A DNA stretch of 64,000 nucleotides, taken from assembly GCA_019244185.1 (NCBI GenBank), contig JAFATB010000012.1:118996-182995 (forward strand). The letters are read 5' to 3'. Under the pieces are notes generated by a model, which worked only from the letters and a program-made list of their open reading frames with translations, was not told the DNA's origin and did no database searches. Both the position numbers and the translations under genes were made by a program. Of this stretch, positions 1 to 64,000 are shown piece after piece (positions within the stretch are counted from its first letter, which is position 1; each line of letters starts with the position of its first letter). The stretch is from Acidobacteriota bacterium (GTDB lineage: Bacteria > Acidobacteriota > Thermoanaerobaculia > Gp7-AA8).

Positions 1-569
1 AGCGCGGCCTCGCGCGCGGAGAGACTCGCGGCACTTTTATGGAAATAGTAGTGAGACGCGGCTTCGGCGCCGTAGACGCGCTCGCCCATCTCAACGACGT
101 TCAAATAGATCTCGAGGATCCTCTTTTTCGTCAGATGTTTTTCCAGCGCCTCGGCGAGGAAATACTCCCTGATCTTGCGCAGCGGATTGCGCGACGGCGA
201 GAGGTAGAGGTTCTTCGCGAGCTGCTGCGTGATCGTCGAGCCGCCGTGCGTGAGCTTGCGGTTCTTCCAGTTGCGCTCGAAGGCCTCGCGCATCGCGTCG
301 ACGTCGACGCCGCCGTGCTCGTAGAACGAGTCGTCTTCGGCGACGAGCACCGCGCGGCGCAGCGACGGCGAGATGCGGCCGTACGGCACCCACGTCCATT
401 CGATGCGATCGTCCTTGCCCGCGTCGCGCAGCTCGGCCTTGCGGCGTTCGATGAACGCGGTCGTCTTCGGCGGCTCCTTCGCCAGCGCGGCGACGTCGGG
501 AAACGTCAGCCATTCGTACGCGGCGTACGCGATGACGAGCAGCAGAAGCGTGACGAACAGGCGCTTCAA
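1..569 (-). CDS. mtgA: Monofunctional biosynthetic peptidoglycan transglycosylase (3' end outside window)
   Basis: Manual translation from TTG 569: MKRLFVTLLLLVIAYAAYEWLTFP...AVLVAEDDSFYEHGGVD...GGSTITQQLAKNLYL...RKIREY...ILEIYLN, the GT51 motifs. Not in the ORF track because it is truncated. Confidence 0.9.
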   Translation of the reverse strand, partial: MKRLFVTLLLLVIAYAAYEWLTFPDVAALAKEPPKTTAFIERRKAELRDAGKDDRIEWTWVPYGRISPSLRRAVLVAEDDSFYEHGGVDVDAMREAFERNWKNRKLTHGGSTITQQLAKNLYLSPSRNPLRKIREYFLAEALEKHLTKKRILEIYLNVVEMGERVYGAEAASHYYFHKSAASLSAREAA

Positions 570-589
570 TCGGCGCTAGACTAACACCC

Positions 590-1171
590 ATGAAACGCCT
601 GCCTGTCCTCGTTTGCGTGCTGCTCGCGGCGGCGTCCGCGTTCGCGTTCGACACGACGCGCGCCGTGAACGCCGGACCGCGCATCGGCATCCTCCGCCCG
701 CCGGTCGATCCCGATCCGCGCGTGCAGGCGGCGGTCGAACGCGCGCTCGCGTCCGAGCTGCGCGCGCGCGGCTACGACGCGATCGAGACGGGACAGTCGT
801 TCGACGACGTCTCGCGCGACGACCGCAACGATGTCGACTACTACGTCGAGCTCGTGGGCGACAGCAGCGCCGACGGCTTCGGCGGCATCGACGTCGGCAG
901 CCGCGCGGTCGACGTGTCGCTCGAGCTCGTGGTGTCGCGCGTGGCCGCGGAGCTGCGCGTGTACGACGCGCGCAATCTCGAGGTCGTGACCTCGCAGCGA
1001 CTGGCGAAGAAGAACACCGCGCTGATGCCGACGGGCGTCGGCGTCGGCGGACGTTCTCTCTTCGCCTACATCGCCCTCGGATTCGTGCAGCGCGCGCAAC
1101 TGCGCAACGTGACGACCGCCACCGCGCGCGAGGCCGCGACGCGCGTCGCCGCCGCGATCGGCGCGCCGTGA
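590..1171 (+). CDS. Secreted hypothetical protein
   Basis: 193 aa with N-terminal signal peptide (MKRLPVLVCVLLAAASAFA); genome-typical codon usage; GTGA overlap with cutA. Confidence 0.75.
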   Translation: MKRLPVLVCVLLAAASAFAFDTTRAVNAGPRIGILRPPVDPDPRVQAAVERALASELRARGYDAIETGQSFDDVSRDDRNDVDYYVELVGDSSADGFGGIDVGSRAVDVSLELVVSRVAAELRVYDARNLEVVTSQRLAKKNTALMPTGVGVGGRSLFAYIALGFVQRAQLRNVTTATAREAATRVAAAIGAP

Positions 1172-1494
1172 ACGACGAAGCGCACGCGCTGCTCGTTCTG
1201 ACGACGGTCGGCGCCGGTTTCGACTCCGCGGCGCTCGCACGCGCGCTCGTCGAGCAGCGTCTCGCCGCGTGCGTCAACATCATCGATCGCGTGCTGTCGG
1301 TCTATCGCTGGGAAGGACGCGTGGTCGACGACACCGAAGTGCTGCTCGTGATCAAGACCACCGACGCGCGCGTCGATGCGTTGCGCGAGGAGCTGTTTCA
1401 CCGCCATCCGTACGACGTGCCGGAGTTCGTCGTCGTCGAGCCGGCGTCACTCTCCGACGCGTACGGCGCGTGGCTGCGCGAGTCGGTTTCGTAG
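1168..1494 (+). CDS. cutA: Divalent-cation tolerance protein CutA
   Basis: GTG at 1168; LVEQRLAACVNI, SVYRWEG, E.LLVIKT and HPYDVPE motifs. Confidence 0.92.
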   Translation: MNDEAHALLVLTTVGAGFDSAALARALVEQRLAACVNIIDRVLSVYRWEGRVVDDTEVLLVIKTTDARVDALREELFHRHPYDVPEFVVVEPASLSDAYGAWLRESVS

Positions 1495-3810
1495 CGCGAG
1501 GAACGCGATCGCCGCGAGCAGCGTCGCGATCGACAGGTTCCTCCCGCGCGTGAACGCCTCGGGCCGAAAGAGCAGCCGTACGTCGTGCTGCCCGGCGGGC
1601 ACGAAGATGCCGAGGAAGGCATGGTTGGCGTACTGCATCTCGACGCGGTGGCCGTCGACGTACGCGCGCCAGCCGGGCCACGCGCTCTCGGAGACGACGA
1701 CCCAGCCGTCGCGCTCCATCGTCGCGTGGATGCGAAACGACGTGCCGTCGCGCTGCAACGTCAGCGTGCCGGGGCCGTTCGCGATCTCGTGCGGCGGATA
1801 GTTGCGCGCGGTGATCCATGCGACGTCCGCGAAGTCGCGATTCTCGAACATGCCGCGCAGCACGTCGGTGGCGCTGCGCTCGTAGCGCACGCGCCGCGGG
1901 ATGAACGCGCGCGGCAGCACGCGCGTGTTCTCGAAGAGGCGCGAGTCGCGGTCTTCGAACGCGATCCGCCAGCCGTCGGGCGGCGCGGTGTCGCGCCCGC
2001 CGAGGACGTAGCGGACGTTGAGAAACGAGAGGAACGGCTTCGAGAGGTCTTCGATCGTGTTGAACGAGATGGGCTGCGCGAAGCTCCACAGCGGAAAGGT
2101 CTCGGTGAGGCGGTGGAAGGTCATCGCCTCGTAGCCGCGCGCGTCTTCGAGTCCGTAGAGCGCGGCGGTGTCGGGGACCAGCGAGAAATAAAGTCCGGCG
2201 ATGCGGAAGGGCTGCGAGCGGTCTTGCGGGATGTGCCGCAGGATGGGGACGCGCGGATAAAACGCGTTCGCCGGCAGCGCCGGATACATGAGGCCGTCCG
2301 CGATCGTGCGCTGCAGCAGGACGAGCCCGAGGACGAGCGGAACGGCGATGCGCTTCGGCACGCGGAAGAAGAGGAGGAGCGCCGCGGCCGCGAGCGGAAT
2401 GAGCTCGACGTTGCGCAGAAAAACGATGAGCTCGCGCGGCACGCCGGCGCGGATCAGCGGCATGCGCACGACGTTTGCCGCGTACGCGAGCACGCCTCCG
2501 AGAAAGAGGACGACGAAGGCGGCGGCGAACGCGGGCGGCTTCGTCGACGGCCACGCATCCGCCGCGATCGCGGCGAGCATCGACAGCGCGAATGCCGCTG
2601 CAATCGCGAGCCGCTCGTTCACGGTGATGTCGAAGAGCGGCAGCGCGTGCAGGAGATCGGCGACCGGCCACGCGTTCAATGCCGCGAACGCGCAGACGAC
2701 GGCCAGTCCGAAGAAGAACGCGGTCTCGCGGCGCCGCGACGCGACGACCAGCGCGACGAGCGCGAAGGCGAGCACGATGCTGCCGGCGCGCACGTTCGTC
2801 GGATCCCACAGCGGCGTGAAGCTGTGGCGCTCCGGCTGTCCGCCGTAGAACGCGAACGCGGAGCTCGCGGCGCGTTTGCCGATCTGCTCCCACGTGGTCT
2901 CGAAGTGGCCGGTCGCGTAGAGATTGCGCCGCATGTCGTACTCGTTCGTCTGCGGCGCGGCGGCGAAGAACGGCAGGAGCGACACGGCGGTGAGGCCGAG
3001 CGCGACGGCGCCGCTCGCCGCCGCGAGCGCGACCGGCTGCCAGCGGCGCACCGCCGCGAGCTCGAAGAGGCCGTAGACCGCGCCGCACGCGACGATGTGC
3101 AGCACCGACTCCGGATGCCCGGCGAAGACGAGCAGCGTGAACGCGAGCGTGAGCAGGATCGCCGCGCGGAGGTTCGTCTCGCGCACGACGAGGCGCACGC
3201 CGAGCAGCACGAACGGCAGAAACGCCCACGCGTGTGCGAGCGGCCAGCCGATGAAGAACGCGAGCATCGCGGAGAACGCGTAGCCCGCGGCGGCGATCAG
3301 CGCGGGCACTTCGCCGAGCCCGATCGCGCGCGCGAAGGCGAAGGTGAAGAACGCCGCGAGGAAGAACGTCATCGCGGCGAAGAAGGTGAGCGCCTGCGCG
3401 TGCGGCAGCAGCATGCCGGCGAGCTGCACGAGATCGTACGGCGCGGCCTGCATGTTCGCGGCGAGGATGCTGCCGCAGAGCAGATACGGGTTCCACAGCG
3501 GCCACTCGCCGCGCGCGAACGACTGCCGCACGGCGCTCTGCCACGGGATGATCTGCGAGTAGAGATCGGAGAGCGTGCCGTTGTGCACCGGCTGGATGCC
3601 GTAGTCGGCCGCGTACTCCTTGAGCGGCTCGGACATGTACGGCAGATCGATCGGCGCGTAGACGCGCGCGGTGAGGAGCGCGCGTCCGGTGAAGCAGAGC
3701 GGGAGGAGCAGCAGCGCGAGCGCCGCCGCGCGGCTGATGCGCTGGACGAAGCGGTCCCACGCGAACAGCAGCGCGAGCGCGACGATCAGGTAGAGAACCG
3801 CGGCCGGCAA
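1447..3810 (-). CDS. YfhO-family polytopic membrane protein (putative GT-C glycosyltransferase), paralog 1
   Basis: Many TM segments; GEWPLWNPY..G, GHPES and C-terminal SE..WPGWRAYVDG...ANHAFLG..VPAG.H.V motifs. Start inferred as TTG 3810. Confidence 0.85.
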   Translation of the reverse strand: MPAAVLYLIVALALLFAWDRFVQRISRAAALALLLLPLCFTGRALLTARVYAPIDLPYMSEPLKEYAADYGIQPVHNGTLSDLYSQIIPWQSAVRQSFARGEWPLWNPYLLCGSILAANMQAAPYDLVQLAGMLLPHAQALTFFAAMTFFLAAFFTFAFARAIGLGEVPALIAAAGYAFSAMLAFFIGWPLAHAWAFLPFVLLGVRLVVRETNLRAAILLTLAFTLLVFAGHPESVLHIVACGAVYGLFELAAVRRWQPVALAAASGAVALGLTAVSLLPFFAAAPQTNEYDMRRNLYATGHFETTWEQIGKRAASSAFAFYGGQPERHSFTPLWDPTNVRAGSIVLAFALVALVVASRRRETAFFFGLAVVCAFAALNAWPVADLLHALPLFDITVNERLAIAAAFALSMLAAIAADAWPSTKPPAFAAAFVVLFLGGVLAYAANVVRMPLIRAGVPRELIVFLRNVELIPLAAAALLLFFRVPKRIAVPLVLGLVLLQRTIADGLMYPALPANAFYPRVPILRHIPQDRSQPFRIAGLYFSLVPDTAALYGLEDARGYEAMTFHRLTETFPLWSFAQPISFNTIEDLSKPFLSFLNVRYVLGGRDTAPPDGWRIAFEDRDSRLFENTRVLPRAFIPRRVRYERSATDVLRGMFENRDFADVAWITARNYPPHEIANGPGTLTLQRDGTSFRIHATMERDGWVVVSESAWPGWRAYVDGHRVEMQYANHAFLGIFVPAGQHDVRLLFRPEAFTRGRNLSIATLLAAIAFLALRNRLAQPRAVRVGE

Positions 3811-6011
3811 GCGGCGAACATGATAGCGGCGAGGATCGCGAGCGTGGCCAGCGAGATGGCGCGCCCGCGCGTGAACGATTCGGGGAGATAGACGAGCCGC
3901 ACGCGATGGCGTCCCGAGGGAACGTAGACGCCGAGGAACGCGTGATTGGCGAAATGCGTCTGCACGCGGCGGCCGTCGACGTACGCGCGCCAGCCGCGCC
4001 ATGCGGTTTCGGAGACGACGATCCACGCGGCGGACTGGAGATCCGCGTCGATGGAGAACGCGCTGCCGTCGCGATGCAGCGCGAGTGCGCCGCTGCCGTT
4101 CGCGATCTCGTGCGGCGGATAGTCCGCTTCGATCCACGCGAGGTCCGCGAAGTCGGCGTTCTGCTGCATCGCGGGCACGACGGCGGCGGGATCGCGCTCG
4201 TAGCGGATGCGGCGCGGCAGGAACGCGCGCGGTAGCGCGTGCGGGTTGTCGAAGACGCGGTCGCCGTCGACGATCGTGCGGACGTTGAGAAACGAGAGAA
4301 ACGGCCGCGTGGGATCGTCGATGCGGTTGAACCAGGCTTGTTGATACTGCGACCAGAGCGGGTAGGTGTCGTAGAGGCGGCGGTTCGTCATGGCCTCGTA
4401 GCCGCGCACGTCTTCGATTCCGTAAACGGCGGCGGTGTTCGGCAGAAGCGCGGTGCCGGTGCCGGCGACGCGCGCGTCGCGCGGGATGCGGTCGATGAGC
4501 GGCGTGCGTGGGTAGAACGCCGCGCGCGGCTGCGCCGGATAGATGCCGCCGTCTTCGCTCGCGCGCTGCAACAGCAGCAACGCGACTGCGACGAGCGCGA
4601 CGCGGCGCGTGCGAAGAACGAGCAGCAGCGCGACGACGACGAGCGGCGCGAGCTCGGCGACCGCGGACTCGTTCAGCAGCGCGCGGGCGACGTGCGCGGC
4701 GAGCTGCGCGTCGCGTGTCAGCGCGTGCGCGACGCCGAGCGCGACCGCCGTCAGCAGCAGCACGAGCGCGATCGTGCGCGGGCGTTCACGGAACGCATCG
4801 ACGGCGATCGCGGCGAGCATCGCCAGCGCGAAGACGGCGGCGTACGCGAGGCGTTCGTTGAGCGCCATCGAGAAGAGCGGCAGCTTGTGCAGGAGATGCG
4901 CGACCGGTCGCGTGCCGAACGTCGCGGAAAGACACGCCAGCGCGAGCAGCGCGAAGAACCACGTCTCCGCTTTGCGCGGCGCGACGGCGAGCGCCGCGAG
5001 CGCGAGCCCGAGGATGAGGCTGCCCGCGCGCGCGGACAGCGGGTCGAAGCCTTGCGCCTCGCCGCGCCACGGCACGCCGTTCCAGTGCGGGAGAAACGTA
5101 CGCGCGATGCGCACGTCGCGGATCGCCGGCTTGAGCATCACCTCGTACGGCGTCGCGGCGTAGAGGTCGTGGCGGATCGCGTGCTCGAGCGTCTGCGGCA
5201 ACGCCTCCGCGAGCGGCAGCAGATACACGGCCGTCAGCAGCAGCGCCGCGATTCCCGCGCCGATCGCGAGCAACAGCGCGCGCGGTTTGCGCACGCACGC
5301 GAGCTCGAACGCGCCGTAGACGGCGCCGACCGCGACGACGTGCAGCAGCGACTCCGGATGTCCGGCGACGATGACCAGCGCCAGGGCGAGCGTCAGCAGC
5401 AACGCGTCGCGCACGCGTGACTCACGGATGCCCGCGTTGCGTACGAGCGCGCGCGTGGCGAAGAGCACGAACGGGAAGAGCGCCCACGTCCGCCCGAGCG
5501 GCCACGCGACGAAGAACGCGAGCATGCCGCAGAACGCGTAGCCCGCGGCAGCGACGAGCGAGGCGGCTTCGCCGCGGCCGAGGCTGCGCGCGAACGCGAA
5601 CGTCGACAGCGCGGCGAGGAAGAACGTGAGCGTCGCGCCGAACGTCAGCGCGAGCGTCAGCGGCAGCACGAAGCCGAGCCACTGGAACGGGTCGTACACC
5701 GCGGGCTGCGCGGCGGCGGCGAGGATGTCGCCGCAGAGGATGGACGGATTCCACAGCGGCCACTCGCCGCGCCGCAAGGCCGCGCGCACGGCGCTCTGCC
5801 ACGGGATGATCTGGCCATGGAGATCGGAGAGCGCGTGGTTGTACGAGAGATCCAGCGGCGCGTAGACGCGGTCCGTCAGCAGCGCGCGGCCGGTGAAGAC
5901 GAGCGGCAACAGCAGGAGCACGATCGCGGCGCCGCGCGAGAGACGCTGCACGAACCGGCTCCAGAGCCAGAGCAGCGCGGACGCGGTAAGCCCATAAACG
6001 AGAAACGTCAT
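3786..6011 (-). CDS. YfhO-family membrane protein, paralog 2
   Basis: Same motifs ([37 protein letters not shown]). Confidence 0.87.
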   Translation of the reverse strand: MTFLVYGLTASALLWLWSRFVQRLSRGAAIVLLLLPLVFTGRALLTDRVYAPLDLSYNHALSDLHGQIIPWQSAVRAALRRGEWPLWNPSILCGDILAAAAQPAVYDPFQWLGFVLPLTLALTFGATLTFFLAALSTFAFARSLGRGEAASLVAAAGYAFCGMLAFFVAWPLGRTWALFPFVLFATRALVRNAGIRESRVRDALLLTLALALVIVAGHPESLLHVVAVGAVYGAFELACVRKPRALLLAIGAGIAALLLTAVYLLPLAEALPQTLEHAIRHDLYAATPYEVMLKPAIRDVRIARTFLPHWNGVPWRGEAQGFDPLSARAGSLILGLALAALAVAPRKAETWFFALLALACLSATFGTRPVAHLLHKLPLFSMALNERLAYAAVFALAMLAAIAVDAFRERPRTIALVLLLTAVALGVAHALTRDAQLAAHVARALLNESAVAELAPLVVVALLLVLRTRRVALVAVALLLLQRASEDGGIYPAQPRAAFYPRTPLIDRIPRDARVAGTGTALLPNTAAVYGIEDVRGYEAMTNRRLYDTYPLWSQYQQAWFNRIDDPTRPFLSFLNVRTIVDGDRVFDNPHALPRAFLPRRIRYERDPAAVVPAMQQNADFADLAWIEADYPPHEIANGSGALALHRDGSAFSIDADLQSAAWIVVSETAWRGWRAYVDGRRVQTHFANHAFLGVYVPSGRHRVRLVYLPESFTRGRAISLATLAILAAIMFAACRPRFST

Positions 6012-6044
6012 CGCGGGGTGCCGCGTACACTACACAACAAGTCG

Positions 6045-7166
6045 ATGGACCGCCGCAGCTTCCTCCGCTTGTGCGCTCTCGCCGGCCTCGCGCCGTCCGC
6101 CGTGTTGGCCGCCTCGCACGCGCAGCCGCGCATGCTGCAGATGAACGGCTATCCGATCAACGCGGAGACGCCGCTCGAGCTCCTCACCGACTACCTCACG
6201 CCGGCGGAGCTCTTCTTCGTCCGCAGCCACTGGCTGCCGCGCATGCCCGATCCAAAGACGTGGAAGCTCACGGTCGACGGCGACGTGGCGAAGCCGCTGA
6301 CGCTCACGCTCGCCGATCTGAAGAAGCTGCCGCGCGCGGAAGCGACGTGCGTCCTGCAGTGCTCCGGCAACGGACGCGCGCTGCACAATCCGACGCTGCC
6401 GGGCGTGCAGTGGCGCTACGGCGCGGTCGGGAACGCGCGCTGGAGCGGCGTGCGCGTGCGGACCATTCTCGAAGCCGCGAACGTGAAGCCGTCCGCGAAA
6501 CACTTGCATCTCTTCAGCAGCGACGATCCTCCCGGCAAAGTGCCGCCGTTCCGCCGCAGCATCGAGCTCGAGAAAGCGCTCGCCGACGCGATCGTCGCGT
6601 TCGAGATGAACGGCGCGCCGCTCCCGCCGCAGCACGGCGCGCCGCTGCGCCTCGTCGTGCCCGGCTGGGCCGGCGATCACTGGATGAAGTGGCTCGTGCG
6701 GATCAGCGCGCAGCCGCAGCCGCAGACCGGCTTCTACATGGACACGGCGTATCGCTGGCCAAACAACGTCGGCGCGCCGGGCGTGGCGTTCAAGCCGGAG
6801 GAGATGCATCCGGTGACGGAGCTGTTCGTGAAGTCGAACATCACGACCGCGCCGGCATCCGCGCACGTGGGAACTCCCGTCGACATCCGCGGCTTCGCGT
6901 TCTCCGGCGTTCCCGACATCGCGAAGGTCGAGCTGAGCGATGACGACGGCGCGACGTGGCGCGCGGCGACGCTCGATCCGCGTCACGATCCGTACGCTTG
7001 GCGCTTGTGGTCGTATCGTTGGACGCCGAAGCGCACCGGTTCCGCGATGCTCTTCGTGCGCGCGACCGACATCAAAGGCAACAGCCAGCCGCGCGAGGCG
7101 ATCTGGAATCAGAGCGGCTACCTCTACAACGCCTGGCATTCCGCGACCATCGAGGTGAAGGCATGA
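6045..7166 (+). CDS. Tat-exported sulfite oxidase-family molybdoenzyme (SorA/SoxC-like)
   Basis: DRRSFL twin-arginine signal; FFVRSH, LQCSGNGR (Mo-ligating Cys), HGAPLRLVVPGW.G...KW and C-terminal dimerisation domain. Confidence 0.9.
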   Translation: MDRRSFLRLCALAGLAPSAVLAASHAQPRMLQMNGYPINAETPLELLTDYLTPAELFFVRSHWLPRMPDPKTWKLTVDGDVAKPLTLTLADLKKLPRAEATCVLQCSGNGRALHNPTLPGVQWRYGAVGNARWSGVRVRTILEAANVKPSAKHLHLFSSDDPPGKVPPFRRSIELEKALADAIVAFEMNGAPLPPQHGAPLRLVVPGWAGDHWMKWLVRISAQPQPQTGFYMDTAYRWPNNVGAPGVAFKPEEMHPVTELFVKSNITTAPASAHVGTPVDIRGFAFSGVPDIAKVELSDDDGATWRAATLDPRHDPYAWRLWSYRWTPKRTGSAMLFVRATDIKGNSQPREAIWNQSGYLYNAWHSATIEVKA

Positions 7167-7462
7167 CGTTCCTCGCGTTCCTCCTCGCCGCCCTCCCCAC
7201 CCTCGGCACGCAGTTCAAGCAGCTCCCCGCCGGCAAAGGCAAGGCGCAGGTCGAGGCCGCGTGCTACGCCTGCCATTCGGCGGACCTCCTCGCGCAGCAG
7301 CGGCTCACGGCGAAGCAGTGGACGGCCACCGTCGAGAAGATGATGAAGTGGGGCGCTGCCGTGCAGCCTGCCGACAAGCAAGTCGTCATCGACTACCTCG
7401 CGAAGCACTTCGGTCCGGCGAACAAGTTCACACCGACGGCGACGAAGCCCGTCGGAAAGTGA
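7163..7462 (+). CDS. Small monoheme cytochrome c (SorB-like partner)
   Basis: ATGA coupling to the oxidase; CYACH heme motif; W..TVEKM..WGA...IDYLAKHFG. Confidence 0.85.
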   Translation: MTFLAFLLAALPTLGTQFKQLPAGKGKAQVEAACYACHSADLLAQQRLTAKQWTATVEKMMKWGAAVQPADKQVVIDYLAKHFGPANKFTPTATKPVGK

Positions 7463-9803
7463 ACAGTGTCAACAAGAGGGCGAGCATCGCGATGGTGATG
7501 CCGCTGATCCACGCGCCGATGACGAACGCGCGCGGCCAGTAGGCGAGCCGCACGCTGTGCGTGCCGGCGGGAACGTAGACGCCGAGGAAAGTGTGGTTCG
7601 CGTAGCGGAGCTGCGCGCGGCGGCCGTCGATCGTGGCGCGCCAGCCGCTCCACGCCGTCTCGGAGACGACGATCCAGCCGGCGCGCTGCATCACGGCTTG
7701 GATCCGCAGCTCGCCCGCGTGCGGCACGCGCGTCGTGACGCGTCCCGGGCCGTTGGGACGTTCTTCGGGGACGCCGCCGATGCGCTCGATCCAGCTGAGC
7801 GCGCCGAAGTCGCGCGCGTGTTTCATCTGCGCCAGCGCGGCGCCCGGCGTGTTCACGAGGCGCACGCGCTGCGGCACGAACGCGCGGCCGAGGACGCGCG
7901 TGTTCTCGAACAGCTGCGCGATCGGCGGGCCGGGGACGCGGCGCCAGCCGATCGGCGGCGTGACGTCGACGGACGCGACGGCGAAGCGCACGTTCATCGC
8001 GGAGAGGAACGGGTTCGTCAGGTCGTCGACGCGATTCCACCAGATGCCCTGCGGCGTCGACCAGAGCGGAATCGTCTCCTTCATGCGCCGCAGCGTCATC
8101 GCCTCGTAGCCGCGCACGTCCTCGAGGTCGTACATCGTGGCGAGGTTCGGCACGAGCGTCATCGAGAGGCCCGTGACGCGATACGGCTCGGCGCTTGGCG
8201 GGAAGAGCTTGAAGAAGCCGACGCGCGGGTAGAAGAGATCGGGATGCACGGACGGATAGGTGCCGCCGTCCTCGATCGTGCGTTGCGCGACGAGCGTGGC
8301 CAGCAGCAGCGCGCAGGCGAGCTGGCGCGAGCGCGCGGAGAAGCTGATCATCGCCACGAGCAGCGGCGCGCCGATGAAGACGATCGTCTGCTGCACGAGG
8401 AAGCGTTCCGACAGTCCCATCGCGCGCATGCGCGGCCACGCATTCGCGCAGAGTGCGCCGAGAATCGCGGCGGTGACGAGCGCGGTGACCGCAAGCGCGC
8501 GGCGGTCGAACGCCTCGACGCCGAGCGCGGCGAGAATCGCGGTGCCGAGAATCGCCGCGGCAATCAGCCGATCATTGAGCGCGATGTCGAACAGCGGCAG
8601 CTTCGCGAGCAGATCGGGGAACGGCGGGAACTGGACGCCGAACGCGAGTCCGCCCACGACCAGCGCGAGCGCGACCCACTTCACCCGCGCCCGCGAACGC
8701 CACGCGCCGAACGCCGCGAGTGCGACCGCGGCGCTGCCGCAGTAGCCGCTGCGCGGTTGCGGCGCGAACGGCATGTTCTGCTCCGGCCACTCCGAGCTGT
8801 GCGGCTGGCCGTGGATGAACGGGATCGCCTGCGCTTCGAGCTGCTTCACGGCGAGCGGCAGTGGCGCGGACTTGTGCAGCTTCGCGTAGTACGCCGCGCG
8901 CATCGAATGCTCGTAGGTCTGCGGCAGCGCGTCTACGATCGGTAGAAAGTAGACCGCGCAAATCAGCAGCGACACGACGCCCGCCGCGCCGCCGAGAAGC
9001 GCCGCGCGGACGAAGCCTTTGCCGCGCACGGCCCACAGCTCGCCCGCCGCCCAGAGCAAGCCGATGGCGACGATGTGCAGCGCGCTCTCCGGATGTCCGT
9101 TGAGCAGCATCATCAGGAACGCGACGGTGAGGATCGCCGCGCCCCTCAACGAGCGACTGCGCGCCGCGCTGTCGCGCACGATGCGCCGCACGCCGAGGAG
9201 CACGAGCGGCATCCAGTAGAGGGTCGAGGTGATGACCCACTCCAGCCAGAAAACGAGGAACGTTCCGAACGTCCACGTCGCCGCGCCGATGAGCGACGCG
9301 CGCTCGCTACAGCCGAGCTCGCGCAGAAAGAGGAACATCAGCAGCGCGCCGATGAAGAACGTCATCGCCGCGAGATACGTGAGGCTGTTCGCCATCGGCA
9401 GGAGCAGGCTGAGCAGAAACAGCGGCTCGTACGGCGTCGGCTGCGCGGCGGCGGCGAGGATGTCGCCGGAGTAGAGCGACGGATTCCAGAGCGCGAGCTC
9501 GCCGTGCGCGTACGCGCGCCGCACGGCGTACTTCCACGGAATGTTGAGGCAGTAGACGTCGGAGAGCAGTCCGTTGCGCGGACCGTTGCCGCCGAGGGCG
9601 TCGCGATACCACGACAGCGGCTCGGCATCTAAAGCGAGGTCGACCGGTGCGTAGACGCGTCCGGTCAGCAACGCTTTTCCCGTGAACGCGAGCGGCAACA
9701 GCACCAGCACGATCGCCGCCCAGCGGGAGACGCGCGTGACGTAACGATCGGCCAGCCCTAGGCATACGAGCGCGGTGGCGAAGTAGAGGAGCGCCGTCGT
9801 CAT
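7428..9803 (-). CDS. YfhO-family membrane protein, paralog 3
   Basis: [37 protein letters not shown] motifs; multi-TM. Confidence 0.87.
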
Positions 9804-9863
9804 TCCACAGCCCGTAGAGTGGGAACAGCCTCGTGCCCGGCGGAGTTAGATTGATTCCTCACC

Positions 9864-12701
<2,838 letters not shown>

Positions 12702-12750
12702 GGGCGATGCGAATGCGCGGCGCGCAGGCCGTGCAGTTTGACCGTGCCCT

Positions 12751-12830
12751 CGAGCAGCCGCGCAACATAAACCCACGCAGCCGCCGCACGTGCAGCTTGG
12801 CTCGGCCCTAAGCGCAGCGGGCCGCGCCCG
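12751..12830 (+). repeat. Dispersed intergenic repeat, copy 1 (longest)
   Basis: Core GCCGCACGTGCAGCTTGGCTCGGCCCTAAGCGCAGCGGGCCGCGCCCG (12783-12830) matches copies at 16961 and 45003(-); its 5' part matches 61473. Confidence 0.8.
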
Positions 12831-12879
12831 CCGGCCGTGCGGAAATACTGCACCTGTGCCCCTTCGTTCGCGCCTCCAC

Positions 12880-13515
12880 ATGCCCGCACGGCTTTTCCTT
12901 CTCTCGCCGGCGAACCTCGGCGGGTTGCGCGCGAAGCAGCTCATGTCGCCGCGGGCGCGGTTCGCGTTGGCGATGCAGTATCAGACACCGGAAGGCGTGC
13001 CGATCGGCGATGCGTTCGCGTTCATGAGCGCGCTCTACTTTCGCGGAAAGATCGCGTACGCGCGGCGCTTCGCGGTGCCGTCGCCGCTCATCGGCGGTGA
13101 CGGGATCTTCATCATTACTTCGGGGTATGGCCTCGTGCCGCCGGACTGGCGCATCACCGCCGAGCGCATGAAGCGGATGCGGAAGATCGACGTCGACCTC
13201 GCCACGCGCAACTACGTGAAGCCGCTGCGCGAGCACGCGCAATTGCTCGCGCGCGCGCTCGACACGGAAGGCGACGCGAACGCGGAAGTCGTGCTCCTCG
13301 GCAGCGTGGCGACGGGCAAGTACGTCGACGTGCTCTGGCCGATCCTCGGCAGCCGTCTGCGTTTCCCGATCGCGTTCGCGGGACTCGGCGACATGGCGCG
13401 CGGAGGGCTCATGTTGCGCGCCGCGCGCGCGGGCATCGAGCTGCAGTACACGACGCTCGACGCGAGCCGCAAACGTCCGCCCGGCGCGACCGGCAAGATG
13501 CCGCCGCTCGAGTAG
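12880..13515 (+). CDS. Conserved hypothetical protein, possibly YaaA/DUF328-like fold
   Basis: ATG 12880; LFLLSPAN resembles the YaaA N-terminus (ILLSPAK) and IITSGYGLVPP resembles ILSGLYGLLRP. Resemblance by eye only. Confidence 0.65.
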   Translation: MPARLFLLSPANLGGLRAKQLMSPRARFALAMQYQTPEGVPIGDAFAFMSALYFRGKIAYARRFAVPSPLIGGDGIFIITSGYGLVPPDWRITAERMKRMRKIDVDLATRNYVKPLREHAQLLARALDTEGDANAEVVLLGSVATGKYVDVLWPILGSRLRFPIAFAGLGDMARGGLMLRAARAGIELQYTTLDASRKRPPGATGKMPPLE

Positions 13516-13562
13516 CTCTACCGAGCGTGGACGTTTCCGCGCGCACGATACACTCCTGAATC

Positions 13563-14492
13563 GTGGCGGCCGCGAAACGCGTCGAGATTCCCAACGCTCC
13601 GGAAGCGATCCTGCGCTTCGGCACGCGCGAGGTGCGCCTCACGAACCTGCGCAAGCTGTTCTGGAAATCGCGCGGCATCACGAAGCGCGATCTCCTGCAG
13701 TTCTACGCCGACGTCTCGCGCTGGCTGCTGCCGCATCTCGCGGATCGCGCGATGGTGATGAAGCGCTATCCGAACGGCGCGGAAGGCGACTTCTTCTACA
13801 TGAAGCGCGCGCCCGCACCGCGCCCCGACTGGATCGAGATCTGCGACATCCTCCACAACGAAGGGAACGTCAACTTCCCGATCGTGCAAGACCTGCCGTC
13901 GCTCCTCTGGCTCATCAACCTCGGCTGCATCGATCTCAACCCGTGGTACGCGCGCTGCGACGACACGGATCGTCCCGACTTCCTGCACTTCGATCTCGAT
14001 CCCGGGCCCGGCGCGAACTTCGAGAAAGTCCGCGAGGTCGCGTTCCGCGTGCGCGACCTGCTCGCCGCGCTGAAGCTGCCGACGTATCCGAAGACCACCG
14101 GCTCGAAAGGCATTCACATCTACATCCCCATCGTGCGCGGGCCGCGGCAGAAGGAAGTGTGGGCGTTCGCGAAGACCATCGCCATCGAGCTCGAACGCCG
14201 CCATCCGGAAGTCATCACCGCCGAATACCGCAAGGTGAAGCGGCCGCACGGCCGCGTGCTCGTCGATTACAACCAGAACGCGTGGGGCCGGACGCTCGCG
14301 TCGATCTACTCCGTGCGTCCGACAGGTAACGTCTCGATGCCGGTGACGTGGGACGAGCTCGAGGCAGGTGCGCGCATCGAAGACTTCACGATGCAGAACG
14401 CCGTCGCGCGCCTCAAAGAAGTGGGCGATCTCTGGAAGCCGGTGCTCGGCAAGCGCCGCGTCGATCTCTACCGGTTCCTCAAGGCCGCATGA
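13563..14492 (+). CDS. Stand-alone LigD-type primase-polymerase (Prim-PolC-like)
   Basis: KRYPNG...FYMKR, DRPDFLHFDLDP, KTTGSKGIHIYIP and DYNQN...T..S.YSVR motifs of AEP PolDom. Confidence 0.92.
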   Translation: MAAAKRVEIPNAPEAILRFGTREVRLTNLRKLFWKSRGITKRDLLQFYADVSRWLLPHLADRAMVMKRYPNGAEGDFFYMKRAPAPRPDWIEICDILHNEGNVNFPIVQDLPSLLWLINLGCIDLNPWYARCDDTDRPDFLHFDLDPGPGANFEKVREVAFRVRDLLAALKLPTYPKTTGSKGIHIYIPIVRGPRQKEVWAFAKTIAIELERRHPEVITAEYRKVKRPHGRVLVDYNQNAWGRTLASIYSVRPTGNVSMPVTWDELEAGARIEDFTMQNAVARLKEVGDLWKPVLGKRRVDLYRFLKAA

Positions 14493-15529
14493 CGCTGCTG
14501 CTCCGGCCGCCGTATGCGCCGATGGAGGCGAAGCGCGTCGACGCGATTCCGACGGGCGACCGCTGGCTCTTCGAGCCGAAGTGGGACGGCTTCCGCGCGA
14601 TCGTCTTCCGCGACGGCGACCAGGTCGCGATTCAGTCGAAGGCAGGGCAGCCGCTCGCGCGCTACTTCCCGGAGCTCGTCGACGCGATCCGTTCGCTGAG
14701 CGTGAAGCAGTTCGTGCTCGACGGCGAAATCGTGGTGCCGATCCGCGGTCGGCTCTCCTTCGACGATCTCTTGCTGCGCATGCATCCGGCGGAGTCGCGC
14801 GTGCGCATGCTGGCCGAGGAGACGCCGGCGCATTACTACGTATTCGATGTGCTCGTGATGAAGAGCAAACTGCTGGCGACGATGCCGATCGAACATCGGC
14901 GCGAGAAGCTCGAGACGTTCTTCGAGAACGTCGATCACGAGCTGCTGCATCTCTCGCCCGCGACGACCGATCGCAAGCTCGCCGTGCAGTGGTTCGAGAA
15001 GTTCGGCTCCCTCGGACTCGACGGCGTGATGGCCAAGCGCCTCGGCGAGCCGTATCACTCCGGCGACCGCGACGGCATGGTGAAGGTGAAGCATCTCAGG
15101 ACCGCGGACTGCGTCGTCGGCGGCTTCCGTTATGGCGAGGGGACGAAATCCGTCGGCTCGCTGCTTCTCGGCCTCTACGACGATGACGGCCGGCTCGTGC
15201 ACATCGGACATACGTCGTCGATCAAGAAAGCCGACCGACACGCGCTGACGCAGCGGCTCGAAGCGCTGCGCGGAAAGAATCCGTTCGAGGTGCGCGTGCC
15301 GGGCGGGCCGAGCCGCTGGGCGTCGGAGCGCAGCGGCGCGTGGGAGCCGGTGCGTCCGAAGCTCGTCTGCGAGGTCGAGTACGACTACTTCTCGCAGGGA
15401 CGCTTCCGCCACGGCTCGAAGTTCCTGCGCTGGCGCCCGGACAAGAAGCCGCGGCAGTGCACGATGGAACAAGTGCTCGACGCGACGAAGCCGGCACGCG
15501 GAACGCGGAAGCGTCCGCGCCTGTTGTGA
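14489..15529 (+). CDS. ligC: ATP-dependent DNA ligase (LigC-type)
   Basis: EPKWDGFR adenylation motif; LDGEIV, DGVMAKR, KVKH.RTADCVVGGFR, GGPSRW, RFRHG...RWRPDK; ATGA-coupled to Prim-Pol. Confidence 0.9.
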   Translation: MTLLLRPPYAPMEAKRVDAIPTGDRWLFEPKWDGFRAIVFRDGDQVAIQSKAGQPLARYFPELVDAIRSLSVKQFVLDGEIVVPIRGRLSFDDLLLRMHPAESRVRMLAEETPAHYYVFDVLVMKSKLLATMPIEHRREKLETFFENVDHELLHLSPATTDRKLAVQWFEKFGSLGLDGVMAKRLGEPYHSGDRDGMVKVKHLRTADCVVGGFRYGEGTKSVGSLLLGLYDDDGRLVHIGHTSSIKKADRHALTQRLEALRGKNPFEVRVPGGPSRWASERSGAWEPVRPKLVCEVEYDYFSQGRFRHGSKFLRWRPDKKPRQCTMEQVLDATKPARGTRKRPRLL

Positions 15530-16932
15530 TCGGCGTGCTGCGCTCCATCGTTCATCGTTCCGCGTTCATCGTTCTTGCGTTCGTGGCCATTACGGCCCAC
15601 GCGCAGACCGTGCGCATCACCGAAAAGCCGCAGACGCTCGTCTCCGGCATTCTCTACGTGCCGGTGGTGGCGACCGAGCCGGTCGAACGGCTGTCGCTCT
15701 CGATCAACGGCGTGCCGTACACCGAGACGCGCGGCCGCGCGATGACGGCGCAGGTGAATCTCGGCTTCTACATCCGGCGCATGCGCATGCGCGCGACCGG
15801 CTACGACGCGCAGGGCAACATCGTCGGCGAAGACGAGATGGTCGTGAACGATCCGCGTCCGCCGTTCCGCGTGCGGCTGCAGGCGCCGCCGCAGTGGCCG
15901 GAGACCGGCGTGGCGGGGCTGCACGCGAACGTCTCGCATCCGGTGGAGATCGTGATTCGCGGCGTCGACTTTTACGTCGGCGAAGAGAAGGTCGCGAGCG
16001 ACGACGCGCCGCCGTACGAGACGAACGTCGACGCGGCGAAGTTCCCGCACGCCGTCTACGCGCGCGTGGTGGCGCATGCAGCGGACGGCAGCGAATCGAA
16101 CGACGTCTTCTTCTTCGGCGACCGCGCCCGCGAGCAGATCGACGTCACCGTGCAGCAGATTCCGGTGTCCGTCGCGGACAAGGGCGCGGTGTTGCGCGCG
16201 AATGACCTCACGCTCATCGACGACGGCACGCCGCGGCAGATCGAGAACCTCGTCGCCGCGGGCGATCAGCCGCTGCATGTGATTCTCCTCATCGACTACT
16301 CGGAGAGCATGCTCAAGGAGTTGCCGGTGGTGAAAGCGGCGGCGAAGAATTTCGCGCGCGCGCTGCTGCGGCCGCAGGACCGCATCGCCGTGGTCGGCTT
16401 CAACCAGCGCACGTTCTGGTTGACGCCGTACACCAACGACTGGAACGCCGCCGCGCAGGCGGTCGACCGCGTGCAGCCGATCGGCGAGACGCACCTCTAC
16501 GACAGCGCGATCGAGATGCTGTACGAGCTGCAGAAGACGCCCGGCCGCCACGCGCTGGTCATCCTCACCGACGGCGTCGATCAGGGAAGCCGCTTCAAGC
16601 TCGAGCACCTCGTGCACTACGCGCGCTACGCCGGCGTGCCGATCTATCCGGTGGTGAAGAACGCCTCGCTCTCGCGCTGGATGCGCTTCGGCATCGGACG
16701 CCTCGAGGCGCGGAAGCTCGACCGTATCGCCGAAGACACCGGCGCGACGTACTTCATCATCCAGAACGAGCGCGAGCTCGGCGCCGTGTACGCGCGCATC
16801 GCGCAGGAGCTGCGGCAGCAGTACCAGATCGTCTTCTACTCGGATGCGGCGACGGCGGATCAATGGCGCTCGCTGCGAATCGAATCGAAGAGCGGACTGC
16901 ATCTGCGGATTCCACGCGGCTACTTTCCGTAG
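15526..16932 (+). CDS. Secreted Ig-like + VWA domain protein
   Basis: Signal peptide; MIDAS motif DYSESM, GETHLYD, LTDGVD, IAEDTG; GTG 15526 overlaps the ligC stop. Confidence 0.85.
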   Translation: MIGVLRSIVHRSAFIVLAFVAITAHAQTVRITEKPQTLVSGILYVPVVATEPVERLSLSINGVPYTETRGRAMTAQVNLGFYIRRMRMRATGYDAQGNIVGEDEMVVNDPRPPFRVRLQAPPQWPETGVAGLHANVSHPVEIVIRGVDFYVGEEKVASDDAPPYETNVDAAKFPHAVYARVVAHAADGSESNDVFFFGDRAREQIDVTVQQIPVSVADKGAVLRANDLTLIDDGTPRQIENLVAAGDQPLHVILLIDYSESMLKELPVVKAAAKNFARALLRPQDRIAVVGFNQRTFWLTPYTNDWNAAAQAVDRVQPIGETHLYDSAIEMLYELQKTPGRHALVILTDGVDQGSRFKLEHLVHYARYAGVPIYPVVKNASLSRWMRFGIGRLEARKLDRIAEDTGATYFIIQNERELGAVYARIAQELRQQYQIVFYSDAATADQWRSLRIESKSGLHLRIPRGYFP

Positions 16933-16960
16933 CATCCGCGCCGAGTGACATCGAGCTGCA

Positions 16961-17008
16961 GCCGCACGTGCGACTAGGCTCTGCCCTCAGCGCAGCCGGC
17001 CGCGCCGG
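16961..17008 (+). repeat. Dispersed intergenic repeat, copy 2
   Basis: 41/48 identical to the copy 1 core (manual alignment). Confidence 0.8.
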
Positions 17009-17046
17009 CCCGGCCGGGCACGGCTCGTGAACTTTTTCGGCGCGTC

Positions 17047-18213
17047 GTGACCGAGCCCGACCATCCCGGATCACCGCTCTATCCCGAGCCGCAGCAGCGC
17101 CACCGCATCCATCGCGGCCTGGTGACGCCGCGGCAGGAGCACATCTTCAACTGGAGCCTGGTCGTGCTCGTGCTGCTGTACGTCACGGCGTGGATCGGCG
17201 CGCTCGCGCAGATCGAGCGCGTTCGCAACACGCCCGAGCCGGTCGGGCCGGGCGAGCACTCCGAGCCGCCGGAGAGTCCCGTCGGGCCGGCGGAAGACAT
17301 CACCTCGCGCATCTTCGGACCGCCCGCGCCGAAGACCACGTACCTCGCCGACACCGTGCTCGCGTTTCTCCATCCGCTGCGCGGGGAGAGCGGCGCGCTG
17401 CAGTTCGCGCCGGTGCTGCCGGGGCGCGCGGTCGTCAGCAATGTGCCCGGCGGCGTCGGCATGATCGTCGGCGAGAACGCGCAGCCGAGCACCACGGCGC
17501 CGAACGATCCCGGCATCTACAAGCTCGCCGTGGCGATGAACGAGGCGCAGCGCAGCGTCGACGACATCAGCGTCATCACGCTCGTGCCGCTGTCGGCGAA
17601 GCAGAACGGCCGCATCGGCTCGTACTTTCTCGGCAACTGGCCGTTCGAGAGCGGCGGCACGCCGAAGACGCCGCGCTACGCCGCGCCGTCGGGCTTCATC
17701 CAGGTCACGCCGCAGAACGAGAACTTCGCCGTCTCCACGCATTTCCGCCTGCGCGACTTCCTGACGAAAGACCAGTTCAGCGTCTGGCCGAAGTATGTGC
17801 CGCTGCAGCCGCAGCTCGTCGACAAGCTCGAGCTGACCATTCAGGAGCTGGAGAAGCAGGGCATTCACGTGCGGCACATGACGATCATGAGCGGCTTCCG
17901 CACGCCGCGCTACAACGCCGGCGGAGGCAACACGCAGGGGCGCGCGAACCTCAGCCGGCACATGTACGGCGACGCATCGGACGTCTTCGTCGACAACGAC
18001 GGCAACGGCGTCTCGGACGATCTCAATCACGACGGGCGCGTCGACGTGCGCGATGCGGAGGTCGTCGCGGCGGCCGCCGAGCGCGTCGAGAAGAGCCACG
18101 GCTCGCTCGTCGGAGGAATTGGCGTTTATTCCGCATGTTGCGGGCACGGACCCTTCACGCACATCGACGTGCGCGGCTACCGCGCGCGCTGGCGTGGCAC
18201 CGGTTCCGGGTAG
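17047..18213 (+). CDS. Membrane-anchored peptidase M15-family (D-Ala-D-Ala carboxypeptidase/YcbK-like) protein
   Basis: N-terminal TM; SGFRTP.YN, SRHMYGDASD and FTHIDVRG Zn-binding motifs. Confidence 0.85.
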   Translation: MTEPDHPGSPLYPEPQQRHRIHRGLVTPRQEHIFNWSLVVLVLLYVTAWIGALAQIERVRNTPEPVGPGEHSEPPESPVGPAEDITSRIFGPPAPKTTYLADTVLAFLHPLRGESGALQFAPVLPGRAVVSNVPGGVGMIVGENAQPSTTAPNDPGIYKLAVAMNEAQRSVDDISVITLVPLSAKQNGRIGSYFLGNWPFESGGTPKTPRYAAPSGFIQVTPQNENFAVSTHFRLRDFLTKDQFSVWPKYVPLQPQLVDKLELTIQELEKQGIHVRHMTIMSGFRTPRYNAGGGNTQGRANLSRHMYGDASDVFVDNDGNGVSDDLNHDGRVDVRDAEVVAAAAERVEKSHGSLVGGIGVYSACCGHGPFTHIDVRGYRARWRGTGSG

Positions 18214-18235
18214 CCTGCAACGAACAGGAGGTAGT

Positions 18236-18721
18236 GTGGCTGCAGCAGAAGTGAACTGTCCCGAATGTCAATCGCCGCGCGCGGATCCGAGCGTGGTTTG
18301 CCCGACGTGCGGCGCGCCGCCGGTGCGCAAAGGCGACAAGCGCACGACCGATGAAGAAGTGCGTTCGGCCGATCTCGAGCCGTACGTGACGCTGCGCTAC
18401 ATCGCGCGGCTCTTCAAGGTGCTGGCGGTGCTGATGGTGGTGATGCTCATCGGCGAGATCGTCGCCGGCGTGCGCGCGGATGCGGCCGAGGCGCTGCCGA
18501 CGCTCATCGGCGAGATCACGCAGATGCTCGTGCTGGCGGGACTCATGTGGGGCGGCGGCGATCTGACGCTGCTGTTCATCGACGCCGGTCACGATCTCCG
18601 CGTCGCGCGCATTCTCCTCGGGCGCATGAACTCCGAAATGCACCGCAAGAACAGCGAAGACAGCCGCGGCGCGGTGGGCGTTACGACGGTGCCGCCGCCG
18701 ACGCCACGATCGACCGTGTGA
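18236..18721 (+). CDS. Zinc-ribbon + two-TM hypothetical protein
   Basis: AGGAGG SD before GTG 18236; CPEC...CPTC followed by two hydrophobic helices. Confidence 0.75.
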   Translation: MAAAEVNCPECQSPRADPSVVCPTCGAPPVRKGDKRTTDEEVRSADLEPYVTLRYIARLFKVLAVLMVVMLIGEIVAGVRADAAEALPTLIGEITQMLVLAGLMWGGGDLTLLFIDAGHDLRVARILLGRMNSEMHRKNSEDSRGAVGVTTVPPPTPRSTV

Positions 18722-19517
18722 GCAGTTCGCGCAACTCGCGGAAGACGTTCTCGGGCGGCAGTCCCATCTCGCGATAGCCGGCCGCGCGCTTGAGAACGTT
18801 CTCCGCGGTCTTCTCGTCGAAGATCCGCGAGTCGACAGTGCGGTTGTTCAGCGCGCAGAACGCGATCAGCGATGCGAGCGAGACGCGGCGGTTGCCGCCG
18901 CGGAACGGCCGCGCCTGCAGCAGCGCGAAAACGAGCGCCGCCACTTTCTCGGGAAACGTCGGATACGCCTCGCGCCCGAGGGTCGTGACCTGCGGACGCT
19001 GGACGGCGCTGAGCAGGCCGAATTGCGACTCGACGACGCCGGGATGCGCGGCCGTGCCGCCGAACTCCGCGCTGACGGCGCGGTGGAGCTCCACCACGTC
19101 CTGCACGGTGAGGTAACGAACGCCGCCGTCAGTCGGTGAGGCGGCGGAAAGCGTTGTTGTACTTCTTGACGGCGTGCTTGAACGCGGCGCCGATGACGGG
19201 GTTGGAGAAGGAGCCGTTGTTGTCTGCGGGGACACGGCCTTTGCCGCGGCTTTCGCCGGAGGCGCTGCCGGCTTTTGCGGAGCCGCCGGTTTTTTCGCCG
19301 GAGCTGCTGCCGCCTTTTTGGCCGGAGCCGGCTTGCTGTTTTTCGGTGCTGCTTTGGTGGCTGCCGGTTTTTGCGGCGGCTTTGCTGCTTTTGCCGTCGG
19401 TTTTGCCGGCGGCTTTGACGACGCTTTCGCCGGCGCCTTCGCCGTTTTTGCCGGTGCTGCTTTTTTTCCCTGAGGCTTGGCTGCTTTTGCCGTCTTTGGC
19501 TTTTGCTTTGTCGCCAT
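18681..19517 (-). CDS. Doc/Fic-family protein with histone-H1-like (Ala/Lys/Pro) N-terminal extension and degenerate active site
   Basis: C-terminal YLTVQDVVELH...FGG...GLLSAVQRP...YPTFPEKVAALVFALLQARPFRGGNRR...FCALN matches the Doc-family layout; about 95 N-terminal residues are PAKK/AAK repeats. Confidence 0.85.
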   Translation of the reverse strand: MATKQKPKTAKAAKPQGKKAAPAKTAKAPAKASSKPPAKPTAKAAKPPQKPAATKAAPKNSKPAPAKKAAAAPAKKPAAPQKPAAPPAKAAAKAVSPQTTTAPSPTPSSAPRSSTPSRSTTTLSAASPTDGGVRYLTVQDVVELHRAVSAEFGGTAAHPGVVESQFGLLSAVQRPQVTTLGREAYPTFPEKVAALVFALLQARPFRGGNRRVSLASLIAFCALNNRTVDSRIFDEKTAENVLKRAAGYREMGLPPENVFRELRELLTRSIVASAAAPS

Positions 19518-19524
19518 GCGTCAT
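19129..19524 (-). CDS. Overlapping-frame putative antitoxin (low-complexity G/K/S region plus C-terminal helix)
   Basis: ATG 5 nt after the GAGGA SD. The last ~30 codons (NNGSFSNPVIGAAFKHAVKKYNNAFRRLTD) have strongly C/G-ending codons in this frame and resemble C-termini of Doc-associated antidotes; the stop lies just before the Doc domain. Confidence 0.65.
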   Translation of the reverse strand: MTHGDKAKAKDGKSSQASGKKSSTGKNGEGAGESVVKAAGKTDGKSSKAAAKTGSHQSSTEKQQAGSGQKGGSSSGEKTGGSAKAGSASGESRGKGRVPADNNGSFSNPVIGAAFKHAVKKYNNAFRRLTD

Positions 19525-19542
19525 CTCAGTCCTCGGGCGGAT

Positions 19543-19571
19543 AGGATAGCCCTGTTAAGTGACTGAGTCAA
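19543..19571 (-). promoter_or_regulatory. sigma70-like promoter with palindrome over the -35
   Basis: TTGACT (19571-19566), 17 nt, TATCCT (19548-19543); inverted repeat TGACTgAGTCA at 19560-19570. Confidence 0.7.
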
Positions 19572-19653
19572 CGTGGGTTAGGGGAGCGTCGCGGCTAACT
19601 CTCTGAAGGTAAAGTAGTTTACCGTCTCGAAAAAATGCACCGAACCTTGTGCA

Positions 19654-19962
19654 TCAGACGCCGTCCACGCCGTCGTTGAGCGCGGCGGACACGGCGGCGT
19701 CGCTCGTTTCCTCGATCCCGGGCAGCGCCTCGATGGCCAGAAAGTCCTTCCCCTTGGCGGTGATGGCGAAGTTTTCCTTCGCCGCGTCCGCTTCGAGAAA
19801 GCCCTTCTCGACCAGCGTCACGGCCGGCGTTTCGCCGCCGCCGATGGGATGCTTGATCCCTTTGATCGTGGCGAGCGGCAGCGTCTGCGCGTTGAGGCGA
19901 CGGTACTCCTGCAACACGCGGATCTCGGCGGTGGTCAACCCGAGCGGAAGGATGATGGCCAT
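19654..19962 (-). CDS. Small hypothetical protein, possible winged helix
   Basis: 102 aa; LTTAEIRVL...LVEKGFLE...FAITAKGKDFL wing-like motif; TATAAT 9 nt upstream of the ATG. Confidence 0.7.
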   Translation of the reverse strand: MAIILPLGLTTAEIRVLQEYRRLNAQTLPLATIKGIKHPIGGGETPAVTLVEKGFLEADAAKENFAITAKGKDFLAIEALPGIEETSDAAVSAALNDGVDGV

Positions 19963-19972
19963 GCGGGCGCGA

Positions 19973-20779
19973 TTATACGGTCTGGCACTTCGGACACCAG
20001 TACGTGCCGCGCGCGTTCGGCCCCTGCTTCGCGTAGCGGATCGGCGTGCCGCACTTGCGGCACGGCTTGCCGCCGCGGCCGAAGACGTATTGCGTCTGGC
20101 GCGGATCGAGGCTGAAGGTCGTGATGCGTCCGGCGCTGCGTTTGGTGATGTTGGCGAGCATGAGCTTGCGCATGGTGCGGAGAAGCAGCGCGAGCTGTTC
20201 GTCGGTCACGTCGCGCGTTTTCGCGAACGGATTCACGCGGCTCATGAAGAGCACTTCGTTCTTGAACTCGTTGCCGATGCCGGCCACGACGCGCTGGTTG
20301 AGCAGCACGTCCGCGATCTCTTCGTCGGGACGCGCGCGGATGCGGCGTAGCGCCTCGTCGAAGTCGAACGTCGCCGCGGCGAAGTCGGGGCCGATGCGCG
20401 CGAGGTCTTCCTGCCGCGCGAGCGACGCGTCGTCGTGGAACTCCGCGATCGGCACGTTGAACGCGACGGCGATCCAAGGATCCGTCTCGATGACGAGGCG
20501 CATGTCGCTGCGGCGCCGCCGCCACTTCTCGCCGCTTCGATAGAGATGCCACGAGCCGTGCATGCGCATGTGCGTGCGCAGATGCAGTCCGCCGGAGAAG
20601 TCGATGATGAGGTTCTTTCCTTCGGCGACGACGCGCTCGACGACGCGGCCGGCGAGCGGCGCGTCTTCGTCGACGCGCGCGAGCTGCGGCAGCACGCTCT
20701 CGAAGCGCGTGATCGTCTTGCCCGCGAGCGCGGCGTGCAGCGTGCGCGCCGCGCGGTGGATCGTGTCACCTTCCGGCAT
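19973..20779 (-). CDS. nei: Fpg/Nei-family DNA glycosylase
   Basis: N-terminal PEGD; GKNL, H.RMHGSW, LLNQRVVAGIGN and C-terminal CRKC...CPKCQ zinc finger. Confidence 0.92.
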   Translation of the reverse strand: MPEGDTIHRAARTLHAALAGKTITRFESVLPQLARVDEDAPLAGRVVERVVAEGKNLIIDFSGGLHLRTHMRMHGSWHLYRSGEKWRRRRSDMRLVIETDPWIAVAFNVPIAEFHDDASLARQEDLARIGPDFAAATFDFDEALRRIRARPDEEIADVLLNQRVVAGIGNEFKNEVLFMSRVNPFAKTRDVTDEQLALLLRTMRKLMLANITKRSAGRITTFSLDPRQTQYVFGRGGKPCRKCGTPIRYAKQGPNARGTYWCPKCQTV

Positions 20780-23700
20780 TGCGCAGTTGATATCCCATCG
20801 CCGTCGCGACGAAGCCTTCTTCGACGAGGAACGGCGCGAGCGGCGAGCGCGCGGCCGGCTCGTCGTTGATCTCGCCGAGGAGCAGCGCGCGGCGCGAGCC
20901 GTCGCGCACGAGCGAGGCGAGCGTCTGCGCGACCGCGCGCGCGACGTTGCCGCGCGACGGCTCGTCCTCGGGCAGGAAGAGGAAGAGCTGCTTCTCGCCG
21001 CGCGAGAGGTAGCCGGCCATCAGTCCGTTGACGAGGATGACGTGCGCGCCGACGCTGCGCGACAGCGTCCGTGCCGAAGCAACGGCGGATTCGGGCCACG
21101 GCACGATCGCGCCGTACGGATTCGCGGGATCGGTCGCGGCGAGGAACACGCGCTCGATCTCTTCCGGCTCGTCGCGCATGCCGCGCAACAGATCGATCGC
21201 GCCGCCGCTGGCGAACTGCGTCGCGCCGAGTCCGGCCACGAAGTAGCCGCGGCGAATGCGTCCCGCGTCTTCCATCGCTTTGAGGATCGGATAGACGGCC
21301 GAGAAGCCGCCGAAGATGTTCTCGAGCGCGGGCGCCTCGCGCGTGACGACGCCGTAGCGCGCCAGCAACTGGTGTGCGAGCGCGTTTGCGCGCTGCGTGT
21401 CGTTGCCGGCGGCGGACGGCACGAGCGACCAGCGTCCCTGCGTCGACGCCGGCGCGACGCGGCGCGAGCGGAACGCTCCGGCGCGCGCCGGTGCGCTGCG
21501 CGTCTTCGACGTGCGCGTGAACGCGCGCAGCGCGTGGAACGTGTCGTTCGTGACGGCGCCCTTCCAGACGAGATCCCACAGCGTGTCGATGAGCTCCGCG
21601 GGGAAGCCGCCGACTTCGGCCTGCATCTGCGCGAAGAACGACGCGCCGCGCGCGCGCAGGTAATCGACGAGCGGCGACTCGACCGGCTCGCGCGCGGGGA
21701 CGAGCAGCGGCAGATGATCGGTGAGGTAGAGCGCGATGCGGCCGTCGCGTTCGCCGAGCGGCTCGACGCCGACCCACACGATTTCGCCCGCGGCGCTGAG
21801 CGTGTCGAGATCGGACGGTTTGTAGTCGTCGACGCGCGACGCGAGGATCTCGCTCTCGAAGATCGACGCGGCCATCGGGAAGCCCTGCAGCGTTTCGACG
21901 ACTTCGAGCAGCGCGTCGAGCCCGCGGCGTTTGCGCGTCACGCCCTGCCAGTTCGTGAAGAGGCGCGCGAGCACGGACGGGTCGACCGGTTCCGCTTCCT
22001 TGCGCAACTTCGCCAGCGATCGCCGCCGGATCGTGCGCAGCACGTCGGCCTCGCACCACTCGCGCTGCGTGCCGCCGGGACGGAACTCCCCTTCGATCAG
22101 GCGTCCGCGCTCGACGAAGCGTTCGAGCGCGTGCGTGACGACGGCGATGCCGAGGGCGTAGCGCTGCGCGACGTCGTGCGGCGTGAACGGACCGTGCGTG
22201 CGCGCGTAGCGCAGCACGAGATCGCCGACCGGATCGGCGACCGGCTGCAGGTACCGCTCCGCGACGCCGTGCGGAATCGGCGTGCCGAGCGCGTCGCGAA
22301 AACGCGACGCGTCTTCGACGGCGATGATGCGCTTCGTGCGCGCGATCGTGACTTCGAGCACGCGGCGCTGCTTGAGCAGTTCGCGAATCGCGGCATCGGT
22401 CTCGATGATCGCGCGCGCCGCGAGTTCGTCGGGCGAGAGATCGCCGAGGCGCAGCAGCAGATCGTGCACGCCGTCGACGCTCTTCGCTTTGCGGTTCTCG
22501 TCGAGATGCTGCAGTTCGAGCTCCGTCTGCGCGAGCGCGTCGGGATCGAGCAGCTCGCGCAGCTCCGGCTCGCCGAGGAGCTCGCGCAGTTGCGACTGAT
22601 CGATCGCGAGCGCCTGCGCGCGGCGTTCGGCGAGCGGCGCGTCGCCGTCGTAGAGAAAATTCGCGACGTAGCGGAAGAGCACGGACGCCGCGAACGGCGA
22701 CGGCTTCTGCGTGTCGGCGGTGACGACGCGAATGGTCCGCGCACGGATGCGCCGCGTGAGCTCGACGAGCGCGGGAACGTCGAAGGCATCGCGCAGCGTC
22801 TCGCGGTACGCCTCGAGGATGATCGGGAACGAGCCGAAGCGTGACGCGACCTGCAGGAGGTCGTAGGCGCGCTTGCGCTGCTGCCAGAGCGGCGTTCGTC
22901 CCTGAATGCGCGTGCGCGGCAGGAGCAGCGCGCGCGCCGCGGCCTCGCGGAACTTCGCGGCGAACATCGAGCTCGCGCCGAGCTGGCGCAGCAGGAGCTG
23001 TTCGACCTCGTCGGGATCGGGGAGTACGAGCTCCGCGGCGGGCGGCGCGTCGGTCTCGGGGAAGCGCACGATGAAGCCGTCGTCGCTCCACATGGTCTCG
23101 ACGTCGATGGCCAGCTCGTTGCGCACTTTCGCGGTGACGGCCATCGCCCACGGCGCGTGAATCTTGCCGCCGAACGGCGAGAGCACGCAGACGCGCCAGT
23201 CGCCCAGCTCGTCGGTCACGCGCTCGATGACGATCGTGCGATCGTCGGGCACCGCGCCGGTCGCTTCCTGCTGATCGTCGAGGTACTGCAGGAAGTTCTC
23301 GGCGGCCATGCGGTCGAGATCGTGGCGCGTGACGAGACGCTCGATCGCGGCGGGCTTCTTCGTCGCGCGGATCTCGCGCACGAGGCGGCCGATCGCTTCG
23401 CCGAAAGGCACGGTGCGTTCGGCGGCATCGGCTTTCCAGAACGGCATCTTCCCCGGCTCGCCGGGCGCGGGCGTGACGACGACGCGATCGTGCGTGATCT
23501 CCTCGATGCGCCACGTCGACGCGCCGAGCATGAACGTGTCGCCCGGCGACGACTCGAAGACCATCTCTTCATCGAGCTCGCCGACGCGCGCGGATTGGTT
23601 CTTCTCCGCGCCGGCGAGGAAGACGCCGTACAAACCGCGATCGGGAATCGTGCCGCCGCTCGTGATGGCGACGCGCTTCGCGCCTTCGCGCGCGGTGATC

Positions 23701-25271
23701 GTGTTCGTGACGCGATCCCACGTCACGCGCGGGCGCAGCTCCGCGAATTCGTCGGACGGATAGAGGCCGGAGAGCATGTCCAGCACGCCGTCGAACGCGG
23801 TGCGCGACAGCTCCGCGTACGGCGCGCACGAGCGGATGGTGCGATAGAGATCGTCGACGTTCCAGGCGTCGACGGCGATCATGGCCACAAGCTGCTGCGC
23901 GAGGACGTCGAGCGGGTTGCGCGGATAGCGCGTCGGTTCGATCGCCCCCTCGTGCATCGCCTCGGCGACCGCCGCGCAGGCGATGAGATCGCCGCGGAAC
24001 TTCGGGAAGATGATGCCGCTCGACTCCGCGCCGACCTGATGGCTCGCGCGTCCGATGCGCTGCATGCCCGACGCGATCGATGGCGGCGCTTCGATCTGAA
24101 TCACGAGATCGATCGAGCCCATGTCGATCCCGAGCTCCAGAGAGGACGTGGCGACGAGCGCGGGCAGCCGTCCCGACTTCAGGTTGTCTTCGATCTCGGT
24201 GCGTTGCGCGCGCGCGATCGAGCCGTGGTGCGCCTGCACGAGCGTTTCGCCGGCGAGCTCGTTGAGCGCCGTGGCCAGACGTTCGGCGAGCCGCCGCGAG
24301 TTGACGAAGATCAGCGTCGAGGTGTGCGCGCGAATGAGCTCGAGGAGGCGCGGATGCATGGCCGGCCAGATCGACGGCGAGCGCGGTCCGAGCGACGCGG
24401 GGCCGCTCGCGATCTCCTGCGTGGCGGCGAGCTTGGCCATGTCTTCGACCGGCACTTCGACGCGCAGCGTGAGCTTCTTCTTCTCACCGGTGTCGACGAT
24501 CGTGACGGGACGGAACGTCGCGTGCGTGCGGTCGGCGAATTCGTCGTGGAGTTGTTCGCTCGCGTTCTCTTCCGCGCGCGGCGTCTGCGCTTCGGGCGTG
24601 GCGCCGCCGAGAAAGCGGGCCACTTCGTCGAGCGGCCGTTGCGTCGCGGAGAGGCCGATGCGTTGCGGCGGATGCAGCGTGCGCAGCGCGAGGCGTTCGA
24701 GCGAGAGAGCCATGTGCGCGCCGCGCTTGGTCGGCACGAGCGCGTGGATTTCGTCGATGATGATCGTCTCGACGCCGCGCAGTTGTTCGCGCGCGTTCGA
24801 CGTCAGCATGAGATACAGCGACTCCGGCGTGGTGATGAGGATGTCGGCCGGATCGCGCGCGAAGCGTGCGCGCTCGGACTGCGGCGTGTCGCCGGTGCGG
24901 ATGGCGATCTCCGGAACCAGGTAATCGTCGCCTCGCGCCTGCGCGACGTTCGCGATGCCGGCCAATGGCGCGCGCAGGTTCCGCTCGACGTCGACGGCGA
25001 GCGCCTTGAGCGGCGAAACGTACAGAACGCGGCAGCGCTGTTCCTTCGGCGGACGCGGCGCGAACATGAGGCGGTCGAGCGCCCAGAGGAACGCCGTCAG
25101 CGTTTTCCCGCTGCCGGTCGGCGCGAAGATGAGCGTCCAGTCGCCGCGCGCGATGGCGGGCCATCCGAGCTGCTGCGCGCGCGTCGGTGCGGCGAACGAC
25201 GACGCGAACCATTCACGCACGGCGGCGTGAAATGGCGCGAGCGTGGCATCAACCTTCAATGGGCGAGGCAT
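20766..25271 (-). CDS. lhr: Lhr-family large ATP-dependent helicase
   Basis: APTGSGKT, DEIH, LSAT, HHGS, TSSLELGID, QRIGR; extended CTD with LLARYGVVT, RRGYFV and ATDPANPYG. Confidence 0.95.
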   Translation of the reverse strand: MPRPLKVDATLAPFHAAVREWFASSFAAPTRAQQLGWPAIARGDWTLIFAPTGSGKTLTAFLWALDRLMFAPRPPKEQRCRVLYVSPLKALAVDVERNLRAPLAGIANVAQARGDDYLVPEIAIRTGDTPQSERARFARDPADILITTPESLYLMLTSNAREQLRGVETIIIDEIHALVPTKRGAHMALSLERLALRTLHPPQRIGLSATQRPLDEVARFLGGATPEAQTPRAEENASEQLHDEFADRTHATFRPVTIVDTGEKKKLTLRVEVPVEDMAKLAATQEIASGPASLGPRSPSIWPAMHPRLLELIRAHTSTLIFVNSRRLAERLATALNELAGETLVQAHHGSIARAQRTEIEDNLKSGRLPALVATSSLELGIDMGSIDLVIQIEAPPSIASGMQRIGRASHQVGAESSGIIFPKFRGDLIACAAVAEAMHEGAIEPTRYPRNPLDVLAQQLVAMIAVDAWNVDDLYRTIRSCAPYAELSRTAFDGVLDMLSGLYPSDEFAELRPRVTWDRVTNTITAREGAKRVAITSGGTIPDRGLYGVFLAGAEKNQSARVGELDEEMVFESSPGDTFMLGASTWRIEEITHDRVVVTPAPGEPGKMPFWKADAAERTVPFGEAIGRLVREIRATKKPAAIERLVTRHDLDRMAAENFLQYLDDQQEATGAVPDDRTIVIERVTDELGDWRVCVLSPFGGKIHAPWAMAVTAKVRNELAIDVETMWSDDGFIVRFPETDAPPAAELVLPDPDEVEQLLLRQLGASSMFAAKFREAAARALLLPRTRIQGRTPLWQQRKRAYDLLQVASRFGSFPIILEAYRETLRDAFDVPALVELTRRIRARTIRVVTADTQKPSPFAASVLFRYVANFLYDGDAPLAERRAQALAIDQSQLRELLGEPELRELLDPDALAQTELELQHLDENRKAKSVDGVHDLLLRLGDLSPDELAARAIIETDAAIRELLKQRRVLEVTIARTKRIIAVEDASRFRDALGTPIPHGVAERYLQPVADPVGDLVLRYARTHGPFTPHDVAQRYALGIAVVTHALERFVERGRLIEGEFRPGGTQREWCEADVLRTIRRRSLAKLRKEAEPVDPSVLARLFTNWQGVTRKRRGLDALLEVVETLQGFPMAASIFESEILASRVDDYKPSDLDTLSAAGEIVWVGVEPLGERDGRIALYLTDHLPLLVPAREPVESPLVDYLRARGASFFAQMQAEVGGFPAELIDTLWDLVWKGAVTNDTFHALRAFTRTSKTRSAPARAGAFRSRRVAPASTQGRWSLVPSAAGNDTQRANALAHQLLARYGVVTREAPALENIFGGFSAVYPILKAMEDAGRIRRGYFVAGLGATQFASGGAIDLLRGMRDEPEEIERVFLAATDPANPYGAIVPWPESAVASARTLSRSVGAHVILVNGLMAGYLSRGEKQLFLFLPEDEPSRGNVARAVAQTLASLVRDGSRRALLLGEINDEPAARSPLAPFLVEEGFVATAMGYQLRNAGR

Positions 25272-25366
25272 CTGTGAGCGGCGTCACTCCGCTGGACTTC
25301 CCGGGAGCGCGCTGCAAGAATAGTGGCCAGTCCCCTCGCGCGAAAGCTGACTGTGAAGGATGGGAG

Positions 25367-26131
25367 ATGCGGCTGAAGGTGCTCGGCGCGTATGGAGCGT
25401 CGGATGCAGAACATAACCTGACCGGGTACCTGATCGACGACTGGTTCGCGGTGGATGCCGGCACTCTCACCTCGAAGCTCTCGTTCGCGCAGCAGGGCCG
25501 CATTCAGGGCGTGTTCATCACGCATCCGCACGCCGATCACATCCGCGACCTCCCCCATCTGATCCACAATCGGTTCAGCCAGAACGTTGGCTCGCTGACG
25601 ATCTTCGCCGCGCGCGACGTGCTCGACCTCCTCGTGCGCGACGTCTTCAACGGCATCGTCTGGCCCGACTTCTCGGAGATCGTCTCGCCGCTCAGCGGCA
25701 AGCCGGCCGTGCATTACCGCGCGCTGACGCCGGGTAAGCGCATCACCTTCAACGACGTCGCGCTGACCGCCGTGCCGGTCGATCATCAGATCCCGGCGTC
25801 GGGCGTCATCCTCGAGCTGAACGGCCAGTCGATCGTCTTCACCGGCGACACGGGGCCGACGCAGGAGATCTGGAAGCGGACGAACAAGACGCCGAACGTC
25901 GTCGCCGTCGTGACCGAGGCGTCGTTCCCGAACGATCAGCAGGCGCTCGCCGACGAGACCGCGCATCTCTCGCCGCAGACGTTCGGCGAGGAGCTGAAGA
26001 AGATCACCGTCGACGCGCCGGTGTACGCGAGCCATCGCAAGATTCCGTACGAGCGCGACATCGAGTCGCAGATCCGGAACCTGCGCGACCGCCGCGCGCG
26101 CGTGCTGCTCGAGAAGAATTACACGCTGTAG
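25367..26131 (+). CDS. Class II 3',5'-cyclic nucleotide phosphodiesterase (MBL fold)
   Basis: DAGT, THPHADHI, FNG.VWPDF, VDH, FTGDTGPT, EASFPN, HLSP. Confidence 0.85.
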   Translation: MRLKVLGAYGASDAEHNLTGYLIDDWFAVDAGTLTSKLSFAQQGRIQGVFITHPHADHIRDLPHLIHNRFSQNVGSLTIFAARDVLDLLVRDVFNGIVWPDFSEIVSPLSGKPAVHYRALTPGKRITFNDVALTAVPVDHQIPASGVILELNGQSIVFTGDTGPTQEIWKRTNKTPNVVAVVTEASFPNDQQALADETAHLSPQTFGEELKKITVDAPVYASHRKIPYERDIESQIRNLRDRRARVLLEKNYTL

Positions 26132-26145
26132 GCGTGCCGAAGCGC

Positions 26146-28236
26146 CTACTCCGGCGCGATCCCCAACTCCGTCCACAGTTCTTTCGGATTGAAGATCTTT
26201 CCGTCCTTCACCACCGTCGCCACGTGTCGGATGTCGCTGATGTTCTGCGTCGGATCGCCGTTGACGATGATGAAGTCGGCGAGCTTGCCGGCTTCGATCG
26301 TGCCGAGGTTCTGCTCGCGCTTCAGAATCTGCGCGGGGCGCAGCGTGGCGATGCTGAGCACTTCCGGCGCGGGGATGCCGGCCTTCACGTAGAGCTCGAG
26401 CTCGCGGTCGAGCGCGAAGCCGGCGAAGTCGTCGGTGCCGGCCACGATGCGGATGCCGTGGTCGCGCAGCGCCTTCACCATGTCGAGCATCTTCTGGAAC
26501 GACGCGCGATAGCGCTCGTCCATGCCGTCGGGCACGGGTAGTCCGCCGGTGAGGAGGCCGCGGCGCAGCTGCGCGGGGAAGCGGTCCGCGACCATGGCGT
26601 AGCTCGGCGAGACGCTGCCGTTGCGCGCGGTGAACATGCCTTCGAAGGCGACGAGCGTCGGATCGCTGACGGTGTTGTGCGCCTTGAGCTTCGCGAAGAA
26701 CGCCTGGACTTCCGGCGAGTTCAGATCGAGATCGGCCGCGCGTTTCGCGACTTCGGTGAAGCGCGCCGGCGTACGCGTGTCCTTCACGTCCGGCATGAAG
26801 TTCAGCAGCAGCATGTTGACGTGCTGGATCTCGTCGTAGCCGGCGTCGACGGCCTGCGACGCGGTCATGAACGCGGGGATGTGACCGCTGACGCGCATGC
26901 CTTTCGAGTGCGCGTACTTCGCCATGAACGGCACGAGCTCGGGCTTGATGGAGCTGTAGATCTTCAGCCCCTCGTAGTGGCGGCCGGCGAAGAAGTCGAT
27001 CGCTTTCTTCGCTTCCTCTTCGTTGTCGGCGAGGATGTTCGTCGGTCCCTTGTACGGTCCGCGGCCGTCGACCAGTCCGGCGAGCGAGATGCGCGGTCCG
27101 ATCGCGGCGCCGCTCTCGAACTTCTGCTTCAGATCCATGACGGTGTCGCTGTCGTTGCCGAGGTCGCGCGCGGAGGTGACGCCGGACGCGATGTCGAGCA
27201 GGCCGTCGATCTCGCTGAAGTGCTGGTGCATGTCCCAGAGGCCGGGCAGCACAACTTTGCCCTGTGCGTCGATGAGCTCCGCGGCGTTGCGCTCGGTCGG
27301 CGTGCCGACGGACGCGATGCGGTTGCCTTCGACGACGATCGTCGTCGGCTCCGAGAGCTTCATCGTGCGCGGGTCGAAGATGCGCGCGTTGGTGACGACG
27401 ATGCGGTTGCCGGCCGGCGTGTGCGTGTACTTTTTCGCGAGCTCCGCGGTGCGCGCGTGGCCGCGCGCCTCCTCCTGCTCGATGAGCTGCTTCGCGTCGG
27501 CCTCGAAGCCTTCGCGGATGGTCGACGACCACGCGGAGACGCTGGCGAAGAAGTTCTGGTGGTCGTCGAGCCAGATCTCGAACGGCTGCAGCCCGAGGCC
27601 GCTCAGTTCGTACGCGGTGACGTGCGTGCCGTGCAGATCCGCCTCGCCGGTTTTCCGGATGGCCACCGTTCCGCTGGGAAGGACAGGCAGCGATCCGCCC
27701 GCCGCCAACAGCGCCTTCGCCAGCACGCCCACTTCCTCAGGTGGTCCGTACATGGTCGGGTAATACGCGCCGGCGTTGCCGTGCCCCGACTCCGAGGTGT
27801 TCTTCCACGACGCGACGCCGTTCGTCGTGTCGAAGTGTTCCTCGATCGGCTGCTTGAGATAGTCGTTGCCGGTGATCTCGACCGACTCCGGGACGCCGCG
27901 CGCGTCGAGGTGCATGACGGTGTGCGTCTTCGGTCCGCGCCCGCGGTCGTTGAACTCGTAGTCGACCGTGAGCTCGTTGCCGTTGCGATGCACGACCTGC
28001 GAGCCGGCGGTGTTCGACGCCATGAGCACGGTCGAGCGCGTGACGCTCTCCGGCGCCGCGCTCATCGCCTGCGACGACGACGAAGGCGAGGCCGGCGGCG
28101 GCGTGGTCGCCGCGGGCGCGCTCCCGGTCGTCGCCAGCACCGGCGGCGCGGGCGTCTCCGGCGTCGTGGTCGGCATCGTGGTGTGGGCGCATGCGGCGGC
28201 GAGCAACGCGAGAACGGCGAGCGTTTTGTGGTGCAT
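26146..28236 (-). CDS. Lipoprotein amidohydrolase with large N-terminal domain
   Basis: Lipobox LAAAC; PGLWDMHQH, GVTSARDLG, LKIY, SGH, IQH, AGTD, GTIEAGKLADFIIV.GDP. Confidence 0.88.
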   Translation of the reverse strand: MHHKTLAVLALLAAACAHTTMPTTTPETPAPPVLATTGSAPAATTPPPASPSSSSQAMSAAPESVTRSTVLMASNTAGSQVVHRNGNELTVDYEFNDRGRGPKTHTVMHLDARGVPESVEITGNDYLKQPIEEHFDTTNGVASWKNTSESGHGNAGAYYPTMYGPPEEVGVLAKALLAAGGSLPVLPSGTVAIRKTGEADLHGTHVTAYELSGLGLQPFEIWLDDHQNFFASVSAWSSTIREGFEADAKQLIEQEEARGHARTAELAKKYTHTPAGNRIVVTNARIFDPRTMKLSEPTTIVVEGNRIASVGTPTERNAAELIDAQGKVVLPGLWDMHQHFSEIDGLLDIASGVTSARDLGNDSDTVMDLKQKFESGAAIGPRISLAGLVDGRGPYKGPTNILADNEEEAKKAIDFFAGRHYEGLKIYSSIKPELVPFMAKYAHSKGMRVSGHIPAFMTASQAVDAGYDEIQHVNMLLLNFMPDVKDTRTPARFTEVAKRAADLDLNSPEVQAFFAKLKAHNTVSDPTLVAFEGMFTARNGSVSPSYAMVADRFPAQLRRGLLTGGLPVPDGMDERYRASFQKMLDMVKALRDHGIRIVAGTDDFAGFALDRELELYVKAGIPAPEVLSIATLRPAQILKREQNLGTIEAGKLADFIIVNGDPTQNISDIRHVATVVKDGKIFNPKELWTELGIAPE

Positions 28237-28264
28237 GGTGCGCATTCTAGAATGCGCGCGGCCT

Positions 28265-29104
28265 ATGGCGCGCCCTTCCGTCACGGTTCTCATTCACACC
28301 CTCAATGAAATCGAGAACATCGAGGAGTGCCTCCGCTCGGTCGAATGGGCCGACGAGATCTACCTCCTCGACTCGTTTTCCAACGACGGCACGATCGAGC
28401 TGGTCCGCGAACGTTTCCCCCGCGTCCGCATCGAACAGCGCGAATACCTCGGCGCGGCCTCGCAGAAGAACTACGCCATCGACCGCGCCGCGAACGACTG
28501 GATCTTCGTCATCGACGCCGACGAGCGCGTGACGCCGCCGCTGCGCGACGAGCTCCTGCGCACGCTCGAAGGTCCGCTCGACGTGTGGGCCTACTCCGTC
28601 GGCCGCCGCAACTTCATGCTCGGGAAGGAAGTGAAATACAGCGGCCTGCAGCGCGACCGCGTGACGCGCCTCTTTCACCGCGGCCACGCGCGCTATCCGA
28701 ACAAGCGCGTCCACGCGGACCTCCTCGTCGACGGCGCGACGGTCGACCTGCGCGCGAAGATGCTGCACTTCTACATCCGCTCGTTCGATCACATGATCGC
28801 GAAGATGACGCGCTACGCGAACTGGGGCGCCGCGCAGATGTTCATCGACGGCAAAACCACCGGCGTGTGGGGCATCTTCAGCCACGCCTTCGCGAAGTTC
28901 GTGCGCGACTACGTCTTCAACCTCGGCTTTCTCGACGGCGCGCGCGGCCTGATCTCCGTCGGCATGCACGTCTATTACACGTTCTGGAAGTACGCGAAGC
29001 TCTGGGAGTTCCAGCAGCTCAAGCGCCTCGGCAAGCCCGTTCCGCTCCCCGCGCTCGACGAGGGCGAAGGGCGGTGGGAACTGCCGTGGGTCAAGAACAG
29101 CTAA
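28265..29104 (+). CDS. Glycosyltransferase family 2 (WaaE/KdtX-like)
   Basis: LNE..NIEECL.SV.WADEI..LDSFSNDGT; WIFVIDADER; GFLDG.RGL. Confidence 0.9.
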   Translation: MARPSVTVLIHTLNEIENIEECLRSVEWADEIYLLDSFSNDGTIELVRERFPRVRIEQREYLGAASQKNYAIDRAANDWIFVIDADERVTPPLRDELLRTLEGPLDVWAYSVGRRNFMLGKEVKYSGLQRDRVTRLFHRGHARYPNKRVHADLLVDGATVDLRAKMLHFYIRSFDHMIAKMTRYANWGAAQMFIDGKTTGVWGIFSHAFAKFVRDYVFNLGFLDGARGLISVGMHVYYTFWKYAKLWEFQQLKRLGKPVPLPALDEGEGRWELPWVKNS

Positions 29105-30366
29105 TCCGCTGCTTCGACGACGACGCGCAATCCTTCGACACGCCGCACGCGCACCCGTGAGCCTTCCTCGATCGGCGATTGCGCGGCCTGCGCGTTCCAG
29201 AGCGAGCCGTGCACGAAGACCTTGCCGTCGGCATTGACGTGCGTGCGCGCGATGCCGATCTCGCCGACCATGGCCTCGCTTCCCGTCGCGACGCGGTTCT
29301 TCCGCGCGCGCACGACGAGCGTCATGAGGAACACCGCGATCGCGCCGATGGGGATGCTCACCGCGAGCGCCGTGACGAGGCGCACGCGCAGCTCGGGGAT
29401 CGGTCCGTCGACGAGCGTGATGGCGCCGAAGATCATGCAGATCACGCCGCCGATGCCGAGGACGCCGTGCGAGGTGTACCTCGCCTCGAGCGCGAAGAGG
29501 ACGAACGCGGCGCCGATCAGCGCGACGGACGCGAAGCGCGTCGGCAGCAGATTCAGCGCGAAGATCGCGAGCAGGATCGCGATGAGACCGACGACGCCCG
29601 GCAGCACCGCGCCGGGATGGTTGAACTCCGCGATCAGCGCGAGCGCGCCGAGCGCGAAGAGCAGGAACGCGACGTTCGGATCCATGATCCACGCGAGGAG
29701 GCGTTGCTTGAGCGTCATCTCGAACGGCGTCACCGGTTGTCCGGCGACGCGCAGGATCGTGGTCGTGCCGTTGAAGCGCTTGATCGTGCGGCCGTCGGCC
29801 CAGCGCAACAGCGAAGGGACGTCGGGCGCGATGACGTCGATGACGTGCTGCGTCAGCGCTTCCTGTTCCGTGAACGACTTCGCCTCGCGCACGGCCGCTT
29901 CGGCCGCGGCGACGTTGCGTCCGCGCCGCTGCGCGATGCTGCGGATGAAGGCCGCCGCGTCGCTCTGCAGCTTCATCTTCATCACGTCATCGAGCTTCTC
30001 GCCCATCAGCACGGGATGCGCGGCGCCCGTGTTCGTGCCGGGCGCCATCGCCGCGATGTCGGCCGCTTCGAGCACGAAGAAGCCGGCCGACGCCGCGCGC
30101 GAGCCGGCCGGGCCGACCCACACGAGCACCGGTACGGGCGACTTGAGGATGTTCTCGACGATCTTGCGCATCGACGACTCGAGTCCGCCCGGCGTGCGCA
30201 ATTCGAGCACGACCGCGGACGACTTTTGCGCCACCGCGCGATCGAGCGCCCGCGCGATGAACTCGTCCGTCACCGGATGAATCGCGTCGTCGACGACCAC
30301 GTGCACGACGTCGGCGTGCGCGAGGTTCGCGACGAGGAGCAGCACGAGCGCGGCGATCGTCTTCAT
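29101..30366 (-). CDS. nfeD: Long-form NfeD membrane-bound serine protease
   Basis: TPGGL, RAASAG, AAMAPGTNTGAAHPV, TM bundle, C-terminal OB domain (GKVFVHG.LW.A). Confidence 0.92.
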   Translation of the reverse strand: MKTIAALVLLLVANLAHADVVHVVVDDAIHPVTDEFIARALDRAVAQKSSAVVLELRTPGGLESSMRKIVENILKSPVPVLVWVGPAGSRAASAGFFVLEAADIAAMAPGTNTGAAHPVLMGEKLDDVMKMKLQSDAAAFIRSIAQRRGRNVAAAEAAVREAKSFTEQEALTQHVIDVIAPDVPSLLRWADGRTIKRFNGTTTILRVAGQPVTPFEMTLKQRLLAWIMDPNVAFLLFALGALALIAEFNHPGAVLPGVVGLIAILLAIFALNLLPTRFASVALIGAAFVLFALEARYTSHGVLGIGGVICMIFGAITLVDGPIPELRVRLVTALAVSIPIGAIAVFLMTLVVRARKNRVATGSEAMVGEIGIARTHVNADGKVFVHGSLWNAQAAQSPIEEGSRVRVRRVEGLRVVVEAAD

Positions 30367-30730
30367 GAATGAATTCCTCATCGGAACGAAACGCAGCGGC
30401 TTTTACGCGCGATTCCGTTCGCCACTACCGGGCGCGCGACCGGGTCGCTCGCGCGGAGGAACCGAGCGGTCGTCGGTCGATCGGTCTTGCGACGACCGCT
30501 CGCCGATTCCGTCGCAACACCCTTCGGAACACGCATCGCGCCGTAGACAACCTGTCGGACGTTCGTGCCGCTTTGAAGATGGCGTTTTTCAGCGGAAGGG
30601 CTGCTTCGTCGACATTCTGTACGCCGTGGAGTCGTGCGTCGTCTGTCAAGAATCGAATTGCACTCAACAAGAAGTTCGCTTGGCTGGCTCGCATGTACGC
30701 CTCACAGGTTTTGAGCAGCTTACTCGCCGG

Positions 30731-30790
30731 ATTTTCACAGTGGATTTGGACGAGCGAACGCCGGAGGTGAATATCCACATGGATCTCACT
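30731..30790 (+). promoter_or_regulatory. DnaA-box-like sites downstream of dnaB
   Basis: ATTTTCACA (30731) and ATATCCACA (30771), each one mismatch from TTWTNCACA and each within an inverted arrangement. Confidence 0.45.
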
Positions 30791-32189
30791 CTCCCGGCAG
30801 GTACTCCGGCTGTGGTTCGTAATTGAAGAACTTCGTGATGTCGTTGCGGAACACGAGCTTGAAGTCGCCGATCGGACCGTTGCGCTGTTTGGCGATGATG
30901 ATCTCGGCGATGCCCTTCTCTTCCGAGTCCTTGTTGTACACCTCATCGCGGTAGATGAAGGCGACGAGATCGGCGTCCTGCTCGATCGATCCCGACTCGC
31001 GGAGGTCGGAGAGCTGCGGACGGTGGTCGCCGGTGCGTTGCTCGGGACGGCGCGAGAGCTGCGAGAGCGAGAGCAGCGGCACGTTGAGCTCTTTCGCGAT
31101 CGCTTTCAGGCCGCGCGAGATCTGCGAGATTTCCTGCTGCCGCGATTCGATCTTGCCTTTGACCGACATGAGCTGCAGGTAGTCGACCATGATCATGTCG
31201 AGGCCCACTTCCATCTTGAGGCGCCGCGCCTTCGCGCGCATCTCGAGCGGGTCCATGCCCGGCGTGTCGTCGATGTAGATCTTTCCCTTCGACAGCCGCG
31301 CGCCCGCTTCGGCGAGATCGCGCCAGTTGCGCTCGGAGAGCATGCCGCTGCGGATGAGGTGATTCGATACGCCCGACTCCGACGACAGGATGCGCAGGCC
31401 GATCTGCTCTTTGGACATTTCTAGCGAGAAGACGCCGACGCCGTACAGCCGCTCGCCGCCGTTGCGCGGCAGGCCGTCTTTGCCCGGGATGGCGATCGAC
31501 TCGGCGATGTTCATCATGAACGAGGTCTTGCCCATCGAAGGCCGCGCCGCGAGGATGATGAGGTCCTGCGGCTGGAAGCCGGACGTCATCTCGTTGAAGC
31601 GGTCGTAGCCGGTGGGCAACCCCGTCACGAGGCGTCCCGCGTTCGCATGGATCTGCTCGATCGCGGACATGTTCTGGCGCGTGATGCGGTCGAGGCCGAC
31701 GAAGCCTTTGTCGGTGCTGCCTTCGGCGATTTCGTAGAGCGACTTCTCGGCGATGGTGAGCACTTCGCTCGGCTCGCTCGGCGCGTCGAGCGCCGCTCGC
31801 ATCACGCTGTTGCCCATGACGATGAGGCGCCGCAGCATCGACTTCTCTTTGACGATGTGCGCGTAGCGCTCGACGTTCGCGACGTCGGGCACGACGTCGA
31901 TGAGCGAGGAGATGAACGCGGCGCCGCCGACCTGCTCGAGCTGCGCGTGCTTCGCGAGCTCTTCCTTGAGCGTCAGCAGCTCGATCTCCAGACTCTGCTC
32001 CGCCATGCGGCGCATGGTCGCGAAGATCACGCGGTGCGCGTCGCGGAAGAAGTCATCGGTGTCGATCGTGCCGATGACGCGGTAGAAGGCGTGGTTGTTG
32101 AGGAGGATCGAGCCGAGGACCGCGCGCTCCGCATCCGGGCTCTGCGGCATGGGCCGATCGAGGGCTACGTCGAGTTGGGCAACGCTCAT
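30786..32189 (-). CDS. dnaB: Replicative DNA helicase
   Basis: AERAVLGSIL, AARPSMGKT, FSLEMS, VDYLQLM, SQLSR, DLRESGSIEQDAD, KQRNGP. Confidence 0.98.
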   Translation of the reverse strand: MSVAQLDVALDRPMPQSPDAERAVLGSILLNNHAFYRVIGTIDTDDFFRDAHRVIFATMRRMAEQSLEIELLTLKEELAKHAQLEQVGGAAFISSLIDVVPDVANVERYAHIVKEKSMLRRLIVMGNSVMRAALDAPSEPSEVLTIAEKSLYEIAEGSTDKGFVGLDRITRQNMSAIEQIHANAGRLVTGLPTGYDRFNEMTSGFQPQDLIILAARPSMGKTSFMMNIAESIAIPGKDGLPRNGGERLYGVGVFSLEMSKEQIGLRILSSESGVSNHLIRSGMLSERNWRDLAEAGARLSKGKIYIDDTPGMDPLEMRAKARRLKMEVGLDMIMVDYLQLMSVKGKIESRQQEISQISRGLKAIAKELNVPLLSLSQLSRRPEQRTGDHRPQLSDLRESGSIEQDADLVAFIYRDEVYNKDSEEKGIAEIIIAKQRNGPIGDFKLVFRNDITKFFNYEPQPEYLPGE

Positions 32190-32246
32190 TGGACGAGGAG
32201 CGCGATTCTACGAGGCGTAGTTCGCGCGGACGTGCGCATCCCCAGG

Positions 32247-32357
32247 TTTTCAACAGCGTCGCGGCGTCGTGCCTGACAGGAAATCCACAGGTGTGGAAAA
32301 CGCACGAATCATGTTGACACGAAAACGGCGCGGAATGCCTCTCCCCGCTGTGGGGTT
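32247..32357. promoter_or_regulatory. DnaA-box cluster upstream of dnaB
   Basis: TTTTCAACA (32247), AAATCCACA (32281), perfect TTTTCCACA on the minus strand (32292-32300), weaker TGTGGGGTT (32349). Confidence 0.55.
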
Positions 32358-32445
32358 GGTCAGCGCGTTCGCGGCGTGGCGGAACCTCGTCCGGCCGTGC
32401 CGCGTCTGAGACTTCGCGTTGTCAAACGAAGGGAGATTTCCGTCC

Positions 32446-33375
32446 ATGAAGCGATTCATCCTCGGTGCGCTGCTCGCCGCGCCGCTCGCAGCACAACAGC
32501 CCGCCGCCGCGCCCGCGGCCGCGCCGGCCGATCCGTCGAAGGTCGTCGTCGCCGAAGTCAACGGCGACCCGATCACGCAGGGGCAGCTGGACGTGCTCTG
32601 GTACCGCCTCAGCGAGAACATGCGCGACCAGTACCGCAAGAACGCGGGCGGCAAGCGCGGCCTGCTGCAGAACTACGTGGCCAAGCGCCTCATCGTGCAG
32701 GAAGCGGTGGCGAAGGGCTTCGACAAGCGCCCCGAGGTGCAGGCCGAGCTCGCGGCCACGCGCGAGTCGCAGCTGTTCGATCTCTACATCCGCGACGTCA
32801 TCGCCGCGCCGATCGTGAGCGAGGAGCAGGTGCGCGCGTTCTACGACGAGCACAAGACCAGCGAGTTCGTCTCGCCGCCGCGCGCGAAGGCGCGGCACAT
32901 CCTCGTGACCACGAAGAACCGTACGCCCGTCGAGGCGCGCGCGATCGTCGCGCAGCTGATGAGCGACCTGCAGCCGGTGCGGATGCAGGCCGCGACCGCC
33001 GGCAGCTTGAGTGCCTTCACGCAGAAGTTCGCCGACGCCGCGGCAAAAGTCTCCGAGGACGCTGCCACCGCGAAGAACGGCGGCGACCTCGGCTGGGTGA
33101 CCGCCGACTCGATCGATCCGAAGCTCGGCGACGCGATCTTCAACCTCAAGCCCGGCGCGATGAGCGGCATCGTCGAAGCGAACGACGGCTATCACCTCAT
33201 CTACGTCGAGGAGCAGGAGCCGCAGGACATCGTTCCCTACGAGCTCATTCGCCCCGCGGTCCGCGAGTTCCTCTTCAGCCAGAACACGGCCAAAGTGATG
33301 GACGCGGTCTCGAAGCGCTCCCTCGAGCTCCGCTCGGCGGGGAAGGTCGCGATCTACCCCGAGAAAGTGCAGTAG
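32446..33375 (+). CDS. Parvulin-type peptidyl-prolyl isomerase/foldase (PrsA/SurA-like)
   Basis: Signal peptide; VAEVNG..IT, ARHILV, F...A...SED....NGGDLGW, GYHLI. Confidence 0.9.
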   Translation: MKRFILGALLAAPLAAQQPAAAPAAAPADPSKVVVAEVNGDPITQGQLDVLWYRLSENMRDQYRKNAGGKRGLLQNYVAKRLIVQEAVAKGFDKRPEVQAELAATRESQLFDLYIRDVIAAPIVSEEQVRAFYDEHKTSEFVSPPRAKARHILVTTKNRTPVEARAIVAQLMSDLQPVRMQAATAGSLSAFTQKFADAAAKVSEDAATAKNGGDLGWVTADSIDPKLGDAIFNLKPGAMSGIVEANDGYHLIYVEEQEPQDIVPYELIRPAVREFLFSQNTAKVMDAVSKRSLELRSAGKVAIYPEKVQ

Positions 33376-33388
33376 CGCGCCGGTGGTG

Positions 33389-33422
33389 CCGTTCCGTGCT
33401 CGCGAGAGCGAGCACGGAACGG
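33389..33422. terminator. Perfect 15-bp hairpin between convergent genes
   Basis: CCGTTCCGTGCTCGC-GAGA-GCGAGCACGGAACGG; no U-tract. Confidence 0.6.
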
Positions 33423-33435
33423 GGGGCGGTGCGGA

Positions 33436-33720
33436 TTACGGTTTGACGACGATGTCGGGATCGTGAGTCTGTCCGTTGGCCGTAATTGAATACTTGTGCG
33501 TACGCTCGTCCGGGAATGGGCCGGTCTTCGCGTGATACGGCGCCGTGGACGAATGCTTCACGTCACTGTACCCGTCAATGTCGACGGTGAACGGGAAGTC
33601 TGCTTCGAAGCGGATCTTGTGATTGTTCTTCCGGACCTCGATCGGATCGTGATCGGGCACGGGCAGCCCGGTGCCATCGAGCGTAATGCGAACGGCTTTT
33701 TCAGGATGATCGTTAGCCAT
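33436..33720 (-). CDS. Small beta-rich protein ending in KYSI...DPDI (DP-EP-like)
   Basis: GGAGGAG SD; 94 aa; directly downstream of the kinase. Confidence 0.75.
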   Translation of the reverse strand: MANDHPEKAVRITLDGTGLPVPDHDPIEVRKNNHKIRFEADFPFTVDIDGYSDVKHSSTAPYHAKTGPFPDERTHKYSITANGQTHDPDIVVKP

Positions 33721-33740
33721 GCGGTAGCTCCTCCCTGCGG

Positions 33741-36353
<2,613 letters not shown>

Positions 36354-36465
36354 GAATGTCGTTGAACCGGAGTTGTCCCGGATTCTACTTGCTGAATGCG
36401 CCGCGAGAGTGCTTTTCTCCGGCGGCGTATAATCGCGGCCGTTCCCTTCGCAGGTGCGTGGTGTC

Positions 36466-37044
36466 ATGCGGCGCTGGACGGTCCCCATTGCGGCGATCTC
36501 CCTCCTGCTGACCGGAGCCTCGGCGCTCGCGGACGGGGAGCCTGCGGCCGTGCTCGTCCCGTGGAAGCTGCTCGTGCACGACGCGCACGAGGTGCCCGGC
36601 GACGCCGCGCTCGTCCTCTACTGGGTTCCGGCCTCGCCCGACGAGCTGCGGCACGCGGCGCTGCTCGCGTCGGCGGAGCTCGTCGCGGCCTCGCATTGCG
36701 TCGCGATGCGCGTCGTTCGTTCGGACGATGCGGAGATGCTCGAGCGGCTCGACGTCGAACAGTTGCCGGTGGCGGTGCTGGCGGATGGCGACGGTCACGT
36801 CGTCGCGCGCATCGAGAGCCGCAACGGCGTGCTGGGACTCGCGGACGTCGAAAGCATGGTTCGCAAGGCGCTCGAACGGCAGCGCGCCGCTGCCGAGGAA
36901 GCGCTCGACGACGCGGCGAAGCACGCGGATGCGGGCGAACGCGATGCGGCGGTCGTGTTGTACGAGCGCGTGGCGAAGCAGCGGTGCATCTGTCCGCGTC
37001 AGGCGCGCGACGCGCAGCGGGCGCTGCGCAAGATCCGGCAGTGA
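36466..37044 (+). CDS. Secreted hypothetical protein (thioredoxin-like fold plus helical tail, no CxxC)
   Basis: Signal peptide; LDVEQLPVAVLADGDG.VVARI Trx-like strand pattern. Confidence 0.65.
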   Translation: MRRWTVPIAAISLLLTGASALADGEPAAVLVPWKLLVHDAHEVPGDAALVLYWVPASPDELRHAALLASAELVAASHCVAMRVVRSDDAEMLERLDVEQLPVAVLADGDGHVVARIESRNGVLGLADVESMVRKALERQRAAAEEALDDAAKHADAGERDAAVVLYERVAKQRCICPRQARDAQRALRKIRQ

Positions 37045-37088
37045 GGGGAAAACGCGGAGCGGCGGGCGCCGCTCCGCGTGGGCAAAGG

Positions 37089-38252
37089 TTACGCTGCCTG
37101 TTCGAGCATCCGCACGGCGCGCTTCCAGTGACGGCGCGAGCGGCGGACGTGGCGCTTCGAGAGTCGCGTCTGCTGACGCCACGTCGCGAAGCCTTGCGCG
37201 CGCGCTTCGAGTCCGGCGCGCCAGAGTGCGACCGCGCGCTCGAGGTGACGCGTGGCCACGTTGAGGCGGCGGCGCGCTTCATCGGCGATCGTGCCGCGCG
37301 CGGTGGCGATCTTCTCCTGCACGAGGCCGATCGCGGCGCGCATGCGCGCCTGTTCGATCTGCGGCGCGGGCGTCGCGATGAGCGACTTCGCGAGACCGGT
37401 GAGGCGCAGCGCGCCGATCCACCACTTCGCCGGATCCCACTGGTACCAGCGGATGCCGTTGCGGAAGTCGGCGGGGAAGCGGTGATGGAACGAGTGATAG
37501 CCCTCGCCGAGCGTGACCAGCGCGACGAGCCAGTTGTCGCGCGCGGAGGCTTCCGCGTTGAACACCGGCTTGCCGAGGGTGTGCGCGAGCGAGTTGACGA
37601 AGAACGTGGTGTGGTGGATGACCACGATGCGGGCGAAACCGCCCCACAGCAGGCCGGCGATCGGATCGCCGAACGCCGCGCCGATGAGTGTCGGCACGCC
37701 GAAGCCGCCCACGATGAGGATCGCTTTGTGCCAGCGGTGCTGCCACATCACGATCTTGTTCGCGAGCAGGTCGGGCGCATTCGCGAACGTGTCGTCGCGC
37801 TGATCGTTGCGGTAGAAGATCCAGAGGATGTGCGCCCACCAGAAGCCGCGGCGGATGTTGTACGGATCCCAATCCTTGTCCGCGTACTTGTGATGCACGC
37901 GGTGGCTCGACGACCACCAGAGGATCGAGTTCTGCGCGGCCATCGCGCCGAAGAACGCGTAGAAGAGCTGCACCGGCCACGCGGCCTCGTAGCTCTTGTG
38001 CGAGAAGAAACGGTGGTAGCCGGCGCAGATCGAGATGCCGACCGCGCCGTACATGGCAACCATCAGGATCGGCATCCAGAGGTGAAAGCCGGCGTACCAG
38101 GTGTACGCGGCCGTGCCTGCGATTCCGATGACGGGCGTGAGGGTGAGGAAGAGAATGTTCACCCAGTCTTTTTGCGGCTGCTGCGTGTCGCTGATGATTC
38201 CACCTCCTGGAAGTGCTGCCGAGAACGTCCGGGGTCGCGAACGTATTCGCAT
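37089..38252 (-). CDS. Acyl-CoA (delta-9) desaturase
   Basis: His boxes GYHRFFSH, HRVHH, GEGYHSFHH; DFRNGIRWYQWDP. True start may be ATC 38195. Confidence 0.92.
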   Translation of the reverse strand: MRIRSRPRTFSAALPGGGIISDTQQPQKDWVNILFLTLTPVIGIAGTAAYTWYAGFHLWMPILMVAMYGAVGISICAGYHRFFSHKSYEAAWPVQLFYAFFGAMAAQNSILWWSSSHRVHHKYADKDWDPYNIRRGFWWAHILWIFYRNDQRDDTFANAPDLLANKIVMWQHRWHKAILIVGGFGVPTLIGAAFGDPIAGLLWGGFARIVVIHHTTFFVNSLAHTLGKPVFNAEASARDNWLVALVTLGEGYHSFHHRFPADFRNGIRWYQWDPAKWWIGALRLTGLAKSLIATPAPQIEQARMRAAIGLVQEKIATARGTIADEARRRLNVATRHLERAVALWRAGLEARAQGFATWRQQTRLSKRHVRRSRRHWKRAVRMLEQAA

Positions 38253-38289
38253 TCAACCACGATGAGCGACGGTCGTGTCGCGAATGTTG

Positions 38290-39957
<1,668 letters not shown>

Positions 39958-39976
39958 GAGAGGATTCTATGACGTT

Positions 39977-40741
39977 ATGCCCGATCTGAAGGTCCGCGCC
40001 GCCGAAGTCAACAAGCGTCTGAAGAAACGCCATCCGGACGCGCACATCGAGCTCGACTTCATGAACGCGTTCGAGCTCCTCATCGCGACCATCCTGGCCG
40101 CGCAGTCGACGGACGTGCGCGTCAACATCGTCACGAAGTCGCTCTTCCGCAAGTACCCCGATCCCGCCGCGTTCGCGAACGCGAACCTCGTGGAGATGGA
40201 GACCGACGTCAAGCAGACCGGCTTCTTCCGCAACAAGGCGAAGGCGGTGATCAACTGCTCGAAGGCGATCGTGGAACGCCACGGCGGCGAGGTGCCGCAG
40301 ACGATGGAAAAGCTCGTCGAGCTCCCCGGCGTCGGACGCAAGACCGCGAACGTGGTCCTCGGCAATGCGTTCGGCAAGAACGTCGGCATCGTGGTCGACA
40401 CGCACGTGACGCGCGTCTCAGGACGCCTCGGCCTCACCGCGAGCGCCGATCCCGTCGTCATCGAACAGGACCTCATGCCGCTCGTGCCGCGCAAGGAATG
40501 GACGATCTTCGCGCATCGCCTGATCTTTCACGGCCGGCGCACGTGCCACGCGCGCAAGCCGGACTGCGAGTCGTGCGTGCTGAACGATTTCTGTCCCAGT
40601 GTTGAAATTACGGCCGATCGACCGTCCCCTGCTTCGTCCACGGGCCGCAGCGCGCGAGCCGCCACGCCGTCTTCAGCGAGCCCTTCGCAAAGCCGTACTT
40701 CACGATCGCCTCGCGGCCGTAAGCCGAGCAAGTCGGTCTGA
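39977..40741 (+). CDS. nth: Endonuclease III
   Basis: LIATILAAQSTD, HhH LPGVGRKTANVV, VDTHV, C..RKP.C..C.L...C Fe-S motif. Confidence 0.95.
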   Translation: MPDLKVRAAEVNKRLKKRHPDAHIELDFMNAFELLIATILAAQSTDVRVNIVTKSLFRKYPDPAAFANANLVEMETDVKQTGFFRNKAKAVINCSKAIVERHGGEVPQTMEKLVELPGVGRKTANVVLGNAFGKNVGIVVDTHVTRVSGRLGLTASADPVVIEQDLMPLVPRKEWTIFAHRLIFHGRRTCHARKPDCESCVLNDFCPSVEITADRPSPASSTGRSARAATPSSASPSQSRTSRSPRGRKPSKSV

Positions 40742-40916
40742 AGCGGCAGCGCACGACGCCGCGCAGATGCGGCGAGACATGCGCGCGGTATTCGTCGATG
40801 GCCAGGATCGCGCCGCGCGCGGCGAGGCCGCGGCCGTGGGGCACGGCAACGTCGTGGAGAGTGACCGCGGCGACGACGAGCGCGGCCAGCGTCGCCAGAA
40901 AGCGCAGCCGCGTCAT
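40608..40916 (-). CDS. yidD: Membrane protein insertion efficiency factor YidD-like
   Basis: CRFRPTCSAY..EAI.KYG..KG......RLARCGPW...G.VD; ATGA-coupled to mazG. Confidence 0.85.
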   Translation of the reverse strand: MTRLRFLATLAALVVAAVTLHDVAVPHGRGLAARGAILAIDEYRAHVSPHLRGVVRCRFRPTCSAYGREAIVKYGFAKGSLKTAWRLARCGPWTKQGTVDRP

Positions 40917-41689
40917 TGTGTCTTCGCGTCCTCCCACAGCGCATCCATCTCCTCGAGCGTCAGCTGATCGATGTTCTGCCCGCGCTCGTGCACGCGCGTC
41001 TCCATGTGCGTGAAGCGCGACTGGAACTTGCGGTTCGTCGACTGCAGCGCTTCCTCCGCGTTCACGTTCACCTTGCGCGCGATGTTCGCGATCGTGAAGA
41101 GGAGATCGCCGATCTCCTCGTGGATGTTCGCGGCATCGCCCGCGGCGACGGCGGCGCGCAGCTCGGCCATCTCTTCATCGAGCTTGTCGAAGACGTCGTC
41201 CGTGCGGCGCCAGTCGAAGCCGACGCGCGCGGCTTTCTCGGTGAGGCGCGACGCCTTGAGCAGCGCCGGCAGCGACTGCGGCACGCCGGAGAGCACGGAC
41301 TTGTTCTCCGCCTTGCGCTCGTCGCGCTTGAGCTTCTCCCAGTTGACGAGCACCTGTTCCGCGTCGTCGGCCTGCGCGTCGCCGAAGACATGCGGATGGC
41401 GGCGCACGAGCTTGTCGTGGATCGCGGTGATGGAGTCGTAGATGTCGAACGTCCCTTCCTCGCGCGTGATCTCGGCGACGAACACCGCTTCGAGCAGCAG
41501 GTCGCCGATCTCCTCGAGCAGCGCCGCGCGGTCGTCGCGATCGATCGCGTCGACGACCTCGTACGCTTCCTCGATGACGTACGGTTTGAGGTCGGGCAGC
41601 GTTTGCTTGCGGTCCCACGGACAGCCGTCCGGGCCGCGCAGCGTCGTCATCAACCGGACCAGATCGTCGAACGTTTTCTTCTGCGGCAT
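40913..41689 (-). CDS. mazG: Nucleoside triphosphate pyrophosphohydrolase
   Basis: LR..DGCPWD..QT, EEAYEV, EEIGDLL, RRHPHVFG, GFDW, second EEIGDLLF. Confidence 0.95.
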   Translation of the reverse strand: MPQKKTFDDLVRLMTTLRGPDGCPWDRKQTLPDLKPYVIEEAYEVVDAIDRDDRAALLEEIGDLLLEAVFVAEITREEGTFDIYDSITAIHDKLVRRHPHVFGDAQADDAEQVLVNWEKLKRDERKAENKSVLSGVPQSLPALLKASRLTEKAARVGFDWRRTDDVFDKLDEEMAELRAAVAAGDAANIHEEIGDLLFTIANIARKVNVNAEEALQSTNRKFQSRFTHMETRVHERGQNIDQLTLEEMDALWEDAKTQ

Positions 41690-41740
41690 GGCGCGCATTT
41701 TATGAGAGACCGTTCTGCTAGCATGTCCGCCGGAATCCCA

Positions 41741-44700
41741 ATGCGCGATCAGGTCCTCATCGTTGCGGCGGAGCACGCGGCCGAGACCCCCGCCGAGATC
41801 GCGCGTGCTCTCCGCTACACGCCGGTCATCGCCGGCACGGAAGCCGAGGCGTTCGCGCTCATCGACCGCGAGCCGTTTCGCCTCATCGCCGTGAGCAGCG
41901 ACTCCGCGTGGCGGCGCGTTCGAGACGCGGCGGAGAGCAAACAGCCGATGACGCGCGTGCTCGAATTGCCCGCGAGCGCCAGCGACGACGCGGTCATCCG
42001 TCAGCTGATGGTGCGTTATCTCTCGCCCGCGTCGTCCGACCGCGCGCGCTTCACGACGGAAGAGCGCTATCGCTTTCTGTCGAACATTCTCGAGACCTTC
42101 ACCGGCACGCTCGAACTGCGCGAGGTGCTGCGCCGCATCGTCGTCGTGACGCGCGAGCAGTTCGGCGCGGACCGCGCGTGGCTGCTGCATCCCGTGCACG
42201 AGCAGGCGGAGTTCGCGAAAGTCGCGTTCACGACCGCGGCGCCGGGCGCGGAAGGCGATCTCACGGACACCGGTCCCGTGCCGCTCACCGGCTCGCGCGC
42301 GCTGATCCGCCGCGCGATGGAGACGCCGCATCCCGTCGTCGTGATGGCGAACGACGCCGACCTCGACCCCGAGCTCGCGCAGCGCTTCCAGATCGAGTCC
42401 GCGATCATGCAGGTGCTGCGTCCGCGCGAAGAAGAGCCATGGGCGTTCGGCATGCACCACTGCGACGCGCGCCGCGAGTGGACAGACGAGGAAGTCTCGC
42501 TCTTCCACGAGATCGGCCGCTACGCCACGCTCGCGCTCAACAACACGCTGCTGCACAACCGCTCCGTGCGCGAGATGGCGAAGGTCAACGCGATCCTCGA
42601 CCAGATCCCCGAATCCGCCGCGATCTACGACGCGCACGGCAAGCTCGAACGGATGAACGCGGCCGCGCAACGCGAGCCGGCCGTGCTCTTCACGCCCGAT
42701 CCCGACGGCCGCGTGCGCGGCAACCGCCATCGCTACATCGATGGGAGTCCGCTGTCGGCCGAAGAGCTGCCGTCGATGCGCGCGCTGCGCGGCGAGCTCG
42801 TGAAGTCCGACTACCTCGTGCACGACGTGCGCTCGAACGACGACCGCGTCGTGAACCTCAAGGCCGCGCCGATCCGCGACACCGACGGCCGCATCGTCGG
42901 CTCGGTCGTGCTCTCGCGCGACGTCACCGACGAGCGCCAGAACGCGGAGCGCGAGGCGCGCCGCCGCAAACGCGCCGAAGCGCTCGCCGACCTCGGCCTC
43001 GAAGTCGTGGCCATGGAAGCGAGCTTCGACAACCTCGACGTCCCCGCCGCGCGCATCGCGCAGGCCGTGGCCGGCATGGTGCGCATCTACGTCTATCACC
43101 CCGTCACCGGCATGCTCGATCTCGTCGGCTTCGCCGCGACCGACAAGGAGAGCGCGCAGTTCCGCGACTACTACACGCGCAATCCGTATCGTCCCGGCGA
43201 AGGCTTGCCCGGCACGGTCTTCCAGATCGGACGCCCGCTGCTCTTCTTCGAAGTCCGCGGCGATGCGCTGCTCGACTTCGCGCGCGACGAGCAAGAGCGC
43301 GCCGTGAAGGCGGCGCTGCAGGAGCAGAGCCTCATCGCGACGCCCATCGAGTCGTACGGCGAGCGCGTCGGCGCCGTCGTAATCTCGCAGAACGATCCGC
43401 GCCGCAACTTCGACGCCGAGGATCTCGAGTTCGCGCAATCGGTCGCCGAACGCCTCGGCGCCGCGAGCCACATTCACCGCCTCACCCGCATCGCGCAGGA
43501 CGGCCATCGCGCGGCCGAAGAGCTGGCGCGGCGCGAAGTCGACGCGCGCGTGCGCTTCGAGGCCGTGCTCGAAAGCGCGCCGATCGGCATCGCCGTCATC
43601 TCCGCCGACGAGCTGCGCTTCGAGCTCGCCAACGCGCGCTTCGTCGACTACGCCGCGGAGTTCGGCAAGATCTCGTTCGACACGCGCCTCATCACGCTGC
43701 GCGCGGATGAAGTGCTGCCCGACGTCGAAGGCATCCTCAAACAGGTCGCGGATTCCGCCGAGCCGCGCGTCGACGTGGAGCTCGTCGTCGGCAAGCGCTA
43801 CGTCAATCGCATCATCTCGCCGGCGCGCGGCCGCTTCTCCGGCATCACGCAGAGCCTCACGGTGCTCGTGCAGGACGTCACCGATCAGGTGCGCGCGCGT
43901 CGCGAGATCGAAGACCTCGCCACGCAGATGGCCGAGCGCTCCGCGCGTCTCGACTCGATCCTCGGCTCGATGACGGACGGCCTGTGGGTCTACGACGCGA
44001 ACGCGCGCGTCGTCGACGTGAACCAGGCCGCGCTGAACATGTTCGGCCTCGCGTCGCGCGCGGAGGCGATCGAGCACGGTCGCTTCGACAAGCTCGATCT
44101 CCGCGACTCCGACGGCCGCGCCATCGCAGACTCCGAGATGCCGTACGCGCGCGCGCTCGCCGGGCAGACCGTTCCCGACTACCTCGCCGTCGGCAAGCAC
44201 CTCATCACCGGACGCGATCTCGATCTCTCGATCGCCGCGGCGCCGATCGAGAGCAAAGGCATCGTCGGCGCCGTGCTCGTGATCCGCGACATCACGGCGC
44301 TACAGGAGCTCGACCGCAAGAAAGACGAGTTCCTCTCTGTCGCCTCGCACGAGCTGCGCACGCCGCTCACGACGATCAAGGGCTACACGCAGCTGCTCGC
44401 GCAGACGGTCAACGATCTCGCGCCCGAAGAGCGCGCGACGTACATCAACGCGGTGCTCGGCGAGATCGAGCGGATGATGGGCCTCATCTCGGAACTGCTC
44501 GACGTCTCCCGCATCGAGACGAACCGCCTGCAGATCCATCCGCAGACGATCCGCTGGATCGAGTTCATCGAAGGGCGCGTCTCCGCGTTCCGCGTGCAGC
44601 ATCCGACGCGCGACATGCGCTTCGACGCGCACGCCGCGGAGTCGCTCGTCATCGCCGATCCCGATCGCATGCGCCAGGTCGTCGACAACCTGCTGTCGAA

Positions 44701-44998
44701 CGCGCTGAAGTATTCGCCGGAAGGCAGCGACATCGAGGTGCGCGTCGCCGAAGAAGAGGGCGTGATGCGCACGTCCGTGAGCGATCGCGGCATCGGCATT
44801 CCGAGAGACGAGATCCCGCAGCTCTTCGAGCGCTTCCACCGCGCGCGCAATGTCTCGAGCCGCTACTACGGCGGCCTGGGACTCGGCCTCTACATCGCCC
44901 GCGCGATCGTCGAAGCGCACGGCGGCGTGATCACGGTCGAGAGCGAAGAAGGCTCGGGGTCGACGTTCACGATGACGTTGCCGTTGAAGACCACGTAA
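41741..44998 (+). CDS. Cytoplasmic multi-sensor histidine kinase (GAF-PAS-GAF-PAS-PAS-HisKA-HATPase)
   Basis: SHELRTPLT, NLLSNALKYS, DRGIGI, FERFHR, GLGLGL; no TM; start 41723 or 41741. Confidence 0.92.
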   Translation: MRDQVLIVAAEHAAETPAEIARALRYTPVIAGTEAEAFALIDREPFRLIAVSSDSAWRRVRDAAESKQPMTRVLELPASASDDAVIRQLMVRYLSPASSDRARFTTEERYRFLSNILETFTGTLELREVLRRIVVVTREQFGADRAWLLHPVHEQAEFAKVAFTTAAPGAEGDLTDTGPVPLTGSRALIRRAMETPHPVVVMANDADLDPELAQRFQIESAIMQVLRPREEEPWAFGMHHCDARREWTDEEVSLFHEIGRYATLALNNTLLHNRSVREMAKVNAILDQIPESAAIYDAHGKLERMNAAAQREPAVLFTPDPDGRVRGNRHRYIDGSPLSAEELPSMRALRGELVKSDYLVHDVRSNDDRVVNLKAAPIRDTDGRIVGSVVLSRDVTDERQNAEREARRRKRAEALADLGLEVVAMEASFDNLDVPAARIAQAVAGMVRIYVYHPVTGMLDLVGFAATDKESAQFRDYYTRNPYRPGEGLPGTVFQIGRPLLFFEVRGDALLDFARDEQERAVKAALQEQSLIATPIESYGERVGAVVISQNDPRRNFDAEDLEFAQSVAERLGAASHIHRLTRIAQDGHRAAEELARREVDARVRFEAVLESAPIGIAVISADELRFELANARFVDYAAEFGKISFDTRLITLRADEVLPDVEGILKQVADSAEPRVDVELVVGKRYVNRIISPARGRFSGITQSLTVLVQDVTDQVRARREIEDLATQMAERSARLDSILGSMTDGLWVYDANARVVDVNQAALNMFGLASRAEAIEHGRFDKLDLRDSDGRAIADSEMPYARALAGQTVPDYLAVGKHLITGRDLDLSIAAAPIESKGIVGAVLVIRDITALQELDRKKDEFLSVASHELRTPLTTIKGYTQLLAQTVNDLAPEERATYINAVLGEIERMMGLISELLDVSRIETNRLQIHPQTIRWIEFIEGRVSAFRVQHPTRDMRFDAHAAESLVIADPDRMRQVVDNLLSNALKYSPEGSDIEVRVAEEEGVMRTSVSDRGIGIPRDEIPQLFERFHRARNVSSRYYGGLGLGLYIARAIVEAHGGVITVESEEGSGSTFTMTLPLKTT

Positions 44999-45002
44999 GC
45001 GG

Positions 45003-45050
45003 CCGGCGCGGCCGGCTGCGCTGAAGGCCTAGCCAACGTGCACGTGCGGC
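45003..45050 (-). repeat. Dispersed intergenic repeat, copy 3 (inverted)
   Basis: Reverse complement GCCGCACGTGCACGTTGGCTAGGCCTTCAGCGCAGCCGGCCGCGCCGG; 41/48 identical to copy 2. Confidence 0.8.
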
Positions 45051-45073
45051 TGGCGGAAGAGCACAATTAGGGC

Positions 45074-45775
45074 GTGACGCTCGCGGAGACTCGCATCGCG
45101 CTCGTGGAGGATGATCCGGACCTCGCGTTCACGGTGCGGCTGAACCTCGAGCGCGCGGGCTACGTCGTCGGGAGTTTCGCGAACGGCCACGACGGACTGC
45201 GCGCGGTGCAGGCGGGCGGCTTCTCGTTTCTCATCCTCGATCTGAACCTGCCGGACCTCGACGGCTTCACGATCTGCCGCGAGCTGCGGTCGCATCCGCC
45301 GACCGCGAAGCTGCCGATTCTCATCCTCACGGCGCGCAGCGCGGAAGGCGATCGCATCATGGGACTCGAGCTCGGCGCGGACGACTACCTCACCAAGCCG
45401 TTCAGCGTCCGCGAGCTCCTCGCGCGCGTTGCCGCGGTCCTGCGCCGCGCGAAGGGAAGCGAGGGCGAAGGCGAGGTGTACGACGACGGCGAGCTGCGCA
45501 TCGATCCGCGCACGCTGCGCGTGCACGTGCGCGGCGAAGAGGTGAAGCTCGCAAAGAAAGAGTTCGAGCTCTTATGGATGCTCGTACGGCTGCGGCCCGC
45601 GGTCGTGCCGCGCGAGCGGATCCTCGCGGAGATCTGGCAGGTCGCCGAGGATGTGGAGACGCGGACGGTGGACGCGCATGTGCGGAACCTGCGGCGGAAG
45701 ATCGGAAAAGACCGCATCACCACGCTGATCGGCTCGGGCTATCGCTTCGAGGCAGCGCCGGGCTCGCCTAGTTGA
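45074..45775 (+). CDS. OmpR/PhoB-family response regulator
   Basis: VEDD, LDLNLP..DG, GADDYLTKPF, RTVDAHVRNLRRK, GSGYRF. Confidence 0.95.
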   Translation: MTLAETRIALVEDDPDLAFTVRLNLERAGYVVGSFANGHDGLRAVQAGGFSFLILDLNLPDLDGFTICRELRSHPPTAKLPILILTARSAEGDRIMGLELGADDYLTKPFSVRELLARVAAVLRRAKGSEGEGEVYDDGELRIDPRTLRVHVRGEEVKLAKKEFELLWMLVRLRPAVVPRERILAEIWQVAEDVETRTVDAHVRNLRRKIGKDRITTLIGSGYRFEAAPGSPS

Positions 45776-45802
45776 CATAGAATTCGCCCGCCTTCCAGGA
45801 GG

Positions 45803-46429
45803 ATGTTCGTGGCGCGCTTTCGACTGATCCCCCGTGAGGAGAAGTTCTACGACGACTTCAAGCTGATGGCGGACCAGCTCCGCCACGGCGCGCGCCTGCT
45901 CGAGCAGATGCTCGCCACCGATCCTCCCATCGCCGACAAAGAGCACGAGATCAAGGAAGTCGAGCATCAGTGCGACTTCCTCACTCACGGCATCATCCAG
46001 CGCCTCAACAAGACCTTCGTCACGCCGATCGACCGCGAAGACATCCACGAGCTCGCGCGCACGCTCGACGACGTCATGGACGCCATCGACAACGCCGCCG
46101 CGCTCTTCGCGCTCTACCGCATCGACCGCATCCGCACCGGCGCGCGCGAGCTCACGCGCATCATCATTCAGCAGACCGACGAGATCCGCGCCGCGGTCGA
46201 AGCGCTGGAGCGGCGCACCGGCGTGCTCGAACGCGCCATCGAGATCAACCGCCTCGAGAACGAGGCCGACCGCATTCACAAGCTCGCCATCGGCCAGCTC
46301 TTCGACGAAGAGACGAACCCGATCGTGGTCATCAAGTGGAAAGAGATCTACGACCTGCTCGAGGAAGCGACCGACGCCTGCGAAGACGTCGCGAACCTGC
46401 TCGAGAACGTCGTCGTGAAGCACGGCTGA
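45803..46429 (+). CDS. DUF47 phosphate transport regulator
   Basis: EH.CD...H.I...LNKTFVTPIDREDI, LENEAD, LEEATDACEDVA; adjacent to Pit. Confidence 0.92.
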   Translation: MFVARFRLIPREEKFYDDFKLMADQLRHGARLLEQMLATDPPIADKEHEIKEVEHQCDFLTHGIIQRLNKTFVTPIDREDIHELARTLDDVMDAIDNAAALFALYRIDRIRTGARELTRIIIQQTDEIRAAVEALERRTGVLERAIEINRLENEADRIHKLAIGQLFDEETNPIVVIKWKEIYDLLEEATDACEDVANLLENVVVKHG

Positions 46430-46433
46430 ACCG

Positions 46434-47429
46434 ATGCTGCTGCTGACCGTCGTCGCGCTGATCACCGTCGCGCTCGCGTTCGACTACATCAACGGCTTTC
46501 ACGACGCCGCGAACTCCATCGCCACCGTCGTCTCGACGCGCGTGCTCTCGCCGGGGCAGGCCGTCATCTGGGCCGCCGCCTTCAACTTCATCGCCGCGTT
46601 CACCTTCGGTACGGCGGTGGCCAAGACCATCGGCAAGGGGATGATCGAGCTCTCCGCGGTGACGTTCGGCGTCATCTTCGGCGGGCTCATGGGCGCCATC
46701 ATCTGGGACCTCATCACCTGGTACTTCGGCCTGCCGACGAGCTCGTCGCACGCGCTCATCGGCGGCTACGCCGGCGCGGCCGTCGCGAATTACGGTCCCG
46801 ACGCGATCATCAGCTCCGGCTGGACGAAGACGCTCATCTACATCGTCATCGCCCCGCTCCTCGGCATGGTGCTGGCGTTTCTCATCAGCGTCCTCACGCT
46901 CCACGTGTTTCGACGCGCCACGCCACGCCGCGTCGACCGCGTGTTCCGCAAACTGCAGCTCGTCTCCGCCGCCGCGTACAGCCTGGGCCACGGCGGCAAC
47001 GACGCGCAGAAGACCATGGGCATCATCGCCGGCGTGCTCTTCACCGCCGGCTACATCAAGACCTTCGACATCTCGCTGTGGGTGATCCTCGCCGCGCACG
47101 CCGCGATCGCCCTCGGCACGCTCAGCGGCGGCTGGCGCATCATCCACACGATGGGCAGCAAGATCACGCGCCTGCAGCCGGTGGGCGGCTTTGCGGCCGA
47201 GACCGCCGGCGCGATCACGCTCTTCATGGCTACCTCGTTCGGCGTGCCGGTCAGCACCACGCACACGATCACCGGCGCGATCGTCGGCGTCGGCGCGACG
47301 CGGAGGCTCTCCGCCGTGCGCTGGGGCATCGCCGGGCGCATCGTCTGGGCGTGGGTGCTCACGATTCCGATGTCCGGCCTCATCGGCGCGATCGTGTTCT
47401 GGATCTGGCGCGCGTGCGGCGGGCGGTAG
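46434..47429 (+). CDS. pit: Inorganic phosphate transporter (PiT family)
   Basis: NGFHDAANSIAT, GLPTSSSHALIGG, HGGNDAQK, PVSTTH. Confidence 0.95.
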   Translation: MLLLTVVALITVALAFDYINGFHDAANSIATVVSTRVLSPGQAVIWAAAFNFIAAFTFGTAVAKTIGKGMIELSAVTFGVIFGGLMGAIIWDLITWYFGLPTSSSHALIGGYAGAAVANYGPDAIISSGWTKTLIYIVIAPLLGMVLAFLISVLTLHVFRRATPRRVDRVFRKLQLVSAAAYSLGHGGNDAQKTMGIIAGVLFTAGYIKTFDISLWVILAAHAAIALGTLSGGWRIIHTMGSKITRLQPVGGFAAETAGAITLFMATSFGVPVSTTHTITGAIVGVGATRRLSAVRWGIAGRIVWAWVLTIPMSGLIGAIVFWIWRACGGR

Positions 47430-47516
47430 ACGCCGCGCCGCGGGCCGGCCGCAATTTTTCTCGTATACTCGCCGTTTCACAGCACCTGGACCGAGAAATC
47501 CATTCGAGGTAAGTTC

Positions 47517-47738
47517 ATGAAACCAGAGATCCATCCCAAGTATCAGCAGGTCAACGTGCACTGCGCGTGCGGCGAGCAGTGGACCACCGGCTCCACCCGC
47601 AAAGAGCTCCGCGTCGAGATCTGCTCGAAGTGCCACCCGTTCTTCACCGGCAAGCAGAAGCTCGTCGACACGGCAGGCCGCATCGACCGCTTCACCAAGA
47701 AATACGCGAAGGTCCCGGCCAAGGCGGCGGGCAAGTAA
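47517..47738 (+). CDS. rpmE: 50S ribosomal protein L31 (Zn-binding type)
   Basis: MKPEIHPKY...CACG...[24 protein letters not shown]. Confidence 0.97.
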
Positions 47739-48769
47739 TGTCGTTCGGGCGCTCCTGGCGCGGCGCGGCGCGGCTCATCGCGGGGGCGTTCGGCGCCTTC
47801 ACGAACGGGATCACGTCCGCGATGCCGAGCCAGGGCGACCGCCCCGGCAGCGACCGTAACGTCGACATGCTCATCGGCGGTCAGGCCGTGCTCGAGGGCG
47901 TCATGATGCGCTCGCTGACCGGCTACTCCGTCGCGGTCCGCCAGCCGGATGGCGGCGTCTCCATCCGTAAGGACAAGCTGACCTCCGTCACCGCGAAGTA
48001 TCCGTTCCTCAAGTTCCCCGTCCTGCGCGGCTCGGTCGTTCTGATCCAGTCGCTCATCCTCGGCATGCGCGCGCTGAACTTCTCCGCGAGTGTCGCCGGC
48101 GAAGGGGAGGACGGCGAAACGGAGATGTCGAACTGGGCCATCGCCAGTTCGATGCTGCTCGCGCTCGTCCTCGGCGTCGGCCTCTTCATCCTCGCGCCGC
48201 TCGGCATCACCAATGCCATCCGCCACTGGCTGTGGCCGCACATGGGGAACGTCACGTACAACGCCGTCGACGGACTCCTGCGCGCGCTGTTCTTCTTCGT
48301 CTACATCGCCTCGATCTCGATGATGGACGAGATCCGCCGCGTGTTTCAGTACCACGGCGCCGAACACAAGACCGTGTTCACCTTCGAGGCGAACGAAGAT
48401 CTCACCGTCGAGAACGCCCGCGGCAAGTCGACGCTGCATCCGCGCTGCGGCACGAGCTTCCTGATGTTCGTCATGGCCATCTCGATCCTCGTCTTCTCGC
48501 TGATCCCCGCCACCGCGCCGTTCATCGCCAAGTTCGGCGCGCGCGTCGTGCTCATCCCGCTCATCGCCGGCCTCGCCTACGAGGTCATCCGCTTCTCCGC
48601 GCGCCACCTCGGCAATCCCGTCTGCCGCACGCTGATCCAGCCCGGCCTCTGGCTGCAGCGGATCACCACCAAAGAGCCGGACGACCAGCAGCTCGAGATC
48701 GCCCTCATCGCCCTCAAAGAAGCGCTGCTGTACGACGCCGTCGAGCCCGAGCAAGCCGCCGTCGCTTAG
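47738..48769 (+). CDS. DUF1385 (YqhQ-like) membrane protein
   Basis: GGQAVLEGVMMR, FQYHGAEHK, LHPRCGTSF, PGLWLQRITTKEPD. Confidence 0.92.
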   Translation: MSFGRSWRGAARLIAGAFGAFTNGITSAMPSQGDRPGSDRNVDMLIGGQAVLEGVMMRSLTGYSVAVRQPDGGVSIRKDKLTSVTAKYPFLKFPVLRGSVVLIQSLILGMRALNFSASVAGEGEDGETEMSNWAIASSMLLALVLGVGLFILAPLGITNAIRHWLWPHMGNVTYNAVDGLLRALFFFVYIASISMMDEIRRVFQYHGAEHKTVFTFEANEDLTVENARGKSTLHPRCGTSFLMFVMAISILVFSLIPATAPFIAKFGARVVLIPLIAGLAYEVIRFSARHLGNPVCRTLIQPGLWLQRITTKEPDDQQLEIALIALKEALLYDAVEPEQAAVA

Positions 48770-48820
48770 CGACTCTCCGCGCACACTCTTTCCTTCTCAT
48801 ATCTGAGGAGCGCCGTTGCC

Positions 48821-49891
<1,071 letters not shown>

Positions 49892-49902
49892 ACTCCGACC
49901 CG

Positions 49903-50115
49903 ATGCCCGCCACGCTCGAAGACGCGCGCCGGATTGCGATGGAACTGACGCGCGATGACCGGCTGCAACTTGCGGAAGAGCTTGCGGCGACTTCGTACGA
50001 TGCCCGCTGGCTGGCTTCCTGGCGTGCGGAGGTGAACCGTCGAGCGGCGGATCTCGAGAGCGGTGAAGATCCCGGCCTGACGCCGGACGAGTTCTGGTCT
50101 GACGACATCGCGTGA
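49903..50115 (+). CDS. Putative addiction-module antitoxin (TIGR02574-like)
   Basis: L...DRLQLAEEL....W..EV.RR...LESG....LT.DEFW; GTGA-coupled to a ParE-like gene. Confidence 0.8.
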   Translation: MPATLEDARRIAMELTRDDRLQLAEELAATSYDARWLASWRAEVNRRAADLESGEDPGLTPDEFWSDDIA

Positions 50116-50400
50116 GGGTCGTCTTCTCGAGCAACGCGCGTGCGGATCGTCGCGAGGCTCAGGCGTATTACGCGAGCAAGTCGCCGGCGGCGGCCGACGC
50201 CTTCCGCCGCGAGTTGCGGCACGCACTCCAATTTCTCACCGAGTTTCCCGCCGGCGCGCCCGTGTATTTCGACGACGTTCGCGCCAAAATCATGCGGAAC
50301 TTCCCGTACACGATCTTCTATCGCGTGATTCGAGACGGATCTTCGTCCTCGCCATCGCAAATCAAGCGCGCGATCCGCGGCAATATCCGGATCGCGAACG
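50112..50400 (+). pseudogene. RelE/ParE-family toxin, frameshifted near 50335
   Basis: MRVVFS..A..D...A..YY...FPYTIFYRV; the expected C-terminus IFVLAIANQARDP is in the -1 frame from 50339. Confidence 0.7.
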
Positions 50401-50408
50401 CATTCGCC

Positions 50409-50450
50409 TTGACAAATACGAACTCCGACCGCATATTCGCGAAAGCGAAT
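50409..50450 (+). promoter_or_regulatory. sigma70 promoter plus palindromic operator upstream of arsM
   Basis: TTGACA (50409), 17 nt, CATATT (50432); ATTCGC-GAAA-GCGAAT inverted repeat at 50435-50450. Confidence 0.7.
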
Positions 50451-50467
50451 GTGAGCGGAGGGTTCGT

Positions 50468-51214
50468 ATGGATATCAAAGAAGCGGTTCGCGACAAATAC
50501 GCGCAGGCTGCGCGCTCGGTGAGTTCGGGCAAGGCGTCGTGCTGCGGCGGGTCGGCGTGCGGGACGGCGGGTCCGATCACCTCGAATCTCTATGGCGATG
50601 AAACGGCGGGACTGCCGGAAGAGGCGCTGCTGGCGTCGCTCGGCTGCGGGAATCCGACGCTGCTCGCGGAACTGCATCCCGGCGAGACGGTGCTCGACCT
50701 CGGCAGCGGCGGCGGCATCGACGTCCTGCTTTCCGCGCGGCGCGTCGGACCGGAGGGGAAGGCGTACGGCCTCGACATGACGGACGAGATGCTCGCGCTG
50801 GCGAACGAGAACAAGCGCCGCGCGGGCGCGGAGAACGTGGAGTTCCTGCGCGGCGAGATCGAGCAGATCCCGCTGCCGGACGGCTCGGTCGACGTCATCC
50901 TCTCGAACTGCGTCATCAATCTCTCGACGGACAAGCCGCGCGTGCTCGCGGAAGCGTTCCGCGTGCTGCGGCCCGGCGGGCGCTTCGCGGTGTCCGACGT
51001 CATCCGCCGGCGCGAGGACATCCCCGAGGAGCTCGCGCGCGACGTCGAAGCGTGGACGGGCTGCATCGCCGGCGCGCTGCACGAGCGCGAGTACGCGCGG
51101 CTGCTCGCGGACGCCGGCTTCACGTCGATCGACATCGAGCCGGTGCGGGTTTACGAAGAGTATGGCGACGGCGCGTTCATGAGCGGTTTCGTCCGCGCGC
51201 GAAAGCCGTCGTAA
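50468..51214 (+). CDS. arsM: Arsenite S-adenosylmethionine methyltransferase
   Basis: [37 protein letters not shown]. Confidence 0.92.
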
Positions 51215-51225
51215 CATCGCACGCG

Positions 51226-51867
51226 ATGAAGGATCGGATCGACGCCATTCTCCGACGCAACCAGGCGGAGTATCTCGAGTCGCTGCTGCCGCCGCGCGAT
51301 GCGTTGCTCGAAGAGATGGAGAAGTTCGCGGACGAGCACGGGCATCCGATTGCCGACCCGGAGGTCGCGCAGTTGATGCGCGCGCTCGTCCGCGCGGCCT
51401 CGCCGCGGCGCGTTTTGGAAGTCGGCACGAACATCGGCTACTCGGTGGTCGTCATGGGGCGCGAGTGTCCGGCGGAGGCGCTCATCGAGACGATCGAGAT
51501 CGATCACAACACGCTCGCGGTGGCGCGCCGCTTCGTCGGTGAAGCGGCGCTGCCGTGCCGCGTCGTCTTTCATGAGGGCGCGGCGCTGGAGGTGCTGCCG
51601 CGGCTCACGGGGCCGTTCGACTTCGTCTTCATCGACTGCGTGAAGACCGAGTACGAGGCGTATCTCGACGCGCTGCTGCCGAAGCTCGAGCGCGGCGCGA
51701 TGATCGTCTGCGACAACCTGCTCTGGAAAGGACAGGTCGCCGCGGGCGAGCACGACGCGGCGACGGATGCGCTGCGCGCGTTCAACCGCAGGCTTTCCTC
51801 CGATCCGCGGCTCGTGACATCCATCCTTCCGCTCGGAGACGGCACTGGCATTTCCGTCGTGGTGTAA
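51226..51867 (+). CDS. O-methyltransferase (YrrM/COMT-like)
   Basis: VLEVGTNIGYS, FDFVFID..K..Y, DNLLW.G, LPLGDG. Confidence 0.9.
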   Translation: MKDRIDAILRRNQAEYLESLLPPRDALLEEMEKFADEHGHPIADPEVAQLMRALVRAASPRRVLEVGTNIGYSVVVMGRECPAEALIETIEIDHNTLAVARRFVGEAALPCRVVFHEGAALEVLPRLTGPFDFVFIDCVKTEYEAYLDALLPKLERGAMIVCDNLLWKGQVAAGEHDAATDALRAFNRRLSSDPRLVTSILPLGDGTGISVVV

Positions 51868-51870
51868 ATG

Positions 51871-51900
51871 AAAAAAAGCCGGCGTTGCCGCCGGCTTTTG
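51871..51900. terminator. Bidirectional intrinsic terminator
   Basis: AAAAAAAGCCGGCG-TTGC-CGCCGGCTTTT between convergent genes. Confidence 0.85.
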
Positions 51901-51924
51901 TTCCGTCGATGCGGAGTGAGGTGG

Positions 51925-53010
51925 TTACTTGCTGTTCGACGCGCTGGCCGTGGCGGTCTTGACCGTGCCCTTGAGGGGAACGACGACCATCGGCTTCGTC
52001 TTGTCGTTGGTGTAGATCGTGACGTTACCGTCGAGCGGGCCCTTCGCGTCCTTGCCGACCTGGAGCGTGACTTCATACTCGCCCTTGTTGGCGGTCGGCT
52101 TCACTTCGGCGGTGACGCCCGGGACGCCCGACTCCGCCTTGGTGACGACGAAGTTTTCGGGAGTCTTGAGGTCGTTCGAGCGGACGATCACGCTGCGGGT
52201 CGCGGCCGCATCGGTCGGCGCGACTTCGCCGAAGTTCACGCCGCTCGGCTCGACGCGGAACGTCGGACGGACGACGCCGGAGACGCTGATGTAGTAGTCC
52301 GGCTGGTGCTTGGAGGTGGTGATGACGTGGACCTTCTCGGCGAGCGGACCGACGCGCGAGTCGGGGCCGCCGACGGTGATGTCGAGCTTGTACTGGTTGG
52401 CGCCGGCGCGGCCGACGTTCGGGAGGTTGTCCTTGGCGTCGAGCTTCTTCGCGTCGACGTGGATCCAGTCCTGCGGGCTCTCGACCTTCACGATCTCGAA
52501 CGGATCGGTCTCTTCGGAGTAGAGCGTGACGCTCTGCTTGTCGATGTCGCCCTGCAGCATGTTGAAGCGGACGAAGCCGGCGGGATACGCCTCGACGAAC
52601 GGCTTGACCACGGCGGTGATCGTCACCTGCGCGTTCGGCGTCGCCGGATCGTTCGACTCGATCGTGATCGTCTTGGCGATCGGACCGGCGAAGTTCGTGG
52701 TGTCGACGTGCGCGGAAACCTTGCCGGTCTGGCCGGCCTTGATGACCTTGTCGAAGTCGGCGACGGTGCAGCCGCAGGACGGGCGCGCCGCGATGATCTC
52801 CAGGTCGGAGGCGCCGGTGTTGCGGATCTCGAACGCCCAGTCGAGCTTCTCACCCTTCGGCACCGTACCGAAGTCCTTGATGGGGGTGACGACCAGCAGC
52901 TTGGGCGCCTTCGAGTTGTCCTTCGCCGCGGCCGTCTCAGCGGCGACGGCAAACGGGGCCACGATCGACAGAGCCAGTGCGATCGTCAGGGCAAAGATTC
53001 GCTTCGACAT
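51925..53010 (-). CDS. Secreted DUF1573-domain protein
   Basis: AGGAGG SD; signal peptide; DFG.V..G.....F.I.NTG...L.I....PSCGCT; further Ig-like repeats. Confidence 0.88.
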   Translation of the reverse strand: MSKRIFALTIALALSIVAPFAVAAETAAAKDNSKAPKLLVVTPIKDFGTVPKGEKLDWAFEIRNTGASDLEIIAARPSCGCTVADFDKVIKAGQTGKVSAHVDTTNFAGPIAKTITIESNDPATPNAQVTITAVVKPFVEAYPAGFVRFNMLQGDIDKQSVTLYSEETDPFEIVKVESPQDWIHVDAKKLDAKDNLPNVGRAGANQYKLDITVGGPDSRVGPLAEKVHVITTSKHQPDYYISVSGVVRPTFRVEPSGVNFGEVAPTDAAATRSVIVRSNDLKTPENFVVTKAESGVPGVTAEVKPTANKGEYEVTLQVGKDAKGPLDGNVTIYTNDKTKPMVVVPLKGTVKTATASASNSK

Positions 53011-53136
53011 TGATCCTCCTGTGGTTGAACCGTTACGTTGGGTCAGCGTGTCGAACAGCCCCGCAAAAGGGGCCATTCCAATGTGATTTCATGTCCCGGC
53101 CGCGGGAAAGCACGAATTTTGCGAAGTGGACGGACG

Positions 53137-54576
53137 ATGCCGCACATCAAACAGTTGAACGAAGTCAAACGAGTCTATCTGATCGGAATCTGCGGGACGG
53201 CGATGGCGTCGCTGGCCGGCATGCTCCAGCAGCGCGGTTACGAGGTGGCCGGCTCGGACGAGCATGTCTATCCGCCGATGTCGACGTATCTCGAGCGTCT
53301 CCGGATCCCGGTGCTCGAGGGGTATACGAAACAGCATCTGGAGACGTTTCGGCCGGATCTCGTCGTGATCGGCAACGTGGCCGCGAATACGAACCCCGAG
53401 GCGGCCGCGACGGTGGAGATGGACCTGCCGTATACGTCAATGCCGGAGGCGATCTACCACCTCTTCATCAAAGACCGGCACTCGATCGTCGTCACCGGCA
53501 CGCACGGCAAGACCACGACGACCTCGCTGATGGCGTGGATCCTCGAGGCCGCCGGCCGCGATCCGAGCATGGTCGTGGGGGGCATCCCGGTCAACTTCAA
53601 TCAGAACTTCAAGCTCGGCGACGGCGCCGACTTCGTCATCGAAGGCGACGAGTACAACACGTCCTTCTTCGACAAAGGTCCGAAGTTCCTCCACTACCAC
53701 GCGAACACGCTGCTCGTGAACAACATCGAGTTCGACCACGCCGACATCTACGCGAACCTCGACGCGATCGTCGGCGCGTTCAGAAAGGCGGTCGAACAGG
53801 TCGCGCCCGGCGACGTCATCCTCGCCAACGGCGACGACGCGAACGTCCGCCCGCTGCGCACCTCCGCGCGCGGCCGCTGGATCACGTTCGGCTGGGACGA
53901 GCACTGCGACACGTACGCGACCCACGTCGAGCTGCTTCCGGATGGCAGCGAGTTCACGGCGTGGTGGGAAGGCAAAGAGTGGGCGCGCTTCCGCACGACG
54001 CTCTCCGGCCGCCACAACGTCCTCAACGCGCTCGCCGACGCCGCCATCGCGCGGCTGCGCGGGCTCTCCGCCGACGAGATCCAGAAGGGATTGGAGACGT
54101 TCCAGGGCATCAAGCGGCGCATGGAAGTGCGCGGCGTCGAGCGCGGCGTCACGGTCATCGACGACTTCGCGCATCATCCGACCGCCATCGCCACGACGCT
54201 CGACGGCGCGCGCAAGCGCTATCCCGGCCGGAAAATCTGGGCGCTCTTCGAGCCGCGCTCGATCTCGTCGTCGCGCAAGGAATTCGAGAGCGGCTACATC
54301 GACGCGTTCCATGAGGCCGACCGCGTCGTCATCGGACCGATCTTCCACCGCGACCGCTACGAGACGCGCTACGGACTCGACAAGATGATGTCGGTCCCGG
54401 CCATCGTCGAGCGGCTGCGGCACGACGGCATTCCGGTGACGCAGATCGACAACTTCGACGCCATCGCCGCGCACGTCGCGAAGGAAGCGGGCGAAGGCGA
54501 CGTCGTGCTGGTGATGTCGTCGGGCGCGTTCGGTGGCGTGCACGAGAAGATCCTCGAGGCGCTCCGTTCGGAATAG
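53137..54576 (+). CDS. mpl: Murein peptide ligase (MurC/Mpl family)
   Basis: IGICGTAMASLA, YPPMST, TGTHGKTTT, EGDEY...FFDK.PKFLHY, EFDHADIY, DDFAHHPTAI, FEPRS. Confidence 0.9.
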   Translation: MPHIKQLNEVKRVYLIGICGTAMASLAGMLQQRGYEVAGSDEHVYPPMSTYLERLRIPVLEGYTKQHLETFRPDLVVIGNVAANTNPEAAATVEMDLPYTSMPEAIYHLFIKDRHSIVVTGTHGKTTTTSLMAWILEAAGRDPSMVVGGIPVNFNQNFKLGDGADFVIEGDEYNTSFFDKGPKFLHYHANTLLVNNIEFDHADIYANLDAIVGAFRKAVEQVAPGDVILANGDDANVRPLRTSARGRWITFGWDEHCDTYATHVELLPDGSEFTAWWEGKEWARFRTTLSGRHNVLNALADAAIARLRGLSADEIQKGLETFQGIKRRMEVRGVERGVTVIDDFAHHPTAIATTLDGARKRYPGRKIWALFEPRSISSSRKEFESGYIDAFHEADRVVIGPIFHRDRYETRYGLDKMMSVPAIVERLRHDGIPVTQIDNFDAIAAHVAKEAGEGDVVLVMSSGAFGGVHEKILEALRSE

Positions 54577-54633
54577 CGAAGATAGGGCGGGCGTTCTTCC
54601 GCGCTCAACGCAGTCTCAAACAAGGGGAGAGCC

Positions 54634-54792
54634 ATGCCCGATCAGAAAGCCCACGACCTGCTGCGCAAGCACAACATTCACGTCGACGACGTGAAGGAGC
54701 GCCGCACGTCGCTGCACCACCTCCGTCAGATCGTTCGCGCGGAAGACCTTCCGTTCGACGTCTTCAAAGCGCTCGTCAAGCTCCGCCGCTAA
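54634..54792 (+). CDS. 52-aa small protein (below ORF-track cutoff)
   Basis: AGGGGAG SD; MPDQKAHDLLRKHNIHVDDVKERRTSLHHLRQIVRAEDLPFDVFKALVKLRR; genome-typical codon usage. Confidence 0.7.
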   Translation: MPDQKAHDLLRKHNIHVDDVKERRTSLHHLRQIVRAEDLPFDVFKALVKLRR

Positions 54793-54870
54793 GCGGCCGC
54801 AGCCACGCGCGGGAGTCGCCGGACGGCGGGTGCCAGCCCGCCGCTCCGTTTGACTTACAATCTCCGGCCC

Positions 54871-56946
54871 ATGCCTTTCCGCGAAGACGCCGGACGCCTC
54901 ATTCAGCAGAAAAATTACGACGAGCTCGAGTCGCTGTGGATGGCGCAGCTCGACGCCGATCCGAGCGACGTCGACTCGTTTCTCCACGCCGCGAAGGCGC
55001 TCCGCAAAGCCGAGCAACGCACGCAGTCCGATACGCTCCTCGGCCTCCTCGCCGACGCGCTCAAAGACCGCCAGCTCTGGCCGCAACGCCTGCAGGTGCT
55101 GAAGGAAATCGGCCGCCTCTCCAAGCATCCCGCGCAGATGCGGCCGCAGTTCGAAGAGGCGCTCAAGAAAAGCCTCGGCACGCACAAGAGCTTCGCGCGC
55201 GCGTTCCAGTTCGCGTCGTTCGCCGATCCCGCCAGCAACCCCGTCGAGCGCACCGAGAAGATCGAGACCTGGCTCACGTACGACGAGGGCGAGTGCTTCT
55301 TCATGAGCGGCCGCGGCGCGGGCTGCGTCACCGAGCTCAATCCGGAGCTCGGCATCTGCCGCCTCGACTTCGAAAAAGAAAAGCGCGTCTCCGTACCGCT
55401 CGGCGCGGCCGGTAAGTTCCTCGTGCCGCTTCCCGAAGGGCACATCCTCCGCCGCAAGTTCAGCGATGCGGACGGCCTCAAGGCGTCCGCGAAGTCGTCG
55501 CCCGCGGAGTTCTTCGGCGAGCTGCTCAAGAGCTTCGGCCGTCCGATGGTGATGGCGGAAGTGCGCGACGCCGTGATCGGCATCGTGCCGGAAGAGAAGT
55601 GGGCGTCGTGGTGGACGGCCGCGCGTAAGAACCCGCAGGTCGTGACGAGCGGCACCGGCGCGAAGGCGACGTATGCGTTCGCCGGCTCGTCGTCCGACGC
55701 GGAAGCGGCGATCCGCCGCGAGTTCGACCGTGCCGATCTCAAGACCCGGCTCGAGCTCGCGCGCAAGCACAGCGGCCGCAGCAAGGCGCTCGCGGACGCG
55801 TTCTCTTCCGCGCTCGCTGCCGACGCCGCGAGGCTCGCGCGCACCGACGCCTCGAACGCGTGGCAGATTCTCACCACGCTCGAGGGTCTCCCCGGCCACT
55901 ACGAGTCGCCGTTCGATCCCGCGTCGCTCCTCGGCGGCCCGATGGCCTCCCGCACGATCGCGGGCGTTCACGACAAGGCGCTGCGCGAGAAGGCGCTCGC
56001 CGACGTCCGCGCGAATCATCCCGACTGGCCGAAGGTGTACGCGGAGGCGTTCTTCCTCGACGACGAGCCGCGCATCCTCACCTCCATCATGACGGAGCTG
56101 GAAAATGCCGGACAGACGGAGGTGCGCGACCGCCTCATCGACGAGACGCTCCGCTACCCGCGCCGCCATCCGCGCGCGTTCTTCTGGTACGTGAAGCGCC
56201 TCAACGACGACGAGTCGCTCGCGGCGACGAAAGCCACCTATCCGCTCCTCTTCCAGATCCTCGACGCGCTGACGCACGACGAGTTCTCCGGCGTCCGCGC
56301 GCGCCTCAAGGACCTCTTCGACAAGGGCGGCCTCGCCGTGCGCATCGTGATGAATCAGGACAACGAGGAGCAGGCGCGCCGGCTCGTGGAGACGCTCGAC
56401 CGCTACGGCGCCGTCGAGGAGTACCGCCGCGACATCGTCAAGCAGGCCGCGCTCATGAAGTACCCGTCGCTGCGCGAGCCGCAGGCTGAGCCGGTGTACG
56501 CGACGGCCGAGTCGCTCACCGCCAAGCGCGCCGAGCTCACGCACCTCAAGAGCGTCGAGATCCCGGCGAACTCCAAGGCGCTGCAGGCCGCGCGCGAGAT
56601 GGGCGATCTGCGCGAGAACTTCGAGTACAAGGCCGCGCGCGCCCGTGCCGAGTATCTCTCCGCGCGCGTCGGCGAGCTCGCGTCCGAAATCTCCCGCGTG
56701 CGCGTGCTCGAGCCGAACCTGATCGACACCAGCGCCGTGCGCGTCGGAACGAAGATCGCGCTCTCGAACGGCGACGTCCGCCGCGAGGTGGTGATCCTCG
56801 GGCCGTGGGAGTCCGACCCCGAGCGCGGCATCTACTCGAACCAGTCCGACGTCGCCAAAAAGCTCATCGGCCACACCGCCGGCGAGGCGGTCACGTTCAT
56901 GGGCAACGACTACATGATCGAGTCCATCCGCCGCTGGAACGAGTGA
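54871..56946 (+). CDS. greA: GreA-family transcription elongation factor with ~530-aa N-terminal extension
   Basis: C-terminal AREMGDLRENFEYKAAR (acidic tip residues) and ILGPWESDPE.GIYS.QS..AK.LIG. Confidence 0.88.
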   Translation: MPFREDAGRLIQQKNYDELESLWMAQLDADPSDVDSFLHAAKALRKAEQRTQSDTLLGLLADALKDRQLWPQRLQVLKEIGRLSKHPAQMRPQFEEALKKSLGTHKSFARAFQFASFADPASNPVERTEKIETWLTYDEGECFFMSGRGAGCVTELNPELGICRLDFEKEKRVSVPLGAAGKFLVPLPEGHILRRKFSDADGLKASAKSSPAEFFGELLKSFGRPMVMAEVRDAVIGIVPEEKWASWWTAARKNPQVVTSGTGAKATYAFAGSSSDAEAAIRREFDRADLKTRLELARKHSGRSKALADAFSSALAADAARLARTDASNAWQILTTLEGLPGHYESPFDPASLLGGPMASRTIAGVHDKALREKALADVRANHPDWPKVYAEAFFLDDEPRILTSIMTELENAGQTEVRDRLIDETLRYPRRHPRAFFWYVKRLNDDESLAATKATYPLLFQILDALTHDEFSGVRARLKDLFDKGGLAVRIVMNQDNEEQARRLVETLDRYGAVEEYRRDIVKQAALMKYPSLREPQAEPVYATAESLTAKRAELTHLKSVEIPANSKALQAAREMGDLRENFEYKAARARAEYLSARVGELASEISRVRVLEPNLIDTSAVRVGTKIALSNGDVRREVVILGPWESDPERGIYSNQSDVAKKLIGHTAGEAVTFMGNDYMIESIRRWNE

Positions 56947-56961
56947 CGTACAATTCGCGCC

Positions 56962-57228
56962 ATGGCTTACGTGATCGCCGAACCGTGTGTGACCACCAAA
57001 GACACCGCCTGCGTCGACGTCTGTCCCGTCGACTGCATCCATCCGCGCAAGGACGAGTCCGGCTTCGCCGAGGCGACCATGCTCTACATCGATCCGGAAG
57101 TCTGCATCGACTGCGGCGCCTGCGAGCCCGCGTGCCCGGTCCAGGCCATCTTTCCCGCCGACCTCGTGCCGGCGCAGTGGGCGCACTACACGCAGATCAA
57201 CGCCGACTGGTACAAACAGAACGCGTGA
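56962..57228 (+). CDS. Dicluster ferredoxin (FdxA/7Fe type)
   Basis: C....KD.ACVDVCPVDCIH and CIDCGACEPACP. Confidence 0.93.
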   Translation: MAYVIAEPCVTTKDTACVDVCPVDCIHPRKDESGFAEATMLYIDPEVCIDCGACEPACPVQAIFPADLVPAQWAHYTQINADWYKQNA

Positions 57229-57316
57229 GTTTTGTGACGTAGCTCACGATCGCCGCTCCGCGCGTGGTATACATTGCGTCGCGGGTTGAGCAACAACGCG
57301 TCGGCAAGCGGCAACT

Positions 57317-57344
57317 AAGGGGCGTAACGCCCCTTTTCGTTTTT
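57317..57344 (+). terminator. Intrinsic terminator
   Basis: AAGGGGCG-TAA-CGCCCCTTTTCGTTTTT. Confidence 0.8.
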
Positions 57345-57509
57345 CAGGCTCTTTGAGATTCCGATCGAGACCCTTCAGTTTGCGCCCACCTCGGACCCAA
57401 ACCACGGAAGAGCGGGCGAATGGGCGTGCCTCCGTGGACAATTGCTGAAGCTACCTCTCTCTCTCTGCAACGCGAGCCGGAGGGTCTCGATGGGAATCTC
57501 AGGTGCCTG
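57345..57509 (+). ncRNA. Candidate long-hairpin structured RNA (6S-like architecture) or palindromic element
   Basis: ~31-bp stem TGAGATTCC.ATCGAGACCCT... / ...AGGGTCTCGAT.GGAATCTCA, internal bubble, apical stem CCACGGA/TCCGTGG; mismatches are mainly G-U on the + strand. Confidence 0.4.
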
Positions 57510-57514
57510 CCCGG

Positions 57515-59134
57515 TCACTTGAGCAAGCCGAAAATCCCGCGCATCACCTCGCGCATCCCTTCCCGCGCGACGGTTCTCACCGCCTGATTCACCGCCTTCT
57601 CCGCCATCGACTGCCGCGGACGTCCCGCGCTCGCGCGCCGCGGTGCCGGGGCCGACGCGCGCCGACGCCCGCCGCTGTTCCGCCATGCGAAGTCGTCGTC
57701 CTGCGCCGAGCCGCCGCCGCGCTGCCAGTCGAAATCGCCGCCCGATGCCTGCGTCTGCGGCGCTTGCTCTTCCGGCTCCGGCTCGCGCTCCGCGCTCGCG
57801 GCGAGCTTCTGCTGCAGGATCTCGTGCGCGCTCTCGCGGTTGATGGCGTTCGCGTACTTTGGCGCGAGCTGCGAAGCCGCCAGCACGCGCTGATACTGCG
57901 CATCGTCGACGGCGGTCATCGACGACGACGGCGCGAGCACCTGCGCCGGCGCGACGACGGTCGGAACGCCTTTCGGATCGAGGATCGTCACCAGCGCCTC
58001 GCCGATGCCGAGGGTCGTCAACGACTTGACTACGTCGACGTGATCGCTCGGCGGGAATGTGGAGGCGGTCGCTTTCACGTTCTTCGCGTCCTTCGGCGTG
58101 AACGCGCGGATGGCGTGCTGCACGCGGTTGCCGAGCTGCGCGAGCACGTCCTCGTCGACGTCCTTCGGCGTCTGCGTGATGAAGAAGACGCCGATGCCTT
58201 TCGAGCGAATGAGCCGCGCGACCTGCTCGATGTGCTCGACCAGCGCGGACGACGCGTCGTCGAAGAGCAGGTGCGCCTCGTCGAAGAAGAAGACCAGTTT
58301 CGGCTTGTCGGGATCGCCGACTTCCGGCATGCGGTAGTAGAACTGGCCGAGGAGCCACATGAGGAAGGTCGAGTAAAGCCGCGGCTTGTCCTGCACATCG
58401 GCGAGGGAGAGGATGTTCACGACGCCCTTGCCGCCGACGTTGCGCATCAGATCGTTGATGTCGAGCTCCGGTTCGCCGAAGAAGCGCGCCGCGCCCTGCT
58501 GCTCGAGCTCGACCATCTTCCGCACGAGGACGCCGACCGTCGCCGTCGACATGCCGCCGTACTCCTTCAGCTCCGCTTTGCCTTCGCCGACGAGATACGT
58601 GAGCACGTCGCGCAGATCGTCGAAGTCGAGGAGCGGCATGCGGCGGTCGTCGCAGTACTTGAAGACCATCGCCAGGACGCTCTGCTGCACGTCGGTGAGA
58701 TCGAGCACCTTGCCGAGGAGCACCGGGCCGAACGACGAGACCGTCGCGCGCACCTGAATGCCGCGGTTGCCGGTGAGGCTGAAGAACTCGACCGGGAACG
58801 CTTCCGGCGTGAACGTGCGGCCGACCGCTTTCGCACGCGCGACGAGCCGCTCGCTCGCCTCGCCGGCGACGGACATGCCCGCGAGGTCGCCTTTCACGTC
58901 CGCGAGAAACACCGGCACGCCGTTGCGCGAGAGCTCTTCGGCGAACAGTTGCAGCGTGCGTGTTTTCCCGGTGCCGGTCGAGCCCGCGATCATGCCGTGG
59001 CGGTTCATCATCCGCAGCGGAATGCGGATCGGCAGCTCGGCGGCCGGCGAGCCCTCGCGCAGCACGTGACCGACATCGATGGAGGGAACGTCGAAGCCGT
59101 AAGCGGTGCGGTAGGTCTCGTCGAACGAAGTCAT
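57515..59134 (-). CDS. DUF853/YjgR HerA-like ATPase
   Basis: NRHGMIAGSTGTGKT, DVKGDL, PEVGD.DKPKLVFFFDEAHLLF, QLGNRVQHA.RAFTP. Confidence 0.92.
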   Translation of the reverse strand: MTSFDETYRTAYGFDVPSIDVGHVLREGSPAAELPIRIPLRMMNRHGMIAGSTGTGKTRTLQLFAEELSRNGVPVFLADVKGDLAGMSVAGEASERLVARAKAVGRTFTPEAFPVEFFSLTGNRGIQVRATVSSFGPVLLGKVLDLTDVQQSVLAMVFKYCDDRRMPLLDFDDLRDVLTYLVGEGKAELKEYGGMSTATVGVLVRKMVELEQQGAARFFGEPELDINDLMRNVGGKGVVNILSLADVQDKPRLYSTFLMWLLGQFYYRMPEVGDPDKPKLVFFFDEAHLLFDDASSALVEHIEQVARLIRSKGIGVFFITQTPKDVDEDVLAQLGNRVQHAIRAFTPKDAKNVKATASTFPPSDHVDVVKSLTTLGIGEALVTILDPKGVPTVVAPAQVLAPSSSMTAVDDAQYQRVLAASQLAPKYANAINRESAHEILQQKLAASAEREPEPEEQAPQTQASGGDFDWQRGGGSAQDDDFAWRNSGGRRRASAPAPRRASAGRPRQSMAEKAVNQAVRTVAREGMREVMRGIFGLLK

Positions 59135-59158
59135 CGCGTTGAAGTTTAAACTCCCGCA

Positions 59159-60031
59159 ATGAAACTCGGATTTGTAGGTCTTGGCGCCATGGGGTTTCCG
59201 ATGGCGCGCCACCTCGCCAAAGAACACGACGTCGTCGTCTGGAATCGCACGCGCGAGAAAGCGGAGCGCCACGCGCGCGAGCACGGCACGACGCTCGCGA
59301 ACGACCTCGCTGAAGTCGCCGATGCGGACGCGATCCTCACCATCCTGCCAACCAGTCAAGAAGTTGACGAAATCGTCGACCGCCTCCTGCCGCATCTGAA
59401 GGAAGGCACGCTGTGGATCGATGCGACGAGCGGCGATCCGAACGCGAGCCGCCTGACCGCGAAACGGCTCGCGGAGAAAGGCGTGGCGTTCGTCGACGCG
59501 CCCGTGACGGGCGCGGTCGTCGGCGCGGAGAACGCCACGCTCACGATCATGATGGGCGGCTCCGAAGAGAACGTCGCGCGGGCGAAGGAGATCCTCCGCC
59601 TCAACGGCAAGACGCTCATTCACGTCGGCGGCGTTGGCGCGGGGCACGCGATCAAAGTGCTCACGAACTCGATCATGGGCGCGACGGTCTGGATCACGTC
59701 GGAGTGCCTGCTGCTCGCGAAGCAGCTCGGCATCGACATCAAGACCGCGCTCGAAGTGACGAATGCCGGCAGCGGGCGCTCGAACGCGTCGGAGAACCTG
59801 CTGCCGATGCGGCTGCGGGATCATCAGTGGCCGCTGGTCTTCAAGCTCGCGCATCACGACAAAGACATCCGCATCGCCGCGTCGCTCGCGCACCAGCAGC
59901 ACGCGTCGACGCCGCTGCTCGCGCTCACTTCGCAGCTCTTCAGCGCCGCGCTCCACGAGCTCGGCGATCAGGCCGACTACATCGAGGTGGCGAAGCTCGT
60001 CGCGCGGATGAACGGCACGTCGTGGGACTGA
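59159..60031 (+). CDS. NAD(P)-dependent oxidoreductase (3-hydroxyisobutyrate dehydrogenase family)
   Basis: GFVGLGAMG.PMA, FVDAPVTG...GA....LTIM.GG, GAG..IK..N. Confidence 0.92.
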   Translation: MKLGFVGLGAMGFPMARHLAKEHDVVVWNRTREKAERHAREHGTTLANDLAEVADADAILTILPTSQEVDEIVDRLLPHLKEGTLWIDATSGDPNASRLTAKRLAEKGVAFVDAPVTGAVVGAENATLTIMMGGSEENVARAKEILRLNGKTLIHVGGVGAGHAIKVLTNSIMGATVWITSECLLLAKQLGIDIKTALEVTNAGSGRSNASENLLPMRLRDHQWPLVFKLAHHDKDIRIAASLAHQQHASTPLLALTSQLFSAALHELGDQADYIEVAKLVARMNGTSWD

Positions 60032-60035
60032 CGTG

Positions 60036-60860
60036 ATGCCGCGCGTCACGGTGATCATGGCGACGTGGAACTGGAGCACGGTGCTGCCGTACTCGATCGG
60101 CAGCGTCCTCGGCCAGACGATGACCGACTTCGAATTGCTCGTCGTCGGCGACGGCTGCACGGATGACTCGGAAGCGGTGGTTCGCGCGGTCGACGATCCG
60201 CGCGTGCGCTGGATCAATCTCCCGCAGAACACCGGCCATCAGTCCGGCCCGAACAACGAAGGGTTGCGTCAGGCGCGCGGCGAGTTCATCGCCTACCTCG
60301 GCCACGACGATCTCTGGCTGCCGCATCACCTCGAGGTGCTCTGCGCGGCGCTCGACCGCGGCGCCGATCTCGCGCACACGTTGATCGCCTTCGTGCCGCC
60401 GCCCGGCAGCGGCCGCACTCTCACCGTCGGCCGCCGCGAGTGGAAGCCGCCGTCGTCGGTCATGCATCGCCGCAGCGCGACGGAGACCGCCGGCGGCTGG
60501 CGCGACTACCGCGGCATGATGGACACGCCGGAAGGGGAGCTGTGGGCGCGCATCGAGGCCGCGGGATTTCGCGTCGAGTTCGTGCCGCGGCTGACGGTGA
60601 TCAAGTTCCCCGCGCTGTGGCGGAAGAACGTCTATCGCCAGCGGCCATGCGAGGAGCAGAAGGCGTGGCTCGCGCGCATTCGCGCCGAGCCTGATCTCGA
60701 ACTGGTAGAGTTGGCGAAGATCGCGTCCGGAATCCAGCCGCGTTTTTCCGATCGTCTGCTGCGCCTGTTGCGCTCGCCGTCGGAATGGCCTTCGGTGCTC
60801 TGGCGCCGTCCAGGCGCGCGCATTCGGGCGTGGCAACGTTACAAAGGCGTGCGGCACTGA
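60036..60860 (+). CDS. Glycosyltransferase family 2
   Basis: SVL.QT..DFELLVVGDGCTD, ARGEFIAYLGHDDLW. Confidence 0.88.
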   Translation: MPRVTVIMATWNWSTVLPYSIGSVLGQTMTDFELLVVGDGCTDDSEAVVRAVDDPRVRWINLPQNTGHQSGPNNEGLRQARGEFIAYLGHDDLWLPHHLEVLCAALDRGADLAHTLIAFVPPPGSGRTLTVGRREWKPPSSVMHRRSATETAGGWRDYRGMMDTPEGELWARIEAAGFRVEFVPRLTVIKFPALWRKNVYRQRPCEEQKAWLARIRAEPDLELVELAKIASGIQPRFSDRLLRLLRSPSEWPSVLWRRPGARIRAWQRYKGVRH

Positions 60861-60897
60861 GCCGCGCACGAACTGAGCTGCACAGAGGAGACGCGAC

Positions 60898-61446
60898 ATG
60901 CTGGCAGGAGCGCAGAAAGACCCGCAGATCGTCACCAGCGACTGGCAGAAGATCGCGCCCGGACTCGAAGGCGTCATCGTGCGCGAGGTGCTGCACGTGC
61001 CGCGCGACCACGGCGTCATCACCGAGATGTTCCGCCCCGAATGGGATCCGACCGGGCTCCCCGTCGTGCACATCTATCAGTCGCGGCTCTTCCCCGGCGC
61101 GATCGGCGCGTGGAGCTGCCACATGAAGTCCGTCGACCGCCTCTTCGTGAATCAGGGACATCTCAAGGTCGTGCTCTTCGACGGCCGCGAAGAGAGCCCG
61201 ACGTTCGGCCGCGTCGTCGAGCTGCACGTCGGCGACGCGCGCCCCGCGTTCCTCGTGCTCCCCACCGGCATCTGGCACGGCCTGCAGAACCTCGGCTCGA
61301 CCGACGCGCTCGTGCTGAACTATCCGACACACGCGTACGATTACGCAGATCCCGATCACTGGCGCCTGCCCTACGACACGCCGGAGATCCCGTATCAATG
61401 GCACGTGGCGGGCGGCACGCGTTTACGTTCTGACGCGCGCGGCTAG
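60898..61446 (+). CDS. dTDP-sugar 3,5-epimerase-family cupin (RmlC-like)
   Basis: D.G..TE.FR, KVVLFDGREESPTFG, P.GIWHG.QNLG. Confidence 0.85.
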   Translation: MLAGAQKDPQIVTSDWQKIAPGLEGVIVREVLHVPRDHGVITEMFRPEWDPTGLPVVHIYQSRLFPGAIGAWSCHMKSVDRLFVNQGHLKVVLFDGREESPTFGRVVELHVGDARPAFLVLPTGIWHGLQNLGSTDALVLNYPTHAYDYADPDHWRLPYDTPEIPYQWHVAGGTRLRSDARG

Positions 61447-61472
61447 AACGCCGCCGCAACGCGTCCATGACC

Positions 61473-61524
61473 CGAGCCGCCGCGCCGCATGAACCCACGA
61501 AGCGACCGCACGTGTCGCTAGGCT
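61473..61524 (+). repeat. Dispersed intergenic repeat, copy 4 (5' part)
   Basis: 42/52 identical to 12751-12802 (manual alignment). Confidence 0.7.
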
Positions 61525-62305
61525 AAAACGTGCCGCGATACAGCCCGCCGTCCACCTGCAACGACGCGCCCGTCACGTACGACGCGCGTTCGCTGCAGAG
61601 AAACGCTACCACGTTCGCGAGCTCGCGCGGATCGCCGTAGCGTCCCATCGGAATCACCTGCTCGGAACGGCGCAGGTACTCCTCGGGCGTGATGCCCTGC
61701 GCCTTCGCGCGGATCTCGCTGAGGTGCTTCTGGCGATCGGTGAGGAAGTGGCCGGGGAGCACGGCGTTGACGGTGATGCCGTCGCGCGCGACCTGATCGG
61801 CGAGCGTCTTCGTGAGACCGGAGAGTCCCGCGCGCAGCGTCGAGCTCACGGTCAGCAGCTCCACCGGCTGCTTCGCGACGAACGACGTCAGATGAACGAT
61901 GCGTCCCCACTTGCGCTCCTGCATCGCGGGGATGGCCAGGCGGCAGAGGCGAACGACGTTCATCAGCGTCGAGTCGATGCCGCTGCGCCACTGCTCTTCC
62001 GCGAGCTCGAGGAACGGCGCCGCGGGCGGACCGCCGGTATTCGTGACCACGATGTCGGCGGCGCCGAAGCGTTCGGTCGTCGCGTCGTACCAGCGTTGCA
62101 GATCGTCGGCTTTGGAGACGTCGCAGGCGACGGCGAGCGCGTGCTCCTCGCCGATCGCGTCGCGCACCGGCGCGAGTGCTTCGACGGTGCGCGCGCAGAT
62201 CGAAACGCGGCAGCCTTCGGCGGCGAGTGTTTCGGCGATCGCGCGGCCGAGGCCCTTCGATGCGGCCGCCACCATCGCCACGCGGTTGCGGATGCCGAGG
62301 TCCAT
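61523..62305 (-). CDS. SDR-family oxidoreductase
   Basis: AASKGLG.A.A, NTGGPP, WGRIV, N.VLPG...T.R, IP.GR.G.P.E.A..V.FL.S..ASYVTG..L.VDGG. Confidence 0.92.
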
Positions 62306-62330
62306 GCGCGGACGATATCATCGCGCGCTC

Positions 62331-62552
62331 GTGACCACTTGTCCGCATTGCGGTTCGGAGAAAGTACGGCGCGGCGGGAACGCGATCTGGCTCGTGTATC
62401 TCGTGCTCATCGCGCTCGCGGTGCCGGCGGTGCTGATCCTTCATCTCAACGCCGCGATCGTCGCCGGAGTCATGCTCGCGGCCATCGCCATCGCGCATCT
62501 CGTGCTGAATCAGCGCGTCTGCGTCGACTGCGGACATCAGTGGCGGGGATGA
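62331..62552 (+). CDS. Small membrane protein with split zinc ribbon (CxxC-TM-TM-CxxC)
   Basis: GTG 62331: TTCPHCGS...hydrophobic hairpin...VCVDCGHQW. Confidence 0.75.
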   Translation: MTTCPHCGSEKVRRGGNAIWLVYLVLIALAVPAVLILHLNAAIVAGVMLAAIAIAHLVLNQRVCVDCGHQWRG

Positions 62553-62585
62553 CAAATCGCCGTATCCGTGTTAATTGGCCCGCGA

Positions 62586-64000
<1,415 letters not shown>

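What the first reader, a model, noticed from the sequence alone, without database searches (positions are those of the whole stretch)
18681..19535. Dual-coding toxin-antitoxin-like locus: antitoxin-like ORF in a second frame over the histone-like tail of a Doc/Fic protein
Seen: on the minus strand one promoter and one SD (GAGGA) are followed by ATG 19524 (5 nt spacing) and ATG 19517 (12 nt spacing), in different frames, and both frames stay open across ~390 shared nt. Frame B (278 aa) is an Ala/Lys/Pro H1-like tail, a linker and a Doc domain. Frame A (131 aa) is a G/K/S-rich region plus AAFKHAVKKYNNAFRRLTD and stops just before the Doc domain. Codon evidence points to selection on both frames. 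At 19129-19225 frame A has genome-typical C/G-ending codons while frame B reads as an S/T/P shadow. In the tail, frame B uses GCA/AAA rather than this genome's usual GCG/AAG, which gives Lys/Ser in frame A. The Doc domain has no start codon of its own before VRYLT (next in-frame GTG is 19106, inside the domain). Known: Doc toxins are neutralised by the C-terminal helix of an upstream Phd/AbrB-type antitoxin, normally a separate tandem gene. Inference: both partners are made from the same mRNA segment, with stoichiometry set by start-codon choice.
Basis: partly seen in the sequence, partly recalled or inferred. Interest (0 to 1): 0.88.

Follow-up and report, generated by a model that had tools for sequence, protein, structure and literature searches.

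The report
Two partner proteins from one DNA stretch
Across a whole order of soil Acidobacteriota, about 390 bases are apparently read in two frames from two start codons 7 bases apart, giving a Doc-like protein with a histone-like tail and a small protein whose end is predicted to dock onto it.

Summary
On the minus strand, ORF A (19524-19129, 131 aa) and ORF B (19517-18681, 278 aa, Fic/Doc domain) share 389 nt. One GAGGA precedes both ATGs.

It is not an assembly error or a chance open frame. In 48 of 50 orthologous loci from the same order, both ATGs, both open frames and the frame-A C-terminal motif are kept; 46 of the 48 have the ATGs 7 nt apart. The Doc domain has no conserved start of its own. 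Each frame's odd synonymous codon choice is explained by the other frame.

A structure model docks the frame-A C-terminal helix onto the Doc domain at its Fic-motif region (score 0.87, best control 0.05). This end resembles the C-terminal end of ordinary Doc antitoxins from the same phylum.

The "toxin" label is doubtful. The catalytic His of the Fic motif is present in only 2 of 50 orthologues. The gene is single-copy, syntenic and found in 116 of 121 genomes of the order. Frame A has no DNA-binding domain.

Best reading: a domesticated antitoxin-Doc pair that became a true dual-coding gene with tandem out-of-frame starts, as in Thermus rnpA/rpmH. Translation of both frames is inferred, not shown.

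The parts
19543..19571 (-). Promoter-like site: -35 TTGACT (19571-19566), 17-nt spacer, -10 TATCCT (19548-19543). It implies a leader of only about 12-15 nt.
   Evidence: 1 site found against 0.1 expected in shuffles; by my reading of the 45 printed start regions, most carry the -35 TTGAC(T), a conserved spacer (CA-n5-CTTAAC) and a TACGAT-like -10; a few (for example L007, L018, L030) diverge. This was not tallied by a script.
19530..19534 (-). Shine-Dalgarno GAGGA, 5 nt before ATG-A and 12 nt before ATG-B.
   Evidence: Read directly. A GAGG/GGGG element stands at the same distance in the loci printed.
19515..19524 (-). Tandem out-of-frame starts, ATGacgcATG: ATG-A 19524-19522 and ATG-B 19517-19515. 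ATG-A overlaps the last frame-B stop (ATGA).
   Evidence: of 48 complete loci, 46 have spacing 7, one has spacing 4 (ATGaATG) and one has spacing 58. In the 46, frame-A codon 3 is always CAT or GAT. Both are T-ending, whereas this genome uses CAC 74% and GAC 77%.
19129..19524 (-). ORF A, 131 aa: a polycationic G/S/K/A-rich disordered region followed by a conserved C-terminal motif.
   Evidence: Open from ATG-A in 48 of 50 loci. No other in-frame ATG/GTG/TTG in 29 of 29 loci examined. No Pfam or NCBIfam family.
19132..19209 (-). The frame-A C-terminal 26 aa (an F-x-N-P...A-F-K-x-A-V-K-K-Y-x-N-A-F-R-R-L-T-D type motif): two predicted helices with a kink. This is the antitoxin-like Doc-binding segment.
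   Evidence: GC3 is 0.8-1.0 in frame A here. tblastn finds it in 30 of 30 and 17 of 20 loci, in a frame other than Doc's. Alignment A2. Predicted interface residues are 13 and 15-40 of the 40-aa piece.
18681..19517 (-). ORF B, 278 aa: an A/K/P-rich tail, an S/T/P linker and a Doc-like domain.
   Evidence: Open from ATG-B to the Doc domain in 48 of 50 loci.
19227..19517 (-). Frame-B A/K/P-rich (histone H1-like) tail. In frame A the same bases read as the G/S/K-rich tail.
   Evidence: Composition over 48 loci is K 25%, A 25%, P 22%, with median net charge +24.
19134..19226 (-). Frame-B S/T/P linker, which is the shadow of the frame-A helix.
   Evidence: GC3 is low in frame B here. A third-position change that is silent in frame A gives P/Q/L in frame B just before the Doc domain.
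18684..19133 (-). Doc-like (Fic fold) domain, 150 aa.
   Evidence: Pfam PF02661, E 1.9e-10. The A1 profile hits 9vzc_A at E 0.02 and P1 Doc 3k33_A at E 0.26. The model (pLDDT 72.1) finds as best Foldseek hits Doc in complex with Phd: 3dd7_A at E 3.8e-3, TM 0.60/0.71.
18885..18911 (-). Degenerate Fic motif R-P-F-R-G-G-N-R-R. Its first residue aligns with the catalytic His66 of P1 Doc.
   Evidence: HMMER alignment to 3k33_A and 9vzc_A. The residue at that position in 50 loci is R 22, S 10, L 6, M 4, A 2, H 2, and K, Q, T, C one each.

Best explanation
This is a conserved same-strand dual-coding gene derived from an antitoxin-doc operon. One short-leader mRNA with one Shine-Dalgarno sequence carries two ATGs 7 nt apart in different frames.

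Initiation at ATG-A gives a protein of about 80-170 aa. It has a lysine-rich disordered region and a C-terminal helix pair of about 26 aa. Initiation at ATG-B gives a protein with an Ala/Lys/Pro-rich histone-like tail, a linker that is the shadow of the A helix, and a Doc-like domain that has lost its own start codon.

The A helix is predicted to dock onto the Doc domain at its Fic-motif region. The nearest solved relative, P1 Doc, is bound there-abouts by the C-terminal part of Phd, but I did not superpose the two.

The catalytic His is gone and the gene is a vertically inherited core gene. The pair is therefore most likely a domesticated, non-toxic two-subunit, nucleic-acid-associated complex. 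Its subunit ratio would be set by competition between the two starts, with A favoured by its SD spacing.

Shown by comparison: the conserved architecture and the selection on both frames. Predicted: the binding. Inferred: translation of both frames, the subunit ratio, non-toxicity and the cellular role.
For: Architecture:
- The Doc domain is found in 98 of 101 family genomes and 116 of 121 order genomes.
- Of 50 loci read, 48 have both ATGs and both frames open to the helix stop and the Doc domain. Overlaps run 233-497 nt despite large differences in tail length and sequence.
- As a baseline, the third sense frame is open in only 14 of 48 loci.

Frame B is needed:
- There is no conserved private start. 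The codon before RYL is ATC 13, GTT 11, GTC 11, ACG 5, ACC 4, GTG 3 and others 3, of 50 loci. Twelve of 50 loci have no ATG/GTG/TTG from 40 codons before to 12 codons after it.
- ATG-B is kept by a T-ending His or Asp codon of frame A in 46 of 46 loci with spacing 7, although the genome prefers CAC and GAC.
- Frame A almost never uses xTG codons: 1 of 552 codons with T in second place, against 30% in genome ORFs.
- Lys in the frame-A tail is AAA 827 to AAG 87, but AAA 33 to AAG 119 in frame A's own C-terminus.
- P(frame B stays open | frame-A protein, genome codon usage) is 0.08-0.58 per locus.
- In alignable tail blocks, B3 is the most variable position and B2 the least.

Frame A is needed:
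- The helix region has the GC3 and conservation pattern of frame A.
- Frame A has no other in-frame start in 29 of 29 loci.
- There are no premature frame-A stops. Of 361 T-ending frame-B codons, 5 are followed by AA/AG/GA. I take these 5 to be frame A's own stop in loci where it lies before the Doc start; this was not verified site by site. About 93 premature stops are expected if neighbouring codons are independent. My own scaling by the genome's codon-pair bias (0.066 against 0.197) gives about 31.
- Frame-B codons before a Lys codon end in A in 80% of 1015 cases, against 12% before CCN. The figure is 3.2% in genome ORFs, and 5 of 42 and 0 of 18 in two other A/K/P-rich ORFs of the same genome.
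- That choice gives Lys rather than Glu in frame A. The observed frame-A tail charge has a median of +16. If frame-B synonymous codons were free the expected median is -8.3, and the observed value exceeds all 200 resamples in 48 of 48 loci.

Binding: ipSAE 0.87 in three runs, best of 3 controls 0.05. That mark was reached by 58 of 80 solved complexes and 2 of 110 mismatched pairs. The runs agree in at least 92% of contacts and the partner's pLDDT is at least 73.

Origin: ordinary Doc modules of the same phylum and family have a 64-83 aa antitoxin ending ...LYRRLA or ...AFRRLAE directly at the Doc start. Those Docs start (M/V)RYL and keep the HPF-x-DGNKR motif.

Precedent for two out-of-frame AUGs behind one SD: Thermus rnpA/rpmH, as described in passages of PMC9841429.
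Against: - No protein, ribosome-profiling or usable RNA data exist for this locus.
- Openness of frame A alone is weak evidence. The -1 frame of two other A/K/P-rich ORFs of this genome is also open, and P(frame A open | frame-B protein, genome usage) is 0.43-0.76 per locus.
- The substitution pattern in tail blocks (A1 0.30, A2 0.25, A3 0.20) is what coding in frame B alone would give. It shows no extra constraint from frame A. Those alignments are of low-complexity sequence, and 30 of 109 MAFFT gaps were not multiples of 3.
- The close strain gives only 7 substitutions in the overlap: 2 silent in A only, 2 silent in B only, and 3 changing both.
- The A-before-Lys bias could in principle be a nucleotide-level preference for A runs rather than selection on frame A.
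- The complex score may come from the model's memory of Phd-Doc structures, and my own alignments were used.
- Similarity of the A end to ordinary antitoxin ends is weak statistically: hhalign E 0.037, probability 1.4%; BLASTP found nothing.
- One locus (L033) has a phase change in mid-tail that breaks the scheme.
- Kin are not independent, so products of per-locus probabilities overstate the case.
Confidence: 0.72

Rival explanations
1. Only ATG-B is used. The helix-bearing product arises from ribosomes that slip -1 out of frame B on A-rich heptamers in the tail. They then read frame A to its stop, giving a dnaX-like short product of A/K/P tail plus helix.
For: Frame A is frame B -1. Canonical X_XXY_YYZ heptamers in frame-B phase (mostly A_AAA_AAG or A_AAA_AAA) occur in 41 of 48 loci. 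Openness of frame A is cheap in this composition.
Against: Seven of 48 loci have no canonical heptamer, and the sites that exist hold no conserved position. ATG-A with its well-spaced SD is present in all 48 complete loci and also in L033. Frame A is open all the way from ATG-A, not just from a slip site. The frame-A tail is kept cationic along its whole length.
Confidence: 0.08
2. Only ATG-A is used. The Doc domain is made as an A-Doc fusion by a +1 shift or a hop at the frame-A stop (GAC-TGA-C, with GAC repeated 4 nt downstream). The frame-B tail is never translated.
For: The junction CTC-ACN-GAC-TGA-CGG is highly conserved. The Doc domain has no start of its own.
Against: ATG-B is conserved against codon preference in 46 of 46 loci, and in L045 it was relocated rather than lost. 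Frame B is open in 48 of 48 complete loci, where 0.08-0.58 per locus is expected. xTG codons are purged from frame A, and AAA/GAA/CAA are preferred only in the tail. In the tail, B3 is the most variable position and A3 the least. I saw no SD-like stimulator or slippery P-site codon at the stop when reading. The frame-A stop sits at four different offsets relative to the Doc start.
Confidence: 0.05
3. This is ordinary single-frame coding. Frame B is the only gene, and ORF A is an untranslated shadow that stays open because of composition.
For: In this GC-rich, hydrophobic-poor sequence alternative frames are often open: the third sense frame in 14 of 48 loci and one antisense frame in 34 of 48. 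Gene callers often annotate only the Fic protein.
Against: At 19224-19134 the GC3 pattern and the amino-acid conservation belong to frame A, while frame B varies non-synonymously there. A 40-column profile of the frame-A end finds 193 proteins at E <= 0.001, 151 of them at E <= 1e-10. Nearly all of the 150 listed carry the motif at their very C-terminus. The predicted binding and the context-specific codon choice that keeps frame A cationic also argue against this.
Confidence: 0.05
4. The dual-coding architecture is real, and the pair is still an active toxin-antitoxin system. The Doc-like domain would poison the cell by a non-canonical mechanism, with the A protein as a labile antidote.
For: The Doc fold is present. 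An antitoxin-like helix is predicted to cover the Fic-motif region. The better-placed start for A would give an excess of antidote. The F, N and R residues of the motif are kept.
Against: His at the catalytic position occurs in only 2 of 50 loci, and the acidic residue of the motif is mostly Gly. The gene is single-copy in G000, near-universal in the order and syntenic, unlike the patchy, mobile canonical modules seen alongside it. The A protein has no DNA-binding domain for autoregulation.
Confidence: 0.12

Closest known systems
Thermus rnpA / rpmH (RNase P protein and ribosomal protein L34; Feltens et al. 2003, known to me only as described in passages of PMC9841429)
   Same: Two out-of-frame AUGs a few nt apart behind a single SD, and a long same-strand overlap. 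One relative here (L031) even has the same spacing of 4, ATGaATG.
   Different: Here neither ORF is nested in the other. The shorter ORF starts first, and the longer one runs on past its stop into a folded domain. The overlap consists of two low-complexity cationic tails. The two products are predicted partners. For Thermus both proteins were shown experimentally, according to those passages; here neither has been.
Phd-Doc type II toxin-antitoxin module of phage P1 and chromosomal homologues
   Same: The fold is Doc-like and the best structural hits are Doc-Phd complexes. A short C-terminal helical segment of the upstream product, two helices with a kink, is predicted to bind the Doc domain; Phd residues 52-73 suffice for binding in the passages of PMC9207808 I read. 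The antitoxin stop sits at the Doc start, as in canonical modules of the same phylum.
   Different: The Doc domain has no start codon and is fused in another frame to a tail that overprints the whole antitoxin gene. The antitoxin has no Phd/RHH/AbrB DNA-binding domain. The catalytic His is not conserved. It is a core, syntenic gene rather than an accessory one.
hok/mok of plasmid R1 and comS within srfA of Bacillus subtilis
   Same: These are bacterial examples in which a second reading frame overlapping a gene on the same strand is translated and matters for function.
   Different: mok serves translational coupling in a type I system. comS is a small peptide nested in a large synthetase gene with its own internal start. 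Neither uses tandem starts behind one SD, and neither encodes two binding partners.
Bacterial proteins with histone H1-like Ala/Lys/Pro-rich tails (a recalled class)
   Same: The frame-B tail composition is K 25%, A 25%, P 22%, with a strong positive charge.
   Different: The tail is attached to a Doc-like domain and its DNA is also read in a second frame. Another A/K/P-rich ORF of the same genome uses ordinary codons.

Membership tests
Fic/Doc (Fido) domain family | Fic/Doc fold and profile match | tested here: met
   Pfam PF02661 at E 1.9e-10, 41.9 bits against a cutoff of 24. Foldseek top hits are P1 Doc: 3dd7_A at E 3.8e-3, TM 0.60/0.71, probability 1.00. The model is of moderate quality, pLDDT 72.1.
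Fic/Doc (Fido) domain family | Catalytic motif H-x-F-x-(D/E/N)-(G/A)-N-(G/K)-R with its His | tested here: not met
   Aligned to GHIFNDANKR of 3k33_A, the window has RPFRGGNRR. The first position in 50 loci is R 22, S 10, L 6, M 4, A 2, H 2 and others 4. F, N and the final R are kept.
Doc toxin subfamily (TIGR01550 DOC_P1) | Score above the curated NCBIfam cutoff | tested here: not met
   22.6 bits against a cutoff of 38.65, E 9e-05.
Type II toxin-antitoxin module (Phd-Doc kind) | The upstream gene product neutralises the toxin through a C-terminal segment that binds it | tested here: inconclusive
   Predicted only: ipSAE 0.87 against a best control of 0.05. Similarity to ordinary antitoxin C-termini is seen in position and motif but is weak statistically (hhalign E 0.037).
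Type II toxin-antitoxin module (Phd-Doc kind) | The antitoxin carries an N-terminal DNA-binding domain (Phd/YefM, RHH, AbrB/MazE) for autoregulation | tested here: not met
   Frame A has no Pfam or NCBIfam hit at E <= 1 apart from a chance-level 0.8. Its N-terminal part is low-complexity G/S/K/A. Canonical neighbours do show weak RHH or MazE hits.
Type II toxin-antitoxin module (Phd-Doc kind) | Two separate cistrons, each with its own start | tested here: not met
   There is no conserved start before the Doc domain in 50 loci. The Doc frame is open back to an ATG 7 nt after the frame-A ATG.
Type II toxin-antitoxin module (Phd-Doc kind) | The toxin arrests growth when the antitoxin is absent | not testable with these tools
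   This needs expression assays.
Dual-coding genes with an ambiguous start site (Thermus rnpA/rpmH kind) | Two out-of-frame start codons within a few nt behind one SD | tested here: met
   GAGGA-n5-ATG-n4-ATG in the window. Spacing is 7 in 46 of 48 complete loci and 4 in one.
Dual-coding genes with an ambiguous start site (Thermus rnpA/rpmH kind) | Both frames are under selection across relatives | tested here: met
   Both frames are open in 48 of 50 loci, against 14 of 48 for the third frame. The positional substitution test supports frame B in the tail and frame A in the helix, but shows no extra constraint from frame A in the tail.
Dual-coding genes with an ambiguous start site (Thermus rnpA/rpmH kind) | Both proteins are made in the cell | not testable with these tools
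   No proteomic or ribosome-profiling data are at hand. The one RNA run covered only 6 of 30 bins, none of them in the overlap.

The most novel reading that the evidence does not exclude
A former antitoxin-toxin operon has collapsed into one dual-coding gene. Both partners of a protein complex are written in two frames of the same 230-500 nt and are initiated from tandem ATGs behind one ribosome-binding site. The overprinted part has been shaped so that both readings are polycationic tails. The catalytically dead Doc domain and its clamp helix would then form a core nucleic-acid-associated (chromatin or ribosome) factor of this acidobacterial order, with the subunit ratio hard-wired by start-codon competition.
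Probability: 0.45. Interest if true: 0.88.

Novelty: new variant of a known kind. Interest (0 to 1): 0.8.

Why it matters
Long same-strand dual coding that is conserved over a whole bacterial order is very rare. [quoted passage not shown]

This locus would be a second natural case, and a richer one. About 50 diverged versions are available for studying how two proteins co-evolve on one DNA stretch. The two products are predicted to bind each other. The locus also appears to record the path from a selfish toxin-antitoxin module to a fixed host gene.

Practically, it shows that annotation pipelines split this gene in inconsistent ways. The Fic proteins listed range from 157 to 262 aa, and the frame-A product appears only sometimes, as a hypothetical protein.

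It also offers a clean genetic test bed, because each start can be removed by a change that is silent in the other frame.

Tried and rejected
- Assembly or sequencing indel: rejected.
- Private start for the Doc domain: none is conserved.
- Rfam scan of 18500-19800 at E <= 1: no match.
- phmmer of the Doc domain against PDB at E <= 0.01: nothing. The profile search then gave weak Doc hits.
- A2 profile against PDB: only chance-level rows, best E 0.55. These include the C-terminal end of ribosomal protein S1.
- BLASTP of ORF A against a canonical antitoxin: no alignment. hhalign of A2 against A3: E 0.037, probability 1.4%. The homology of the ends is therefore a lead, not a result.
- Positional substitution counts on 24 disjoint species pairs: useful for frame B in the tail and frame A in the helix, and uninformative for frame A in the tail. 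Only columns with the same phase and at least 60% local identity were counted, and 30 of 109 gaps were not multiples of 3, so the alignments are imperfect.
- Openness of frame A as evidence: downgraded after the controls.
- RNA evidence: run X9, the only RNA run, held a small share. Its contigs covered 6 of 30 bins, none in the overlap, so nothing can be said about transcription.
- Literature: no paper holds 'Thermoanaerobaculia' together with 'overlapping' and 'reading frame'. None of the 10 listed papers (antitoxin / overlapping reading frame / Doc / out-of-frame) concerns such a locus, judged from titles and abstract starts only. Supplementary files were not consulted.
- The hits between E 1e-10 and 1e-3 (42 proteins) were not listed, so I could not see whether canonical antitoxins are among them.
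Full report
**What is there.** On the minus strand, two ORFs start 7 nt apart. ORF A runs 19524-19129 (131 aa). ORF B runs 19517-18681 (278 aa). Frame B is frame A +1, and the two share 389 nt. A GAGGA at 19534-19530 lies 5 nt before ATG-A and 12 nt before ATG-B. A TTGACT-17-TATCCT promoter-like site lies at 19571-19543, which implies a leader of only about 12-15 nt.

ORF B ends in a Fic/Doc domain (PF02661, E 7.4e-10). ORF A matches no family. GC3 shows that the coding frame is A over 19224-19134 and B from 19127 downwards. In the shared tail no frame has the genome's usual GC3.

**It is conserved, so it is not an artefact.**
- The Doc-like domain occurs once in the window's genome.
- It is found in 98 of 101 genomes of the family and 116 of 121 genomes of the order. 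These two tallies include four unpublished genomes.
- Outside the order, a sample of the phylum gave only weak hits to ordinary Doc toxins: 21 of 301 genomes at E <= 1e-8, with the strong hits confined to the order.
- I read 50 loci. In 48, both ATGs are present and both frames are open, A to a stop at the very start of the Doc domain and B into the domain.
- Spacing is 7 nt in 46 loci, 4 nt in one (ATGaATG, from another family) and 58 nt in one. In that last locus the usual ATG-B is lost and a downstream ATG opens the frame.
- One of the two remaining loci is cut by a contig end. The other (L033) has a single-base phase change in mid-tail next to A7 runs, which I cannot tell from an assembly error.
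- The overlap ranges from 233 to 497 nt and the tails differ greatly in sequence.
- The third sense frame is open in only 14 of 48 loci.
- Contigs of two public runs match the window exactly, though they may be its source. A close strain differs by 20 substitutions and one 6-nt insertion, with no frame break.
- Synteny is kept. The upstream 102-aa gene is present in 28 of 30 loci, the Fpg/Nei-like gene in 21 of 30 and the downstream zinc-ribbon gene in 25 of 30. The misses are partly due to short flanks.

**Frame B must be read through the tail.** The Doc domain has no conserved start. The codon before R-Y-L is ATC, GTT, GTC, ACG, ACC and so on, and is GTG in only 3 of 50 loci. Twelve of 50 loci have no ATG/GTG/TTG within 40 codons before it and 12 codons after it.

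ATG-B is made by a T-ending His or Asp codon of frame A in 46 of 46 loci with spacing 7, although this genome prefers CAC (74%) and GAC (77%).

Frame A avoids codons that would put a stop, Cys or Trp into frame B. Only 1 of 552 codons with T in second place is xTG, against 30% in genome ORFs.

Frame A uses AAA for Lys 827 times against 87 AAG in the tail, but 33 against 119 in its own C-terminus. GAA and CAA show the same bias in the tail. These choices give Lys rather than Arg or Ser in frame B.

With frame-A synonymous codons drawn from genome usage, frame B stays open in only 8-58% of resamples per locus. In alignable tail blocks of 24 species pairs, the most variable position is B3 and the least variable is B2 (0.30, 0.25 and 0.20 for A1, A2 and A3).

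**Frame A must be read too.** The last 26-30 codons of frame A are conserved as protein (alignment A2) and vary mostly at A3 (0.18, 0.18, 0.30). A 40-column profile of this end finds 193 proteins at E <= 0.001. Nearly all are 80-150 aa ORFs with the motif at their very end.

Frame A has no other in-frame ATG/GTG/TTG in 29 of 29 loci, so ATG-A is the only ordinary way to make this peptide.

Frame A has no premature stop. Of 361 T-ending frame-B codons, 5 are followed by AA, AG or GA. I take these 5 to be frame A's own stop. About 93 premature stops are expected if neighbouring codons are independent. My own scaling by the genome's codon-pair bias, not computed in a script, gives about 31.

The most specific signal is this. 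Frame-B codons that precede a Lys codon end in A in 80% of 1015 cases. The figure is 12% before CCN and 43% before GCN. It is 3.2% in genome ORFs, and 5 of 42 and 0 of 18 in the two other A/K/P-rich ORFs of the same genome. This choice writes Lys instead of Glu in frame A.

The frame-A tail has a median net charge of +16. If frame-B synonymous codons were free the median would be -8.3, and the observed value exceeds all 200 resamples in 48 of 48 loci.

Results that do not help frame A must also be told.
- Openness of frame A alone is cheap in this composition.
- The tail substitution pattern is what coding in frame B alone would give.
- The close strain offers only seven substitutions in the overlap, spread evenly over the classes.

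**What the two products are.** Protein B has three parts. The first is an Ala/Lys/Pro tail (K 25%, A 25%, P 22%; median charge +24). The second is an S/T/P linker that is simply the other reading of the A helix. The third is a Doc-like domain that is 82% identical on average across 29 genomes. Its model (pLDDT 72.1) is closest to P1 Doc in complex with Phd (3dd7_A, E 3.8e-3, TM 0.60/0.71).

Aligned to P1 Doc, the Fic motif reads R-P-F-R-G-G-N-R-R. The position of the catalytic His is His in only 2 of 50 loci.

Protein A is a cationic G/S/K/A-rich region with no DNA-binding domain, followed by a two-helix C-terminal motif.

A complex prediction places A residues 13 and 15-40 of the 40-aa piece against the first helix of the Doc domain, the Fic-motif loop and the helices after it. 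The score is 0.87 in three runs, against 0.05 for the best of 3 controls. That mark was reached by 58 of 80 solved complexes and 2 of 110 mismatched pairs. Run agreement is at least 92% and the partner's pLDDT is at least 73. This supports binding but does not show it, and it may partly be memory of the Phd-Doc structures.

**Where it came from.** Ordinary Doc modules in the same phylum, and in three genomes of the same family, have four features:
- an antitoxin of 64-83 aa with a weak RHH or MazE/AbrB-like N-terminus;
- a C-terminal end of the type ...L-Y-R-R-L-A or ...A-F-R-R-L-A-E that stops at or over the Doc start;
- a Doc of 127-131 aa that begins (M/V)-R-Y-L;
- an intact H-P-F-x-D-G-N-K-R motif.

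The frame-A end here (...A-F-R-R-L-T-D, stop, then ...R-Y-L-T in the next frame) matches this in place and pattern. The profile comparison, however, is weak (E 0.037, probability 1.4%).

The simplest history is as follows. The Doc start was lost. The Doc frame was extended upstream over the whole antitoxin gene to a new ATG next to the antitoxin's own. The antitoxin's DNA-binding domain gave way to low-complexity sequence that can be read in two frames. The catalytic His decayed. This history is inference.

**How it most likely works.** One short-leader mRNA is read from two competing starts. ATG-A sits at the better distance from the SD, so A should be made in excess. A conserved GA(G/A) just before ATG-A lies 8-10 nt before ATG-B and may help the second start. 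A's helix clamps the Doc-like domain, and both proteins carry polycationic tails that suggest binding to nucleic acid.

Rivals:
- A -1 slip from B into A. It lacks a conserved site, and 7 of 48 loci have no canonical heptamer.
- A +1 shift or hop from A into the Doc frame at the stop. It does not explain ATG-B, the open frame B or the codon bias.
- An untranslated ORF A. The conservation of the helix contradicts it.
- An active toxin-antitoxin pair. The missing His and the core, syntenic distribution make it doubtful.

**Comparison with what is known.** The start arrangement is that of Thermus rnpA/rpmH. [quoted passage not shown] The partner logic is that of Phd-Doc, where Phd residues 52-73 suffice to bind and neutralise Doc (passages of PMC9207808).

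The locus is a member of the Fic/Doc fold family. It fails the catalytic-motif test and fails three features of a canonical type II module. My searches found no paper on such a locus. Databases name the products 'Fic family protein', 'prophage maintenance system killer protein' or 'hypothetical protein', from Thermoanaerobaculia or Acidobacteriota metagenome bins, with inconsistent lengths.

**Verdict.** The finding is real and unusual: a new variant that combines two known kinds. Confidence that both frames are translated from the two ATGs is about 0.7. Confidence that the pair is no longer a toxin system is about 0.5-0.6.

Noticed in passing
window 19543-19575 (-); loci L001-L050 start regions: The promoter region is conserved well beyond the hexamers: TTGACTCA, 5 nt, (A/T)CTTAAC, 5-6 nt, then a TACGAT-like -10. 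In the window the -35 lies inside an inverted repeat, TGACT-c-AGTCA (19570-19560). This could be an operator for an unknown regulator, since protein A has no DNA-binding domain.
   Followed up: partly
window 19654-19962 (-): A 102-aa ORF lies directly upstream and is conserved in 28 of 30 loci. It has only faint winged-helix or Sso10a-like chromatin protein hits (E 0.18 and 0.046). Further upstream on the same strand are an Fpg/Nei-like gene (19973-20779) and a long helicase-like ORF (20766-25271).
   Followed up: partly
window 19630-19654 (-): A hairpin, ATGCAC-loop8-GTGCAT followed by a T run, sits right after the stop of the 102-aa ORF. I saw it by eye; the terminator scan did not list it. 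It suggests that the dual-coding locus is its own transcription unit.
   Followed up: no
L033 (G396, another family of the order), about 330 nt before the Doc domain: Both ATGs are present at spacing 7, but a single-base phase change in mid-tail, next to A7 runs, puts ATG-A in frame with Doc and leaves the helix without a start. It is either an assembly error or a natural variant.
   Followed up: partly
L045 (G006) and L031 (G203): These are variants of the start site. In L045 the usual ATG-B is a GTG followed by a frame-B stop, and frame B opens at an ATG 58 nt after ATG-A. In L031 the two ATGs are 4 nt apart (ATGaATG), as in Thermus.
   Followed up: partly
alignment A2 against PDB: The frame-A C-terminal motif weakly resembles the extreme C-terminus of E. 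coli ribosomal protein S1 and a stretch of PrsA (E 0.55-2.6). This is not significant and is probably chance.
   Followed up: no
P0324 and P0334: P0324 (277 aa) is a frame-A product that reads through the usual stop into the shadow frame over the Doc domain. P0334 consists of tandem repeats of units resembling the end of the A motif. The origin of both is unknown.
   Followed up: no
L051-L056 (canonical Doc modules; L054-L056 come from genomes of the same family): Some genomes of the family carry, besides the dual-coding gene, an ordinary antitoxin-Doc pair with an intact His motif. The antitoxin stop is adjacent to or overlaps the Doc start.
   Followed up: partly
G000 contig C9, a 367-aa ORF on the + strand (outside the window): This is a second protein of the genome with a 185-codon Ala/Lys/Pro-rich N-terminal region. 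It uses ordinary codons, with third-base A at 17%. I used it as a control.
   Followed up: partly
window 18600-19700, public runs: The stretch is held whole by runs labelled rhizosphere, rock and root metagenome, which may be its source. Near-identical sequence is held by a run labelled soil metagenome.
   Followed up: partly
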